In this document: positions 1 to 61,242 of the stretch, in pieces
Layout of the letters: the number at the start of each line of letters is the position of its first letter
Numbering within the stretch: the stretch's first letter is position 1
DNA from: Patescibacteria group bacterium
Lineage (GTDB): Bacteria > Patescibacteriota > Minisyncoccia > UBA6257 > GWB1-50-10
Length of the DNA stretch: 61,242 nucleotides
Reading direction: 5' to 3'
NCBI GenBank assembly: GCA_030017555.1
Contig: JASEIC010000002.1
Span: 1-61,242, forward strand
Translations under genes and position numbers: made by a program
Notes under the pieces: model-generated
Told to the model about the DNA's origin: nothing
The model's input: the letters and a program-made list of their open reading frames with translations, nothing else
Databases searched by the model: none

Positions 1-55
1 GCCGCAGGCGGCGAGGAACCCCCCGCGAATTCGGAGCGGCTTCGCCGCGAGATTT
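1..55. repeat. IR-A left arm: GC-rich perfect inverted repeat, cut by the window edge
   Basis: nt 1-55 are the exact reverse complement of nt 1097-1151. On the + strand they read ..AAGGEEPPANSERLRREI followed by TAA (55-57), which looks like the tail of an ORF entering from the left. Confidence 0.9.
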
Positions 56-114
56 AACAATTCCCAATTTTTCTTTGGCGGCAAATAAATTATGAATTTA
101 CAAAGTAAATACAA

Positions 115-1011
115 CTACGCTTTCGGAGTTTCAATATTTCCTCCTTCAATCGGGTTTACTTCCGGTTTTATTTCACCGGGCGGAATTTCGCCTTCAGGAG
201 TTTTTGGTTCTTCTTCCGGTTTCGGCTCCTCAGGCTTCTCTTCTTTTTTCTGCTCTTCTTCCAGCTTCTGCTTTTCTTCTTCTAGTTTTTTGTCCACGCG
301 CTCCGTTGCTTCCTTTGTTAAATCCTCATCAAACTTTTTCAAAAGTTCCGGTAAGGCTTCAAGAATTTTTGGGAGTAACTTAATTCCTTCTTTGAAAGCT
401 TTTGCCAAAGATTGCGCCATTTCCGGCTCAAGAGAGCCCATTGATTTACTTTCAACGTTGCGTCCTTCGGAAGTTTTCCCATTTTTGAAAATGCTTTCAA
501 AATCGCGAGGATTAAGTCCCTCAAACTCTTTGAACACTTCGTCAATTTTTTCTTGCAGAATTTTTTCTTTCTCCTCGCGAATGAGTCGCTCTTTTTCCTG
601 TTGGCCGATGAGTTCCTCTTTCTGTTTTTCCAAGCCCTCTTGCTCGGCTTGTAATTTTTCTAATTTATCTTTTTCTGAAAATACACTTGGTGGGTCTTCT
701 TCCGTTGGTGGCAAGCCTAGTTTTTCTCTCGCGGCATTTAGAGCGGATTTTGTGCCTTCAATAGATTCTGACAAACGAGTCATCTCTTCTTGTTTGGCTT
801 TAGCTTCGCCTTCCAGATTTTTTAGTTGGTCTTCTGGCGACAACTCCGGTTGTTCTGTTTGTTGTTCTTGCCCTTCTTCCGCTTTTAACTTTTCTAATTC
901 TTCCGGCGTGAGTTCACCCTCTAGTTTTTTTCCAGTATTAACATCTGCCTGTGCTTCGACAGGATTTATTTCGGGACTATTTAAATTTGGTGCACTTTCA
1001 AATTTTGGCAT
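115..1011 (-). CDS. hypothetical acidic Glu/Lys/Pro-rich protein, predicted coiled coil
   Basis: 298-aa ORF with an ATG start. The sequence is strongly E/K/P-biased low complexity with KLEE/EEK runs and no catalytic motif. It lies exactly between the IR-A arms. Confidence 0.6.
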   Translation of the reverse strand: MPKFESAPNLNSPEINPVEAQADVNTGKKLEGELTPEELEKLKAEEGQEQQTEQPELSPEDQLKNLEGEAKAKQEEMTRLSESIEGTKSALNAAREKLGLPPTEEDPPSVFSEKDKLEKLQAEQEGLEKQKEELIGQQEKERLIREEKEKILQEKIDEVFKEFEGLNPRDFESIFKNGKTSEGRNVESKSMGSLEPEMAQSLAKAFKEGIKLLPKILEALPELLKKFDEDLTKEATERVDKKLEEEKQKLEEEQKKEEKPEEPKPEEEPKTPEGEIPPGEIKPEVNPIEGGNIETPKA

Positions 1012-1096
1012 GAGATTGATTAAAAATTTCTCTTTTCTTTTTTCTCCTAAAACATGGTTCGAGCCGATTGTTTTTCCGGGCTCTTTGGCGGTTTTG

Positions 1097-1151
1097 AAAT
1101 CTCGCGGCGAAGCCGCTCCGAATTCGCGGGGGGTTCCTCGCCGCCTGCGGC
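1097..1151. repeat. IR-A right arm
   Basis: Exact reverse complement of nt 1-55 (55/55). Confidence 0.9.
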
Positions 1152-1184
1152 GGCGAAATGCGTTCGGACTAATTCAAGAATACT

Positions 1185-1280
1185 GCACCATTGAGGAAAT
1201 TGCAAGTTTTGAAGATTCGCCTCGCTTCGCTCGGCGGCCAGTTGGTATTGGATTTTCGGGGCAAAAACGAATTGGCGATT
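1185..1280. repeat. IR-B left arm: inverted copy of the recombinase 3' end
   Basis: The reverse complement aligns with 2692-2787. The outer 30 nt (cttcaaaacttgcaatttcctcaatggtgc) are identical, the outer 52 nt match 49/52, and the inner part is more diverged. Confidence 0.85.
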
Positions 1281-1326
1281 TTGAAAAAAGAAAAGAAAAA
1301 TTTTTAATCCCTAATCAAGCAACACT

Positions 1327-2796
1327 ATGAAATACATACTCTACGCAAGGAAAAGTACAGAAGAAGATGACCGCCAAGTCTTGAGCATTGAAGCGCAACT
1401 CGTAGAGTTGCAAGAGTATGCCGCCAAAGAAAAATTGGAAATTGTTGCCTCGCTCTGCGAGGCCAAAACCGCCAAAGAGCCCGGCCGAATGAAATTCGCC
1501 GAAATGTTGTCATTGATTGAAAAAGGAAAGGCAGACGGGATTATATCGTGGCATCCAGACAGGTTAGCAAGAAATTCCGTTGATGGTGGTAAAATAATTC
1601 ACTTCGTTGATCGCGGCTTGATTAAGTCCCTTAAATTTCCCACTTTTTGGTTTGAACCAACGCCACAAGGATTGTTTATGCTGAACATTGCTTTTGGACA
1701 AAGCAAATACTTTGTGGACAATTTGCGAGAGAATGTAAAACGAGGATTGAGGCAGAAAATCAGAAATGGCGTTTGGCCCGGCTGGGCTCCAGTGGGCTAT
1801 CTCAATAATCCAAAAACTCGCTTAATTGATATTGACCGAGCGAAAGCACAGAAAGTGAAAAAGCTTTTTGAGTTTTATTCTACTGGTAGATATACTCTTA
1901 AATCTCTCGCAAATTGGTCTAAAGAAAAAGATTTGTATGGCAATCTCGGAAAAGAAATCGCCGTCAGCAATGTTCAGAAAATCTTGAATAATCCTTTTTA
2001 TATCGGCTTAATGAAATACAGAGGGGAAATTTTTGAGGGACAGCACGAGCCGTTAATTTCAAAGAAACTTTTTGATAAATGCCGAGAGGTGATGAGCAAG
2101 CGAGGAAAAGTCCAAGAAGTCAGAAAATATAATTTTGCTTTTCTTGGCTTAATGAAATGTGCTTCTTGCGGCTGTTCAATAACTGCTGAAATCCAAAAAG
2201 GGCATAATTATTATCGTTGCACCAAAAAGAAAGGGGCCTGCCAAGAAAAGCATTATTTGCGAGAAGAAGTTTTAAATGAGCAGATTAAATCTTTTCTTCA
2301 AAAAGTTTCTTTGACGAGCCAAGACACCGAAAAAGTTTTGGCGGCGTTGGATAATGAACAAGAACAGGCAAAGCAACAGGCAAGGTCAAAAGTGGAAATT
2401 TTGAAAGAGCAGTTAAAACAAGTAGAGATAAAATTAGGAAAACTGCTTGATGTGTTTTTGACTGACGCTTTATCCACAGAAGAATACGCCGCCAAAAAAC
2501 AAGAATTGTTGTCGCAAAAAATGGAGCTTCAGGAAAAAATCACCGACTTTGAGCAAAAAGGGTTATCTTGGCTCGAACCGGCTCGTGAGTTCGTAAAATC
2601 CTTGAATCAAGCCGCAAAACTGATTGATGAGAATAATCTTTCCGAATTGCCAACATTTCTGAAAAACATCGGCTCGAACCATATTTTACGAAATCGCCAA
2701 CTGATTTTTTCGCCCAAAATCCCTTACAATTTAATCGCCGAGCGAGACGAGGCGAACCTTCAAAACTTGCAATTTCCTCAATGGTGCGCCGGGTAG
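1327..2796 (+). CDS. large serine recombinase (resolvase-type catalytic domain, recombinase domain, zinc ribbon, coiled coil)
   Basis: The N-terminus YARKSTEEDDRQVLSIEAQ..DGIISWHPDRLARN matches the serine-recombinase catalytic core. It has the Cys cluster CASCGCS..YYRCTKKKGAC and a Q/E/K-rich coiled coil, and is 489 aa. The stop codon lies inside tRNA-Tyr. Confidence 0.9.
   Translation: MKYILYARKSTEEDDRQVLSIEAQLVELQEYAAKEKLEIVASLCEAKTAKEPGRMKFAEMLSLIEKGKADGIISWHPDRLARNSVDGGKIIHFVDRGLIKSLKFPTFWFEPTPQGLFMLNIAFGQSKYFVDNLRENVKRGLRQKIRNGVWPGWAPVGYLNNPKTRLIDIDRAKAQKVKKLFEFYSTGRYTLKSLANWSKEKDLYGNLGKEIAVSNVQKILNNPFYIGLMKYRGEIFEGQHEPLISKKLFDKCREVMSKRGKVQEVRKYNFAFLGLMKCASCGCSITAEIQKGHNYYRCTKKKGACQEKHYLREEVLNEQIKSFLQKVSLTSQDTEKVLAALDNEQEQAKQQARSKVEILKEQLKQVEIKLGKLLDVFLTDALSTEEYAAKKQELLSQKMELQEKITDFEQKGLSWLEPAREFVKSLNQAAKLIDENNLSELPTFLKNIGSNHILRNRQLIFSPKIPYNLIAERDEANLQNLQFPQWCAG
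2692..2787. repeat. IR-B right arm: last 32 codons of the recombinase gene plus the first 6 nt of the tRNA-Tyr 3' end
   Basis: Inverted match to 1185-1280. Homology ends at ..tggtgc, which is 6 nt into the tRNA (GCACCA). Confidence 0.85.
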
Positions 2797-2868
2797 GATT
2801 CGAACCTACGTAGCCCGATGGGCGCTAGATTTACAGTCTAGTGCAATTGACCACTCTGCCACCGACGC
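2782..2868 (-). tRNA. tRNA-Tyr (GUA), CCA encoded
   Basis: Cloverleaf read by hand. The acceptor is GCGTCGG/CCGGCGC, the anticodon loop is CTGTAAA, there is a long variable arm, the T-arm is GTAGG-TTCGAAT-CCTAC, and the terminus is ACCA. Confidence 0.9.
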
Positions 2869-2871
2869 ATT

Positions 2872-3246
2872 CTAATCAACTTTATACTTCTGATATTTTA
2901 CATGCTCAATTGTCAATTCGTTTCGGCAGTCCACTTTCCCCCAAGGAATTAAATATTTTTCCCCGCGTTCAGTATAAACAAATAATTTATTAAATGCATC
3001 ATCACTATATTTTCTTGAATAATTGTAAGATTGATTTCCTCCCGTAATGCGAAGTCCTGCTTTACATTTATTGTTTTTATAAAGCCCCGCAAATTTAACT
3101 TGCACCCGTTCCAATTTACCGTTTCTTTCTACAATAAAATCATAATGCCTCTTATCGCCTATTGGCAAACAAACTTCGTAACCGTTATTCAAGTAATAAC
3201 TGATCGCTTGACCGATTGCTATATTACCTCGAATTTTTGTATTCAT
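2872..3246 (-). CDS. small PD-(D/E)XK-type endonuclease-like protein
   Basis: 124 aa. The pattern GxxAIxYYLxxGYEVxLPxGDxxxYDFIVE..RVQVK resembles the compact PD-(D/E)XK nuclease fold family. This is motif-level recognition only. Confidence 0.55.
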   Translation of the reverse strand: MNTKIRGNIAIGQAISYYLNNGYEVCLPIGDKRHYDFIVERNGKLERVQVKFAGLYKNNKCKAGLRITGGNQSYNYSRKYSDDAFNKLFVYTERGEKYLIPWGKVDCRNELTIEHVKYQKYKVD

Positions 3247-3303
3247 ACCCTAAAAGTATAACAGAGTATAGTACTGTTTTTAAGAAAAAACAAATTGATC
3301 TTT

Positions 3304-3654
3304 TTAACTAGAAGTGCCTTCACTATTCCCATTACCATTGCCATTCCCGTTTACCTTAACTTGTTCCGAAGCAAAAACATTTTCTTTTGCGGCATCTTTC
3401 TTAAATCGATGTAATTTCTTTGTCAAATTATTGTCTAATCTTAAAATGAAAACTCGAAGCCGCCTTAATAATTTCTCTAAAAAGGTCAGCAACCATTCGT
3501 CGGCCTTCTCTAAATATTCCATAAGCCAATGAGTTTTTAAAACAGACGGCGATGGCGCCTCTAAATCATTTACTCTGGGCGTAGCCCGCGCAAAAATATA
3601 AACAATCACACCCAAACTGAGCATCATAATAATTTGGAGCACAAATTTAAACAT
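3304..3654 (-). CDS. hypothetical membrane-anchored protein with an (NG)n tail
   Basis: 116-aa ORF with an N-terminal hydrophobic helix and a C-terminal NGNGNGNGN run. Confidence 0.5.
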   Translation of the reverse strand: MFKFVLQIIMMLSLGVIVYIFARATPRVNDLEAPSPSVLKTHWLMEYLEKADEWLLTFLEKLLRRLRVFILRLDNNLTKKLHRFKKDAAKENVFASEQVKVNGNGNGNGNSEGTSS

Positions 3655-3686
3655 AAATTTATTTAGCTAATAAAAAGAATAAAAAA

Positions 3687-4127
3687 CTATAATTCGTAGC
3701 GGCAAAACCGACTAATCACAATATTCTCACCTACCTTAGCCACTGTCCGTTTTACAAACTCTTCAACGGTTATTGAATCATCTTTTATGTAAGGCTGGGC
3801 ATGGAGCGCTTCAACATCAACTGGATTCATTGCGGCAATTTGCATTGCAAGTTCATGCGCTAAATTACGAAACGGCTCCGAACGTTGAACAAAATCAGTT
3901 TCACACTTAAGCTCTAAAAGAACGCCGACTCGATCATTATGAACATAAGATTCGATCATGCCGGCGCTGGTTTTACGCCCGCTTTTCTTTTCTGCTTTAA
4001 TCAGTCCTTTTTCGTTGATTAATCGAATGGCATCATCAAAATTACCCTTTGATTCCTCCAGCGCTCGGCGGCAATCCATTACACCGGCACCGGTTACTTC
4101 TCTTAATTTTTGAATATCGTCAATCAT
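3687..4127 (-). CDS. tsf: translation elongation factor Ts (very short form)
   Basis: It has the N-terminal UBA-like motif [19 protein letters not shown] and the core ..[14 protein letters not shown]... It sits downstream of rpsB as in the canonical operon. Only 146 aa. Confidence 0.85.
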
Positions 4128-4141
4128 ATTTTAATCTAATA

Positions 4142-4840
4142 TTAATTAACGGGAATTTCTTTTCGTAATTCGCTTTTTACCTTCTTCATTACCCACTCTA
4201 TGCTCATTTTAGTATGATCATTGGCAAATATCGGATATTTCACGAGATCAGGATTATCGTCAGTATCTAAAATTGCAACCACTGGAATATTTATTTTTTT
4301 TGCTTCTCGGACAGCGGTTTCATGAACTTGAATATCTACCACAAAAAGAGCATCGGGTATTTTCTTTAAATTTGCTAAACCGTCAAAGGATTCAGAAAGT
4401 TTTGAAATTTCTTTGCTAAATTCAAGCTGTTCTTTTTTCGTATATTTAACAAGCTCTCCTCTTTCTTTCTTTGATCTTAAATCCTCGTAGTATTTTAACC
4501 GGTCAGTGATAACCTTAAAATTAGTCATTGTTCCGCCAAGCCACCGTTTGATAACATATGGAAATTTAAATTCCGAAGCAAATTCTTTCACCCCGTCTTT
4601 GGCCGCCGCCTGGGTACCAACCGCAAGCACTAAACCGCCTGCCTTAACTTTCTCTTTTAAAAAACCAATTGCTTTATTTAAACTATCAAAAGTCGCTTGA
4701 GGATCAATAAGCTCTATTTCATTTCTAATCCCGCCGATAAAAGGCTTCATTCTCGGATGAGTTCTGGATTTTTTGTGACCAAAGATAACGCCGGACTGAG
4801 CCATTTCAGTTACTATTTCATTAGTCAGATCTTCGGGCAT
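4142..4840 (-). CDS. rpsB: 30S ribosomal protein S2
   Basis: 232 aa with typical S2 sequence (GVIFGHKKSRTHPRMKPFI..., WLGGTMTNF). Confidence 0.93.
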   Translation of the reverse strand: MPEDLTNEIVTEMAQSGVIFGHKKSRTHPRMKPFIGGIRNEIELIDPQATFDSLNKAIGFLKEKVKAGGLVLAVGTQAAAKDGVKEFASEFKFPYVIKRWLGGTMTNFKVITDRLKYYEDLRSKKERGELVKYTKKEQLEFSKEISKLSESFDGLANLKKIPDALFVVDIQVHETAVREAKKINIPVVAILDTDDNPDLVKYPIFANDHTKMSIEWVMKKVKSELRKEIPVN

Positions 4841-4875
4841 AATAGATTAAATGTTAAACAAAAACTTTGTCGGTG

Positions 4876-4925
4876 TCAAAACCCCGTCACCAGATCGAGC
4901 ACTGCAGTGCTCGGCTCGGTGCGGA
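4876..4925 (-). terminator. GC-rich compound hairpin plus U-tract after trmD
   Basis: On the minus strand: ccgcacc..cgagcactgcagtgctcg..ggtgacgg followed by ggttttgac. Confidence 0.55.
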
Positions 4926-4926
4926 G

Positions 4927-5568
4927 TCAAAACTTACCGCGCCACTTTGATATTTTTATATGATTACCCGACAAGAGAACTTTTGGCACATTCCAATTTT
5001 TTTTCTTCTTCCCGGGTCTAAACATCTCTGGACGCGTATAAACAGGGTAAGATCCTTTTATTTCTTCAAGCGATTCCTGTCTGCCCAAAACACCGGGAAT
5101 ATGACGACTTATTGCTTCCACTAAAACCATTGCCGGCAATTCTCCGCCAGAAAGCACATAATCACCTATTGATATTTCTTCATCCGCAATATATTCGGCC
5201 ACTCTTTCATCAACGCCTTCATAACGACCACAAATCAAAATGATATTCCTGTATTTTGACAAACGTCTTGCGATTTTCTGGTCAAATTTCTTGCCGCGCG
5301 TTGAAAAAAGAATTATTCGCGGTTTCAATCTTAATCGCCTTTCAATCGCTTCCACGGCTTTATATATCGGCTCAACTTTTAAAACCATGCCCGGTCCGCC
5401 GCCATACGCTTTTTCATCAACCGTTCTATGTTTATCTTTTGCGTACTTTCTAAAATTAATAAAATCAACCTTAATAAGCTTTTTCTTTTGCGCGCGCCCC
5501 AAAATTGATTCTTCAGTATAGGGCTTTAGCGTCTCCGGAAATAGTGTCAGGATGTAAAATTTTATCAT
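4927..5568 (-). CDS. trmD: tRNA (guanine37-N1)-methyltransferase
   Basis: Family-typical sequence (ILTLFPE.., YGGGPGMVL, CGRYEGVDERV, GDYVLSGGELPA). I chose the start at MIKFYILT; the ORF track extends to 5607. Confidence 0.9.
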   Translation of the reverse strand: MIKFYILTLFPETLKPYTEESILGRAQKKKLIKVDFINFRKYAKDKHRTVDEKAYGGGPGMVLKVEPIYKAVEAIERRLRLKPRIILFSTRGKKFDQKIARRLSKYRNIILICGRYEGVDERVAEYIADEEISIGDYVLSGGELPAMVLVEAISRHIPGVLGRQESLEEIKGSYPVYTRPEMFRPGKKKKNWNVPKVLLSGNHIKISKWRGKF

Positions 5569-5600
5569 AGTCGCAAAAATATTATAGACGAAGATTACTT

Positions 5601-5636
5601 TTAACAAAACCCCGCCCCTCCATGGAGGGGCGGGGG
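5601..5636 (-). terminator. rho-independent terminator after the KH-domain gene
   Basis: ccccgcccctcc-atgg-aggggcgggg stem followed by ttttgtt on the minus strand. Confidence 0.8.
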
Positions 5637-5660
5637 TGGTTTCGGAGTTAACGTTTTTGA

Positions 5661-5960
5661 CTATTTTTCTTCGTCAAGCGTTGATTTCCGAAAAGGTCGA
5701 GTTCCTCCTTCTGGCTCTTCAATCTTCAAATTCACTCGAGCATTGTTTTTAATACCAACAATTCTTAAGAGTGAACGGATTGCTTTAGCAGTTGCGCCTT
5801 GCCGGCCAACTACCTGTCCCATATCTTGAGGATGAACCTTAAGGGACAAGAGCACGCCCATCTCGTCTACTTTGCGATCAACCTTCACGTCATCTGGATG
5901 ATCAACAATAGATTTTACGAGATAATCAAGAAACTCTTGATCAACAGTATTTTTTGTCAT
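5661..5960 (-). CDS. KH-domain RNA-binding protein (KhpA/YlqC-like)
   Basis: 99 aa with the VGRQGATAKAIRSLLR KH GXXG-type motif. It sits in the conserved position between rpsP and trmD. Confidence 0.8.
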   Translation of the reverse strand: MTKNTVDQEFLDYLVKSIVDHPDDVKVDRKVDEMGVLLSLKVHPQDMGQVVGRQGATAKAIRSLLRIVGIKNNARVNLKIEEPEGGTRPFRKSTLDEEK

Positions 5961-6150
5961 GATTTACATTACAATCACTTCGTTTTCGACCTTTTTAGCC
6001 AGAAAAATAAAAACAAATCAATAACCCTTAAATTAATTAATCTATTATAGATTTACATTATAACTTGCTTAATTAAGTTTGTCAATGGCAGTCAAATCTT
6101 ATTTATTTTGCGGGATTTCTTCACTTTTTTTTCTTCTTAGGCGCTTTGTC

Positions 6151-6435
6151 TTATTCTATATTTCTTTTCTTTGCTATTTTATGAACTGGGATTTTAGGAC
6201 CTTTAATAACTCCTTTACGCACCAATAAATTATGAACGGTTGGCGTTGCTTTGGCGCCAACTTTGAGCCAATAATTAGCCCGCTCACTGTTAACACTCCC
6301 CTCGCCCGAGGTCGGATTATACCAACCCAAATCATCAATAAAACGACCGTGAACTTTTGACCGTTTTTCCGCCACAATAATGCGAAAAGATGCCTGATGT
6401 TTTTTCCCTATTCTTTTAAATTTAATAGCTAACAT
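6151..6435 (-). CDS. rpsP: 30S ribosomal protein S16
   Basis: MLAIKFKRIGKKHQASFRIIVAEKRSKVHGRFIDDLGWYNP is typical S16. ATG at 6435; the ORF track extends to 6474. Confidence 0.9.
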   Translation of the reverse strand: MLAIKFKRIGKKHQASFRIIVAEKRSKVHGRFIDDLGWYNPTSGEGSVNSERANYWLKVGAKATPTVHNLLVRKGVIKGPKIPVHKIAKKRNIE

Positions 6436-6641
6436 ATACGTAGAAAAGTATACATAATGATTAAAATAAATCAAGTAAAAAATAAACCTTCTAGTCTTCT
6501 ATTTTAAAACTTCTTCGGTAAAATTCAAATTCTTTATCTTTTCTTAAATATTCCTTAAATTGGAAACAATATTACATAGTTTCCCGCATCCACCACTTGA
6601 AGCCTTAGCCGCAAGATTATCTCTGGATGTAGTTTTATTAT

Positions 6642-6676
6642 ACAAAAATCCCTCTTTCTTTTTAAGAAAGAGGGAT
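6642..6676 (-). terminator. rho-independent terminator after 6722..7366
   Basis: atccctctttctt-aaaa-agaaagagggat followed by ttttg on the minus strand. Confidence 0.75.
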
Positions 6677-6721
6677 AAATCAAAGGGACAAAGAGTTCAA
6701 GAAGAATCCGTCTCCGGCGGA

Positions 6722-7366
6722 TTAAACAGCCAGTTGCGGAACCACCAACCGATAACGGAACTCGGCGTTCCAGACGTTGCCGTTCTCGAACCGGTTCACA
6801 TTCACATCGAGCGTGCTGTCCGAGTGCACGTACACGTAGGTAACAAAGAACTGATTATTTGACTTAAATAAGAAAAACATACTACAACCGTCAGTTTTAA
6901 ACCAATGACGATGTTTCTTCGCGAAGTTCTTGATTTGAGATTGGGTAAAGCAAAGAGCATTCAAATCGCTTGAAAGAGAACCGAACATTTGTGCAAATGT
7001 CGCATCTTTCACCATCTCATAAACTTGAACGGGTGTCGCTTCTGTTCTTAACCCTTTTTTATTCGCACCGTAATTCTTGAAATCGGAATCCCGATACGCG
7101 AATACATCGGTTGCGTCGTAAAGAGTTTCTGATCCGTCAACGGAATCAAGTATAATTGATTCTCCAGCAGAAATAAGTCTTAAGAATTGAAGAATCTTTT
7201 TCTCCGCCTTACCTACAAGAATCCTTGCAATTTCTTGAATTTTGCTCTCATCCTTGAGAGAGTAAAACACATCCTCGGTCCCTCCAAGCTTTTTCACTTC
7301 TTTAAAGAGTCTCGAAAGAACATCGATTAAAAACATCAAAGCCGAGATAAAATTTGATTTTTTCAT
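6722..7366 (-). CDS. hypothetical protein (accessory cassette, gene B)
   Basis: 214-aa ORF with ATG preceded by AAGGAG 7 nt upstream. It has its own consensus promoter and terminator. The C-terminal motif YVYVHSDS is shared in form with 7806..8660. Confidence 0.7.
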   Translation of the reverse strand: MKKSNFISALMFLIDVLSRLFKEVKKLGGTEDVFYSLKDESKIQEIARILVGKAEKKILQFLRLISAGESIILDSVDGSETLYDATDVFAYRDSDFKNYGANKKGLRTEATPVQVYEMVKDATFAQMFGSLSSDLNALCFTQSQIKNFAKKHRHWFKTDGCSMFFLFKSNNQFFVTYVYVHSDSTLDVNVNRFENGNVWNAEFRYRLVVPQLAV

Positions 7367-7453
7367 TTTAACATCTCCTTATATTGTGGCTTTCCATCAC
7401 TCAATCGTTTAGTCATGAGCATCGGATAAACCAGTTTTAAATTTACTGCTATA

Positions 7454-7482
7454 ATTATACTCCTATATTATTAAAAAGTCAA
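7454..7482 (-). promoter_or_regulatory. sigma70-type promoter for 6722..7366
   Basis: Minus strand TTGACT (7482-7477), 17 nt, TATAAT (7459-7454). Confidence 0.65.
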
Positions 7483-7593
7483 GTCAAAAAACCCCTGATT
7501 TATAAAGGTTTTTGAGTAAAACAAACAATGCAACCAGGAGAACCTCGTTCCCAAGTAAGTATGCTGGAGCGGGTTTAAAAATCTGCGAGCGAG

Positions 7594-7617
7594 CGCCTGC
7601 CTGCCGACAGGCAGGCG
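7594..7617. repeat. GC-rich 10-bp-stem hairpin abutting the minisatellite
   Basis: cgcctgcctg-ccga-caggcaggcg. The left arm is an inverted partial copy of the 20-bp repeat unit. Confidence 0.85.
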
Positions 7618-7677
7618 GCAGGCAGGGCAGGCAGGCGGCAGGCAGGGCAGGCAGGCGGCAGGCAGGGCAGGCAGGCG
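7611..7677. repeat. 20-bp GC-rich tandem repeat, 3.35 copies
   Basis: gcaggcggcaggcagggcag occurs at 7611, 7631 and 7651, plus a partial gcaggcg. All copies are identical. Confidence 0.95.
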
Positions 7678-7716
7678 TAACCGCATATCTAAATCTAAGT
7701 TCCGTTATTAGTGTAT

Positions 7717-7749
7717 ACAAAAACCCCCTCGTTTGTAAGGAGAGGGTTG
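7717..7749 (-). terminator. rho-independent terminator after 7806..8660
   Basis: aaccctctc-cttacaaac-gagggggtt followed by tttgt on the minus strand. Confidence 0.65.
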
Positions 7750-7805
7750 AATATAAGGACCTAAGAAATCTAAGATCATATTTAATGGACATAAGTGTCT
7801 AAGGA

Positions 7806-8660
7806 TTATTCACCGTCGCAGAAAAGGAGCAAACAGTGGGAGACATTCCGGGTACGCCAGAAATAGTCGAGGCCAAACTCCTCGTAATCGCTGTCCGATT
7901 TGCGGTACACGTACGGCAACCAGTGGCTGCCGCCAGCGTCTTTATAAAGAGCTTTCTTCTTATCAAAGGAGAAAAGATATTTGTCTTTCAGGAATTCTTT
8001 TTTCTTGAACTGATAGACTAAGGAAAGGCCTTGAACTCCTATAAGAATGGCTCTTTCTCGCTTGTAGAGATCAAGGCATTCTTCGGAGGTTACTCTGCCA
8101 CCAATCCTAAAGATCTTGATCTTGTACGTTTTCCCGGGAACGAGCTTCTCTGTTACCTTCCGAAAGTTCTTGTCCGTCACAGCATCGTTAAAATAGTGGA
8201 AGTTTTTGCGCTTCAACGTGCTGAGCTGGGTTTTGTGCTTGTAGCCCTTCGGAACCGTAAGGGAAAAGGTTTTCAAGAGCGTGAACTCCTGAATAAGAAG
8301 CTGTTTCTTGGCTTTCTCTTTCCATTCCTTTGGGCCATTCGCGATGATGTATTCGAGATCGTCTGTCTGAAATGCGCCGGAGGCGAATATCTTGCCCCAG
8401 TGGAGATCAAAGTTTTGAATTTTCTTTGCAATCTCTCCCGGAAGCATGTAAAGATTCCAGAAATCTCTCACTTCGTGCTGACTTCCTTCGCCGCCAAGCT
8501 CAAAGAACAAATTAATAGCTCCATGACCCAACACATCGTTGTCTTTGGAGTCTTTGAACTTCACTTTTCCTTCATCAGAGAAAACTTCTTTGTCAGTGAG
8601 ATAAAAAAGGTGCTTTTCATCGTCCTTTTGTATTCCTCTCCATGATATAAAATCGCACAT
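7806..8660 (-). CDS. hypothetical protein (accessory cassette, gene A)
   Basis: 284-aa ORF with an ATG start, its own promoter and terminator. The N-terminus is MCDFISW..GHGAI. The C-terminal motif YVYRKSDSD resembles that of 6722..7366. Confidence 0.7.
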   Translation of the reverse strand: MCDFISWRGIQKDDEKHLFYLTDKEVFSDEGKVKFKDSKDNDVLGHGAINLFFELGGEGSQHEVRDFWNLYMLPGEIAKKIQNFDLHWGKIFASGAFQTDDLEYIIANGPKEWKEKAKKQLLIQEFTLLKTFSLTVPKGYKHKTQLSTLKRKNFHYFNDAVTDKNFRKVTEKLVPGKTYKIKIFRIGGRVTSEECLDLYKRERAILIGVQGLSLVYQFKKKEFLKDKYLFSFDKKKALYKDAGGSHWLPYVYRKSDSDYEEFGLDYFWRTRNVSHCLLLFCDGE

Positions 8661-8725
8661 AATGCGTTCCTTTCTTAGTAGTTATTAATGAAATTAGTTT
8701 ATTAAGTTCGTAAGTTTCTGATGTA

Positions 8726-8754
8726 AGTTTAGCATACTACCCATATTCTGTCAA
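8726..8754 (-). promoter_or_regulatory. sigma70-type promoter for 7806..8660
   Basis: Minus strand TTGACA (8754-8749), 17 nt, TAAACT (8731-8726). Confidence 0.55.
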
Positions 8755-8804
8755 GTTCGTAAAAGGCCTGATTTATAAAAGTTTTTTGAACAAATATTAT
8801 AAAA

Positions 8805-10976
8805 TCAACCTTCCAATTTTAGAGATAAAACAGTTGAAACGCCGTCATCACCCATTGTCACGCCATATAAAATATCAGCCACATTCATTGTTACCCGGTT
8901 ATGGGTCACAATTACAAACTGGCTTTTTTTTGAAAATTCTTTGATTAACTCGGCAAATCTTCGCGCATTATCATCGTCCAGTGCCGCATCAATTTCATCA
9001 AGCACTAAAAACGGCGGCGGACTTACGGAAATTAAAGCAAAAAGAGCGGCCAATGACACCAAGCTTTTTTCGCCGCCGGATAGCATATCCAAACTGGTTA
9101 TTCTTTTTTTCGGCAAATTAAGCTCTATATCAATGCCGGCCGTTAATTCCGGATCGCTTTGATTTTCCGGAATATTTTTTTCTTCTTTTGTTTCTCCTTC
9201 CGTTATTTCTCCCACTCCTTCTTCAAGAATTGGCCGAACCTCGCGAACAACAAGTTTCATTCTTGCCCGACCACCGCCAAACATCAAACGAAAATACTCA
9301 TTAAAAGCATCGTTAATAGATTTAAAAGCGCTTTTGAAATCATTATGAATACGCTCGCCTAAATCAGCAATAAGATGCTTTAAATCAGAAGCGGCTTTTT
9401 CCAAATCTTCCAATTCCCGGCTCAAAAACTCATGACGGCTTTCGCTTTCATTTGCTTCCTTAATAAGGTTTTCATCGATTTCGCCGATAGCCGCCAATTC
9501 TCCGCGTAGCCGCATTATTTTTCTTTCGGTTTCGGGGACATTAATTTCGCCCTGAAAAACAGGGATATTCGCCAATTCTTCTTTGGCACGGCCAAATGTC
9601 TGCCACTCTCGCTCAATTTCCTCAATTCTAAGCTGAAATTTTTCCTGTTCAAAACGCGCATTTTGTATTTCGCTGTCAAATTTACGAAGTTCATTCTTTT
9701 TTTGTTCTAAATTCTCAATTTGAGAACGAAACGCTTGATTAATTTCTTGCTGCTTTGCTGCCAATTCTTCTTCTTTTATTCTAATTTCTTTAAATTCCCG
9801 ATCTAACAACTCTAATTCTTCTTTTAATTTTATTGCTTCCTCTCCCAAATTATGATCGGGTTCTATGTCCTTTTTCTCCAAAATTCGATCTAAACGTTTA
9901 AGCCAATTTTCTATTCTTGCTTTCAGCTCGCCTAAATCTTCCAATTTGAGCATTAAATTCATATCCATACTAAGTTCAGTTACGAGTGATAAAAACTCTT
10001 GTACATTTAAAGAAGGTGTTTTTGTTTCACTGGATTTAATTTCCATTCTGGCTTCAACTCGCGCCAAAGACCGCTCAAAAGAAGACCGCTTCTCAACTAT
10101 CAAATCTGCCTTATCTCTTAAAATTTTTGTTTCTTCGTTGGTTGAAATTTTCGATTCAATTCCTTTCAAATCCTTTTCCAAAATGCCGATTTCTTCTTCG
10201 GTTCGCTTTCTCTTTGAAATCAAATCGTTAAGCGGCCTATTTAACGCCGAAAAAGCGCGTTTCAAATCCTGATGTCTTGAAGAAAAATAATTATTTTCTA
10301 ATTCTATAAGCGTCTGCTCAATTTCCTTTCTTTTATCCCAACGATGCTTCTGCTTGCGTAAAAACCTGAGATGAGGCACAAGCTCATTAAGTTGCACCCT
10401 TACTTTCTCCATATTTATTTCACTTGATTCAAGTCTCCTTTCGGCTTGAGCTTTTTTTAATCTGAACTCTCTCAAACCTAAAATTTCTTCCACCATCGCC
10501 CGTCGATTTTCAGCAGAAGATATTACAAAAATATCGCTCTCACCCTGACCAATCATGGTTAAGCCCCGACTGCCGAGTTTTGCTCGCGCTAAAACAGGAA
10601 TTAAATCTTTCTGTTTTACTTCAATATCATGCCAAAAAAATTGAGATGTTCCAGAACGATCAGCTCGACGAACAAGCATTACTTCTTCAGCATCAAAAGG
10701 AAATAAGCGCGAACAATTATCAAAATAAAGCGCAACTTTAGCGAAACCAACGGCGGGCTTTTTCGGCGTACCGGCAAAAATTAAACTACCCAAATTATCA
10801 CCGCGAAGATGTTTGGCTTCTCTTTCGCCTAAAATCCATCGAAACGCATCAACAATATTGGATTTTCCCGAACCATTGGGGCCGACAATGCCTACGACCC
10901 GACCGGGAAATTCTAAGACGGTTTTTTGCGCAAACGATTTAAATCCCTGTAATTCCAAACGTTTTAGAAAATTCAT
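8805..10976 (-). CDS. smc: SMC-family chromosome partition ATPase, short hinge-less form
   Basis: SMC-type N-terminal head (FKSFA..IVGPNGSGKSNIVDAFRWILGE) and C-terminal head (LSGGEKSL..FLVLDEIDAALD..VTHN). Only coiled-coil-like sequence lies between them. 723 aa. Confidence 0.85.
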   Translation of the reverse strand: MNFLKRLELQGFKSFAQKTVLEFPGRVVGIVGPNGSGKSNIVDAFRWILGEREAKHLRGDNLGSLIFAGTPKKPAVGFAKVALYFDNCSRLFPFDAEEVMLVRRADRSGTSQFFWHDIEVKQKDLIPVLARAKLGSRGLTMIGQGESDIFVISSAENRRAMVEEILGLREFRLKKAQAERRLESSEINMEKVRVQLNELVPHLRFLRKQKHRWDKRKEIEQTLIELENNYFSSRHQDLKRAFSALNRPLNDLISKRKRTEEEIGILEKDLKGIESKISTNEETKILRDKADLIVEKRSSFERSLARVEARMEIKSSETKTPSLNVQEFLSLVTELSMDMNLMLKLEDLGELKARIENWLKRLDRILEKKDIEPDHNLGEEAIKLKEELELLDREFKEIRIKEEELAAKQQEINQAFRSQIENLEQKKNELRKFDSEIQNARFEQEKFQLRIEEIEREWQTFGRAKEELANIPVFQGEINVPETERKIMRLRGELAAIGEIDENLIKEANESESRHEFLSRELEDLEKAASDLKHLIADLGERIHNDFKSAFKSINDAFNEYFRLMFGGGRARMKLVVREVRPILEEGVGEITEGETKEEKNIPENQSDPELTAGIDIELNLPKKRITSLDMLSGGEKSLVSLAALFALISVSPPPFLVLDEIDAALDDDNARRFAELIKEFSKKSQFVIVTHNRVTMNVADILYGVTMGDDGVSTVLSLKLEG

Positions 10977-11665
10977 TATTCGATTAGCTCTTTCAAAGCA
11001 TGCTCGGCCGCGTGAGATTCAGCTTCTTGCTTAGATGTGCCATCGCCTTCCGCAATTAATTTATCGCCAAAAAACACGCCAACCGTAAACTTTTTTTGAT
11101 GATCGGGACCTTCTTGTCTTAATATTTCATAAATCGGAGTTATTTTTAAACGATCCTGAATAATTTCTTGAAGCAAACTTTTAGAATCGCGATAAAGTCT
11201 TTTCTCGATAATTTCGTTTAAATGATTTAGAACTATTTTCTTTACTACTTTTTTAACGGCGACGTAACCGCGATCTAAATAAACTGCGCCAAAAAGAGCT
11301 TCGATTGCGTTTGCTAAAATAACATCACGCGCCTTACCTGTATCTTTGGCTTCGCCCTTGGAAAGAAAAATATAACGGTCTAAAGAAATGCTTTTCGCAA
11401 CTTGGCTTAATATCTGGTAGTTAACTAAGGCGGCTCTTAAGCTGGTTAATTGCCCCTCTTGATAATCTGCAAACGCCTCATAAAGATATTCCGTGACCAC
11501 CAATTCTAAAACCGCATCTCCTAAATATTCAAGCCGTTCATTATTGGACATTGGCCAATTGGGATTTTCATTCAAATAAGAACGATGGGTTAAGGCTTTT
11601 TTAAGAAGATTTTTATCTTTGAATTCAACGCCTATACTTTTTTCTAAAAGAGAAAGATCAGACAA
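10976..11665 (-). CDS. rnc: ribonuclease III
   Basis: It has the ERLEYLGDAVLELVV signature and a C-terminal dsRBD (GPDHQKKFTV..SKQEAESHAA). The apparent start is TTG. Confidence 0.9.
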   Translation of the reverse strand: MSDLSLLEKSIGVEFKDKNLLKKALTHRSYLNENPNWPMSNNERLEYLGDAVLELVVTEYLYEAFADYQEGQLTSLRAALVNYQILSQVAKSISLDRYIFLSKGEAKDTGKARDVILANAIEALFGAVYLDRGYVAVKKVVKKIVLNHLNEIIEKRLYRDSKSLLQEIIQDRLKITPIYEILRQEGPDHQKKFTVGVFFGDKLIAEGDGTSKQEAESHAAEHALKELIE

Positions 11666-11725
11666 GTAATTTTTTTAATTTTTAACTTCCAATTTCTAAT
11701 AAATTTTTTTATTAAGAATTGGGAA

Positions 11726-12166
11726 TTAAGAATCAGCACCATTTTTTTTCTCGACCATTTGACGAAAAACAGTTCCTAAAACACCGTTTATGAATTTCGG
11801 TGAGTTTACCCCGCCGTAATTTTTAGCAACTTCAATCGCTTCATTAATAGCGACTTTTGGCGGCACTTCATTTTTATCGGAGTATAAAAGTTCATAAAGG
11901 CCGATTCTTAAAACATTTCTGTCAATAATCGCGATCTGATCAATCGGCCATTCAGGAGCGGCTTTTTCAATTATCTTATTGATTTCTGGAAGATGTTCAA
12001 TAATACCTTTCACCAAACGCCAAATAAAATCCGGTTCATCAATGCCCGGGCCAAATTCATTAACATTACGTTCTACAATATTAAGTAAATCTTTTTCGTG
12101 TTTATAAAAATCCCATTCATAAAGAGATTGAAGCACGATTGTTCTTACTAGATGCCGAGTGGCCAT
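11726..12166 (-). CDS. nusB: transcription antitermination factor NusB
   Basis: 146 aa with the typical NusB fold sequence (R..A.Q.LY......, [14 protein letters not shown]). Confidence 0.85.
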
Positions 12167-12178
12167 AAGTTTTAAAGG

Positions 12179-12340
12179 TTAACTTCGACTATAAGTACCG
12201 CACTGCGCGCAAACTCGATGAGGTAGGGTTGGTCCTTTACATTTTGGACAAACTGAAATATGCACTTTTTTAAGCGCTTGTTGCGATCGGCGCCGACCGA
12301 CTTTTGATTTTGAATGATGTTTTACCGGTACGCCACCCAT
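12179..12340 (-). CDS. rpmF: 50S ribosomal protein L32
   Basis: 53-aa ORF not in the supplied track: MGGVPVKHHSKSKVGRRRSQQALKKVHISVCPKCKGPTLPHRVCAQCGTYSRS. It carries the typical L32 N-terminus and CxxC..CxxC ribbon. Confidence 0.85.
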   Translation of the reverse strand: MGGVPVKHHSKSKVGRRRSQQALKKVHISVCPKCKGPTLPHRVCAQCGTYSRS

Positions 12341-12557
12341 AATTTAGATAACGAATAAAAGGTTATTGTAATTTTTAAATAAAGTCAATTAACGCTGTTG
12401 CAAGAATTTAAGCCAATCGGATGACTACTCAAAATTGCGGGTAATAATAACAAAGATTGATTTACTTTAACGGCGGTCTCAAGTATTTTTTGATCATTGT
12501 GAAGCAAATGAGGCATATAAATTTATAATACACTATATCTAAATCCAAAACAAACAA

Positions 12558-13175
12558 TCAAACCAATGCGGACTTAAATTTAAAACTTAAACGATGAGCC
12601 TTTGAATAACCATTCCTTTCTATTGCTTCTTGATGTTTTTTGGTGCCATAACCTTTATGAATATCAAAACCGTATTTTGGATATTTTTTGTGCAATTTGA
12701 CCATCAAACAATCCCGTTTCACTTTAGCTACAATTGAAGCTAATTTTATCGCATTAATTTTCTCATCACCCCTCTTTATGGTTTTTGATTTCTTTTTAAA
12801 ATTAATCTTTTTAATCGCTCTTTCATTAAGATAGAGTCCGCCATCCAAAAAAACCGAGCGAGGTTTAATATTATTTTTATAAATTAATCTCATTAAAGCT
12901 CTAGTCGCCGCAATATTTGCCGCTTTAGAAACATTTAAAACATCTATTTTTTTCGGATAAACTTTGCTTATTGCGAAAAAAATATCTTGGCGCTCCGACA
13001 AATACTTTACCCATTGTTCCCTTTTGCTTGGTGAGAGTTTTTTTGAATCTTTCAGAAGCAAAAAACTTGACTCACCTCTTTTAAAATATTTTGGTAGGGC
13101 AAGGGCGGCAACCAAAACTGGTCCGGCAAGCGCGCCTCGACCAACTTCATCTATTCCGATCACGTATTTTTTCAT
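12558..13175 (-). CDS. rnhB: ribonuclease HII
   Basis: IGIDEVGRGALAGPVLVAA is the RNase HII catalytic motif. ATG at 13175; the track start at 13178 is TTG. Confidence 0.88.
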   Translation of the reverse strand: MKKYVIGIDEVGRGALAGPVLVAALALPKYFKRGESSFLLLKDSKKLSPSKREQWVKYLSERQDIFFAISKVYPKKIDVLNVSKAANIAATRALMRLIYKNNIKPRSVFLDGGLYLNERAIKKINFKKKSKTIKRGDEKINAIKLASIVAKVKRDCLMVKLHKKYPKYGFDIHKGYGTKKHQEAIERNGYSKAHRLSFKFKSALV

Positions 13176-13361
13176 CAAATATCATTATAAGTGAGTTTAA
13201 AAAAGAAAGAAATGATTTTTTTGTAAAAATTTCATAAAAAATGGTAAATTTCAAAAATTTATGCAAAAATTTTAAAAAAACGGGTTATTAACAATTGCGG
13301 ACATAAGAACTTCTCATCTACAATAATAAGAGATAAAATTTTATCTCTAAGAAAATTTTTT

Positions 13362-16300
13362 ATGTCGAAATTTGTTCACTTACACATTCACTCTCATTAC
13401 TCTCTTTTAGACGGCTTGGCAAAAATTGATGATCTCATCAGTCGCGCCAAAACATTTAATATGAATACGCTTGCCTTAACTGATCACGGCAATCTTTACG
13501 GCGCGATTGAATTTTATAAAAAAGCAAAAAGTGCGGGCGTGAAACCAATTCTTGGCGTTGAAGCGTATCTTACGCCATACGGAAGGTTTAATAAGCGTCC
13601 GAAAATCGACGAACTTCGCTATCACTTAATTCTCCTGGCAAAAAATCATATTGGTTGGTTAAATTTGATTCAATTAGTTACTAAAGCTAATCTCGAAGGA
13701 TTTTATTATAAACCAAGAATTGATAAAGAACTCTTGGAAGAACATCACGAAGGATTAATTTGCCTTTCTGGATGTTTTTCTGGAGAAATAAGCCGGCTTT
13801 TAGCAGCGAGAAAAATTAATGAAGCCGAAGAAATCGCAAAACGGTACCAATCAATTTTTGGTGAAGATTTTTATTTAGAAATTCAACCCCACGCGCCAGA
13901 ACTTCATAAAGCTTTAATCACGCTTGGAGAAAAACTAAATATACAGATTGTTGCCACCCAAGACGTTCACTACGCATTAAAAGAAGATCAAACCGCTCAC
14001 GAAATTCTCCTCGCCGTCCAAACTTCAAGTAAATTCGATGACGAAGATCGCCTTAGTCTAAAAAATTATGACATTTCACTAAAATCTCAAGAAGAGATGA
14101 TTAATGATTTTCGAGAAATTCCACAAGCAATCACAAATACACTTCGTATTGCTGAAAAATGTAATCTCGATATTACTCTCGGCAAAACGCATTTGCCGAA
14201 ATTTAATTTACCCGACAATGAAACTGCTGATGAATATATCAGAAAATTAGTTCAAGAAAAAATCTCGCATCGTTACCAAAAAATAACTCCCCAAATTTCA
14301 GAAAGACTTGAACGAGAATTGGAAGTCATTGAAGAAACGGGTTTTGCCGATTACTTTCTTATTGTCCAAGATTTTGTAAATTGGGCGAAATCTCACGGTA
14401 TTATTGTTGGTCCCGGTCGAGGTTCGGCCGCCGGTAGTTTAATCTCATATATATTGAACATCACTAATATTGATCCTTTAAAATACGATCTTCTTTTTGA
14501 ACGATTTTTAAATCCTGACCGTGTTCAAGTACCTGATATAGATATTGATTTTACCGACACTCGCCGGGATGAAGTGGTGGCTTATGTTCGCGAAAAATAC
14601 GGCGCTAATCGTGTAGCTCAAATCATCACTTTCGGAACTATGATGGCACGGGCCGCTATTCGAGACACTGGCCGAGCTTTGGGGCTTTCTTATGGACTTT
14701 GCGACCAAATCGCCAAATTCATTCCTTTTAACATGACAATTGCTCAATCAATAAAAACCGTACCGGATTTGAAAACTATATACGCTCAAAATTCCGAAGC
14801 TAAAAAATTAATTGATTTCGCCCAAAAGCTCGAAGGGGTTGTCCGTCACGCCTCAGTTCATGCTTGCGGCGTTGTTATTTCCGCTGAACCTCTTACCAAC
14901 TTTTTACCGCTTCAACGCGCGCCTCAAGGAAACTCAACAATCATTACTCAATTTGGAATGCACAGCGTTGAAGACTTGGGACTTCTTAAAATGGACTTTC
15001 TCGGGCTTAAAAACCTGACAATTATTGAAAAAACCATCCGCCTCATCAAAGATCTCCACGACATTACAATTGATACTGACCGCCTTCCGCTTGACGACCA
15101 GAAAACTTTTGAACTGCTCCGCAGCGGTGAAACAACCGGCATCTTTCAACTCGAATCTTCGGGTATGCGCAACTACTTAAAAGAATTAAAACCTACCGAA
15201 CTTGAAGATATTATTGCCATGATTGCGCTTTATCGTCCCGGTCCAATGGAACTTATTCCTCATTACATTAAAAGAAAGTTTGGTAAAGAATCGATCACTT
15301 ATCTTCACTCGCGTCTTGAACCAATTTTGAAAAAAACCTATGGCGTCGGCATCTATCAAGAACAAATGATGCAAATCGCCCGAGACCTAGCGGGATTTAC
15401 CCTTGCTGAAGCCGATACGTTGCGAAAAGCAATCGGCAAAAAAATCAAAAAACTTCTTGATGAGCAAAAAGAAAAACTAATCCAAGGCATGATTAAAAAC
15501 GGCATTAAACAAAAAACCGCTGAAGCGATTTGGGAACTTTTTCCGCCTTTTGCCCGTTACGGATTCAATAGAAGCCACGCGGCTTCATACGCAATGATTA
15601 GCTATCAAACAGCATATTTTAAAGCTCACTACCCGGTAGAATTTTCAACGAGTCTTTTAAACATTTCGGGCGGCGAAATAGAAAGAATAAATTTCTTAAT
15701 TAATGAAGCAAAACATCTCGGTATTGAAGTTTTACCGCCAGATATTAATTTAAGTTTTCAAAATTTTAATGTGGATGGTCCTAATATAAGATTCGGATTG
15801 TTAGCTATTAAAAACATTGGCGCGAATATTGTTAATTTTATTATTGAAGAAAGAAGCCGGGGCGGGCCGTTCACTGATCTTTCTAATTTCCTTTCCCGCA
15901 TCCATCATCGAGATTTGAATAAAAAATCACTGGAAAGTCTTATAAAATGCGGTACGTTTGATTCTTTTAAAGTGGAACGGGGCCAAGCGCTTGATAGCAT
16001 TGAAGAACTTTTAAAATTTAATCAAGCGGCCAAGAAAATAGCCCAAAGCAACCAAGATAACTTATTTGGCTCAACCGCTATTTTCGCGTCACTAAGATTA
16101 AAACCAAGCAATCCGACTGATAAAACATTACAATTGGTTTGGGAAAAAGAATTATTAGGACTTTATATTACCGACCATCCCTGGAATTTATACCTCGCTA
16201 AAGTTCAAAACTATGTAAAGCCGATAAAGGAGGTTACAAAAATTCCACAAACCAGTGATCGTGGGCCACGCCTTAGACTTGCTGGCATTATTACTGGTGT

Positions 16301-16508
16301 TCAAAAAATTCTGACTAAAACCGGCCAACCAATGCTTTTTGTTACTCTTGAAGATTTAAATGACAATCTCGAACTTTTAGTTTTTTCTGAAACGCTCGCA
16401 AAATATCCTTTGGTCTGGCAAGAGAATAAAGCTGTTATGGTGAACGGAAGACTTTCTTGGCGCAATAATGAACCGAAATTTATTTGCGATGGCGTAAAAG
16501 AACTTTAA
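13362..16508 (+). CDS. dnaE: DNA polymerase III alpha subunit
   Basis: It has the PHP domain ([15 protein letters not shown]), polymerase core ([20 protein letters not shown]) and a C-terminal OB fold. 1048 aa. Confidence 0.95.
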
Positions 16509-16515
16509 AATTAAG

Positions 16516-16545
16516 TCCCCGAATAAATTACTCGGGGATTTTTTA
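16516..16545 (+). terminator. rho-independent terminator after dnaE
   Basis: tccccgag/ctcgggga stem followed by tttttt. Confidence 0.8.
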
Positions 16546-16552
16546 AAATTTT

Positions 16553-17155
16553 TTACCTAACAAAAATGCACTTCACCGGCTCAACAAGCCGAATACCCAT
16601 TCGCGGATCTTTATGGATATTATGATGAATATTTATTACTAATTTATCTTTTTGCCACTCGACAGATGGGATACCACCCAGATAGGTTTCTGAACCATTA
16701 CACAATGTAATTGTTTCATTATCAAGATGGCGACCGCCGCTTTCAATAAAATATTTAAATCCCGTCATCAATCTTTCTTCTAAAGTCATGCCTAAAACAC
16801 CGCGATTTTTTATTTCCTCATATGAGTAACCGCGAAATTCTTTATCACCTTCTTCGTTTCCGCTATGCAACAATACATAAGTCTCTATTTTTGATGAACG
16901 AACCGAATTAATTCTCAGAAGCTCGTTATGTATGATATAATTTTCAACCAACATCAATAATTCAATTTTCCTTATAATATCAACTAAAGAAATGCCTTTT
17001 GGCATAAAAAGAAATGAATTTAAATTGGGATTTGAATTATAAAAAAAATCAAGAAACGTTGAAACGCTATCACTAAAAGTTTCATTTAAAAACTTTCCCC
17101 AGCTTTCAAAAATCGCATCGTGTTCCTTTTGCGAAATAATCTTTGCGTAAGTCAT
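16553..17155 (-). CDS. hypothetical protein
   Basis: 200-aa ORF with ATG preceded by AAAGGAAAGGAA. I recognise no motif. It is convergent with dnaE. Confidence 0.55.
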   Translation of the reverse strand: MTYAKIISQKEHDAIFESWGKFLNETFSDSVSTFLDFFYNSNPNLNSFLFMPKGISLVDIIRKIELLMLVENYIIHNELLRINSVRSSKIETYVLLHSGNEEGDKEFRGYSYEEIKNRGVLGMTLEERLMTGFKYFIESGGRHLDNETITLCNGSETYLGGIPSVEWQKDKLVINIHHNIHKDPRMGIRLVEPVKCIFVR

Positions 17156-17292
17156 AATTTCCTTTCCTTTAATAAATAAACATATTTTAAATAATTCTGA
17201 ATCTAATCTAGCATAGTTCGATATAAACTGTCAATAGAAAAAATGAATTAACAAACGTGATTATTTAATAAAAATCTTTTATAATTACGTAT

Positions 17293-19044
17293 ATGCAAAA
17301 TATTGAAAATATCAGACATTCGTTATCGCATCTTCTAGCAGCTGCGGTTTTGCAAAAATTCCCCAAAACTCAATTTGGAATCGGCCCAACTATTGAAAAT
17401 GGCTTTTATTATGATTTTTTATTACCCCAATCAGTAAAACCCGAGGATTTAAAAGAATTGGAAAAAACAATAAAAAATCTAATAAAGCGGGGCTTCCCGT
17501 TCTTAGGCAAAAATATTACCGTTACCGAAGCTAAAAAGATTTTTAAGAATCAGATATTTAAACTCGAACTTATCAAGGAATTATCAAAAGAAAATAAAAC
17601 AGTTTCCATTTACATAACTGGCAACCCGGAAAAACCAGTTTTTACAGATCTTTGCCGCGGCGGACATGTTAAAAATACAAAAGAAATTAATCCAGATGCA
17701 TTTACTTTAGAAAGTATTGCGGGCGCTTATTGGCGGGGCAGTGAAAAAAATAAAATGTTAACCCGTATTTACGGTTTAGCTTTTGAAACGAAAAAGGAAC
17801 TAGAAGCTTATTTAGCTTTAGTTGAGGAAGCGAAAAAACGCGACCACAGAAAAATGGGCAAACTCCTAGATTTTTTTACCTTTTCCGATTTAATCGGCAG
17901 CGGCTTGCCACTTTACACGCCAAAAGGCGCTTTTATCCGTAAAACTTTAAACGATTATATTGAATCACTCCAAATAAAAGCCGGTTACACCCAAGTTTGG
18001 ACTCCACAAATTGCTAAAGCCGAACTATTTAAAAAATCCGGCCATTATGATAAATACCGCGATGGAATGTTCCGCGTAATTTCAAATTATTCTGAAGAAG
18101 AATTTTATTTAAAACCGATGAACTGTCCTCAACATACTCAAATTTATGCCAGCCAGCCAAGAAGTTATCGTGATCTTCCTTTACGCTACACGGATTTTGC
18201 AATGCTCTATCGGGATGAGAAACCGGGAGAATTGAGCGGATTGGCGCGCGTACGCTCTTTCTCCCAAGATGATTGCCACATTTTCTGCAAAGAAGACCAA
18301 GTGGATAAGGAAATTGATGTGGCGCTAACAATGACAAAAGAAGTTATGGCAACGTTCGGGTTTAAATACCGCTACCGGCTTTCCTCGCGAGATAAAGCGC
18401 ACCCCGAAAAATACCTGGGTGATCCCAATAGGTGGGACAAGGTTGAAAAATGGGCCGAAGAAATAATGAAAAGGAACAAAATCGATTACTGCGACGGTCC
18501 GGGAGAAGCAACGTTCTACGCCCCTAAAATGGACCTTTTGGCCACCGATGCACTTGGTCGAGAATGGCAACTTTCTACCGTGCAGATCGACTTTGTAATG
18601 CCGCAACGTTTCGGGTTGACCTATACTGACAAAGATGGCCAGGAAAAACATCCTGTTATGATTCATCGCGCTATTATCGGATCTCCGGAACGATTCATTA
18701 TGGTTCTTTTGGAACATTATGCCGGTGCGCTTCCCGTGTGGATTTCACCGATACAGGCGAGAATACTCGCGGTAAGCGAAAAACAAAAACAATACGCGAA
18801 AAAAATAACAGAAAAACTAAAAGAACAAAATTTCCGTGTAGAACTCATGAACTCAAACGAAACTTTAGGCAAAAGAATTCGCGAAGCCGAACTTCAGAAA
18901 ATCCCCTACATTCTTGTTCTTGGCGAACGTGAAGAAAAGGATTATACAGTAAACGTTCGTGAACGAAGTAAAAAAGAAACTCAAACGATATCCATTCAAG
19001 ATTTCATTAAGAAATTAGAAAAAGAAGTTGAAGAAAAGAAATAA
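17293..19044 (+). CDS. thrS: threonyl-tRNA synthetase (no N-terminal TGS domain)
   Basis: It has the second-additional-domain HxxxH motif (RHSLSHLLA), class II core motifs and a C-terminal anticodon-binding domain. 583 aa. Confidence 0.92.
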   Translation: MQNIENIRHSLSHLLAAAVLQKFPKTQFGIGPTIENGFYYDFLLPQSVKPEDLKELEKTIKNLIKRGFPFLGKNITVTEAKKIFKNQIFKLELIKELSKENKTVSIYITGNPEKPVFTDLCRGGHVKNTKEINPDAFTLESIAGAYWRGSEKNKMLTRIYGLAFETKKELEAYLALVEEAKKRDHRKMGKLLDFFTFSDLIGSGLPLYTPKGAFIRKTLNDYIESLQIKAGYTQVWTPQIAKAELFKKSGHYDKYRDGMFRVISNYSEEEFYLKPMNCPQHTQIYASQPRSYRDLPLRYTDFAMLYRDEKPGELSGLARVRSFSQDDCHIFCKEDQVDKEIDVALTMTKEVMATFGFKYRYRLSSRDKAHPEKYLGDPNRWDKVEKWAEEIMKRNKIDYCDGPGEATFYAPKMDLLATDALGREWQLSTVQIDFVMPQRFGLTYTDKDGQEKHPVMIHRAIIGSPERFIMVLLEHYAGALPVWISPIQARILAVSEKQKQYAKKITEKLKEQNFRVELMNSNETLGKRIREAELQKIPYILVLGEREEKDYTVNVRERSKKETQTISIQDFIKKLEKEVEEKK

Positions 19045-19960
19045 AAAAATCCGTAAAAAGCCCATTGTTCCGTTGTCTCAAAAACTCATAGTAATTGTAG
19101 GACCCACCGCAAGTGGAAAAAGCGAATTTGCGGTTACGCTTGCGCAAAAATTTAACGGTGAGATAATCTCCGCCGACTCACGCCAGATTTACAAAGGAAT
19201 GAATATCGGCTCCGGGAAAATCACGCAGGCGGAAATGAAAGGTGTTCCCCACCGTCTTCTCGATATCGCTGATCCCAAACGAACGTTTACAGTCGCGCAC
19301 TTCCAAAAACACGCCCATAAAGCAATTGAGGATATTCTTAAACGCGGTAAACTCCCTGTTCTTTGCGGCGGTACTGGTTTTTATATTCAATCGCTTATTG
19401 ACGGCTTAGTCATCCCTGAAGTAAAACCAAAACCGAAATTAAGACGCGAACTTTTTAAAAAATCAACAGAAGAACTATTTAAAATAATCCAAGAAAAAGA
19501 CAAAGAAAGAGCAAAAAATATTGATGCTCACAATAAAGTCCGACTTGTAAGAGCGCTAGAAATCATTGATTCGCTCGGTAAAGTACCGAAAATTAAAACT
19601 AATCCCCTAAAAGCAGAAATTTTAATTATCGGAATTAAAAAAGAAAAAGAGATTCTTCAAAAACTTATAAAAATCCGGCTTTTAAAACGGATTAAAAAGG
19701 GATTGATAAAAGAAGTAATAAATCTTCACAACAAACAAAAAATCTCTTGGAAAAAACTTGAAAGTTTCGGACTTGAATACCGTTATGCCGCCTATTACTT
19801 ACAAAATAAAATATCTAAAAATGAAATGATTAAAAAACTATTAAAAGAAATCGGGCATTATGCAAAACGGCAGATGACCTGGTTTAAACGCGATAAAAGG
19901 ATAAATTGGATTAAAAATCAAAAAGAAGCTTTAGATTTAATAAACGAATTTATTAGCTGA
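19028..19960 (+). CDS. miaA: tRNA dimethylallyltransferase
   Basis: IVGPTASGKSEFAV..ISADSRQIYKGMNIGSGK matches the family. The start is uncertain: TTG at 19028 or TTG at 19073. Confidence 0.88.
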   Translation: MKKRNKKIRKKPIVPLSQKLIVIVGPTASGKSEFAVTLAQKFNGEIISADSRQIYKGMNIGSGKITQAEMKGVPHRLLDIADPKRTFTVAHFQKHAHKAIEDILKRGKLPVLCGGTGFYIQSLIDGLVIPEVKPKPKLRRELFKKSTEELFKIIQEKDKERAKNIDAHNKVRLVRALEIIDSLGKVPKIKTNPLKAEILIIGIKKEKEILQKLIKIRLLKRIKKGLIKEVINLHNKQKISWKKLESFGLEYRYAAYYLQNKISKNEMIKKLLKEIGHYAKRQMTWFKRDKRINWIKNQKEALDLINEFIS

Positions 19961-21392
19961 GTTTTTTTATAAAAATCTCTTTAAGCTTCTCCGGGCTGGC
20001 CCGACCTTTTGTTTGTCCTATAGCTCTGCCAATCAAAAACTGAAGCGAATTTGCTTTGCCTTTTTTATAATCCTCTACTGGTTTTGGATTTTGATTAATA
20101 ATTTCGGTCACAACGCTCTCAAGTTCATTTTCATTGTCAATTACTTTTATATCTCCTTGTTTCATAAGCGCTTCCGGATCTTCGCCGGTTTCGAACATTT
20201 TTTGAAGCAAATCTTTTGCCAAACGACTGGAAAGATCGCCTTTTTGAATGAAAAAAACAAGATGCGCAAAATGCTCTGGACTAATCCTAACCTCTTCAAT
20301 GCCAATAGCTTTGTTATTCATTAAACCTTTAAAATCGCTTAAAAAATAATTCAAAAGAAGTTGGTAATCAGCAGACAACTCCAATATTTTTAATTCGCTA
20401 GCCGCTTCTTTAAAAAATTCAGCCATTTTCCTGTCTTCAACTAAAACATCTACTTGATCCTTACTAAAACCGAATTCTTGCATCAAGCGATGTCTTTTTG
20501 CTTCCGGTAATTCTGGAATTTCATTTCTAATTTTTTCTAAATCCCATTTAGTAAAATCCATCATCGGCAAATCCGGCTCCGGAAAATAACGGTAATCATG
20601 AGCCGATTCTTTACTCCGCTGACTCTCCGTCGCTTGATCCACATCATTCCACCCGCGAGTTTCCTGAACAAGTTTTTTGCCTTCTTTCAAGGTTTCTTCT
20701 TGTCGTTTTAGTTCATAAGCAATAGCGCCGTAAACAGCTTTAAAGGAATTAATATTTTTTACTTCAATCTTTGTACCGAGTTCGTCTTTACTATCTTTTC
20801 TCACAGAAATATTTGCTTCTACTCTCATTTGCCCTTTTTCCATATTCACATCGGAAATTCTTAAATATCGGAGAACTAATTGTAAATCTTTTGCAAACCG
20901 AACTGCTCCTTCGACATTTTTAATTTCTGGTTCGGTTACAAGTTCCATAAGAGGCGTTCCGGCGCGATTAAAATCAACAAAAGTTGCTGACTCTGATTTT
21001 TTCGCGCCGCCCGGCAATTCATGAAGCAAACGACCAGCGTCTTCTTCAAGATGAATTCTTTTAATACGTACGCCATTGAGTATGCCGCCATCAACTATAG
21101 GATGTTCATATTGGGAAATCTGATATCCTTTTGGTAAATCTGGATAAAAATAACTTTTGCGATCAAAATATGATTTTTCCGCAATTTTACCCCCTAAAGC
21201 CATCCCTAATTTAATAACCGCTTCCACTGCCTCCTTGTTAATAACCGGCAAAACCCCAGGATGACCCAAACATATTGGACACACATTTTTATTAGGATTG
21301 TATTCTTCAAAATTATTCGGACACGAACAAAACATTTTAGTTCGTGTTTTCAGGGTGGAATGAATTTCTAAACCAATTGTTGGAATATACAT
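19953..21392 (-). CDS. gatB: Asp/Glu-tRNA amidotransferase subunit B
   Basis: The N-terminus is IGLEIHSTLKTRTKMFCSCPN and there is a C-terminal YqeY-like tail. 479 aa. Confidence 0.93.
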   Translation of the reverse strand: MYIPTIGLEIHSTLKTRTKMFCSCPNNFEEYNPNKNVCPICLGHPGVLPVINKEAVEAVIKLGMALGGKIAEKSYFDRKSYFYPDLPKGYQISQYEHPIVDGGILNGVRIKRIHLEEDAGRLLHELPGGAKKSESATFVDFNRAGTPLMELVTEPEIKNVEGAVRFAKDLQLVLRYLRISDVNMEKGQMRVEANISVRKDSKDELGTKIEVKNINSFKAVYGAIAYELKRQEETLKEGKKLVQETRGWNDVDQATESQRSKESAHDYRYFPEPDLPMMDFTKWDLEKIRNEIPELPEAKRHRLMQEFGFSKDQVDVLVEDRKMAEFFKEAASELKILELSADYQLLLNYFLSDFKGLMNNKAIGIEEVRISPEHFAHLVFFIQKGDLSSRLAKDLLQKMFETGEDPEALMKQGDIKVIDNENELESVVTEIINQNPKPVEDYKKGKANSLQFLIGRAIGQTKGRASPEKLKEIFIKKLS

Positions 21393-21529
21393 AACTTGAT
21401 AAAAAGTAGTATTGTTTTTATGATACTATGAGTTAAGATGTTTTGAAAGTTGAAAAACATTTTCACATAATTATTGATACAACCCACATAACCAAAGATG
21501 GGGTCTTTAAAAAATCCTGAAAGAAAAAA

Positions 21530-21561
21530 ACAAAAAACCCGATTATAATCGGGTTTTTTTC
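21530..21561. terminator. bidirectional hairpin terminator
   Basis: An A-run, then the cccga..tcggg stem, then a T-run. It lies downstream of 21638..21907 on the minus strand. Confidence 0.6.
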
Positions 21562-21637
21562 TTAAAATTTATATTTTATATTGTACGGTAAAATTCGTAA
21601 TTTATCTTACGCCCGAAATCAATAGCTGTTTGACGCC

Positions 21638-21907
21638 TTACTTACGATAAAAAAATGTTTCCCTGCCAATTACTGCGGAAAGGACCACTACTTCCGGACC
21701 AAACTTCTCATAAATAAACTTTCGACTAAGTTTATCGCCTTCTATAATTTTTTTGATCGTTATCCCGAAAACATTATTTTTAGTAGGCTCTATATTAAGC
21801 AACGTAGGAACGGTTTTTTGAACTAAAAAAACATGTAATTTTTTACACATTGTTGACTTACCAGATCCGCCAATACCTTCAAAAACAATAAATTTACCGG
21901 ATGTCAT
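21638..21907 (-). pseudogene. thymidylate-kinase-like P-loop fragment, about the N-terminal 40% only
   Basis: MTSGKFIVFEGIGGSGKST matches the dTMP kinase N-terminus, but the ORF stops after 89 aa and the downstream 80 nt are non-coding. Confidence 0.5.
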
Positions 21908-21936
21908 ATTATTCCTTTCTTTTAATATTCTCAAAT

Positions 21937-21970
21937 TAAAACAGCTGAAGCTATTATTCCAGCTGTTTTA
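21937..21970 (-). terminator. rho-independent terminator after rplK
   Basis: aaaacagctg..cagctgtttt hairpin followed by ttaatttg on the minus strand. Confidence 0.7.
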
Positions 21971-21992
21971 AACAAAGTCAAATCAGAAAATA

Positions 21993-22415
21993 TTAATCTT
22001 TTATTTCAATTCCCATATTTTTTGCTGTACCGGCAATGATTTTTTCAGCAGCTTCAATATCCGATGCATTCAAATCTACCATTTTCTTTTCAGCAATTTT
22101 CCTCAAATCCGCTTTGGATACCTTACCCACTTTAATTTTATGAGATTCTGCTGAACCCTTCTCAATGCCAGCCGCTTTTTTAAGAAGCGCTGAAGCGGGA
22201 GGTGTTTTTAACTTAAAAGTAAAGCTTCTATCTTCATAAATAGTAATTTCTGCTGGAATAATATCACCTGCCATATCCTTTGTTGCTTCATTAAATTGCT
22301 GACAAAATTGCTGGATATTTACACCGTGCTGACCCAAAGCCGGACCAATTGGCGGCGCGGGATTTGCTTGTCCGGCAACAATTTGTAATTTTAAAACAGT
22401 TTTAATTGGTTTCAT
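21993..22415 (-). CDS. rplK: 50S ribosomal protein L11
   Basis: [21 protein letters not shown] is the L11 signature. Confidence 0.95.
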
Positions 22416-22421
22416 AAATTT

Positions 22422-22982
22422 TTATATTTTTTGAACCTGCAACGAATCGAGCTCTAATAACGTATCTCGACCAAAGATCGGAACCAAAACCTTAACCTTG
22501 CCGTGTTCTTCGTCAACTTCAGCCACTTTTCCTTCTTGATCTTTGAATGGTCCGTCAGTAATTTTTACAACCTCATCGGGCCTTAAATCAACGCGGAATT
22601 TTACCTCACGATCGCCCATTCGAGAAAGTAAATTATCAACCTCTTCTTTTGAAAGTGGGGTTGGCGTAGTTGAATCTGATCCAACAAAACCAGTAACTCG
22701 CGGCGTGTTTCTTACCACCGCCCAAGAATCATGATCTAAAATCATATCAACCAAAACATAACCCGGATAAATTTTTTCCTCTATAGTATACCGCCGGCCA
22801 CCCTTAACTTTAATTTTCACTTCTTTCGGCACAACAACATTAAAAATCTTATCGCTCATCATTAATGATTCAACGCGTTGTTTTAAATACCTAGCCACCG
22901 CGTCTTCATAACCCGAATAAGTGTGAATAGCGTACCAATGACGTTTTGATATATTTTCTTTTTTTTCTTCTTTGGTATTCAT
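22422..22982 (-). CDS. nusG: transcription termination/antitermination factor NusG
   Basis: It has an NGN domain (WYAIHTYSGYE) and a KOW motif (VKITDGPFKDQEGKV). Confidence 0.92.
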   Translation of the reverse strand: MNTKEEKKENISKRHWYAIHTYSGYEDAVARYLKQRVESLMMSDKIFNVVVPKEVKIKVKGGRRYTIEEKIYPGYVLVDMILDHDSWAVVRNTPRVTGFVGSDSTTPTPLSKEEVDNLLSRMGDREVKFRVDLRPDEVVKITDGPFKDQEGKVAEVDEEHGKVKVLVPIFGRDTLLELDSLQVQKI

Positions 22983-22988
22983 TTCAAA

Positions 22989-23171
22989 TTAAAATGCATT
23001 TTTCAAAATTTCTAAGAAAAATAAATCTAAAATACCAAGAAAAATGGATAAGCTTAAAGAAAGCATAATTACGAAAAACGTATACCGCCGAGTTTGATGA
23101 AGGGTTGGCCAGTTAACTCTTTTTATTTCCTGTCGTGATTCAATTAAAAATAATTTGATTTTTTGAAACAT
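22989..23171 (-). CDS. secE: preprotein translocase subunit SecE
   Basis: 60 aa with a single TM helix. KRVNWPT is typical, and the secE-nusG-rplK order is conserved. Confidence 0.8.
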   Translation of the reverse strand: MFQKIKLFLIESRQEIKRVNWPTLHQTRRYTFFVIMLSLSLSIFLGILDLFFLEILKNAF

Positions 23172-23234
23172 ATTTTATATCTAATAATCAAGCTTATCGC
23201 GATTTTATCTTAAATTACAAATCTAGTCAAATGT

Positions 23235-25214
23235 CTAAATATCAAGATTTTTCACAGCGACGGCGTGAGCCTGAATGAAGTTTTTTCGAGGTTCAACTTC
23301 TTCACCCATTAAAACATTAAAAAGTTGATCGGCCTGAACCACGTCTTCTACTGTAACCTGTTTTAATGTTCTAATCGACGGATTCATAGTAGTCTCCCAA
23401 AGCTGTGTTGGATTCATTTCACCTAAACCCTTATAGCGCTGAACATTTACTCCATCGCTCCCAAGTACTTTTATTATCTTCTCTTTAGCGGCATCATCAT
23501 AAGCATATTTTACTTCTTTGCCTTTTTGAAGCCTAAAAAGCGGCGGTTGGGCAATATAAAGAAAACCACCGTCAATAATTTTCGGAAAATAACGATAAAA
23601 AAGCGTTAAAAGCAAAGTTCTAATATGAGCGCCATCGACATCAGCATCGGTCATCAAAACTATCTTATGATAACGGAGCTTTTCAATATCAAAATTATCA
23701 GCAATAGCAGTACCTAAAGCCACAACAAGAGATCTAATCTCCTTATTTAAAAGCATTTTATCGATGCGCGCCTTCTCAACGTTTAAAATCTTGCCTTTAA
23801 GCGGCAAAATTGCCTGAAAACGCCTATCACGTCCTTGCTTTGCCGAGCCACCGGCTGAATCGCCCTCAACAACAAAAAGCTCTGATTCTTCAGCCCGTCG
23901 TGAACTACAGTCCGCCAGTTTTCCCGGCAGGGTAAACCCTTCAAAAGCGCCTTTTCTCAAAACTGTATCCTTGGCTGCTTTAGCGGCTTTTCGCGCTTTG
24001 GCTGCCAATAAATTCTTTTCAAGAATTTTCCTCGTATCAGCGCTATAACGTTCTAAAAATTCTTTTAAGGCTTCGCTTACTAATGATTCTACTGCTGTTC
24101 GCGCTTCAGGATTACCGAGCCTGGCTTTAGTTTGCCCCTCAAATTGAGGTTCTTTGATTTTTATTGAGATCGCGGTAATCAAACCCTCTCTTACGTCATC
24201 ACCTATTAAATTCTCGTCAGATTCTTTTAAATAACCCTCTTTACGAGCAAAATCATTTAACGTTCTCGTAATGGCGGTTCTAAAACCAGTTAAATGCATT
24301 CCACCGTCAGGCGTATAAATATTATTTGCAAAACTCAATTCCTCATTCTCCTGATCGGCAATATAAACAAATGTTGCCTCAACATCAACATTTTCCGCTT
24401 GACGATGAACGTAAAAAACATTGTCGTGAATTATTTCTCGATTACCAACAACATATTTAATAAAAGCTTTGAGTCCGCCGTCAAAATAAAAACCATAACA
24501 AAAAACATTGCCATCTCTCTCATCAACCACCTCAATTCTTACCCCTTTTGTTAAATAAGCCTGTTGACGCAAATGATCTAAAATTCTCTTTTTATCGAAT
24601 TCAATTTTAGAAAAAATTTGCGGATCAGGCTGAAAAATAATTTTGGTTCCGGTTTTGTCGGACTTTCCTATTTTCTTTACTTTGTACTGCGGTTCTCCGC
24701 GCTTATATTCCTGTACATAAATTCCGCCGTCTTTATTGACTTCTGCTTTCATCCAAATAGAAAGGGCATTTACAACTGAAACGCCAACACCATGCAGTCC
24801 GCCGGAAACCTTATATGATTCACCGCCGAATTTCCCGCCAGCATGCAAAGTGCAAAGCGCTGTTTCCAAAGCTGATTTTTTTGTTTGCGAATGAATATCA
24901 ACCGGAATGCCACGACCATCGTCAGTAACCGCCACTTTATTATTCGGCAAAAGTTCGATTTTTATATTCTTGGCAAAACCCGCCATAGCTTCATCCAAAC
25001 TGTTATCCACGACTTCCCAAACCAAATGATGCAAACCGTCAACACCGGTTGAACCAATATACATACCCGGCCTTTTACGAACCGGTTCCAATCCTTCTAA
25101 AACATAAATATCCTTGGCGCTATAAGAAACCGAAGCTTTATTGTTATCAAAATTTTCCTCTGAAACGACGGCTTTTTTCTCGTTTTTTTGCGGTTTTTTA
25201 TTTTTTTCTGTCAT
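23235..25214 (-). CDS. gyrB: DNA gyrase subunit B
   Basis: It has a GHKL ATPase domain ([29 protein letters not shown]), a TOPRIM domain ([11 protein letters not shown]) and a C-terminal QRYKGLGEM motif. Confidence 0.95.
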
Positions 25215-25215
25215 A

Positions 25216-25352
25216 CCAGAGTACTACAACTGCGATGCAGCTTTACAGCTGTTAATTATCGCAAATTGTTAAATCTAATTAGTTTTTCGACATAAAACAC
25301 GACCCAATAAAACAACTTCTTAATTAGTCGCAGTTGTAGTACTGGGATTATA
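25216..25352 (-). promoter_or_regulatory. gyrB leader: TATAAT box plus a roughly 130-nt leader closed by an 18-20-nt inverted repeat
   Basis: The arms 25216-25235 (ccagagtactacaactgcga) and 25328-25345 (tcgcagttgtagtactgg) are complementary. Minus-strand TATAAT is at 25352-25347. The proximal arm ends 1 nt from the gyrB ATG. Confidence 0.45.
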
Positions 25353-25492
25353 GATTAAAAATAGCCTTTTCACGGACACTATAATAATAGCAAATTTTGT
25401 AGGAAAAAACAAGAAAAATAACACTTTTTAATTGACAAAAAATAATTAAAGATTTCTGAATATTAATAAAAATACATGATTTTAACTTACAA

Positions 25493-25519
25493 AAATACCC
25501 GATAAAAATCAGGTGTTTT
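25493..25519 (-). terminator. probable terminator after the dedA-like gene
   Basis: acctgat-tttt-atcgggt followed by atttttg on the minus strand. Confidence 0.45.
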
Positions 25520-25536
25520 TATAAAATTTATATTTA

Positions 25537-26181
25537 CTAAAACGCCTTATTTTTGCTTTTTTTTAAAAGAAAATAAGCCAAAGAAATTAAAACCCCAACA
25601 CTGAATAAAAGCGCAATAAAATTACCGATACTCGAAATACGTTCCGCGTAAACAATATATGCTTCCCCCAATGACCAACCAATAAGACTCATTACCAATG
25701 CTCTTACAAAACAACCAAAAAAAGTTGGCAGGATAAAACTTTTTATTGGATAGCGAATAGCGCCGCAAGTAAGCGAAACAAGAACATTCGGCACAAACGG
25801 CAACGCTCTTAAACCAAAAATTAACCATTCGTCGGTAGGACTGGCAGAAAGTTTTTTTTCAAATTGCTCAACTTTTTGCCAAGAAATATTAAACCATCTA
25901 CCGATTTTTTGCACTAACGGTTTACCGCCAAGATAAGCAAAAGAATAAACAAACATTGAACCAATAGTAAGACCGAGAGTGGCGGGTATAAGTATTTTAA
26001 ATAGGGCAATAAAAAAATCTGTTCCGGTTGATGATGGCAACAAAAAGAAACCAGCAGCCATAAACGCTAAAGATGACGGTATTGGCGCAATCACTTCTTC
26101 AAGAATTGAAAGAACAAAAACCGCGCCGACTCCGTACTGTTCTATGAGAGGCGCTAATTTTAATATAATTGCTTGGATCAT
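25537..26181 (-). CDS. DedA/VTT-family membrane protein
   Basis: 214 aa and multi-pass. The N-terminus ..IEQYGVGAVFVLSILEEVIAPIPS.. is typical of the DedA/SNARE-associated family. Confidence 0.7.
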   Translation of the reverse strand: MIQAIILKLAPLIEQYGVGAVFVLSILEEVIAPIPSSLAFMAAGFFLLPSSTGTDFFIALFKILIPATLGLTIGSMFVYSFAYLGGKPLVQKIGRWFNISWQKVEQFEKKLSASPTDEWLIFGLRALPFVPNVLVSLTCGAIRYPIKSFILPTFFGCFVRALVMSLIGWSLGEAYIVYAERISSIGNFIALLFSVGVLISLAYFLLKKSKNKAF

Positions 26182-26213
26182 GACTTGAATCTATAATATC
26201 ACATCATATAATG

Positions 26214-26286
26214 CAGCCCCAAGGAGAATTGAACTCCTGTTTCATGGATGAGAACCATGTGTCCTGGGCCACTAGACGATGGGGCC
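26214..26286 (-). tRNA. tRNA-Glu (CUC)
   Basis: The hand-folded sequence GGCCCCATCGTCTAGTGGCCCAGGACACATGGTTCTCATCCATG..GGAGTTCAATTCTCC..TGGGGCTG closely parallels bacterial tRNA-Glu. The anticodon loop is TTCTCAT. CCA is not encoded. Confidence 0.88.
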
Positions 26287-26291
26287 ATATT

Positions 26292-27599
26292 TCATTCGTA
26301 AAGACCGGATTTCCCGAGCCACTCTTTATTTTGACGCACTAAAAGCTTTTCCGCGTCTTGAGGTTCTGACATTACTTCTTTTACCGCTTTTTCCAATCTT
26401 ACTCCCTGTGAACCTTTTATTAAAATAACATCGCCGCGCTCCATTTTACTCTGTAAAAATAAACCCGCGTCCCGCACGCTCATAAAAACAGAAATTGATT
26501 TTTTAGGAAAACCCGCCCTAATCGCTGCTTCAGAAATAAACTTCCCGCGAATACCTATAACAATCAAAAAATCAACGGTTTTTGCCGCTAACCTTCCAAT
26601 TTCTTCATGGGCTTGAAGAGTGTACCTACCTATCTCAAGCATATCCCCCAAAACAGCAATTTTTCGCCTTGCTTTTATATTCCGAAGCATCTCCAAAGCT
26701 TCTTCCATAGCGATAGGCGATGCATTATAAGTATCATCAATAATGATACTCTCTTTAATACCTGGAATAAGTTTTAAGCGGCCAGACGGCGATTCATAAC
26801 GTTTTAAAGCTTCCGCAATTTTAACCAAATTCATGCCAAAAATCAAACCGATTGACGCGGCTACGGCTGCTGAATAAGCTTGAACCCTACTTAACGCGCC
26901 GTTCAAATAAACAGGCACAAAACTTCCGCCGTAAGTTAATTTAAAAGCCACGCCACCCGTACCATCTTCAAAGTGATTTGCGAAATTACTTATCCGCATA
27001 TCAGCTTCGCCGGAAAAACCAAAAGTAATAACATGAGAACGCGTCTGTTCCCTCAAATTAGAGATGATCGGATCATCGTTATTTAATATTGAAAAACCAG
27101 TTGCGGGCAATTGACTTATAAGCTTAGATTTCTCTCGAACGATTCCTTCGGGGCCATTGAAAAATTCAACATGAACAGGAATATCACCCATTGCCGTAAA
27201 AACTCCAATGTGCGGTCGGGCAATACTTAAGAGATAACTCATATCGCCTGGTCGATCAACGCCGTACTCCAAAATAAGAATTTCCGGATAATCTGGATTT
27301 TTAATAATAAGCCGTGTAATTGAACTTAAAATAACTTTAAACCAAAAGAATATTCCGCCAGTTGAACGCCAATCACCCAAAATATTCAAAGGCAACCCCA
27401 ACTCATTATTAAAACTTTTAGATGATGAACGAACACGCTTAAAACCTAAAAGCACGGCTTGCGTCGCTTCTTTGGCTGAAGTCTTGCCGACATTACCGGT
27501 AATGCCGACTATTTGCGGACGATAGCGACGAATTGTAAATTTCGCAAGGATTTTTAAAACTATTCTTAATATTTTGAGAAAAAAAGCTTTCATAATCAT
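26292..27599 (-). CDS. murF: UDP-MurNAc-tripeptide--D-Ala-D-Ala ligase
   Basis: Mur ligase P-loop GITGNVGKTSAKE, in the dcw cluster position. 435 aa. Confidence 0.88.
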   Translation of the reverse strand: MIMKAFFLKILRIVLKILAKFTIRRYRPQIVGITGNVGKTSAKEATQAVLLGFKRVRSSSKSFNNELGLPLNILGDWRSTGGIFFWFKVILSSITRLIIKNPDYPEILILEYGVDRPGDMSYLLSIARPHIGVFTAMGDIPVHVEFFNGPEGIVREKSKLISQLPATGFSILNNDDPIISNLREQTRSHVITFGFSGEADMRISNFANHFEDGTGGVAFKLTYGGSFVPVYLNGALSRVQAYSAAVAASIGLIFGMNLVKIAEALKRYESPSGRLKLIPGIKESIIIDDTYNASPIAMEEALEMLRNIKARRKIAVLGDMLEIGRYTLQAHEEIGRLAAKTVDFLIVIGIRGKFISEAAIRAGFPKKSISVFMSVRDAGLFLQSKMERGDVILIKGSQGVRLEKAVKEVMSEPQDAEKLLVRQNKEWLGKSGLYE

Positions 27600-27609
27600 C
27601 TAAAATAGA

Positions 27610-29217
27610 TTACTTCTCATCGCCTTTTATTTCAAGTTTATCCGGCGGGATATTAAAATAATTCAACACGAATTGAGCTAAATCTCTAAAAACCGGCACA
27701 ACAGTCATACCTGCCAATTCTACTTTAGGTTTATTAAGTTTTATTAAAATTACGAATTTAGGATCGCTTACTGGCGCAAATCCAACATAACTGTGAATAA
27801 GTTCTTCGCTATAACCGCCTTTTGCAAAATCAGGAATAAAAGCCGTACCGGTTTTGCCTGCCACCCGATAACCGGGAATTACAGCCACACGGGCTTTTTC
27901 TACTGCTGATTCCATCATTTTCACTACTTGCTTTGCTGTTTCTTCATTTATGACGCGCCTCACGACAAAAGATTTTGCATCCGCACTTACAAAAGGCCGC
28001 ATTAAAAGCCCGCCATTAGCTAAACTCGAAAAAGTATTTATAAGCTGAATTGGCGTAACCGCCGTACCCTGGCCAAAAGAAGCTGTGGCATAATCAATTG
28101 CCCGGGCATTTTTATTTTCCAGATTTTTCAAATCACCAACCACTTCGCCAGGCAAATCAATGCCGGTTTTTTCGCCAAAGCCAAATTTCTTCAAATATTC
28201 CAAAAATTTAACATTGCCAATTTTCTGCTCAGCAAAAACAGCGCCGGTATTTATTGACTGCTCAATAACATTAGTCATTGTTACTTTCCCGTGAGCTTTT
28301 TTGTCCCAATTGTTAATTGTTTTACCGTTTAAAGTAACTGAACCGGTATCAACAAAAGTTGTTTCTGGCGTAAAAGCTTGAATATCAATGCCGGCCGCCA
28401 TAGTAAAAGGTTTAAAAACAGAACCGGGCTCATAAACATATTGTACGGCGGTATTCAAAAAAGATTCAATGGAAAAATTTTTATAATCATTCGGATCAAA
28501 ACTGGGTTTGTTGACTAAAGTCAGAATTTTCCCGGTCTTGGGATCTTCTACGATAATCGTTCCTCCGCTCGCGTCAAATTTTTTTATAAGATCGTCGATG
28601 ACCTGCTCTGCTTGCGCTTGAATATTACGGTCAATTGTTAATTTAACATCATCGCCTCGCATCAAGATATCGTCAAAATATTTTTCAGCGCCGTAAAGTC
28701 CAACTGGCTTATCGTGAATTTCGTTAATGCCGACAAAACCTAAAAGTTGGGCGCCTAAATTCTCAAAAGGATAAAAACGGTATTGTTTTTGATTATCAGA
28801 AATTCCCTTCAATTCCAACTTCTGAATTTCCTTAATTTGATCTCCGGTTGCCTTATCTTTAAGAAGCTTAAAACGACTTGTTGGATTACTTTTAATTTCT
28901 TCCGCTAATTTAACCCGCTCTAAATCTAGAACTGGCGCAACTTTTTCCGCAAATAAATCTGGATCTTTAATTTTTTCCGGCACGGCATAAATTACCGGAT
29001 AATCCCGATTAAAAGCGACAGAAATGTTTTTATTATAACGATCGGTAAAAAAAATCTGCCCGCGGCGCAGTTCTAATTCTTCTAATAATTCCTGCCTAGC
29101 CTGAACACGTTCAATATATTCAAAACTCTTCTCGACCTGCAATCGGTAAAGATTTACTCCCAATAACCCAAAAAGCAGGCTAAAAAATGCCGCTAACGAG
29201 AAGAATCTGAAAGCCAT
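27610..29217 (-). CDS. ftsI: division-type penicillin-binding protein (transpeptidase)
   Basis: It has SxxK (GSVFKPF), SxN (SIN) and KTGT motifs plus an N-terminal TM helix. It follows ftsL. Confidence 0.88.
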   Translation of the reverse strand: MAFRFFSLAAFFSLLFGLLGVNLYRLQVEKSFEYIERVQARQELLEELELRRGQIFFTDRYNKNISVAFNRDYPVIYAVPEKIKDPDLFAEKVAPVLDLERVKLAEEIKSNPTSRFKLLKDKATGDQIKEIQKLELKGISDNQKQYRFYPFENLGAQLLGFVGINEIHDKPVGLYGAEKYFDDILMRGDDVKLTIDRNIQAQAEQVIDDLIKKFDASGGTIIVEDPKTGKILTLVNKPSFDPNDYKNFSIESFLNTAVQYVYEPGSVFKPFTMAAGIDIQAFTPETTFVDTGSVTLNGKTINNWDKKAHGKVTMTNVIEQSINTGAVFAEQKIGNVKFLEYLKKFGFGEKTGIDLPGEVVGDLKNLENKNARAIDYATASFGQGTAVTPIQLINTFSSLANGGLLMRPFVSADAKSFVVRRVINEETAKQVVKMMESAVEKARVAVIPGYRVAGKTGTAFIPDFAKGGYSEELIHSYVGFAPVSDPKFVILIKLNKPKVELAGMTVVPVFRDLAQFVLNYFNIPPDKLEIKGDEK

Positions 29218-29504
29218 TGATTGCTTTTTATATATTCCGGTCGCCTTTCTAACACTAAACCGCGCTCCAAAGCAAGAATTTGAAGCCCTTCAGGTTTGAT
29301 TGATTGATAAAACTTATCTTTTAAATCCGCATTAAGCGCCTGAAGCTCGACAATTTGCTTTTTTAGTTCTTTTAACTGGAATCGGGCATTGACAAAAGAA
29401 TTATATGAAAAAATATAAACTAAACCAACAGCCAAAAATACGATAAAAAGTAAAGCCAGAAAATATTTTAAATTTTTACTCTTGTTAGGTTTGATTATTG
29501 TCAT
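29193..29504 (-). CDS. ftsL: FtsL/DivIC-like cell division protein
   Basis: 103 aa with a single TM helix and a coiled coil. It sits between rsmH and ftsI. Confidence 0.6.
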   Translation of the reverse strand: MTIIKPNKSKNLKYFLALLFIVFLAVGLVYIFSYNSFVNARFQLKELKKQIVELQALNADLKDKFYQSIKPEGLQILALERGLVLERRPEYIKSNQWLSDSSR

Positions 29505-29518
29505 GGATTTTCAAATTT

Positions 29519-30418
29519 TTAATTAAATTTTATTACTCTTAATTTTGCTGAACGGCTTCTTGGATTATTTTTTATTTCTTCACGCGTCGCGATAATGGGT
29601 TTTTTATTAATGACAGCGGCCAGTCCGGCAGAAACGAAATTTTTAAAATAGTTTTTTACTAATCGGTCTTCAAGAGAATGAAAAGAAATAATCGCTGCCC
29701 GGCCGTTGCTCTTTAAAACCCGATCGCTATTTTTCAAAATAATTTCCAAATTTTCCAGTTCGCGATTAACGACAATTCTTAATGCTTGAAAAATTTTTGT
29801 CGCCGGATGAATCCTCTGACCTCGAAACCGGGGCGCAACCGACAAAATCGTTTGAACCAAATCAGAAACTTTCCTGAATTTATTTTTCTTGCGCGTTTCA
29901 ACTATGACTCTCGCTATTTTCTTTGAATATCTTTCTTCGCCGTAATTTTGAAAAATACTTACAAGCTCTTCTTCACGGAAATCATTTAAAATATCCGCCG
30001 CTGTCATTCCTTCCTGTGGGTCATACCGCATATCAAGCAGTTCCTCGTAAGCTTGCGGGATAAAACTAAATCCTCGGCCGGATGATTTAAGCTCATCAGA
30101 CGACATTCCCAAATCCAAAAAAATTCCGTCGGCTCTCCCCAAAGCTTTCCGTTCCAAAATATTCGGCAAGTCAGAATAATTTCCGCAAACTAAATTTATG
30201 CCGCTTTTGCCGGCTGTTTCTTTTTCAAATCTTTGAATAGCCAAAACATCCAAATCAACGCCGAGAAATTTTCCGCCCGGCAAAATTCTTTTTATAATTT
30301 CCAACGCGTGCCCGCCGCCGCCAAGCGTGCCATCAATGAAAAATTCTCCCGGTTTTGAATCTAATAAATTTATTACTTCATTTAAAAGAACTGGCTTGTG
30401 GACTGAACTAGGAATCAT
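29519..30418 (-). CDS. rsmH: 16S rRNA (cytosine1402-N4)-methyltransferase
   Basis: HKPVLLNEV..DGTLGGGGHA..DLGMSS are family motifs. Confidence 0.92.
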   Translation of the reverse strand: MIPSSVHKPVLLNEVINLLDSKPGEFFIDGTLGGGGHALEIIKRILPGGKFLGVDLDVLAIQRFEKETAGKSGINLVCGNYSDLPNILERKALGRADGIFLDLGMSSDELKSSGRGFSFIPQAYEELLDMRYDPQEGMTAADILNDFREEELVSIFQNYGEERYSKKIARVIVETRKKNKFRKVSDLVQTILSVAPRFRGQRIHPATKIFQALRIVVNRELENLEIILKNSDRVLKSNGRAAIISFHSLEDRLVKNYFKNFVSAGLAAVINKKPIIATREEIKNNPRSRSAKLRVIKFN

Positions 30419-30439
30419 AAATTTGGAAAAACGAATATT

Positions 30440-30871
30440 CTAAATTCCCAATTCACCTAATTTTTCCGCTATTTCATCTGAAGCAGATTCGGTTTTTGCT
30501 TTATATTTTTGCCAAATTTCACTGTCCCAAATTTCAATTCTGTTATAAAGTCCGGCAACAACAACCTGCTTTTTTAATCCGGCATAACCTCTCAAATAAT
30601 CCGGTATTAAAATACGGCCCTGGCTATCAAGCAAAACATCCATTGCCCCGGCAAGCATTAACCGCACAAAAGCGCGAGAATTTGCTTGCGCCAAAGGTAA
30701 GGCAATTAATTTTTGAGCTAACACTTCCCATTCTTTCGCGCCGAAAATAAAAAGACAACGATCAAGACCTCTTGTAATAATGGCGCCGGTTTTTAATTTT
30801 TCTCGAAATTTAACCGGAATTGCCATCCGACCTTTAATATCTAAATTATGTTTGTATTCTCCTAAAAGCAT
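30440..30871 (-). CDS. mraZ: transcriptional regulator MraZ
   Basis: MLLGEYKHNLDIKGRMAIP plus a second DxxGR motif (DSQGRILIP). 143 aa. Confidence 0.92.
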   Translation of the reverse strand: MLLGEYKHNLDIKGRMAIPVKFREKLKTGAIITRGLDRCLFIFGAKEWEVLAQKLIALPLAQANSRAFVRLMLAGAMDVLLDSQGRILIPDYLRGYAGLKKQVVVAGLYNRIEIWDSEIWQKYKAKTESASDEIAEKLGELGI

Positions 30872-30884
30872 TTTTATTTTTTAT

Positions 30885-30924
30885 TTATCCCCAGAATCAA
30901 GGCTTATCCACATACTTATCCACA
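30885..30924. promoter_or_regulatory. three direct TTATCC(A/C)CA boxes immediately upstream of mraZ
   Basis: ttatcccca at 30885-30893, ttatccaca at 30904-30912, ttatccaca at 30916-30924. On the mraZ strand they read TG(T/G)GGATAA. Confidence 0.6.
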
Positions 30925-31296
30925 ATTCCCCACTTCCATACACAAGTATAACACAATCTCCTATATTTCAAAATTATCAAAACAAAAAAAGCCGACTCCA
31001 CGTTAGCTCAAAAATCTTTTATTTTTCTAGCTATTTCAATTTTTCAGTTTTTAGTTATCAACAAGTTATGAACCCCGTTAGAAATCGAAACAAACAAAAT
31101 ACATTATCTAAAAAGCGGTTTCTAACGGAGTGAACTGATAAATTTTGCTATTAAAAAATCAGTATTGGTATTTTCTTGAAAATGGTTTTAAGTCAGGTAT
31201 GGAAGTAATTTGTTCTTTCTATACTTATCTGAGGTTATGAGACAACGTTGAAACCTTTTTAAAATCTTCAGTTAGCTGACATGTCTCGGTTAGAGG

Positions 31297-31982
31297 TTAA
31301 AACCAACTTTCTCCTAAATATTTTAGCAATAATTCCTGTAATCGTTCTTTGGAAACGAGTTCGGTTTTATTATCTTTAGCTAAAATTATTGCTTCAGACG
31401 TAAAATGCGAAGTTGTGACAACTATTGTTTTATTACAATTATAATGATTCATTGCTCCAACTACTTGTTGGACGGCGGCATTCCCAGTGGACCAATCCCG
31501 GTAACATTTTGCCTGTATCAAAACTCTTTCACCTTCTTTGTTTGCAATCAAATCACCGCCTTGATCACCTGAATGTCCGACCAGTTCCACTTTATATCCC
31601 ATTGCCTCAAATAAACGATATAACAATTTTTCGAAATCAGTGCCAGATAAAATAGAAAATTTTTGCGGTTCTTTATGTATGCTCTCTCACGTAAGTTTTT
31701 CTTCCTTTTCCTGAATATAAAATCGGAGAAGGGTAAAAACATCCTTTTCGCCTGAAGTTGCTCCTCCTTCTTTTAGTATCTTTTTAAGGTCATTGATTCG
31801 ATCCCACTCAAACTTATGGTTCCGAAAAACATACCCCTCTCCTTTCCTACCCTCTAAACCAAAACGACTTATGAAATTTTTGAGATGATCTTCTTGTCCA
31901 GAACTCTTTAATTTATCTAATAAACTATTAAAGTACTTTCGCGCAGTTCATCGCCCCTATTATAATGTTTTCGTTTCGCCAT
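31297..31982 (-). pseudogene. Mrr-family restriction endonuclease, disrupted
   Basis: The Mrr_cat-like core is FEKLLYRLFEAMGYKV..GDQGGDLIA..LIQAKCY. The upstream reading frame continues but has an in-frame TGA at 31687-31689 and a frameshift near 31950 relative to the ATG at 31982. Confidence 0.65.
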
Positions 31983-32265
31983 AATGAAATTTTATCACAC
32001 GGACCCTAATCCGCTACAAAGAGCTAATCCACTCCATGACCACGTACACTACCGAGCGGGTATGAAGAAATACGCTCATATCTCTTTGAAGAATTATTTT
32101 GAGTCAGCACAGGCTGATAAGTTGAAACCCTATAGTCAATAATTATCGGACCAAGCAAGGCTCCGGAGCCACCCAATTCTACTCTGGCTTGCCCTCGCCT
32201 ACTATTTAGTCGATTCGCTCTTGCTCCACAAAATCAAGTTCCATCTGTTAAATAACTTAATTTTG

Positions 32266-32337
32266 TGGACGCGAGAGGTCTCGAACCTCTGACCTTTCCG
32301 ATGTGAACGGAATGCTCTACCCCTGAGCTACGCGTCC
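32266..32337 (-). tRNA. tRNA-Val (CAC)
   Basis: Perfect cloverleaf: GGACGCG-TA-GCTC..GAGC-A-TTCCG-TTCACAT-CGGAA-AGGTC-AGAGG-TTCGAGA-CCTCT-CGCGTCC-A. CCA is not encoded. Confidence 0.92.
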
Positions 32338-32397
32338 TTACAATATCAACATAAAACAAAAAAACGCCATATGCAAATATAATGATATAATTACATT

Positions 32398-32895
32398 ATG
32401 ACTGATGAATGGGGTGGAATTGACGAAAAAATAAAAGAAACAATCACTATACTTAATCTTTTAGGTATTACAACCACAGGCTCTTGTGAAGGGCATATTG
32501 ATTATAGTGCTCCAGCGCCGTGGATAAAAATAACAGCCCTTCATGAACCAAAAAAAATAAAACAAAATAAGGAAGCGTATTGGAAATGGCAAAACGAAAA
32601 TCAAAAATTTCGTCAAAAAACATTAAAACTCTTAAACGAATTTTATAAGGACAGAATCGTAGCTCCTGATATTCGTTTAGTGATTGAAAACGCAAAAGCA
32701 GGATTCTGGATTCATAATGGCGGCAAAGATTACAAACAGTGGCGAGAAATCGTTCAATATAACGCCTCAAAAAAAGAAAAAGACAGAAAAAATTATATGG
32801 ACGATAAAGAAAAAGTAAAACGCAAAAAAATACTCCATGATTATCAAAAAGAAATGCAAGCATTTACAAAATTTTTGAAAGAAAAAATAAAATAG
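32398..32895 (+). CDS. hypothetical Lys-rich protein
   Basis: 165-aa ORF. TATAAT lies about 12 nt upstream of the ATG, so the mRNA may be near-leaderless. I recognise no motif. Confidence 0.55.
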   Translation: MTDEWGGIDEKIKETITILNLLGITTTGSCEGHIDYSAPAPWIKITALHEPKKIKQNKEAYWKWQNENQKFRQKTLKLLNEFYKDRIVAPDIRLVIENAKAGFWIHNGGKDYKQWREIVQYNASKKEKDRKNYMDDKEKVKRKKILHDYQKEMQAFTKFLKEKIK

Positions 32896-33062
32896 GATTT
32901 ATAAAAATCTAAGCGCTATTTCTAAAAATCTATATTTCATAATATTTGACTATTATATAAATTTATAATAAGCTGATTAATAGCAAACAACGGAAATTAA
33001 AAATAATTCCGCTCTACCAAGAGAATTCTTGATAAAATTTAATATTTGAAAAGAGGAGTAAT

Positions 33063-33164
33063 ATGCTTTCGATCATCCTACGAGCAATCGCTCAATCTAT
33101 ATGCGACGATTGTCGCCGAGGAGATCATTGCGGTGGATGTAGTTGCTGCAAGATCCCCCGATAA
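33063..33164 (+). CDS. 33-aa six-cysteine peptide
   Basis: MLSIILRAIAQSICDDCRRGDHCGGCSCCKIPR. AAGAGGAG lies 5 nt upstream of the ATG, and an intrinsic terminator lies 36 nt downstream. It is not in the ORF track, which has a 60-aa cutoff. Confidence 0.5.
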   Translation: MLSIILRAIAQSICDDCRRGDHCGGCSCCKIPR

Positions 33165-33199
33165 TCAACTCGTCAAAATCTTTCAAAACAAACAAACCA

Positions 33200-33230
33200 A
33201 AAGACGCTTTTTATAAAGCGTCCTTTTTTA
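33200..33230. terminator. bidirectional rho-independent terminator
   Basis: aaaagacgcttt-ttat-aaagcgtctttttt with A and T runs on both sides. Confidence 0.75.
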
Positions 33231-33314
33231 TTTCTCTAAACAAGATTTTTCTAAATCTTTTTGAATAAGTGTGTTAAAAAGCGTTTAAAAATTTAGACAT
33301 TTTCTTTCCTCCTA

Positions 33315-33490
33315 CAAAAACAAAGATCTCCTTGAGTGAGTATTGTTTCGCAGTGTTATAAAATTTATGAGTGAAATAGAAAATTTACCGGGTGCCCGCT
33401 AATGAAATGTGCAGGGCGGTAAATTTTCGTTATTGAACGAATCGAATTTTAACACTGCGAAACGACGAACGAAAGGAGATTTTTGTTTTG
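33315..33490. ncRNA. 176-nt three-segment imperfect hairpin; candidate structured RNA, strand unresolved
   Basis: Paired segments are 33315-33333/33472-33490, 33346-33366/33444-33463 and 33381-33400/33411-33427. They are separated by internal loops of 11/8 and 14/16 nt, with an apical loop taatgaaatgt. Confidence 0.35.
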
Positions 33491-33491
33491 C

Positions 33492-33863
33492 TTATTGAAG
33501 TTCCACTACCGCCCCAACTGCTTCCAATTTCTTCTTAATCTCCTCGGCGTCTTCTTTTTTCAATCCTTCTTTTACAACTTTCGGCGCGCCCTCAACAATA
33601 TCTTTTGATTCTTTAAGCCCCAAACCAGTCACTTCTTTTATAATCTTAATAACATTAATTTTTTGCACGCCGCCTGATTTTAACAACACATTCCACACGA
33701 TTTTCTCTTCTCCTGCACCGGCCTCTGTCGATGCCCCGACTCCAGCCGAAACCATCTGCGAAGCTGAAACGCCAAATTTTTCTTCAAGAACTTTCACAAG
33801 TTCAGAAAGCTCAATCACGGAAAGTTTTTCAATTTTTTCAATAATATCTTTAAATTTTTCCAT
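33492..33863 (-). CDS. rplL: 50S ribosomal protein L7/L12
   Basis: It has the typical N-terminal dimerisation segment, an Ala/Gly hinge, and the C-terminal [19 protein letters not shown]. Confidence 0.95.
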
Positions 33864-33906
33864 AGTTAATTAATTTATGATTTTCCCCAGCAGTAGAAAC
33901 TCGATT

Positions 33907-34401
33907 TCACTGCTGGGTTTTCAACTTTTCATTTAACACAAACAAAAACTTTCTAATTGGTACAGTAAGCATCCCGACAAGCTGGCCCAAAAGCACTTCA
34001 CGGGACGGCAACTGGCCAATCCTTTTAACATCCACTCCTTCGATAAATTTTTTCTTGTTCATATCAAATCCGCCAAGGATTTTCAAAAAATCCTTTTTTT
34101 GTTTGGCAAAATTATAAACACTACCTGCGGTTTCAATAATATCTTTTGGAGAAAATACCACCCCCATCTGTCCAATAAATTCTTTTGGATCAAATTTAAT
34201 ACCTTCCTTTTCAAAAATAATCTTTAGAAGACGTTTTTTAATTACTTGAAACACACCGCCTAAAGAACTGACAACTTTTCTTAACATATTCATTTCATTA
34301 GCAGTAAGTCCGGTAAAATCAGTAATGATTACTGTTTGATTTTTCTTTAATTCTTCCACGCCGCTTTTAACTTGATTAATCTTTTGTGTTTTTGTTTTCA
34401 T
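33907..34401 (-). CDS. rplJ: 50S ribosomal protein L10
   Basis: 164 aa, L10-like, directly upstream of rplL. Confidence 0.88.
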   Translation of the reverse strand: MKTKTQKINQVKSGVEELKKNQTVIITDFTGLTANEMNMLRKVVSSLGGVFQVIKKRLLKIIFEKEGIKFDPKEFIGQMGVVFSPKDIIETAGSVYNFAKQKKDFLKILGGFDMNKKKFIEGVDVKRIGQLPSREVLLGQLVGMLTVPIRKFLFVLNEKLKTQQ

Positions 34402-34554
34402 ACGGTTTAAATAAAAACTGCGACCTTTGCCGCAGACTTTTAAATTAGGACAAAACCCTTAATTTATTCCTCGGTAGGACTTCTATCTGCCGCATGGCGG
34501 ATTGCCCACTATCTACGGATAATATTAGTTTAATATCTTAAATTTTCTTGTCAA
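34402..34554 (-). promoter_or_regulatory. rplJ promoter, structured leader and pre-ATG terminator hairpin (L10-leader-like attenuator)
   Basis: Minus-strand TTGACA at 34554-34549, 16 nt, then TAAACT. A structured segment follows (ccgc-cat-gcgg and others). The hairpin ctgcg-gcaaaggt-cgcag plus tttttattt (34436-34409) ends 8 nt before the rplJ ATG. Confidence 0.35.
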
Positions 34555-34559
34555 TCCCC

Positions 34560-35651
34560 CTAAAGTTCCTTATCTAAATCTTCTAATATTTTTTTAGCTT
34601 TACTCGATATTGATTTTGGCACCTTAACATTAAAAGCAATATAAAAATCGCCACGCGAAGTATTACCAAAAATACCAAGTTTCGGCATACCATACCCCGT
34701 AATTTTTAGTTTTTCTCTTAGATTAAAACCAGAAGGAATAGAAATTTGAATTATTTCCTTATCTATTCCTTGAATTTCAATTTTTTTTCCTAAAAGAGCT
34801 TCGGTTATTCGAATATCTTTTGTTGCAAAAAGATCGCTTTTTTTCCTTTCAAAAATCGGATGAGTCTTAATTTTTATCACCGCATATAAATCGCCGCTTG
34901 AATCGCCTTCGCCAGCCTCACCCATACCAACTATTTTGATTATCTGGCCATCCTCAACGCCGGGCGCAATATTAATAATTACTTCCCGCATACCAGACAC
35001 TTTCCCCTTGCTACCGCAATTGTTGCACGGTTTATTTGGAACCTGACCATGACCACGGCACTGAGGACACGCTCTTACCTGAGAAAAATTGCCGAAAAAA
35101 GTTCTTCGCTGTTCACGAATTTCACCTCTTCCCTGACACATCGCACAACCTTTCAATCCATGACTTTTTTCATAACCCAAACCACCACAAGTCTTGCAGA
35201 TAATAAAAGTTTGCAAATTCAATTTATGTTTTAAACCCCGAAAAGCTTCTTCTAAAATAATTTGAACAACTACTTCAACGTCAGAACCGCGCGTATAAGT
35301 TGGACGGCGACGCCCGCCAAACTGTTCAAAAATACCTTCAAAAATATCGCTAAAATCCGGAAAGTCTTCGCCAAAATTCACGTTCCAATGCATTCCTTCT
35401 CCGCCAAAACCGCTCCAAGGACTACCTTGAGTCGCGCCACCGTCAAAAACCTGACCAAAACGATCATATTGAGATCGTTTTTCTTTATGCGACAAAATCT
35501 GATATGCCTCATTTATTTCTTTAAATCTTGATTCATTACCACCGGCTTTATCTGGATGAAACTGATGAGCAAGCTTTCGATAAGCTTTCTTAACATCTTC
35601 TTCCGAAGCATTGCGTGAAATACCTAAAATTTTGTAGTAATCTTTACTCAT
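34560..35651 (-). CDS. dnaJ: chaperone DnaJ
   Basis: It has a J domain (DYYKILG..HPDK), a G/F region and four CxxCxGxG zinc motifs. Confidence 0.95.
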   Translation of the reverse strand: MSKDYYKILGISRNASEEDVKKAYRKLAHQFHPDKAGGNESRFKEINEAYQILSHKEKRSQYDRFGQVFDGGATQGSPWSGFGGEGMHWNVNFGEDFPDFSDIFEGIFEQFGGRRRPTYTRGSDVEVVVQIILEEAFRGLKHKLNLQTFIICKTCGGLGYEKSHGLKGCAMCQGRGEIREQRRTFFGNFSQVRACPQCRGHGQVPNKPCNNCGSKGKVSGMREVIINIAPGVEDGQIIKIVGMGEAGEGDSSGDLYAVIKIKTHPIFERKKSDLFATKDIRITEALLGKKIEIQGIDKEIIQISIPSGFNLREKLKITGYGMPKLGIFGNTSRGDFYIAFNVKVPKSISSKAKKILEDLDKEL

Positions 35652-35666
35652 TACTCATTGTTTAAC

Positions 35667-36719
35667 TTAAGATAAAACAATAAATTCGCGGCTGCGGGTT
35701 TCCAACCCAATATGCGCAAAATTTATTGCTAAAAGAAATTTAAAAATAAGAAACGCAATAAGCTCAATCAACCAATAGAAAAAAAACGCTATTCCTTTTA
35801 AAGTTAAAAACACAAAAAACGAAATTGCAATTCCTATTATTGACTTATTAGCAACTGACAATTGACTCATATAGTTTTCTAGAAAACGATATACTACATT
35901 ACTTACAGAATCTTTCATGTTAACCAATCCTAGAGTCTTTGATAAATAACTCTTAAATCCATGGGTCGCGTCTTCAATCATACTTTTTTTCGCGTCATCA
36001 GATAATTGATCAAAACTTGTATTAGGATCAATGCCGGAATTTTTATCGAAATTCATGCTTCTAATTTGCTTCTCGGCAAAAATATTTATTGTATCACCGA
36101 TTGATTTTTCTGAAGAAAAGTTCGGAATCCAAATTCTTATTACCGGCTCTCCAGAACGAAGAAACTCTGAAATAAACCGTTGACCTAGCGCCTCGTTGAA
36201 ATTACCCCACACAAAATAGTTAAGATAAACAAGAACAGCAAAAAACAATAAAAGACCAGAGGTTGCTTTTGGTGTAATCGATTTGGCAATAACCCAAAAA
36301 TTAATTTTTAAGCTATTTGCTAAAATTCGATAACCCTTCATTGCGGCTGAACACATAAAAACAAAAAAAAGAACAGCGCCAATAAGTAACGGTAAAGAAA
36401 ATTCCGGAAAAAAATGAGAATAAAAAATTGCAAGCGGAGCGAAGGCTTCTATAAACAATATAAATCCTAACCGACTCTTGCTTTTAACCAGAAAAATTTG
36501 AAGAATAACAAGCGTTAGAAATAAAATACTCGCAACCAAACTTAAAATAAAATTACCAGACTCAGCGGTGATTAAAAATTGATTAAAACAATAAACTCCG
36601 GCAACGCCCAACAAAACAATAATAATGCCGAGAATAATAACTTTATAAAAGCTTTGATCGGCTTCGATTTCTTTTGACTGACTAATTATTACCGGGCTCT
36701 GTTGGTTTTGGTTCAGCAT
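35667..36719 (-). CDS. hypothetical multi-pass membrane protein
   Basis: 350-aa ORF with about 8 hydrophobic segments. It is inserted between dnaK and dnaJ and overlaps the dnaK 3' end by 38 nt. Confidence 0.6.
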
Positions 36720-38565
36720 CTTTGTTTTTATAAAGCGACTCGCCTATTTTTTGTATTTCTTGGGAAAGTTCTTGGGTTGCGGTTCTTATTGCTTCAACAT
36801 CGTTTCCGTCTTTAACTTCTTTAAGTCGATTAATTTTTTGATTGATTACTTCTCTAATTTCAACTGAAACTTTATCACCGGCATCCTTCAAGCTCTTTTC
36901 AGAAACATAAACAAGAGATTCTGCTTGATTTTTAACTTCTATTAACTCCCGTTTCTTTTGATCTTCATCGGCATGTTCTGCCGCTTCCCGTTTTAATTTT
37001 TCAATATCTTCTTTTGATAAACTTGTCGTTGCTTCAATTCTAACAGATTGGGTTTTACCAGAAGCTTTATCTAACGCGCTTACTTTCAATATACCATTGA
37101 CATCTATATCAAAAACTACTTCTACCTGGGGGACGCCGCGAGAGGCTGGCGGAATACCATCTAAAATAAATCTTGCTAAGGTTTTATTATCAGCCATCAT
37201 TGGTCGTTCACCTTGACCAACATGAATTTCAACAGATGTTTGGTTATCAGCTGCGGTTGAAAAAATTTGAGTCTTAGCTGTTGGCACGGTGGTATTTTTA
37301 GAAATCATTGGAGTTGCTACCCCACCTAAAGTTTCAATGCTTAAAGTAAGAGGCGTAACATCAAGAAGTAAAATATCTTTTACATCGCCTTGTAAAATAC
37401 CGGCCTGAACCGCGGCGCCGATTGCCACCACTTCATCAGGATTTATGCCTTTATGAGGTTCTTTGCTAAATAATTTTTTAACTTCCTCCTGAATAAGAGG
37501 CATTCTTGTCTGACCGCCAACCAAAACTATTTCATCAATATCGGAAAGCTTAAGTCCGGCTCCTTTTGGAGGTTCGGCGGTAACGGCATCTTTCACAAGC
37601 GTAATTGAACGATCAATATAATCACGAACCAAATCTTCTAATTTTGCTCGCGAAAGTTTCATTAAAAAGTGTTTTGGTCCGGAAGAATCTGACGTAATAT
37701 AAGGCAAATTAATTTCTGTTTCAAGAGCAGTCGAAAGTTCGTGCTTCGCCCTTTCGGCCGCTTCTCTTAAACGTTGAAGCGCTAATGAATCTTTAGATAT
37801 ATCAACACCTTCACTTTTTTTATATTCAGAAACTAAATATTCAATAATGCGTTTATCAAAATCATCGCCGCCAAGATGCGTGTCGCCACCAGTTGCTTTC
37901 ACCTCGACGTGAGGCTCTTTTTTGCCACCACCCATATCCACCTCACCAACCTCAAGAATGGAAATATCAAAAGTACCGCCGCCAAAATCATAAACTGCTA
38001 TTTTTTCCTCTTTCTTTCTATCAATCCCATAGGCCAAGGCCGCAGCCGTAGGCTCATTAATGATACGGCGTACCTTAAACCCTGCAATTTCACCGGCATT
38101 TTTCGTCGCTTGACGCTCTGAATCATCAAAATAAGCCGGAACAGTAATAACCGCCTCTTCAATCCGTTCACCAAGTTTTGCTTCTGCGTCAAGTTTAAGT
38201 TTTTGCAAAACCATAGCTGATATTTCTTCTGGTTTATAAAAACGGTCAGCCATTTTAACCTCAATTCCCCCTTGTGTTGAAGCTTGAATTTCATAAGGCA
38301 ACCAGGATTTATCGCGCCCAATCTCTGAATCAGAAAACTTACGACCAATAAGTCTTTTAACGGAAAAAATAGTATTTTTTGGATTAACCACCGACTGACG
38401 CTTAGCAAGCAGCCCCACTAAACGCTCGCCAGATTTGTTAATTGCGACAATTGAAGGCGTTGTTCTATTACCTTCGACATTTTCTAATACACGCGGTTCT
38501 CCACCTTCCATTACGGCCATAGCCGAATTAGTTGTGCCTAAATCTATACCTAAAATTTTTGCCAT
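36682..38565 (-). CDS. dnaK: chaperone DnaK (Hsp70)
   Basis: [17 protein letters not shown] and [10 protein letters not shown] signatures. 627 aa. Confidence 0.97.
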
Positions 38566-38585
38566 ATTAATTTAAATTATAAAAA

Positions 38586-39149
38586 TTATTTATTGTTTTC
38601 TAATTGACCTTTTATTTTAGAAATCAGAACCCGCGAGGGCCTTATTACTTTACCATATAAACAATGTCCTTTTCTGACTTCTTCTAAAATCACTCCCTCT
38701 GGTCCAAGTGATTCTATCTCCCCAACCGCTTCATGAATTTTAGGATCGAATACCTGACCTTCCAAAACAATTATTCTAGAAAACCCATGCTTTTTTAAAA
38801 AATCTTCAAATTGAGCTTCTATCAATTGAATTCCTTTCTTTGCGGGCTCATCATCTTTTAAAACAGCAAGTCCCAGATCGAAACTATCTAATATTGTTAC
38901 TAATTCTTGAATTAACTCTGCGGTACCAAATTTTATTAATTCTTCAAAACGTTTTACTTCTTCTTTTTTATAATTGATAAAATCCGCTTTGGCTCGCTTC
39001 CATCCGTCTAAATATTCGTCACGCTCTTTTTTGCAACGATCAAATTCTTCTTCAATATTACTCCCGGATTTTTGTGCGTCATCCGTTGACTCAAAGAGCG
39101 GATTATTTTTTTCTTCTTCCTTTTTTTCCTCTTTTGATTCTTTAGTCAT
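38586..39149 (-). CDS. grpE: nucleotide exchange factor GrpE
   Basis: It has a coiled-coil N-terminus, ..YLDGWKRAKADFINYKKE.. and a beta-domain C-terminus. Confidence 0.9.
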   Translation of the reverse strand: MTKESKEEKKEEEKNNPLFESTDDAQKSGSNIEEEFDRCKKERDEYLDGWKRAKADFINYKKEEVKRFEELIKFGTAELIQELVTILDSFDLGLAVLKDDEPAKKGIQLIEAQFEDFLKKHGFSRIIVLEGQVFDPKIHEAVGEIESLGPEGVILEEVRKGHCLYGKVIRPSRVLISKIKGQLENNK

Positions 39150-39157
39150 ATTTTAAA

Positions 39158-39877
39158 TTATTTAGTTGAGGATATCGACAAGTTTTCAAATGATTTGAAT
39201 AATTTTAAAGACTTTTGATAATCCATCCTTCTGGGACCGACTGCGATTAATAAAAGTTTTTCACGACCTTGATCTAATTTACCGACAATTATAGAAAGAT
39301 GCTCGCTTTTTGTAATTGGACTCTCGCCAATAAAAACCTGCGGCCAATTTTTTTCTTTCTGCCACCAATCAATCTTATCCTCTAACCTTTCTGATAAATT
39401 CTCAAAATCTTCAACTACCTGAAGTAAATCATTTTTCGTTTCCGTCTCAAGCTTGCTTAAAAGTTCATCCAAACCGCTTTCGTAAAGATAATCTAATTTA
39501 TAATCATATCCAATGCCCAATACCTTTAAATATTGAGCGAAATCTCGAATAAAAACTTTCTTATTCCCTTGCACAAATTCATCAAATAACAAATCAAAAC
39601 TCTTACTAAAAGAACTGTTTTTTTCTTCCTCGTCTTCTAAAAGCTCATCAACTAAAAATCTATACGCTTTATTTGTTGGATATCTGCCTCCCGAAGGATG
39701 TTCTTGATAAAAATATTCGGCGTCACCTAAAGCATTCAATTCCCAGCGAATCATTGCTGGTTTGATGCCAAAATCAAAATTATAATACAATCTTTCTGAA
39801 GTTATCGGCTCTCCAATCTTAATAAAATGCTTTACTGAAGCCTCTAATATTGTTTTACGACGTTTATTTAATTTCAC
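39158..39877 (-). CDS. hrcA: heat-inducible repressor HrcA (short form)
   Basis: The N-terminal wHTH is ..GEPITSERL..KPAMIRWELNAL..HPSGGRYPTNKAYRF. It has a GTG start and is the first gene of the dnaK operon, downstream of CIRCE. Confidence 0.8.
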   Translation of the reverse strand: MKLNKRRKTILEASVKHFIKIGEPITSERLYYNFDFGIKPAMIRWELNALGDAEYFYQEHPSGGRYPTNKAYRFLVDELLEDEEEKNSSFSKSFDLLFDEFVQGNKKVFIRDFAQYLKVLGIGYDYKLDYLYESGLDELLSKLETETKNDLLQVVEDFENLSERLEDKIDWWQKEKNWPQVFIGESPITKSEHLSIIVGKLDQGREKLLLIAVGPRRMDYQKSLKLFKSFENLSISSTK

Positions 39878-39892
39878 AAAAAAAGTATAGGA

Positions 39893-39919
39893 TTAGCACT
39901 CGTTAATGTCAAGTGCTAA
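39893..39919. promoter_or_regulatory. CIRCE operator
   Basis: TTAGCACTC-gttaatgtc-AAGTGCTAA against the consensus TTAGCACTC-N9-GAGTGCTAA, with one mismatch. It lies 16 nt upstream of the hrcA start. Confidence 0.9.
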
Positions 39920-39944
39920 TAAACGCTATTATCCATAAATAATA

Positions 39945-40862
39945 CTAAGGACAAGGAGAAGAGGACACAAAAGTCGAAGTCACGTTACCGGCATTATCTA
40001 CACTTATTCTGTAACAAGCATTACCATTGGGGGTTTTGACCACAAAGCCACCGCCAGATGATGTTATTATAAAATCCTGAACAGATTTTATTTTAGAAGC
40101 GGATGCGATATTTATATTACCGCTACCATCAATATTCATTCTCTCTATACCGTCAGTTGTTAAACCTAAAATATTATTACCGCCATTGAAAATTCCAGTA
40201 TCGGTATCGTCGCCAAAAGTATAAGACGGCGCTCCAGCGCTACCGGCATTTAAATATAATTTTTGCCAAGTTTGAGCTGTGGTTTGTCCTATATTATATC
40301 CGGGTCCACCCGGTACAATGTTGTAGTCAAAAGTTGCGGCAGAGATTCTACTAATTGCGCTATGCCACGTTTTTGAAGCTTTTGCTTGCAAACGCGTAGT
40401 ATTGTAATCAAGAGTAAGATCTATCTCTACTAACGCTAAACTTCCGGGATTTTCATATTTAGTGACCGAAAATTCCGTAACTTTAACTTTATCGTTAGTA
40501 AGCGAAATCAAATTACCATTAACCTCCCGCACGTATAAAAGACTGCTAGAGGCATCAAAAAATATTTTTAATGGATCGCGAGTTGAAGATGCCATTCTTA
40601 AAACCAAAGTTGAACTTTGAACGCCAACCGGATTTTCAATTAAACTCGATTCGCGCACTAATCGTTGAATAGTATTTGCCACAAAAGAAAGCTGTTGATT
40701 TACCTCATTAGAAGATGCTTGTTTCAATTCAACTCGAGTAGCTACTATTAAAATACCAATAAGAAAAACTGTGCTAATTGAAAAAATAGCAATAAAAATA
40801 AGAATTTCTACGAGAGTAAACCCCGCACCATGTCCTAAAGGGCATGGCTTTCGGCCTCGCAT
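39945..40862 (-). CDS. prepilin-type (type IV pilin / pseudopilin-like) protein with a Gly/Asp-rich tail-fibre-like C-terminal region
   Basis: The class III signal is ..GHGAG/FTLVEILIFIAIF. I chose the start at MRGRKP (40862); the ORF track extends to 40943 through a hairpin-containing segment. The C-terminus is ..GAPSYTFGDDTDTGIFNGGNNILGLTTDGIERMNIDGSGNI. Confidence 0.75.
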   Translation of the reverse strand: MRGRKPCPLGHGAGFTLVEILIFIAIFSISTVFLIGILIVATRVELKQASSNEVNQQLSFVANTIQRLVRESSLIENPVGVQSSTLVLRMASSTRDPLKIFFDASSSLLYVREVNGNLISLTNDKVKVTEFSVTKYENPGSLALVEIDLTLDYNTTRLQAKASKTWHSAISRISAATFDYNIVPGGPGYNIGQTTAQTWQKLYLNAGSAGAPSYTFGDDTDTGIFNGGNNILGLTTDGIERMNIDGSGNINIASASKIKSVQDFIITSSGGGFVVKTPNGNACYRISVDNAGNVTSTFVSSSPCP

Positions 40863-40989
40863 CCCAAAAAACCGCACTTCATTCTCGTTCTGAAGAACGG
40901 GGTTTTCATGGTGTTGGGTAAGGGCTTCTTTTTTAAAAATCATAAGATGCTTGAATATCTTGTTTAATTAAATAGTAACATATTTCGAC

Positions 40990-41802
40990 TTATTTATAAA
41001 AAACGCGATTAAGGACTCGAAAATCAAAATAAGTAATCTTACTGAAATTTAAACGACTCGCCAGATTCTTTAAAACAACCGCCAAATCATCGGGTACAAA
41101 ATTGAAGCTAAAATAAAAAGTTGGTCCAATATAAGACCTAACCACCCACTCTTTAAGGGCGTAATCATTTATTGAAATATCGGCGGGTAAAAAATTGGCA
41201 TCTTTTAATATAGCAAGAGTAATCATCATATTCTTAAACCAGAATTCGTGTGGTAATATATTTTGTCCTAAATTCATTTGCTTATTATTCTCATCCTTTA
41301 TCTTCAATATTAAATTACCAGAAGCTTGCGGCGCTAAAGAAAAAACCACGCCCTCATCGTCAAAAGCAAAACAACGTTCATTAAAATCGCACCAAACACC
41401 ATCGAAACTTCTTTCTTTTGCCTTCACCGAAACTTTTCTTTGCCATAAATCAACGGTTAAAGATATATTTGCTAAGGCGGGTAACATTCTATCTGCTAAA
41501 ATAGATTGATTATCACCAAGCCAAAATAAAATATTTTCTGGTCCAACCCAAGCTCGCCAATCAGAATTAATCTTATTAGAAATAATAGCGGCCAAAACCC
41601 TATCTTTTGAAACTAACTTAGTATCATTCAAACTTAATTGTTTAACTTTCAAAACATCACTATTAAGAACAAAATAGCAAAAACCAATGACGGCTAAGAC
41701 TAAACAAAAGAAAATCCCCGATGAAACGTAAAAATACAATCTTTTAGAACGTTCCTTTCCTTTACTTAAAATCCCTCGTTGATCCTGTGAATCTTTAAAC
41801 AT
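40990..41802 (-). CDS. ftsQ: FtsQ/DivIB-like cell division protein
   Basis: It has an N-terminal TM helix followed by a POTRA-like LKVKQLSLNDTKLVSKDRVLAAI. ATG at 41802; the track start is TTG at 41814. Confidence 0.65.
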   Translation of the reverse strand: MFKDSQDQRGILSKGKERSKRLYFYVSSGIFFCLVLAVIGFCYFVLNSDVLKVKQLSLNDTKLVSKDRVLAAIISNKINSDWRAWVGPENILFWLGDNQSILADRMLPALANISLTVDLWQRKVSVKAKERSFDGVWCDFNERCFAFDDEGVVFSLAPQASGNLILKIKDENNKQMNLGQNILPHEFWFKNMMITLAILKDANFLPADISINDYALKEWVVRSYIGPTFYFSFNFVPDDLAVVLKNLASRLNFSKITYFDFRVLNRVFYK

Positions 41803-41816
41803 AATAAGATACAAAA

Positions 41817-42965
41817 TTAAACAATAAACCTTTTAATTAACGGATTTAATCTTGTAATAATTTCATAACTAATACTATTTGTAATTTCTGCTAAATCATC
41901 GGCGCGTATAGTTTCTTTCCCGTTTTGACCGATTAACGTTACTCGATCACCCATTTTTACTTTTGATCCCAATGGCAAAGCAACAGTCATCAAATCCATT
42001 GAAACTCGTCCTAATACTTTTGCCGACAAACCATTTATAAGAACTCGTCCGCGACTGGAAAGAGCCCTGGGAAAACCATGCCAATAACCAATCGGAATAA
42101 TTGCGGCAATTATTGGTTTGGTCACTTCTTCGGTTAAATCATAACCAACAAGATCGCCGAGAACCAAATCCTTCACCTCGCTTACTACTGACCGCCAACT
42201 TAAAATAGGTTTAAGTGATAATTTTTTATTTAAAACCAATTGGTGCTGAATTTGCGCTTCTTTTGTCGGCCAAAAACCATAAAGGCCGGCGCCAACCCTC
42301 ACCGCATCAAAATGCGATTGAGGATAAAGCATGGTCCCGCCGGTGGCGGCCGCGTGCCGCATAAGATTTTTAAACCCCGCCTTTCTAAAAAGACTATTTG
42401 CTTCTTTAAACTTTTCAAGCTGACGAATCGTATAACCAGAATAAGTTACGTCTTTTGCTGCCGCAAAATGCGTATAAATTCCCTTCAGATGATTTTTTAT
42501 TCCGAACCGCGGATTATTAATTATTTTCAATGCCTTGGGCAAATCCACTAAATAAAAGCCCTGACGATGCATACCAGTATCAATTTTTATATGAAAATCA
42601 GCGAGTACTTTCTCTTTAACAAAAGCGACGAGTGCTTCCATGTTCGAAATTGTAAGAATAATTTTATTGTTTATCGCGTCTTCAAAAAGTCCTGGTAAAG
42701 TCGGGCCAAGGCAAAGAATTGGTTTTTTAATTCCAACGGCTCGAAGTTTGCATCCTTCAATGACGCTATCAACGCAAAAACCGTCAACGCCTAATTTATC
42801 AGCTAAACCCGAAAAAAGAACTAGACCGTGACCATAAGCATTAGATTTTACAACCGAAAAAAGCTTAGTTTTTGGCTTTAAAATAGATTTAAAAGTCTTA
42901 ACATTGGAAACTACTGCTTTTTTATCTATTTCAATCCAAGTTTTATATTTGTGAAATTTATCCAT
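41817..42965 (-). CDS. alr: alanine racemase
   Basis: It has the PLP-lysine motif SVVKSNAYGHG and a C-terminal beta domain with VGYD and GRVSMD motifs. Confidence 0.9.
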   Translation of the reverse strand: MDKFHKYKTWIEIDKKAVVSNVKTFKSILKPKTKLFSVVKSNAYGHGLVLFSGLADKLGVDGFCVDSVIEGCKLRAVGIKKPILCLGPTLPGLFEDAINNKIILTISNMEALVAFVKEKVLADFHIKIDTGMHRQGFYLVDLPKALKIINNPRFGIKNHLKGIYTHFAAAKDVTYSGYTIRQLEKFKEANSLFRKAGFKNLMRHAAATGGTMLYPQSHFDAVRVGAGLYGFWPTKEAQIQHQLVLNKKLSLKPILSWRSVVSEVKDLVLGDLVGYDLTEEVTKPIIAAIIPIGYWHGFPRALSSRGRVLINGLSAKVLGRVSMDLMTVALPLGSKVKMGDRVTLIGQNGKETIRADDLAEITNSISYEIITRLNPLIKRFIV

Positions 42966-43089
42966 TTTAAATTAAAAACTTCAAAACTAATCGTAAACTC
43001 TAATGAAAAAAGAACTAACTGACGATTTTGAACTAGTTACGGACTCTGAAACACTGACTTTAACGGTATAATCGCCAACTGTCTGCCAG

Positions 43090-43440
43090 TTATGACTTAA
43101 AAGCTTTAATATCAAAAACATTTAAAAATTTTTTATCGCCTGTCATCCCTAAAGTAGTTGATTGATTTAGCAGTGAACCGGAAAAAGACATAATTTCTTC
43201 TCCCGCCATTGATAACCCTTCGGCAATTTTTTGTTTTATAAAATTAGTCGCGGTTTTTTTTGCGGCTTCTTGGTACTTATTAACCTGCCCCTTGGCTTTT
43301 TCGGCCACAACAGATTCCACATTTTCAAACACTTGGCTTAAACTTTTGTCTTTATTCCACCATCTTTCATATAAAACATACACTCCATAAATCAAAACTA
43401 GCAAAAAAACTACTCCTATAAGTTTACGAAATAAGCTCAT
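43090..43440 (-). CDS. hypothetical membrane-anchored protein
   Basis: 116-aa ORF with an N-terminal TM helix and no recognised motif. Confidence 0.5.
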   Translation of the reverse strand: MSLFRKLIGVVFLLVLIYGVYVLYERWWNKDKSLSQVFENVESVVAEKAKGQVNKYQEAAKKTATNFIKQKIAEGLSMAGEEIMSFSGSLLNQSTTLGMTGDKKFLNVFDIKAFKS

Positions 43441-43829
43441 TAAATTTATTCTAATGGAAGTATTAGAAAACTACAAAACTCATCGTCCCCGCGATAAGTT
43501 TTGTCTACAGCGTTCCTCATACGAGAAGGAACTTCTGACCGGCGCGGAAACTACTACTTGGTTTAAGAAGGAACATTCGCCATAACGCAGTTTTTACCGC
43601 CTGTAACAAATCATCTTAATGCGTTCTTAAATGCTGTTAATAGTGGTTGTCTGTCTCCTTGATAATTTGGTATGTATCCATTGCAGCCATTACAATAATG
43701 TATATATCCTCTGCAAAAAGACAGCGAGGTGATTCACGTCGATGCCGATCACATTATGACCAAACTCGAGGCCGGTCACTCTAGTGTGGTCCCGCAACCC
43801 GCGAAAGAGTCTAATATATTCAATCGAGA

Positions 43830-43896
43830 ATTCTTTAAGGGAACTACCCTTCCGACACGTTAACAGCGTGCTACTCTACTATTGAGCTACCGCGGA
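43830..43896 (-). pseudogene. tRNA-Asn (GUU)-like 5' fragment without a canonical T-arm or 3' acceptor strand
   Basis: TCCGCGG-TA-GCTC-AATAGTA-GAGT-A-GCACG-CTGTTAA-CGTGT (43896-43855) is a clean acceptor-5', D-arm and anticodon arm. The following sequence (cggaagggtagttcccttaaagaattc) cannot form TTCRANT or pair with TCCGCGG. Confidence 0.6.
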
Positions 43897-43935
43897 ATAC
43901 AAATCAATCTTATCAAAAATAAATTCATTTGCAAA

Positions 43936-43968
43936 CTAAAACCCGCCTATGAGGCGGGTTTTAGTTTT
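43936..43968. terminator. bidirectional rho-independent terminator
   Basis: aaacccgcc-tatg-aggcgggttt flanked by A and T runs. Confidence 0.75.
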
Positions 43969-43975
43969 TACTAAT

Positions 43976-44227
43976 CTACTGCGTCCTTCCTATCAATCGC
44001 ACATCATCAACAAAAAAATCGCTGGTTCCGCCTGTTTGAATAACAATTCTATTAAACGGATCTGAATTGGGATTCATTTGTGTAAGATCTAGAAATACTC
44101 GCGACCAGGTATTAGGAATTGTCATGAAAGAAGGTGACGACACATACGCGCCTCCCCCTTCAAGACTCATGTATAGTGTCTCTGCAATTGCGCCCCCGTT
44201 TACATAGAATTCACATTCCTCTTCACG
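43976..44227 (-). pseudogene. C-terminal remnant of a paralog of the giant surface protein (CBM-like end domain only)
   Basis: ..EFYVNGGAIAETLYMSLEGGGAYVSSPSFMTIPNTWSRVFLDLTQMNPNSDPFNRIVIQTGGTSDFFVDDVRLIG aligns with the last ~75 aa of 44918..49762 (..KFAIYGESSGLIMDVRL..IPANTWIVIEIPMSQLNPNN..TFYVDEVKLIP). A stop codon lies just upstream. Confidence 0.65.
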
Positions 44228-44425
44228 TTATTCACTCACACATTTATTACAAATTCTTTAATGAGAAGCGATTAAAAAGGGATATCAAATTTATAAGCTT
44301 TCTCCTTGATTATAAAAAATCTTGGCAGATTGTCCAAAGAGAAGATTATTAGAATATAATCAACAAATTTGTAAAGAGAGTGAGATAGCAATACAAAATT
44401 TGACATTTAAGAAAGAAATCTGTAA

Positions 44426-44896
44426 AATAAATTAGTTCTTGTCAGTGTATCCCAGGCCAGCCAGGAACATGGTGTCTCAAGTCAGACAATCTATGCATGG
44501 CTGACCAAAGGAGCTTCCCACAACCCTTCCTGGTCAGAGTTCGCCAGGCTAAAGAAAGAGAACAAGGGACTTCAAATACAAGAAAAGAATAGTCTATTTG
44601 GCCATAATTCATAATTATTGATTTGTTTACCAAAGAAATAGCCTGCTTCAGCGTCATGCTGTCCCACTCGGTTTCCCTAACGATCAACGCCTTGCTGGCT
44701 GCGGTAAAAAACAGTCCTGCGCCGGAAATCCTCCATTCGGACCAAAGTTCGAAATCGCCTTAACCGACAACTTGGGCATCAGAATATCCATGAGCAAAAA
44801 AGCTTCTCCTTGGGAAAACGGCTATCAGGAATCATTCTATTCCCAGTTCAAGAGGAGAGTTAGTCTGGGTTATCTACAAAACCATTATTATTAATA
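44426..44896 (+). mobile_element. IS3-family transposase remnant: orfA HTH/leucine-zipper piece and orfB C-terminal piece, multiple frames
   Basis: 44426-44614 reads ..VSQASQEHGVSSQTIYAWLTKG..EFARLKKENKGLQIQEK. 44730-44896 reads ..ILHSDQSSK.. and then, in another frame, LTDNLGIRISMSKKASPWENGYQESFYSQFKRRV, which is the DDE C-terminal region. Neither piece has a start or is intact. Confidence 0.6.
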
Positions 44897-44917
44897 AATC
44901 TAACTTTTGATAGTTAG

Positions 44918-47900
44918 TTACGGAATAAGTTTTACTTCATCAACATAAAATGTTTTTTCTATGCCACTTCTTTCCTCTATTGATAAAGAGTTAAATGCCA
45001 AATTATTTGGATTCAACTGGCTCATTGGAATCTCAATTACAATCCATGTATTTGCTGGAATATTTTGTGTTCTTACTCTTGGGAATGTTCCACTTGCATC
45101 ATTTCTTAATCTTACATCCATTATTAGTCCAGAAGACTCGCCATATATAGCAAATTTAACTTTGCTATAAGTTGTCGAGGAAATTGCTGTAGGATTACGG
45201 AATGCTAATGCACCATATGCACCTTGTGTTACTTTAATTGATTTTGTTCCAGAATAAACTTGTTCTGAATTCGCGTAATCTCTAGTTGAAGTATAAGAAA
45301 AATCTACCCATGGATTAAGTAATGAATCTTCATAAATCTGGGTCTCTGTTATGGGAGATGTTGAATAAGTAACAGTAATGCTTTTTATTGTTGAAGGATT
45401 ATTGTTTGTATCAAATGCTTGAGCTTCTATTGTATTTGATCCTGAAATTAGTGTTAAAGGAATGCTCCAAGAATTTGTTCCTGTAGCAGTTTGCCATGCT
45501 CCATTATTTAATCTAACCTTAACACCCAAAACAGCAACATTATCTAAACTAGTTCCTTGTACATTAATATTAGAACTAGTAAATGTTGCACCATTACTTG
45601 GAAAACTAATTGTTACAATTGGAATTTGAGTATCTATAATAGTTATACATTGTCCATTAGCATCACAGATATATCCTGTACTACATTTTGAATTATCTTG
45701 ATTATAACTTGTACCTTGTGAATTACATACTAAACATGTTGTTCCAGGTTGTACAGAACCAGGAGTGCATATTGGGCTACCGCCTTTACTTGCCATATTT
45801 GTTGCATGTATTTTTAATAATGCGCTAAGTTGTATATCTCTTGTTGAACAAATATTTCCTGCTGATTCTGAACATTTTGTATCTCTAACAAACTGCCATA
45901 ATAAACCCCCACTAGTGTTTGTTTGTTCAATAGTGCCCCACCATGATTCATATCTTGCACGTTTATAAGAACTGTCTGCAACCCACCCATCATGCCATCC
46001 TGAACCATATTCTGCTACTATAAATGGTTTATTATATTGTGTAGCTATTTTTTTATGATCTGTAATATATGTACCCCCATCCCTTATCCAATAATAATAA
46101 TCATTAGATGTAGAGAATCCATATGCATCAGGGTATAGATGAGCTTGTGCAAAATCTATTTCTGGTATTTGTATATTCAATATATAACTTGTTCCTTCAC
46201 CAGACCTCATAAAAAAAGTATTACTATAACCACTCCTATTATATTGTGAACCTAAATTATCCTGATTTTCATCAAATCCATCTTCACCTGTAGTAATTAA
46301 ATGTTTATTATCTATGCTTTTTACATATTGTGCCATCTCCCTATACCAATCCCTAATTTGTATTCCAGAACCTGCATTAGCAGGATTTCTACCTTCATTA
46401 ATTAATTCCCACGCCATAATTGTAGGTTCATCTTTGTATGCTATTCCTGTTTGCGTGTTTACCCTATTAAGCAACATATTAACATAATCTTTATACATTT
46501 GTTTTGCTGTATTATTAGTATAGAACCATTGAGCTTGCGCACTTGTAGGATTTCCTCCGGTACCTACCCCAGCCCATACTGCATACTGGCATATTCCTCC
46601 AAGTTCATGCCAATAATTTGTGAATGTTACTATTAATTTAATATTTCTATCCTTAGCTTTCTTTATAACTCTATCCAAATATACTAATGATTGTTCATCA
46701 TAAACATTAGGGGCTGTTTGTATAATAGGATCATTAGACCAATAAGAACAATCTTTACCATCATAGAATCCCCACATTCTAACAACAGTAATGTTGTTTG
46801 CAACAAAAAAATCAAGTGTTAATGTAACACTATTCGGATTAAGTTTTTCATATACAGGAAGCCAATATGCATTAGATCCAGCAAAGTAAAATGGTTGACC
46901 ATTTAAAATAAAGTTTGTTCCAGAAACATTTATAAATCCTGTTATTGGACTTATGCTCACACTAAAAGATTTTATTCCTATTGTAGGGTCTGTCGCCAGA
47001 TTGCTGTTTGGAGCACCATCAACAGCTGTTGCATAATAAGTATGCGTTCCACTTGAATAAGTTGTAGCATCTGTTGTGCAAGTACATGAACTTGAAGTAC
47101 AAACAGGATTAAATATACATGTTTTAGATAAAATTCCATCAACATAAACTCTTATTTCTTTTATTCCAGAGTTACCAGTATTTACATCATTTGCACTCGC
47201 TGTTAGCGTAACTGCTTGTGTTGGATCTGGATTTGTTGGGGAATGAGTTACAGAGATTGTTGGAGCAGTTAGATCAGTTGTACTCAACACAAGATAATCC
47301 TCCACAGACCAACCGCTCGTTGGAGCAACATCATACGTCACCTGCCACCATGTGTATCCATCGGCTACGGTGGGGCCTCCTGCAATTGTTCCTTTAGCTC
47401 CTAAGATTTGAGTGCCTAATAACGTTCCGGAGATAGAGGGAGTACTACGAACATTTACGTTTGCGGTTGTTTGTACTCGATCCCCTGCTTTGAATTTGAC
47501 GCTTGTAGCAGATTGCGTTGTTCCAGAAACTGTAACAGATTTTGCGGATTCATTTCCTGCGGCGTCATACGCGGAGACTTGATATGAGTATGTGGTTGTG
47601 CCAGTTAGTCCTGTATTGGAGTATGTTGTTCCAACTGATGTGCCAACTTGAACTTCTCCTCTGAATATCTTGTATCCCGTGACTCCTACGTTATCCGTGG
47701 AAGCTGTCCATGAGAGATTGAGTTGGGCTTGAGAGATGGGAGTGACAGTGAGGTTCATGGGGACGGAGGGAGAGGTGATGTCGGGTGGAGAAATTATAGT
47801 GTTCGAAACTGTAATATTAACCGCAACAGATGTTGTCTGATTCCCAGCCGCATCTTTTGCGATCGCAATTAAAACATAAGAATTATTTGCGAAAGAAACA

Positions 47901-49762
47901 GTATTCCATGAAACAGAGTATGGAGAAGTTGTATCAATGCCGATCGATGTTGTTCCAATTTTAAACTCCACACTCGCGACTCCCACGTTGTCAGAGGCTG
48001 AAGCGGTAACGGTGACGGCGCTTGAAACTATGGCGTTGTTTGATGGTGAGGTGATCGAGACTATTGGAGCTACAGTATCAGAGATGCCGCCACTAGAAGA
48101 AATAATTACCATAACTGGCGTAGCAACACCAACATTCCCCGTCGCATCATAAGCTTTAGCGCTTAAAGTATATTGACCAGCAAAAAAACTCTTTGTATTC
48201 CACAAAATACTATAAGGAGCAGAAAAATCAGTACCAACAATTACATTATTTCTATAAAATTCAACTTTATAAACACGAACATTATCAGTCGCCGAAACAG
48301 AAATCGCCACGGTCCCGGAAACGTAACTATTATTCTGCGGAGAAATAAAAGAAACTAAAGGCGGTAAAATATCCGGTTTAACTAAATACTTCTCGGCTGA
48401 CCAACCAACAAGACCCAGTTCGTAACTAATCTTCCACCAATAATAATTATTGGCAAAAACAGGACCGCCGATAACTCTTCCTTTTGATCCTTTGAAAATC
48501 AAAGCTAGAGGTTTTGCGGAAGTTGACGGTTCTTCGCGAACATAAACGTTAGCCGTAGTTATAACTTGATCATTGATGGCGAACTTGACGCTTAATTCAT
48601 TATTTGTTATTATCGAAACTGGATTTGAAAAAGTTTGATTACCGACATTGTCTTTAGCTCGCGCTGTAATTTTATGAGATCCATTTAATACCGACCTGCT
48701 ATCCCAAACAACACCAAAGGGGGCATACCCGTCTTCATAACCAACGGGTTTATCATCAACAAAAAATTGCACTCCGCTTACTCTTATGTTATCCGAAGAG
48801 GTTGCCATCAAAGACGAAGTGCCGGAAATAATACTTCCGCTAAGGGGCGAAATTATTGAAACGCTGGGCGGAATTAAATCTGAAGGAACTTTTGTTGAAA
48901 AAGTAGCGTCCGATGACATAACCAAACCTCCGGTTTTTTCCTTAGATATTAAACGATAATGATAATTGGTATTGGGAATAAGATTACTGATTGTGATAAA
49001 ATGATTTGTTGTTAAAAAACTAACAAGCGGGGATAAATTTCCGTAATCTGAAGTTAACCCATACTCTACTTGCGCATCAGTCGGAATACTAGTCTGCCAC
49101 TCAAATCTCGCGGTATTAACTGTCGTTATTGCAACAATCGAAGAAATAACAAATGAACCAGCCGTCACTTTGGAAAAATACTTCTCGGCTGACCAACCAA
49201 CAAGACCCAGTTCGTAACTAATCTTCCACCAATAATAATTATTGGCAAAAACAGGACCGCCGATAACTCTTCCTTTTGATCCTTTGAAAATCAAAGCTAG
49301 AGGTTTTGCGGAAGTTGACGGTTCTTCGCGAACATAAACGTTAGCCGTAGTTATAACTTGATCATTGATGGCGAACTTGACGCTTGGAGTATTTTTTACA
49401 TCAACAACAATTGATGTTGAAATTGATTTATTACCCCGAGCATCTCTTGCTTCAGCAGTTAAAGTATGCAAACCGTTACTAATTCCTTGGCTGTACCAAA
49501 AAACTGAATAAGGAGCAATAAAATCTTCATAACCTATGAGATTGCCATCAATAAAAAAACGAACACCAACCACCCTCACATTGTCTGAAGCTTGAGCATT
49601 AATTTCGATTTTTTCAGAAACAACAGCATTGTTTAACGGGTTAGTAATAGAAACTTCCGGCGGAACATTATCAAGAGAAGAAGTCTGGGCTTTTGATAAA
49701 CTAACAAAAGAAAATGTGAGAGAAACAACTATTATTGAAAATAAAACAAATTTGATTCTCAT
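44918..49762 (-). CDS. giant secreted multidomain protein: signal peptide, Ig-like repeats, 3 SH3b-like domains, 2 FN3-like domains, GH5 (mannanase-like) glycoside hydrolase, Cys-rich linker, Ig-like domain, CBM-like end domain
   Basis: The signal peptide is MRIKFVLFSIIVVSLTFSFVSLSKAQ. Repeated ..SDNVRV.GV.F..DG..APY...W.. Ig-like units are present, as is the SH3b pattern NVYVREEPS..GWSAEKY. GH5 motifs are NAYW, VVRMWGF, AWELINEGRN (acid/base Glu) and FIVAEYG (nucleophile Glu), at roughly aa 945-1300 (nt ~45863-46930). Confidence 0.85.
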   Translation of the reverse strand: MRIKFVLFSIIVVSLTFSFVSLSKAQTSSLDNVPPEVSITNPLNNAVVSEKIEINAQASDNVRVVGVRFFIDGNLIGYEDFIAPYSVFWYSQGISNGLHTLTAEARDARGNKSISTSIVVDVKNTPSVKFAINDQVITTANVYVREEPSTSAKPLALIFKGSKGRVIGGPVFANNYYWWKISYELGLVGWSAEKYFSKVTAGSFVISSIVAITTVNTARFEWQTSIPTDAQVEYGLTSDYGNLSPLVSFLTTNHFITISNLIPNTNYHYRLISKEKTGGLVMSSDATFSTKVPSDLIPPSVSIISPLSGSIISGTSSLMATSSDNIRVSGVQFFVDDKPVGYEDGYAPFGVVWDSRSVLNGSHKITARAKDNVGNQTFSNPVSIITNNELSVKFAINDQVITTANVYVREEPSTSAKPLALIFKGSKGRVIGGPVFANNYYWWKISYELGLVGWSAEKYLVKPDILPPLVSFISPQNNSYVSGTVAISVSATDNVRVYKVEFYRNNVIVGTDFSAPYSILWNTKSFFAGQYTLSAKAYDATGNVGVATPVMVIISSSGGISDTVAPIVSITSPSNNAIVSSAVTVTASASDNVGVASVEFKIGTTSIGIDTTSPYSVSWNTVSFANNSYVLIAIAKDAAGNQTTSVAVNITVSNTIISPPDITSPSVPMNLTVTPISQAQLNLSWTASTDNVGVTGYKIFRGEVQVGTSVGTTYSNTGLTGTTTYSYQVSAYDAAGNESAKSVTVSGTTQSATSVKFKAGDRVQTTANVNVRSTPSISGTLLGTQILGAKGTIAGGPTVADGYTWWQVTYDVAPTSGWSVEDYLVLSTTDLTAPTISVTHSPTNPDPTQAVTLTASANDVNTGNSGIKEIRVYVDGILSKTCIFNPVCTSSSCTCTTDATTYSSGTHTYYATAVDGAPNSNLATDPTIGIKSFSVSISPITGFINVSGTNFILNGQPFYFAGSNAYWLPVYEKLNPNSVTLTLDFFVANNITVVRMWGFYDGKDCSYWSNDPIIQTAPNVYDEQSLVYLDRVIKKAKDRNIKLIVTFTNYWHELGGICQYAVWAGVGTGGNPTSAQAQWFYTNNTAKQMYKDYVNMLLNRVNTQTGIAYKDEPTIMAWELINEGRNPANAGSGIQIRDWYREMAQYVKSIDNKHLITTGEDGFDENQDNLGSQYNRSGYSNTFFMRSGEGTSYILNIQIPEIDFAQAHLYPDAYGFSTSNDYYYWIRDGGTYITDHKKIATQYNKPFIVAEYGSGWHDGWVADSSYKRARYESWWGTIEQTNTSGGLLWQFVRDTKCSESAGNICSTRDIQLSALLKIHATNMASKGGSPICTPGSVQPGTTCLVCNSQGTSYNQDNSKCSTGYICDANGQCITIIDTQIPIVTISFPSNGATFTSSNINVQGTSLDNVAVLGVKVRLNNGAWQTATGTNSWSIPLTLISGSNTIEAQAFDTNNNPSTIKSITVTYSTSPITETQIYEDSLLNPWVDFSYTSTRDYANSEQVYSGTKSIKVTQGAYGALAFRNPTAISSTTYSKVKFAIYGESSGLIMDVRLRNDASGTFPRVRTQNIPANTWIVIEIPMSQLNPNNLAFNSLSIEERSGIEKTFYVDEVKLIP
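48384..48593. repeat. intragenic direct repeat, copy 2 (SH3b-coding)
   Basis: It appears identical over about 210 nt to 49176-49385, with an offset of 792 nt (264 codons). Confidence 0.9.
49176..49385. repeat. intragenic direct repeat, copy 1 (SH3b-coding)
   Basis: See 48384-48593. Both copies encode SVKFAINDQVITTANVYVREEPSTSAKPLALIFKGSKGRVIGGPVFANNYYWWKISYELGLVGWSAEKY. Confidence 0.9.
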
Positions 49763-49766
49763 ATAT

Positions 49767-49802
49767 AAAAGTATAACATACTACAAAAGTATAACATACT
49801 AC
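49767..49802. repeat. 18-bp perfect tandem duplication directly upstream of the giant gene ATG
   Basis: aaaagtataacatactac x2. On the gene strand it reads gtagtatgttatactttt x2, and each unit contains TATACT. Confidence 0.9.
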
Positions 49803-49817
49803 AAAAATATGAGAAGT

Positions 49818-51077
49818 TTACTCAATTTCGGTTTTATTGATATATGCTTGCAAAATTTTAGGTATTTTAATAGTTCCTTTCTTGGTCTGGAAATTCTCAA
49901 TAATTGCCAAAATCGGCCGTTGCGAAAATGCGGTGCCGTTTAACATATGAACAAATTGAGCTTTTTGTTTTTTATCGTTTGACTTGAATTTTATATTCAA
50001 ACGCCTTGATTGATAATCGGTTGTATTGGAAGTAGAGTGGGTTTCTCGATATTGATTCTCCCCCGGAAACCACGCTTCAATATCGTACTTGGCGGCCGCA
50101 ACGTTACCCAAATCGCCAGTACAGATTTTCAAAACGCGGTAAGGTAATTTTAAAAGCTGCATTAATTTTTCTTCCATTGACAACAAAAAATCATGCTCCT
50201 CGCGCGACTTATCGGGATGGCAAAAACTAAACATTTCAACTTTATCAAATTGATGAACGCGAAGAATGCCCTTAGTGTCCTTGCCGTAAGAACCAGCCTC
50301 TCGCCTAAAACAAGTTGAAAAAGAAACATATCGTTTGGGCAATTCTTCTTCATTAAAAACTTCATTGGCATGCATCGGACCGATTGATTGTTCGGAGGTG
50401 CCAACCAAATATAACTTATCTTTGTCCAAAAAATAAGTTTCGTCTTGATCTTCTCGCCGATCAATAAAACCCATACTCCGCATCATATTGTCTTTTATCA
50501 TTACCGGTGGAATCACCGGAATAAAGCCTTCCGGCATCACAACATCTAAGGCGAATTTGATTAAAGCGAATTCCAAAAGCGCGGCGCCGCCTTTTAAATA
50601 ACCGAAACGGCTGCCACTTACCTTAGCCGCGCGACTAACATCAATAATATTGAGCGCTTCACTTAAGGCTAGGTAGTCTTTCGGCTGAAAATCAAATTTC
50701 GGTTTTTCGCCAACCTCGCGTATAACTACATTTTCGCTTTCATCCCTTCCAATCGGCACATCATCAAACGCTGGGTTGGGCAAACGATAAAGAATTTCAT
50801 TGCGCTTTATTTCAATGTCATTTCTTTCTTTAAAAACTTCTTGCACTCTTTTTTTTAAAACTTGAGCGCGACTTAACAGCTCTTCGCTTTTATTAGAAGC
50901 CAATTCTTTGCTTAAAAGATTTTGCTCGGCATTTAATTGATCCAAGGCAGCGGTTTTAGCGCGCCATTCATTATCTAGTTTTAAAAACTTATCAATCAAT
51001 TTCGGATCGCAATTTTTTTTCTTAATCGCTTCTTTTACCTTATCCGAATTTTGACGAATTAAATTTATATCTATCAT
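49818..51077 (-). CDS. serS: seryl-tRNA synthetase
   Basis: It has an N-terminal coiled-coil arm and class II core motifs (FRREAG.., GTAFSQRPILAIIEN). Confidence 0.93.
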   Translation of the reverse strand: MIDINLIRQNSDKVKEAIKKKNCDPKLIDKFLKLDNEWRAKTAALDQLNAEQNLLSKELASNKSEELLSRAQVLKKRVQEVFKERNDIEIKRNEILYRLPNPAFDDVPIGRDESENVVIREVGEKPKFDFQPKDYLALSEALNIIDVSRAAKVSGSRFGYLKGGAALLEFALIKFALDVVMPEGFIPVIPPVMIKDNMMRSMGFIDRREDQDETYFLDKDKLYLVGTSEQSIGPMHANEVFNEEELPKRYVSFSTCFRREAGSYGKDTKGILRVHQFDKVEMFSFCHPDKSREEHDFLLSMEEKLMQLLKLPYRVLKICTGDLGNVAAAKYDIEAWFPGENQYRETHSTSNTTDYQSRRLNIKFKSNDKKQKAQFVHMLNGTAFSQRPILAIIENFQTKKGTIKIPKILQAYINKTEIE

Positions 51078-51092
51078 AGTTTTATAATTTAG

Positions 51093-52541
51093 TTATTTGT
51101 CAAACTTTTTCATTAACGGATAAAGAGATGTTTCTCTTATCGGCTTATCTGTAAGAACAGCGAAAAGCCGTTCGGACATGCCAAAACCGGCCGCCGGAGG
51201 CATGCCATATTCCAGCGCTTCCAAAAAATCCTCATCAAGGCGTTGAGCTTCTTTATCGCCTTGTTCACGAAGCTTCATTTGTTCTTCAAAACGTTTTCGT
51301 TGATCAATTGGGTTATTAACTTCTGCCCAGCCATTGCCAAGCTCACTGCCGCCAGCGAGTATTTGAAAACGAAGGACTTTCTTGGGATTTTTAGGATCAG
51401 CTTTTGCCAGCGGAGAAATTTCAATTGGGTGACCAACCAAAAAACACGGATTTTTAAAATTAGGACGAACAAGTTTTTTATAAATAAGGTCAATAAGACG
51501 TCCTCGGCCAAAACCAGATTCGGGGCTTAATCCCAGTTTTTTAGCTTTTTCTCCAAGTTCTTCTGTTTTCACAATATTTAAATCTATGCCGGTTTCTTTT
51601 TTAAATATCGCATGATAGTCAATTTTTGGCCACTTTTTTCCCCAATCAATGCTATTTCCTTGAATAGAAAGATTAAATTTGCCAAAAGTTTTTTTAATCG
51701 CGGTTTTATACATTTTTTCAGCGAATTCCATCATATCTTCATGATTAGCATAAGCCCAATAACATTCCATTTGGGTATAGTCCTGCAAATGCTCCCGATC
51801 AATCCCTTCGTTTCTGAAAATCCTTCCAATTTCAAAAACCTTTTCAAAACCGCCGACCAAAAGCTTCTTGAGCGGAAGTTCTAAAGAAATCCTTAAATAA
51901 AAATCCTGATCCAAAGCATTATGATGCGTAACAAAAGGTTCGGCATCGGCGCCGCCGGGCACTAATTCAAAAACCGGTGTTTCGACCTCAAGAAATCCCG
52001 CCTTTTTCAAAAAATTTCTTATTGTATCCCAAAAAATACTTTTCTTAATAAACAAATCGCGTACTTCTCTGTTGGTTAACAAATCAAGGTAACGTTTTCT
52101 GAGCCGAGTTTCAATGTCTTCCAAACCATACCAGCTTTGCGGAGTTGGACGCAAACTTTTTGCCAATAATCTGATTTTTGTCGCTAAAAGACTTAACTCT
52201 CCCCGTTTTGTTTCGTACATCGAACCGCAAACCTCAACAAAATCTCCAATATCAAAAGTTTCTTTCACTAAATCAAATTGATCTAAATGCTTTTGATCTA
52301 AAACCAGCTGAAATCTGCCGCTTTCATCTTCTGTGTCAACAAAAATAATTTTACCCTGATCGCGCCAAGCTCTTATCCGACCAATAAGGAAAATCGGTTT
52401 TTTGGAACGTTTAAGTTTGGCAAAAAAATCTTTTGCTTCTTTTAAAGCTAAATCACGCTTTGAATCTGCAGGATAAGGATCAAAAAAACTTTGATATTTA
52501 TTCAATTTTCGCTCCCGATCTTTTATTAAATCCTCTAACAT
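51093..52541 (-). CDS. lysS: lysyl-tRNA synthetase, class II
   Basis: It has an OB anticodon domain and class II core (FRNEGID.., GGSELGNGW, PPAAGFGMSERL). I chose the start at MLEDLIKDR; the ORF track extends to 52568. Confidence 0.92.
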   Translation of the reverse strand: MLEDLIKDRERKLNKYQSFFDPYPADSKRDLALKEAKDFFAKLKRSKKPIFLIGRIRAWRDQGKIIFVDTEDESGRFQLVLDQKHLDQFDLVKETFDIGDFVEVCGSMYETKRGELSLLATKIRLLAKSLRPTPQSWYGLEDIETRLRKRYLDLLTNREVRDLFIKKSIFWDTIRNFLKKAGFLEVETPVFELVPGGADAEPFVTHHNALDQDFYLRISLELPLKKLLVGGFEKVFEIGRIFRNEGIDREHLQDYTQMECYWAYANHEDMMEFAEKMYKTAIKKTFGKFNLSIQGNSIDWGKKWPKIDYHAIFKKETGIDLNIVKTEELGEKAKKLGLSPESGFGRGRLIDLIYKKLVRPNFKNPCFLVGHPIEISPLAKADPKNPKKVLRFQILAGGSELGNGWAEVNNPIDQRKRFEEQMKLREQGDKEAQRLDEDFLEALEYGMPPAAGFGMSERLFAVLTDKPIRETSLYPLMKKFDK

Positions 52542-52617
52542 AAAATAAAAAACGCTTGTAATATACATTTTTAATATTAATACAAGCTTAATTAATAAGC
52601 CAGTCTTAAGAGGAAAA

Positions 52618-53076
52618 TTAATCTATACTTAAAATTTCGTAAACAACATTACCTTTTAGGGTCTCCAAACTAACCTTATCGCCTACTTTCTTTTTAAGAA
52701 GAAGACTGCCGAGTGGCGACTCGTTTGAAATAAAACCATCGCTTGGTCTTGCTTCATTAGATCCGACAATTGAATAATTTAAAACTTCATTACTTTTTTT
52801 AACCTTCACCCTAGAACCAACCTTAATAATTGGACTGCCTTCTGCTTTCTTTATAATATTTGAATGTCTTAGCAATTCTTCAAGTTCGGCAATTTTTTGT
52901 TCAAGACGCGATTTTTCCTCTTTGGCTCCCTGATAATCAAAATTTTCCGACAAATCACCAAATTCCTTAGCGTGCTTTAAACGTTCGGCTATTTGTTTTC
53001 GTCCATTTATTTTCATTTCTTTTAGTTCGAGTACTAATTCGTTATATCGTTCTTGAGTTAAATAAACTTTTTCCAT
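52618..53076 (-). CDS. greA: transcription elongation factor GreA
   Basis: It has a coiled-coil N-terminal domain (..FGDLSENFDYQGAKEE..) and a C-terminal globular domain (SNESPLGSLLLKKKVGD). Confidence 0.92.
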   Translation of the reverse strand: MEKVYLTQERYNELVLELKEMKINGRKQIAERLKHAKEFGDLSENFDYQGAKEEKSRLEQKIAELEELLRHSNIIKKAEGSPIIKVGSRVKVKKSNEVLNYSIVGSNEARPSDGFISNESPLGSLLLKKKVGDKVSLETLKGNVVYEILSID

Positions 53077-53079
53077 AAT

Positions 53080-54954
53080 TTATTTTTTAAATTTAAGACG
53101 GTTGTTATAATACCACATAAAAACATCGCGAGCTACAGGCACGGTATTTAAACTCCCCTCGCGAGAATTTTCAATTAAAACGAGAATTGCAATCTCCGGA
53201 TTTTCATAAGGCGCATAACCAACGAAAAAAGCATTGGTTTTTTCATTATTTTGAATCTGAGTCGTACCGGTTTTAGCCGCAACTGCTACTGGTAAATCGT
53301 TAAGCAAGTGCGCCGTTCCATATGCCTCGAAAACAGCATCGCGCATACCGCGCTGAACCTCGCCAAGTTTATCAACTAATATTCCGCTCAAATCAGACAA
53401 AACAACCGGCTTATTCCAAAGTTCGCTTTCTTTATTATCGGCATCCAAAATTGACCGGACAATTCGAAGTTGGTACAATTTTCCTCCATTTGCAATCGCG
53501 CTAATATAATTTAAAAGTTCAATCGGAGTAATTAATAAGTCTCCCTGACCAATAGATACGTTATAAGTGTCTCCGATCCGCCAAGGCTCTTTTGTTAAAG
53601 TTTTTTTCCACTCCGGGTCGGGTAAAAATCCGGTTTCTTCACCCGGTAAATCAATGCCGGTTTTTTTATTCAAACCAAATTTTTGCCACCAATCCTTTAA
53701 TCCCGAAATCCCCAATCCTTTTTGATCTTTAAAACCGCCGCCGATTTCATAAAAATAAACGTTGCTGGATTTGGCGAGAGCTGAACGAACATCAACCCAG
53801 CCATGCGGCTTCCAATCAAGAAAACGACTGGGCTGATCCGGATTATATGGATTTGGTATTTCAATAAAACCAGCGGAAAAAATTTGTTTTTTTGGATCAA
53901 TAATACCGTCAACTAAAGCTCCAGCCGCAACCAATGGCTTGATTGTAGAACCGGGATTATAAAGTCCATTGACCGCTCGATTAAAAAGCGGTTTATTTGG
54001 ATTATTTAAAAACTGATAAATCTTTAACGAATCAAAACTCGGAATACCGATCAGAGCCAAAACCTCACCGTTTTGAGGATTAAAAGCCAAACCAACGCCA
54101 ATATCTCTTCCTAAAGAATTTAACGTCTCTTTGAAGCTTTTATAAAAATATTCCTGCAATTCGGCATCAATAAAAGTTTCAAGTCCTCTGCCTTCTTTAG
54201 ACAATCTTGCCTGTCTTTCTTCTTTTACGCGGCCCTTGGCGTCACGAAAAGAAATTTCTTCTCCGTTTTCGCCGCGCAAATAATTATCATAATAACTCTC
54301 CAAACCAGATCTACCAACCACATCGGCAATAGTCAAATTAGAATTTTTACTAATATCTTCATCATTAACAAGACCGGTATAACCGATAAGATGGGAAAAA
54401 ACAAAAGGTTTGGCATGAAATCGTTTAAAAGACTCTTCAATACTGAGACCAGGAGTCTTTTTTGAAGAAAGAAAGACAAGCTGATCTTGAGTAAGATCAT
54501 CGGTTAAAAATAATTTATCGCTCAAACTCCAGTCTTTTTGCGCTAACTTAGTGTTTATAATCGCTTCATCAATTTCAAGAATTTCAGTTATTTCCTTTAT
54601 GGCGGCGCGCCGCCCCTCAAAATCGTTTGGCAACTCGCGAGGAACTAAAAAAACATTAAACGCCGGCTCATTACTAACCAAAGAATTCCCAAATCGATCA
54701 AAAATAACACCTCGGGGCGCAGGTTGAACTTTAATATAAGTCATATTACTAAAAGCTCGTTTTTGAAAAAATTTATGCTGACCAATTCCCAAATTACCGA
54801 ATTGAATTAAAATAACAGCTACTAATATTAAAAAAAGATAAAACAAAACCCTAAAAACCTTGTCAACTAAAGGCACTTCTAAAAAATCTTCTTCAATAAC
54901 TTGATCAGTCAAAATATCCTCTAAATCAAGTCCTTTTTTCATAAATAATCGCAA
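53080..54954 (-). CDS. mrdA: elongation-type penicillin-binding protein 2
   Basis: It has SxxK (GSTIKPL), SxN (SSN) and KTGT motifs and is adjacent to mreBCD. Confidence 0.88.
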   Translation of the reverse strand: MRLFMKKGLDLEDILTDQVIEEDFLEVPLVDKVFRVLFYLFLILVAVILIQFGNLGIGQHKFFQKRAFSNMTYIKVQPAPRGVIFDRFGNSLVSNEPAFNVFLVPRELPNDFEGRRAAIKEITEILEIDEAIINTKLAQKDWSLSDKLFLTDDLTQDQLVFLSSKKTPGLSIEESFKRFHAKPFVFSHLIGYTGLVNDEDISKNSNLTIADVVGRSGLESYYDNYLRGENGEEISFRDAKGRVKEERQARLSKEGRGLETFIDAELQEYFYKSFKETLNSLGRDIGVGLAFNPQNGEVLALIGIPSFDSLKIYQFLNNPNKPLFNRAVNGLYNPGSTIKPLVAAGALVDGIIDPKKQIFSAGFIEIPNPYNPDQPSRFLDWKPHGWVDVRSALAKSSNVYFYEIGGGFKDQKGLGISGLKDWWQKFGLNKKTGIDLPGEETGFLPDPEWKKTLTKEPWRIGDTYNVSIGQGDLLITPIELLNYISAIANGGKLYQLRIVRSILDADNKESELWNKPVVLSDLSGILVDKLGEVQRGMRDAVFEAYGTAHLLNDLPVAVAAKTGTTQIQNNEKTNAFFVGYAPYENPEIAILVLIENSREGSLNTVPVARDVFMWYYNNRLKFKK

Positions 54955-55405
54955 ATTTTTCGACTACTAACCAAAGAATAAATCCAAAAATCAAATTGTA
55001 AAAAATCTCGCTCAGAACGAGCCGAATAGAAAAATAATAATTGCTGAAACTAACAACTGCAATATGGTAGAAAATAGAAATTAAAATAATGCCGATTAAA
55101 AAATCTACTGCTTTGTTGCCAGTCAAAAATTTCTTAAACAAATAAAAAATAATTACCGAAAGCTCCAAAACCAGCAAAGAAATTAGCCAAAATTTAATGA
55201 ATATTAAAAAAATAACCGAAACTGCTATTAAAGAAAATAACAATGGAAAAAAATCTTTTTGAAAGAAAATTATTAATAAAAGGGCGATTAAAATCAAATT
55301 TGGATTTATTCCTCCAATAACCAAAATCTTTGTTTCTTGCAAGAAAAAACAAATTAATACAATAAAAACTATCCAAAAAAAATTATTTAATATCTTTACT
55401 GACAC
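54926..55405 (-). CDS. mreD: rod shape-determining protein MreD-like
   Basis: 159 aa and very hydrophobic. It sits after mreC. Confidence 0.6.
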   Translation of the reverse strand: MSVKILNNFFWIVFIVLICFFLQETKILVIGGINPNLILIALLLIIFFQKDFFPLLFSLIAVSVIFLIFIKFWLISLLVLELSVIIFYLFKKFLTGNKAVDFLIGIILISIFYHIAVVSFSNYYFSIRLVLSEIFYNLIFGFILWLVVEKFAIIYEKRT

Positions 55406-55424
55406 GGTTTAAAAAATAAATACT

Positions 55425-56120
55425 TTATGGAAAATCAAAAACGACTAAAACCTCCTCTATAATTTCCGGATTATAATTTGTTTCTAAATCAGCCGTACGC
55501 CAAACTTCATGGGGCGCTTCACTTAAATTATTCAAACTGCCTAACGAAAAATTCATTGGTAATTCCGGCGAGATATTCAATACGTCATCGCCTTCTTTTA
55601 ATTGTATATCGCGTGGAATAAGTTCAAGTTTTGGTTCTTTGCCGCCTTTAAGAAGCGCTTTAGCGCGTAATAAACCAATAGCAACGCTACTCCTCCACTC
55701 CGGATCAAATAAAGTTATAACTTCGCTCTGATTCTTCTTGACCTCAATTACTTTACCTAAAATAACTCCGGGCATTAAAACGATTGGCATTCCTTCTTTT
55801 ATGCCGTCCCTTAAACCGAGATCGATTATAAGTCGTGCCCGATCATTAAATGGATATCGCGAATAAACTCGCGCTTTTCTATATTGCGATAAACTAGATT
55901 TAATTTTCTCTTCCCGCAACGCGCTAAGTTCTAATTTTAATCGGTTGTTTTCGATTTCTATTACTTTAAAAACTTCGCTTTTTTCGCAACTTTCAAAAAA
56001 ACTGGTTGCAATTTTCTTAAAACTAATTAAAAAAATACCAACCGCATTATGAGAAAAAATTAAAATCAAAACTAAAACTAATAAAATAAGACTGCTGAGA
56101 ATTTTCCTCAGGGATTTCAT
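55425..56120 (-). CDS. mreC: rod shape-determining protein MreC
   Basis: It has a TM helix, a coiled coil (ENNRLKLELSALREE) and a beta domain (GMPIV..GVILGKVIEV). Confidence 0.8.
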   Translation of the reverse strand: MKSLRKILSSLILLVLVLILIFSHNAVGIFLISFKKIATSFFESCEKSEVFKVIEIENNRLKLELSALREEKIKSSLSQYRKARVYSRYPFNDRARLIIDLGLRDGIKEGMPIVLMPGVILGKVIEVKKNQSEVITLFDPEWRSSVAIGLLRAKALLKGGKEPKLELIPRDIQLKEGDDVLNISPELPMNFSLGSLNNLSEAPHEVWRTADLETNYNPEIIEEVLVVFDFP

Positions 56121-56147
56121 ATTAATTTTAAATTAAGCGGCTCTCGC

Positions 56148-57173
56148 TTATTTGCCCAAATTCAAATTAGAAAAATTGTTCAAAACATGACCGTAACTGT
56201 CTATTCGTTCACAAACAAGTCCCGTTCCGCGAGCCACGCAATTTAATGGTTCCTCAACAACTTTAACCGGTACGCCAATTTCTTTTTGAACTAATTGATC
56301 AAAACCGCGAAGCAAACTTCCGCCGCCGCAAAAATACATTCCATTTTTATAAATATCACCGACAAGCTCGGCGGGCGCGCTTTCAATTAAATCTTTTAAA
56401 GTTTCAATAATCATTTTCAAGGACCGGACAAGCCAAAAACGAACTTGCGTATCTTTAATGACTGCCTCTCGCGGCAAACCAGTAGAAACATCTCTGCCGC
56501 GAACAATAATTTCCAATCGCTCTCCGGTCGGTACGGCCGAACCAACGCCAATTTTAATCTCTTCGGCGGTTGGCTCGCCGATATTCAACTTCATTTCTTC
56601 GCGAACGGCTTTAATAATTTCATTATTCAAATGATCGCCAGCAATTTTAATACGGCGCGACACTACAATCCCATTCATTGAAATAATCGCCATATCAGTT
56701 GCGCCAGCTCCAACATCCACTATTAAAAATGCGGTTGGTTGATCAATTTCCAAACGACTGCCAAACGCAGCCGCAAGCGGTTGTTCCAAAAGATAAACCT
56801 TGTGAGAACCGACTTCTTTTAAAAGATCTTCCACGGATTTACGCTCTACCTCGGTAAGATTCGTCGGAACGCTTACCACTGTTTCGATAAGCCAAGACCA
56901 TGGTATTTGTTCTCTTTTTAAGAAACGCTCGATCATTTCCTTCGCCATATCAAAATCGGCAATAACACCGTGACTTAAAGGTCTTAAAGCCGTAATATGA
57001 GCCGGTGTACGCGAAAGCATTTTTTTTGCTTCGCCGCCAACCGCCACCACTCGATTAGTTCTGTTATTAAAAGCCACAATTGACGGTTCATTCACAACTA
57101 TGCCGGCATCTCTTAAATAAATTTGTGTTGTGTCGGTACCTAAATCAATACCGACAATCTTTTTAAATACCAT
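56148..57173 (-). CDS. mreB: rod shape-determining protein MreB
   Basis: Actin-fold motifs GIDLGT, VDVGAGATD and CGGGSLLRG. Confidence 0.95.
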   Translation of the reverse strand: MVFKKIVGIDLGTDTTQIYLRDAGIVVNEPSIVAFNNRTNRVVAVGGEAKKMLSRTPAHITALRPLSHGVIADFDMAKEMIERFLKREQIPWSWLIETVVSVPTNLTEVERKSVEDLLKEVGSHKVYLLEQPLAAAFGSRLEIDQPTAFLIVDVGAGATDMAIISMNGIVVSRRIKIAGDHLNNEIIKAVREEMKLNIGEPTAEEIKIGVGSAVPTGERLEIIVRGRDVSTGLPREAVIKDTQVRFWLVRSLKMIIETLKDLIESAPAELVGDIYKNGMYFCGGGSLLRGFDQLVQKEIGVPVKVVEEPLNCVARGTGLVCERIDSYGHVLNNFSNLNLGK

Positions 57174-57174
57174 A

Positions 57175-58428
57175 TTAATATTTCAATAGCTTTGATAAGT
57201 CTTTTAATTTAACTAATTTTATTTCTTTCTTAGATCGCTCTTTTACCTCAACGCTTTCCTGAACAAGAGTTTTTTCACTCACTACTAGTCGCCAAGGCAA
57301 ACCAATAAGATCCGCATCAACGAATTTCTCGCCCGCCGACACATTTCCCCGATCATCAAATAAAACCTCAATATTTTCTTTAACTAACCAATTATAAACC
57401 TGCAAGGCAAATTTTTTCAATGGCGGCTTTGCTTCACCAATCAAAAGAAGATGGGCATGCGCCGGCGCAATCGCTTCCGGCCAAATCATGCCCTTTTCAT
57501 CATAATGCACCTCAACCACCGTTCCGATAATCCTTTCCACTCCAATCCCGTAACAACCCATGACCACCGGACGCAATTCTCCTTTTTTGTCTTTATAATT
57601 TAAGCCAAATGGTTCTGAATATTTAGTTCCTAATTTAAAAATATTGCCGGCTTCAATGCTTTTCATTTCCTCCAAGACGCCGCTTGAACATTTTGGACAC
57701 CGCCCCCCAGCTTTATGCTCGGAAATTGATTTGTTTTGCGCCCAACCGCATAAACGACAAATCATGGTTGTGTCTTCGCCAGCTTCAGATTCCACCATAA
57801 ACTCATGGGAAATTTCTTTTGAAAAATCTCCGCCCGATGCTTCCGTGGCATAAGATTTTAAACCGCATCGATTAAAAACTTTATAATAAGCTTTTTTCGC
57901 CATTTCATAAAACTCGTTAAGCGAATTCTGATCAATATGAAAACTGTAAAGATCTTTCATGGTAAATTCTCTGCCCCTAAGAAGACCGGATTTTGGCCTT
58001 GCTTCATCCCGAAATTTCGTCTGAATTTGATAAACAGCAAGAGGTAAATCGTTGTAAGAAAAAATTATGCTTTTTGCGATTAAAGCGATTACTTCTTCGT
58101 GAGTGGGTCCCAAACCAAGTTCGCGCCCTGATTGATCTTTAAATTGATACATTATTTTTGAAAGCCCCTCCCACCTTCCGGTCATATCCCAGATTGAACG
58201 CGGATGCAAAGCCGGCATTAAAAGCTCGGCAGCGTGAAGCGCATTCATTTCTTCTCTTATTATTTTTATTACTTTTTCGCGAACTCTAAAACCGAGCGGC
58301 AGATAAGAATAAACTCCGGCCATTAATTTATGAATGAAATTAGCCCTAATTAAAAGCTGAGCGTTTATCGCCACTTCGTCTTTAGGCGGTTCGTTTTGAG
58401 TTCTTAAAAATAACCTTGATTGCAACAT
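57175..58428 (-). CDS. proS: prolyl-tRNA synthetase, bacterial type without the INS editing domain
   Basis: The N-terminus is ..LLIRANFIHKLMAGVYSYLPLG. Class II motifs are present. A CxxC..CxxC segment sits where INS would be. 417 aa. Confidence 0.88.
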   Translation of the reverse strand: MLQSRLFLRTQNEPPKDEVAINAQLLIRANFIHKLMAGVYSYLPLGFRVREKVIKIIREEMNALHAAELLMPALHPRSIWDMTGRWEGLSKIMYQFKDQSGRELGLGPTHEEVIALIAKSIIFSYNDLPLAVYQIQTKFRDEARPKSGLLRGREFTMKDLYSFHIDQNSLNEFYEMAKKAYYKVFNRCGLKSYATEASGGDFSKEISHEFMVESEAGEDTTMICRLCGWAQNKSISEHKAGGRCPKCSSGVLEEMKSIEAGNIFKLGTKYSEPFGLNYKDKKGELRPVVMGCYGIGVERIIGTVVEVHYDEKGMIWPEAIAPAHAHLLLIGEAKPPLKKFALQVYNWLVKENIEVLFDDRGNVSAGEKFVDADLIGLPWRLVVSEKTLVQESVEVKERSKKEIKLVKLKDLSKLLKY

Positions 58429-58761
58429 AACTCTTTTATATTAAAAAGATTTTTAAAATTACGCAAACTATAAAATTCTTTAAAAAACCGCAACCACAAC
58501 AATGTAAAAATCAACTATTGATTATAACGAACAACCATAGACTTACGCCCGTGATTTCCTCTAAAACACATAACAATAGCGCTTCAATTAATTGAAGCGC
58601 TCTAACTTATTTATTACCCCCCCTAAATAAATTTCATTATTTGCAATTTTTTAAAAATGAATTTTAAATTTTAAGGCTTAAAATATGCGCAAAAAATCAA
58701 GGAAAAATAAACATTTCAAGGTTTTTAGTAGATTTTAAACCTTAAAAGTTAACAGAAATTA

Positions 58762-59823
58762 TTAAAACAATTTAGCTACGTCTTTTGCGGTCACAACTAT
58801 CATAAGCAAAACAAGCAGAACAAAACCAAAAGCATTTACTCCTATCTGAATTTTTTGTGAAATTGGCGTTCCTTTTATTTTTTCCAAAACAAGCATTATA
58901 AAACGACCCCCATCAAGCGCCGGAAACGGAAGAAGATTTAAAATTACTAAATTCAAAGATATAAGAGCCATAAATTGAAGCAAATAAATTAAACCCAAAG
59001 AACCGGCTTGAACCGCTATCGTCATAATGCCAACGGGCCCGCTAACGCTTTCTACAATCTTTGGTGTTATAAAAACTTTCGAAAAAAATTGGACAAAACT
59101 GATAGCCACGAGTTTTAAAGTATTAACCGTTGCTTTTGAACCATTAATAACACCGCTCAAGAAAGAATTTGACGGAAAACCAATTTCTGAAAGATTAACT
59201 CCCAATGACCCCTGCCCGGCTGGCGGATTAACTCGTCCCTTAATCTGCGCATTTATTAAATCCCCTCCCCGTTTTAAACTTAAATAAATTTCTTGTCCTT
59301 GAAATTCTTTTACAAAAGAAACAAAATCGTCGCTTTTTATCGGATCGTTTAAAATCCGATCTCCTAAACGCGCGACCATAATAACATCGCCATTTTTTAT
59401 GCCGCTTACTTCCGCGGGCGACTCCGGCGCAACACCCGAGACCATAAGATGCTCTGGCGCGCCAACAATGAAAATCCCGCAAAGCACAATCCAGCCTAAA
59501 AAAATATTCATGGCGACTCCCGCCAAAATTATGGCTGATCGTTTCCAAACCGGTTGATTAGCAAAACTTCCCTCTTCTTTTTCTTTTTCTCCGTTTTTTT
59601 CTAAAACAGATCCGCTTTCGTCAAAAATTTTTACAAAACCGCCAAAAGGCAAAAGATTAATGCTGTAACGAGTTCCTCCTATTTCACGAGACCAAACCCG
59701 CGGCGGAAAACCAATCCCGAACTCTTCAACTTTCACGCGAAAAAGCTTAGCCATTAAAAAATGACCAAGTTCGTGAATAAAAATCAATATCGATAAACTA
59801 ATAATTACAGCAATAATAATCAT
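58762..59823 (-). CDS. rseP: RIP (site-2) metalloprotease RseP
   Basis: It has the HELGH zinc motif, a PDZ segment and a C-terminal NLLPFPALDGG. Confidence 0.9.
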   Translation of the reverse strand: MIIIAVIISLSILIFIHELGHFLMAKLFRVKVEEFGIGFPPRVWSREIGGTRYSINLLPFGGFVKIFDESGSVLEKNGEKEKEEGSFANQPVWKRSAIILAGVAMNIFLGWIVLCGIFIVGAPEHLMVSGVAPESPAEVSGIKNGDVIMVARLGDRILNDPIKSDDFVSFVKEFQGQEIYLSLKRGGDLINAQIKGRVNPPAGQGSLGVNLSEIGFPSNSFLSGVINGSKATVNTLKLVAISFVQFFSKVFITPKIVESVSGPVGIMTIAVQAGSLGLIYLLQFMALISLNLVILNLLPFPALDGGRFIMLVLEKIKGTPISQKIQIGVNAFGFVLLVLLMIVVTAKDVAKLF

Positions 59824-59826
59824 ATA

Positions 59827-60381
59827 TTATTCGCTTATTTCTTTAATTTTTGCTTCAATGGCTTTTTCTATATCTTGATTTACTTTATCGGTTTGTTTTT
59901 GAACTTCTTCTTTTAATTTGAACTTTTGATCCTCGTTTATTTCATGATCATCAAACGCTTTTTGAGCTTTTTTATTAATCTCGTCTCGCAAATGACGAAT
60001 TTTTATACGGTGGTCTTCCGCAACTCTTTTTACGTGTTTTACAAGCTCTTCTCTCCGCTCAAGACTTAATTCTGGAAGATAAATTCTTATAATATTGCCT
60101 TCGGTATTTGCCGTAAGCCCCAAAGACGAAATTTCAATTGCCTTAACCACGCTTCCGACCGCACTCTGATCCCAAACTTGAATATGAATTTCTCTGGGCG
60201 GCGTAATGCCAACCGTGCCAAGCTGTTTCAGGGGCAAAAACTGGCCATAATAATCAACTTTGATATTTTCAATTAGCGCGGTGGTCGGCCGATTAGTTCG
60301 GATGCCGCTCATCTCTTTTTTAAAGGTATCTACAATATGGCCCGACTGCGTTTTAAAATCTTCTAAAATTTGCGTTGGCAT
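59827..60381 (-). CDS. frr: ribosome recycling factor
   Basis: 184 aa, typical RRF sequence (..SGIRTNRPT..LENIKVDYYG..). Confidence 0.93.
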   Translation of the reverse strand: MPTQILEDFKTQSGHIVDTFKKEMSGIRTNRPTTALIENIKVDYYGQFLPLKQLGTVGITPPREIHIQVWDQSAVGSVVKAIEISSLGLTANTEGNIIRIYLPELSLERREELVKHVKRVAEDHRIKIRHLRDEINKKAQKAFDDHEINEDQKFKLKEEVQKQTDKVNQDIEKAIEAKIKEISE

Positions 60382-61148
60382 TAATTTTTTTGAAGTTTAT
60401 AATCAATGACCTTTTTTTGAATATTATTATTTAAATTATACTTTTTTAAAAACATTTCCCGCTCCAAAAGCCACTTAAGCACTGAAGAGTTTTTGATAAG
60501 ATTTTGACTTCTTAAATCGAAAATGGTTCTTTCTAAATTCTTTTTTAGGTCCCCGACTTGATTCTTAATTTTCTTAGAAGAAATTAAGTTGAGCGCCCAG
60601 CCCATCCTTCCAAAAGATTCTTCGGCTGCGCTTTCGGCTTTTTTTACCGGAATGTTAAAATGTTTGATTAGTATTTCCCTGATGCGGGTTTTTGACAATC
60701 TTGCAAAATAAATTTTTGTCAGTCTTGACAAAAGCGGCGGAAATAAAACTTGTGAATCACAAGCAATAAATATTATTAAACCGTGTTTTGGCGGCTCTTC
60801 AACTATTTTAAGCATACTACTTTGCGCTTCAGGAGTAAGCGCTTCAGCTTCATCAATAATCACTGTTCTTCTTGCTGATTTGAGCGGGGTTTGCCACAAA
60901 AAATTTCTAATTTGTCTCGCTTCATCAATGCCAATTATTCCACGTTCATCTCTCTTGAGAATAACGCTATCAATTAAGGGACTTTCAAGAATTTCAAATT
61001 TTCCATACTCCAGATAATACGCCAAACTTTGAGCAAAGTTACATTTACCGATTTGCGAATCTCCAAAAAAAAGATAAGCGTGACTCAAAGCCCCGCTATC
61101 CGCTAAATTTTTAAAAGCTTTTTCCTTTTCTTCGTGACCAAATAACAT
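60381..61148 (-). CDS. holB: DNA polymerase III delta' subunit-like clamp-loader protein
   Basis: ..LSHAYLFFGDSQIGK.. is a degenerate P-loop. It also has IIDEAEALT (DExx) and LLKIVEEPP motifs. ATG at 61148; the track start at 61154 is TTG. Confidence 0.75.
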   Translation of the reverse strand: MLFGHEEKEKAFKNLADSGALSHAYLFFGDSQIGKCNFAQSLAYYLEYGKFEILESPLIDSVILKRDERGIIGIDEARQIRNFLWQTPLKSARRTVIIDEAEALTPEAQSSMLKIVEEPPKHGLIIFIACDSQVLFPPLLSRLTKIYFARLSKTRIREILIKHFNIPVKKAESAAEESFGRMGWALNLISSKKIKNQVGDLKKNLERTIFDLRSQNLIKNSSVLKWLLEREMFLKKYNLNNNIQKKVIDYKLQKN

Positions 61149-61154
61149 ACCCAA

Positions 61155-61242
61155 TTACCTTTTATTTAAAAGCGTACGTTTATAAACATCTAAGTGTCCT
61201 AAAATTATTGCCGTTCCCTTAGCAACGCACAAAATTGGCTCT
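61155..61242 (-). CDS. 3' end of an unidentified gene, truncated by the window edge
   Basis: The open frame ..EPILCVAKGTAIILGHLDVYKRTLLNKR ends with TAA at 61155-61157. Confidence 0.4.
   Translation of the reverse strand, partial: EPILCVAKGTAIILGHLDVYKRTLLNKR

Follow-up and report, generated by a model that had tools for sequence, protein, structure and literature searches.

Inverted arms of a serine recombinase element flank an exchangeable cargo gene in Patescibacteria

Several described systems combine a site-specific recombinase with exchangeable or invertible DNA. Large serine integrases of the phage/ICE type (A118, Bxb1, phiC31 class) consist of Resolvase, Recombinase and zinc ribbon domains and produce site-specific junctions with a short shared core. 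SCC elements (SCCmec and relatives) are cargo cassettes of 20-60 kb driven by large serine recombinases of the Ccr family and located at the 3' end of a conserved gene, rlmH (orfX), with tandem arrays and with recombinase-less cassettes next to recombinase-bearing ones. Tycheposons of Prochlorococcus are cargo-carrying integrative elements at tRNA genes that show repeated integration at one site, degenerate remnants and variable cargo; 910 of 937 tycheposons use tyrosine recombinases, a minority use a large serine recombinase, and they are flanked by partial tRNA direct repeats. In integrons, an IntI-type tyrosine recombinase gene lies next to a slot with compact, single-ORF cassettes of very diverse function, all in one orientation, served by a common Pc promoter and bordered by palindromic, hairpin-prone sequences. 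In Hin/Gin/Cin invertons and shufflons, a gene-sized segment bounded by inverted repeats of ~26 bp lies next to the gene of a small (~190 aa) serine invertase with a C-terminal HTH. In myxophage Mx8 (intP) and in SSV1 (int), attP lies inside the integrase gene, so that integration rewrites the C-terminus of the enzyme, whereas in the yeast 2-micron plasmid, two inverted repeats divide a circle into two unique segments that can isomerize.

Here we analyze a locus at the left edge of a 61,242-nt stretch of DNA from a Patescibacteria group bacterium (contig JASEIC010000002.1), hereafter the window. A preliminary description, made from the sequence alone, reported an exact 55-bp inverted repeat that is GC-rich, encloses a single acidic coiled-coil gene and lies next to a large serine recombinase (LSR) gene, and interpreted this arrangement as a candidate invertible cassette. 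The repeat proved to be real: nt 1-55 and 1097-1151 are exact reverse complements (55/55), with only two copies in the window and none in 100 shuffles. The arms are 67-75% GC in a 37% GC window, lie 1041 bp apart and enclose one credible ORF, whereas the 412-aa plus-strand ORF at 92..1330 is a low-complexity antisense shadow. The LSR gene starts at 1327, 176 bp to the right, and both arms encode the same peptide, as had been described, when read towards the cassette. The proposed interpretation, however, is only partly supported. The arms are indeed tied to the neighboring LSR, carry sequence that behaves as its element end and putative recombination site, and are, as suggested, tails of recombinase-type ORFs pointing towards each other, but the main proposal of a Hin/Gin-like invertible cassette is not supported (see below).

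The features of the locus are as follows, with lower case denoting the reverse complement of the module in upper case and the x pieces being short inverted copies of the resident LSR gene.

1..55, plus strand: distal arm A, inner 55 nt only, comprising 13 nt of a 17-nt palindrome and a 42-nt inner part; read left to right it encodes AAGGEEPPANSERLRREI, with the stop codon TAA at 55-57 on the arm edge; the outer 39 nt are predicted to lie off the window.
56..83, minus strand: x5, inverted copy of LSR gene nt 1419-1446 (codons 31-40), abutting the distal arm.
115..1011, minus strand: cargo gene for a 298-aa acidic, E/K-rich protein that matches no Pfam, NCBIfam or PHROG family; homologs at 85-86% nt identity lie in the same kind of cassette in L093, L108 and L117 (L numbers denote the related loci retrieved for comparison).
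1018..1044, minus strand: x4, inverted copy (96%) of the 27 nt upstream of the LSR start (1283-1309), located 6 nt upstream of the cargo start codon; the likely shared promoter/leader.
1045..1076, minus strand: x3, inverted copy (91%) of LSR gene nt 2661-2691.
1076..1096, minus strand: x2, inverted copy (100%) of LSR gene nt 1464-1484, abutting the proximal arm.
1097..1190, minus strand: proximal arm a, complete, with inner part 1097-1138, 17-nt palindrome CGCCGCCTGCGGCGGCG at 1139-1155 and outer 35-nt motif 1156-1190 ending in GCACCA; on the minus strand it continues the frame of x1 as ..WC-SILELVRTHFAAAGGEEPPANSERLRREI...
1185..1288, minus strand: x1, inverted copy of the last 34 codons of the LSR gene, 82% identical to its partner here and 97-100% in most relatives; together with arm a it forms one ~200-nt inverted copy of the junction between the LSR 3' end and arm A (putative attP).
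1283..1309, plus strand: X4, 27-nt element upstream of the LSR start.
1327..2796, plus strand: LSR gene, 489 aa (Resolvase, Recombinase, Zn_ribbon_recom).
1447..1463, plus strand: 7+3+7 palindrome GCCTCGC-TCT-GCGAGGC inside LSR codons 41-46, exactly between the pieces copied as x5 and x2; the stem is kept by compensatory synonymous changes across relatives.
2684..2787, plus strand: X1, 3'-terminal 104 nt of the LSR gene, partner of x1; it ends in TGGTGC, the reverse complement of the 3' GCACCA of the tRNA, and is the right end of the element.
2782..2868, minus strand: tRNA-Tyr (GTA), whose 3' end overlaps the LSR stop region by 15 nt; the host side of the right junction.

Two corrections to the preliminary description follow from this map. 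First, the repeat is cut by the window edge, exactly 55 nt from the inner end of the left arm. The homolog of the right arm in relatives runs on to 1190, and the 29-nt outer motif occurs only once in the window, at 1154-1182; the outer 39 nt of the left copy therefore lie off the window, with TGGTGCAGTATTCTTGAATTAGTCCGAACGCATTTCGCC, itself preceded by unrelated host DNA, predicted immediately before nt 1. The default largest k of common assemblers is 55, which fits a contig ending at the first fully repeated k-mer, although this remains an inference. Second, this is not the only repeat: the pair 1185-1288/2684-2787 (104 nt, 82%) brackets the LSR gene, and four short inverted copies of pieces of this gene lie just inside the arms.

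The LSR belongs to a widespread family. More than 566 relatives at 67-90% aa identity were found in species-representative genomes, nearly all labelled as Patescibacteria lineages. The Pfam Resolvase domain matches residues 4-150, which include the YARKS motif, Recombinase 173-259 and the Zn ribbon 272-324, and the PHROG integrase family scores 3.6e-74, against 3.6e-19 for DNA invertase. Similarity to solved integrases is weak (E ~3e-6), with the A118 integrase C-terminal region matching residues 216-416 only. The same order, A.x5.cargo.x4.x3.x2.a.x1, then X4.LSR.X1, then tRNA, is present in 41-47 independent related loci, where the arms are 69-130 nt long and mostly 98-100% identical within a genome. 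A further 14 metagenome contigs carry the window-type arm as an inverted pair 0.7-1.06 kb apart. No identical record was found for either the cargo protein or the LSR, and none of the 44 metagenome hits is the same strain, the best cargo match being 86%.

In relatives, the right end of the element always lies at a tRNA 3' end. The LSR 3' end abuts the 3' end of more than a dozen kinds of tRNA genes, including Tyr, Leu, Ile, Arg, Asn, Ala, Met, Lys, Phe and Gln. The left arm starts with (TG)GTGC next to unrelated host DNA, often a terminator hairpin or a tRNA 5' end. The same hexamer ends X1 at the tRNA and co-varies with the tRNA end, with TGGTGG at tRNA-Ala and GCTCCG at tRNA-Asn. In the window, only the right junction (2782-2796) is present. 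The segment a+x1 is contiguous and equals the reverse complement of X1+A. A CGAAC motif lies 17-21 nt after TGG on the tRNA side and 22-26 nt after TGG in A; in work on the A118 integrase, a 5-bp offset reportedly distinguishes attB from attP half-sites. The attP candidate itself shows only weak dyad symmetry, with at most ~9 of 26 positions matching against about 6.5 expected by chance, which is not informative.

Read in the LSR frame, arm A is open and codon-like. The frame from X1 through A stays open for a median of 37 codons, and SILELVRTHF is kept through Ser AGT<->TCT, Leu CTT<->TTA/TTG and all four Thr codons. The stop codon lies within 3 nt of the inner end of the arm in 26 of 41 loci, although the arm lengths range from 79 to 127 nt, and it is at the arm edge in the window as well.

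The cargo differs in nearly every genome. The 37 slots examined hold methyltransferases, an SDR, a radical SAM enzyme, an FAD oxidoreductase, an AHSA1-like protein, an NAD(P)HX dehydratase, an HTH protein, membrane or secreted proteins, and others, with only one related pair, although the LSRs are 67-90% identical. Variant forms of the element were detected as well, which points to modular recombination: empty arm palindromes beside the LSR (L053, L025); the LSR unit alone (L034, and L070 between two tRNA 3' ends); two-cassette arrays (L042, and L112, which has no LSR and lies at the syntenic rpsB-tsf-tRNA-Tyr locus); LSR-less cargo units of the form A.x5.c.x4.X1 followed by a tRNA gene (L092, L121, L123, L105); and one apparent LSR-flipped isomer (see below).

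Comparison with the described systems shows both similarities and differences. Like the phage/ICE-type integrases, the LSR has the same domain set, a site-specific junction with a short shared core and a possible 5-bp offset of a shared motif between the element and host arms. However, the element is only ~2.8 kb here (from the predicted left end to the tRNA junction) and carries a single cargo gene, its putative attP lies inside the 3' end of the integrase gene and is present twice in inverted orientation, and the targets are the 3' ends of many different tRNAs rather than one gene. With SCC elements, it shares LSR-driven cargo at the 3' end of a conserved gene, tandem arrays and recombinase-less cassettes, and CcrB is the best NCBIfam match of the LSR. 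However, CcrB scores only 101.8 bits against a cut-off of 900 and CcrA 73.8 against 700, so this LSR is not a Ccr; moreover, the target is tRNA and not rlmH, the cassettes are ~1 kb with one gene, and the ~95-nt inverted arms with LSR-gene-derived flanks have no known SCC counterpart. Like tycheposons, the element carries variable cargo at tRNA genes and shows repeated integration at one site and degenerate remnants. Unlike tycheposons, the locus is defined by inverted repeats built from the 3' end of the integrase gene itself, only ~6 nt of the tRNA end is repeated directly at the far end of the standard element, and the host clade is different. As in integrons, the slot adjacent to the recombinase gene holds compact single ORFs of diverse function in one orientation, with hairpin-prone borders and short arrays, but the recombinase is a serine enzyme, each cassette has its own copy of the recombinase upstream element, there is usually one cassette (two in L042 and L112), and the platform itself is mobile and tRNA-targeted. 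As in Mx8 and SSV1, integration would rewrite the integrase C-terminus, and as in the 2-micron plasmid, two inverted repeats would divide a circle into two unique segments that could isomerize. However, those systems use tyrosine recombinases, none is known to combine a split-gene attP with a second inverted copy and a cargo slot, and isomerization here is at most rare. Literature searches on Patescibacteria or CPR bacteria and serine recombinases found no relevant description, and this element is apparently undescribed.

The explanation we favor, as somewhat more likely than not, is that the two arms are copies of module A, the stretch that follows the last codons of the recombinase gene when the ends of a small LSR-driven integrative element are joined. 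In this view, the joined element would be a circle with two ~200-nt inverted repeats, each consisting of the last ~34 LSR codons (X1) plus A, that separate two unique segments, the LSR gene and a slot holding one cargo gene. Integration at the 3' end of a tRNA gene would open the circle at TGGTGC, in the middle of one repeat copy (attP = X1|A), leaving A at the left end next to host DNA and X1 at the right end fused to the GCACCA of the tRNA, whereas the other copy (a+x1) would stay intact between cargo and LSR, producing the two inverted-repeat pairs seen in the window. Module A would also complete the LSR reading frame: the joined form would encode a 516-aa protein with a conserved ~30-aa tail, which is cut to 489 aa in the integrated form. 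The cargo gene sits tightly between x4 and x5 and is replaced from genome to genome, and because the cargo unit can exist without the LSR, it is probably a module mobilized in trans. The anatomy of the element and its conservation, the junction sequences, the turnover of the cargo, the single cassette polarity and the variant forms are shown by the sequence comparisons, whereas the circular intermediate, excision, the attP assignment, the crossover position, the function of the tail and the way in which cargo is exchanged are inferred. No circle junction or empty site was found among the 126 loci retrieved, and in the window the left element end is missing. A database search with X1 plus the tail yielded only short ORFs of 60-157 aa and no full-length LSR carrying the tail, although this search was insensitive as it collected only 64 candidates. 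About half of the lineages, but not that of the window, have an ATG exactly at the x4|X1 junction, so that the tail might belong to a separate small protein rather than to a long LSR isoform. Furthermore, the model explains neither why x2, x3 and x5, copies of internal pieces of the LSR gene, flank the cargo nor how they stay matched to the resident LSR gene, and with x1 and X1 only 82% identical, the copy in the window may be partly decayed or mosaic.

A less likely but possible alternative is integron-like capture, whereby the arms are the two halves of a palindromic attachment site next to the LSR gene that was split by LSR-mediated insertion of a circular single-gene cassette. The cassette's own site would be X5-palindrome-X2, the same site that sits inside the LSR gene at codons 31-53, and cassettes would come and go on their own. 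Consistent with this possibility, unoccupied arm palindromes exist in L053 and L025, where the outer arm motif is joined to its own reverse complement; arrays exist; one ORF fills each slot tightly and the cargo is extremely diverse; and X5 (28 nt), the 17-nt hairpin, which is under structural selection, and X2 (21 nt) together have the size of an LSR att site. In addition, L078 shows arm A fused directly to X2 and LSR codons 40-487, the product expected from recombination between the arm site and the in-gene site. However, the arms are perfect inverted repeats through their centers, which is not the simple product of a conservative crossover at an asymmetric core. The 17-nt central palindrome is not universal, being replaced by another hairpin in L007 and L026, and was rejected as a universal crossover site. 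No identical cassette was seen in two different contexts, the cassette flanks co-vary with the resident LSR gene rather than travelling with the cargo, and this model does not explain the open, codon-like frame through the arm or the stop at its inner edge.

The inversion switch put forward in the preliminary description, whereby the LSR or homologous recombination across the arms would flip the 1041-bp segment and change expression of the cargo or of neighboring genes, appears very unlikely. Near-perfect homogenization of the arms within each genome is what frequent exchange between inverted repeats would give, and a homolog of the acidic cargo of the window lies in the opposite orientation in L093; however, that copy is a truncated, rearranged remnant sharing a 26-nt piece of one arm and not a clean flip. 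The other repeat pair (x1/X1) has one apparent flipped isomer, in two records that carry the same cassette, L114 and L120, where the LSR reads through X1 into the arm as a 539-aa ORF, but the L114 contig starts inside the repeat, so its path could be the assembler's choice. The cassette has the same polarity in 47 of 47 related loci that hold both cassette and recombinase. The cargo ORF is complete inside the segment and carries its own copy of the LSR upstream element, so that flipping would not uncouple it from that element, the enzyme is a 489-aa integrase-type LSR rather than a small invertase, and the repeats are ~95 nt rather than ~26 bp long. Of the outcome that had been named beforehand as refuting a switch, half was observed: all related genomes show one orientation, but in relatives the left arm is not the 3' end of an intact paralog but the left terminus of the element next to host DNA.

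It appears equally unlikely that the region left of the LSR is functionless debris, the decaying remnant of a second, inverted LSR copy into which an unrelated gene was inserted. All pieces flanking the cargo (x1-x5) are copies of LSR gene segments, degraded variants are common (L078, L045, L085, L020, L046), and x1 has diverged from X1 in the window. However, the same piece boundaries recur in more than 40 genomes from many phylum-level lineages, the cargo differs in almost every genome at exactly the same slot, and identity is near 100% within genomes but 72-94% between genomes, which independent decay would not give. An assembly artifact, a chimeric snap-back at the contig end suggested by the left arm touching the window edge and by its length equaling a common assembler k-mer size, is effectively refuted because the same inverted arms flanking a gene next to the same LSR occur inside long contigs from more than 60 independent assemblies made with different assemblers.

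Patescibacteria have tiny genomes and few of their mobile elements have been described, so how they acquire accessory genes is poorly understood. The element occurs in hundreds of species-level lineages, its recombinases are 67-90% identical across phylum-level groups, and almost every copy carries a different gene, which makes it a candidate major route of gene flow in this radiation. It would also be a natural example of devices that engineers build by hand with serine integrases, namely, a recombinase that targets a near-universal sequence (tRNA 3' ends), cargo flanked by inverted attP sites and, possibly, a recombinase whose own tail changes on integration. A more far-reaching and doubtful possibility, which the data do not rule out, is that these are a new family of modular mobile elements in which one LSR runs a gene-capture and gene-delivery platform. 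Under this hypothesis, cargo units of ~1 kb, each with one gene, a copy of the recombinase promoter and an attP made from the 3' end of the recombinase gene, would fuse with, separate from and integrate alongside the recombinase module at the 3' ends of most tRNA genes, leaving the cargo flanked by two inverted attP copies, the layout used for recombinase-mediated cassette exchange. The rewriting of the C-terminal tail could then give a built-in control of direction without a separate directionality factor, and the hairpin site inside the recombinase gene (codons 41-46) would act as a second recombination or regulatory site.

RNA and terminator roles of the arms received no support. Rfam searches at gathering and at permissive thresholds gave only the three tRNAs and chance-level hits around the arms, folding of either strand of the arm region gave z-scores of -0.3 and -1.2, providing no evidence for a structured RNA, and the arm is not a tRNA or tRNA fragment by ARAGORN. 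A consensus scan found no terminator in the arms, and promoter or terminator counts were not above those in shuffles. In the viral collections searched, the arm is absent from viral contigs and only two distant N-terminal matches to the LSR were found. Both the cargo unit (A...a) and the LSR unit (x1...X1) are bounded by ~100-nt inverted repeats, as an IS or MITE is by its terminal inverted repeats; no target duplication beyond the shared hexamer was seen, several genomes hold 2-3 diverged copies, and there is no DDE or HUH transposase. In L092 and L123, the readthrough after X1 repeats the tRNA-Leu antisense peptide AGEDL, which suggests, from the translation only, a partial tRNA 3' copy at these loci.

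In the notation used here, capital letters denote sequence pieces in the orientation of the gene for the large serine recombinase (LSR), lower case letters denote their reverse complements, and L-numbers designate individual related loci. The inverted repeat reported in the preliminary description was confirmed: nucleotides 1-55 and 1097-1151 of the window are exact reverse complements of each other, and this sequence is present in two copies in the window, but in none of 100 shuffled sequences. The arms have a GC content of 67-75%, compared to 37% for the window, lie 1041 bp apart, and enclose a single credible ORF (115..1011, minus strand) that encodes an acidic protein of 298 aa. This cargo protein showed no match to any family in Pfam, NCBIfam or PHROGs. 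A 489-aa protein containing the Resolvase, Recombinase and Zn_ribbon_recom domains starts at position 1327.

Self-comparison of the locus revealed additional repeats, such that the whole region to the left of the LSR is a mosaic of inverted copies of LSR-gene pieces. Within the LSR gene itself, X5 and X2 are separated by a 17-nt palindrome, GCCTCGC-TCT-GCGAGGC (1447-1463), and tRNA-Tyr (2782-2868, minus strand) overlaps the LSR stop region by 15 nt.

Inverted copies of LSR-gene pieces in the window (piece, position, sequence copied, identity)
x5, 56-83, copy of 1419-1446, part of an 83% match
x4, 1018-1044, copy of 1283-1309 (27 nt upstream of the LSR start), 96%
x3, 1045-1076, copy of 2661-2691, 91%
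x2, 1076-1096, copy of 1464-1484, 100%
x1, 1185-1288, copy of 2684-2787 (last 34 codons), 82%

The x1/X1 pair (104 nt) brackets the recombinase gene itself. In most relatives, the two members of this pair are 97-100% identical, whereas the left copy in the window is closer to that of the related locus L026 (94%) than to its own partner, suggesting that the element in the window is mosaic or partly decayed.

The architecture of this locus is conserved and widespread. A scan of one genome per species identified more than 566 relatives of the LSR, with 67-90% aa identity, nearly all of them in Patescibacteria MAGs from many phylum-level lineages, with 2-3 copies in some genomes. In the loci with enough upstream sequence, the order of the pieces is the same as in the window: A. 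x5. [gene]. x4. x3. x2. a. x1 | X4. LSR. X1 | tRNA. The arms are 69-130 nt long and the spacers are 0.58-2.1 kb. The repeat pairs are mostly 98-100% identical within a genome, but only 72-94% identical between genomes, and the copies inside the cassette match the resident LSR gene better than they match the LSR genes of other genomes (for x4, 2.1 against 15 mismatches). The tRNA at the 3' end of the LSR gene differs from locus to locus and includes Tyr, several Leu, Ile, Arg, Asn, Ala, Met, Lys, Phe, Gln and others.

Comparison with these loci shows that the 55-nt length of the repeat results from truncation. In the relatives, the arm begins with (TG)GTGCAGTATTCTTGAATTAGTCCGAAC.. next to unrelated host DNA and runs to the x5 junction. 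The right arm in the window contains this outer part at 1152-1190, ending in GCACCA, but the 29-nt outer motif occurs only once in the window. Therefore, the left arm is cut by the window edge, exactly 55 nt from its inner boundary. A contig that stops at the first fully repeated 55-mer is what an assembly graph with k=55 gives, although this explanation of the contig end, including the value of k, is inferred. The repeat itself is not an artefact because it lies inside long contigs in more than 60 independent assemblies.

The interpretation of this region as an invertible cassette is not supported on present evidence. Among the loci that hold both the cassette and the LSR, 47 have x5 at the distal arm and x2 at the proximal arm, and none is flipped. 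In the genome set, no locus has the cassette pieces downstream of the LSR. Furthermore, the start of the cargo gene lies a few nucleotides from its own copy of x4, so that flipping would not separate the gene from that element. The one inverted homolog of the cargo protein of the window, in L093 (294-1360; 299 aa, 86% nt identity), is a truncated remnant that lies in the opposite orientation, tail-to-tail with a second cassette, the two being joined through X5, 26 nt of one arm, and x5.

The junction sequences suggest what the arms are. The proximal a+x1 is contiguous and equals the reverse complement of X1+A. The second copy is split, with X1 located at the right end, fused to the GCACCA of the tRNA, and A located at the left end, starting with the same hexamer. 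This hexamer co-varies with the tRNA end, being TGGTGG with tRNA-Ala and GCTCCG with tRNA-Asn. The simplest reading is that of a circle with two ~200-nt inverted repeats that was opened, by LSR recombination with a tRNA 3' end, in the middle of one repeat copy. The anatomy of the element, its conservation, the junction sequences, the single polarity of the cassette, and the turnover of the cargo described below come directly from sequence comparison, whereas the circular form, its opening by the LSR, the position of the crossover, the function of the sequence encoded by the arm, and the mode of cargo exchange are inferred. This reading leaves unexplained why copies of internal LSR pieces (x2, x3 and x5) frame the cargo, how these copies are kept matched to the resident gene, and how cargo is exchanged so precisely between x4 and x5. 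A CGAAC motif lies 5 nt further from TGG in A than in the T-loop region of the tRNA, which is reportedly the offset between attP and attB half-sites of the A118 integrase; dyad symmetry is weak. One formal relation may be relevant: the composite equals a tandem pair, [A x5 c x4 X1][A X2 X3 X4 LSR X1], with the stretch between the two x4 copies inverted, which, by inference, would link the composite to the free-standing cargo units seen in L092-type loci (see below).

The arm is codon-like. From the W-C codons of the LSR, the reading frame stays open through A for a median of 37 codons. The first ten residues, SILELVRTHF, are kept through Ser AGT<->TCT, Leu CTT<->TTA/TTG and all four Thr codons, and the entropy by codon position is 6.6, 5.4 and 8.8. 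In the distal-arm reading, the stop codon falls within 3 nt of the inner end of the arm in 26 of 41 loci, although arm lengths range from 79 to 127 nt; in the window, the stop is TAA at 55-57. In this view, the repeated unit would represent the last ~65 codons of a longer LSR gene that exists when X1 is joined to A. This gene would encode 516 aa in the window, and integration would cut it to 489 aa. However, a protein search found only short ORFs with this tail, and a separate small protein is possible because, in about half of the lineages, an ATG is located exactly at the x4|X1 junction. This ATG, found in L006, L007, L010, L053, L072 and about a dozen other loci, lies ~45 nt upstream of the recombinase start, on the minus strand, and opens a 60-130-aa ORF (MRNRQFVF...WCSILELVRTHF...) made of the recombinase C-terminus plus the arm. 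It is absent from the lineage of the window. Public annotations list these ORFs as hypothetical proteins.

The 37 cargo slots hold unrelated genes, which encode five methyltransferases, an SDR, a radical SAM enzyme, an FAD oxidoreductase, an AHSA1-like protein, an NAD(P)HX dehydratase, a DUF218 protein, an HTH protein, a bPH_2 protein and many membrane or secreted proteins; only one pair is related. The GC content of the cargo often departs from that of the host contig. Several variants of the standard arrangement point to a modular organization.

Variant arrangements of the element and the related loci in which they were found
Empty arm palindrome beside the LSR: L053, L025
LSR unit alone: L034; L070, where the unit appears to lie between two convergent tRNA 3' ends
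Two-cassette array: L042
LSR-less two-cassette array at the syntenic rpsB-tsf-tRNA-Tyr locus: L112
LSR-less cargo unit A.x5.c.x4.X1 followed by a tRNA gene: L092, L121, L123, L105
Arm fused directly to X2 and LSR codons 40-487: L078
LSR segment apparently inverted between x1 and X1, so that a 539-aa ORF reads through the arm: L114, L120 (two records, same cassette)

In L070 (about 9870-9945), the left inverted repeat of the recombinase unit abuts the CCA end of a plus-strand, tRNA-like sequence identified by visual inspection. L112 (1794-3990) comes from a related host with the same rpsB-tsf-tRNA-Tyr neighborhood, where the tRNA-Tyr end carries two cassettes (PQ-loop-like membrane proteins) but no recombinase, and only a 25-nt remnant of X1 is left. 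In the LSR-less cargo units of L092 and L123, the readthrough after X1 contains, in translation, the tRNA-Leu antisense peptide motif AGEDL twice, about 150 nt apart, before the full tRNA-Leu, which suggests a partial copy of the tRNA-Leu 3' end and repeated integrations at one site. In L078, a GC-rich stretch with a tRNA-like 3' end (GGAGTCGAACC) at 9750-9900, just left of the truncated element, gave no ARAGORN call and may be an interrupted or intron-containing tRNA. In the alternative isomer (L114, 1-2760, and L120), the recombinase segment is inverted relative to the cassette, and the 539-aa ORF reads through X1, the arm, X2 and X3; because the L114 contig starts inside the repeat, this isomer may be real or may reflect a path choice of the assembler.

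The 7+3+7 palindrome inside the LSR gene (1447-1463, codons 41-46) has a 6-7 bp stem in almost all of the 87 genes compared. The stem is kept by compensatory synonymous changes (GCTTCCT/AGGAAGC, GCCTCGC/GCGAGGC, GCCTCTT/AAGAGGC), with Ala GCT/GCC paired with Glu GAA/GAG, and Ser TCC/TCT paired with Gln CAG/CAA. This hairpin lies exactly between the pieces copied as x5 and x2 and is a candidate second recombination site or a regulatory hairpin.

The enzyme is an integrase-type LSR, and its only solved relative is the A118 integrase (E ~3e-6); CcrB and XisF match far below their cut-offs. In behavior, the nearest systems are SCC/Ccr cassettes, tycheposons and integrons, whereas integrases of the Mx8/SSV1 type, with attP inside their own gene, are the nearest parallel for the position of the putative attP. 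A split inverted copy of the recombinase's own 3' end around a single-gene slot is not known from any of these systems, and searches of the literature collection found no description of such an element in Patescibacteria. The feature is real and appears to be an LSR integrative element that is distinguished by this unusual architecture.

Two other features of the window lie outside the element. A GC-rich (up to 80%) tandem repeat at 7608-7677, consisting of 3.5 copies of the 20-nt unit CAGGCAGGCGGCAGGCAGGG, is located in an AT-rich intergenic stretch and is unrelated in sequence to the arms. Immediately on the other side of tRNA-Tyr from the recombinase is a gene of the PD-(D/E)XK endonuclease family (2872-3246, minus strand; PF11645, phrog_5018), which could be part of another small island at the same tRNA.
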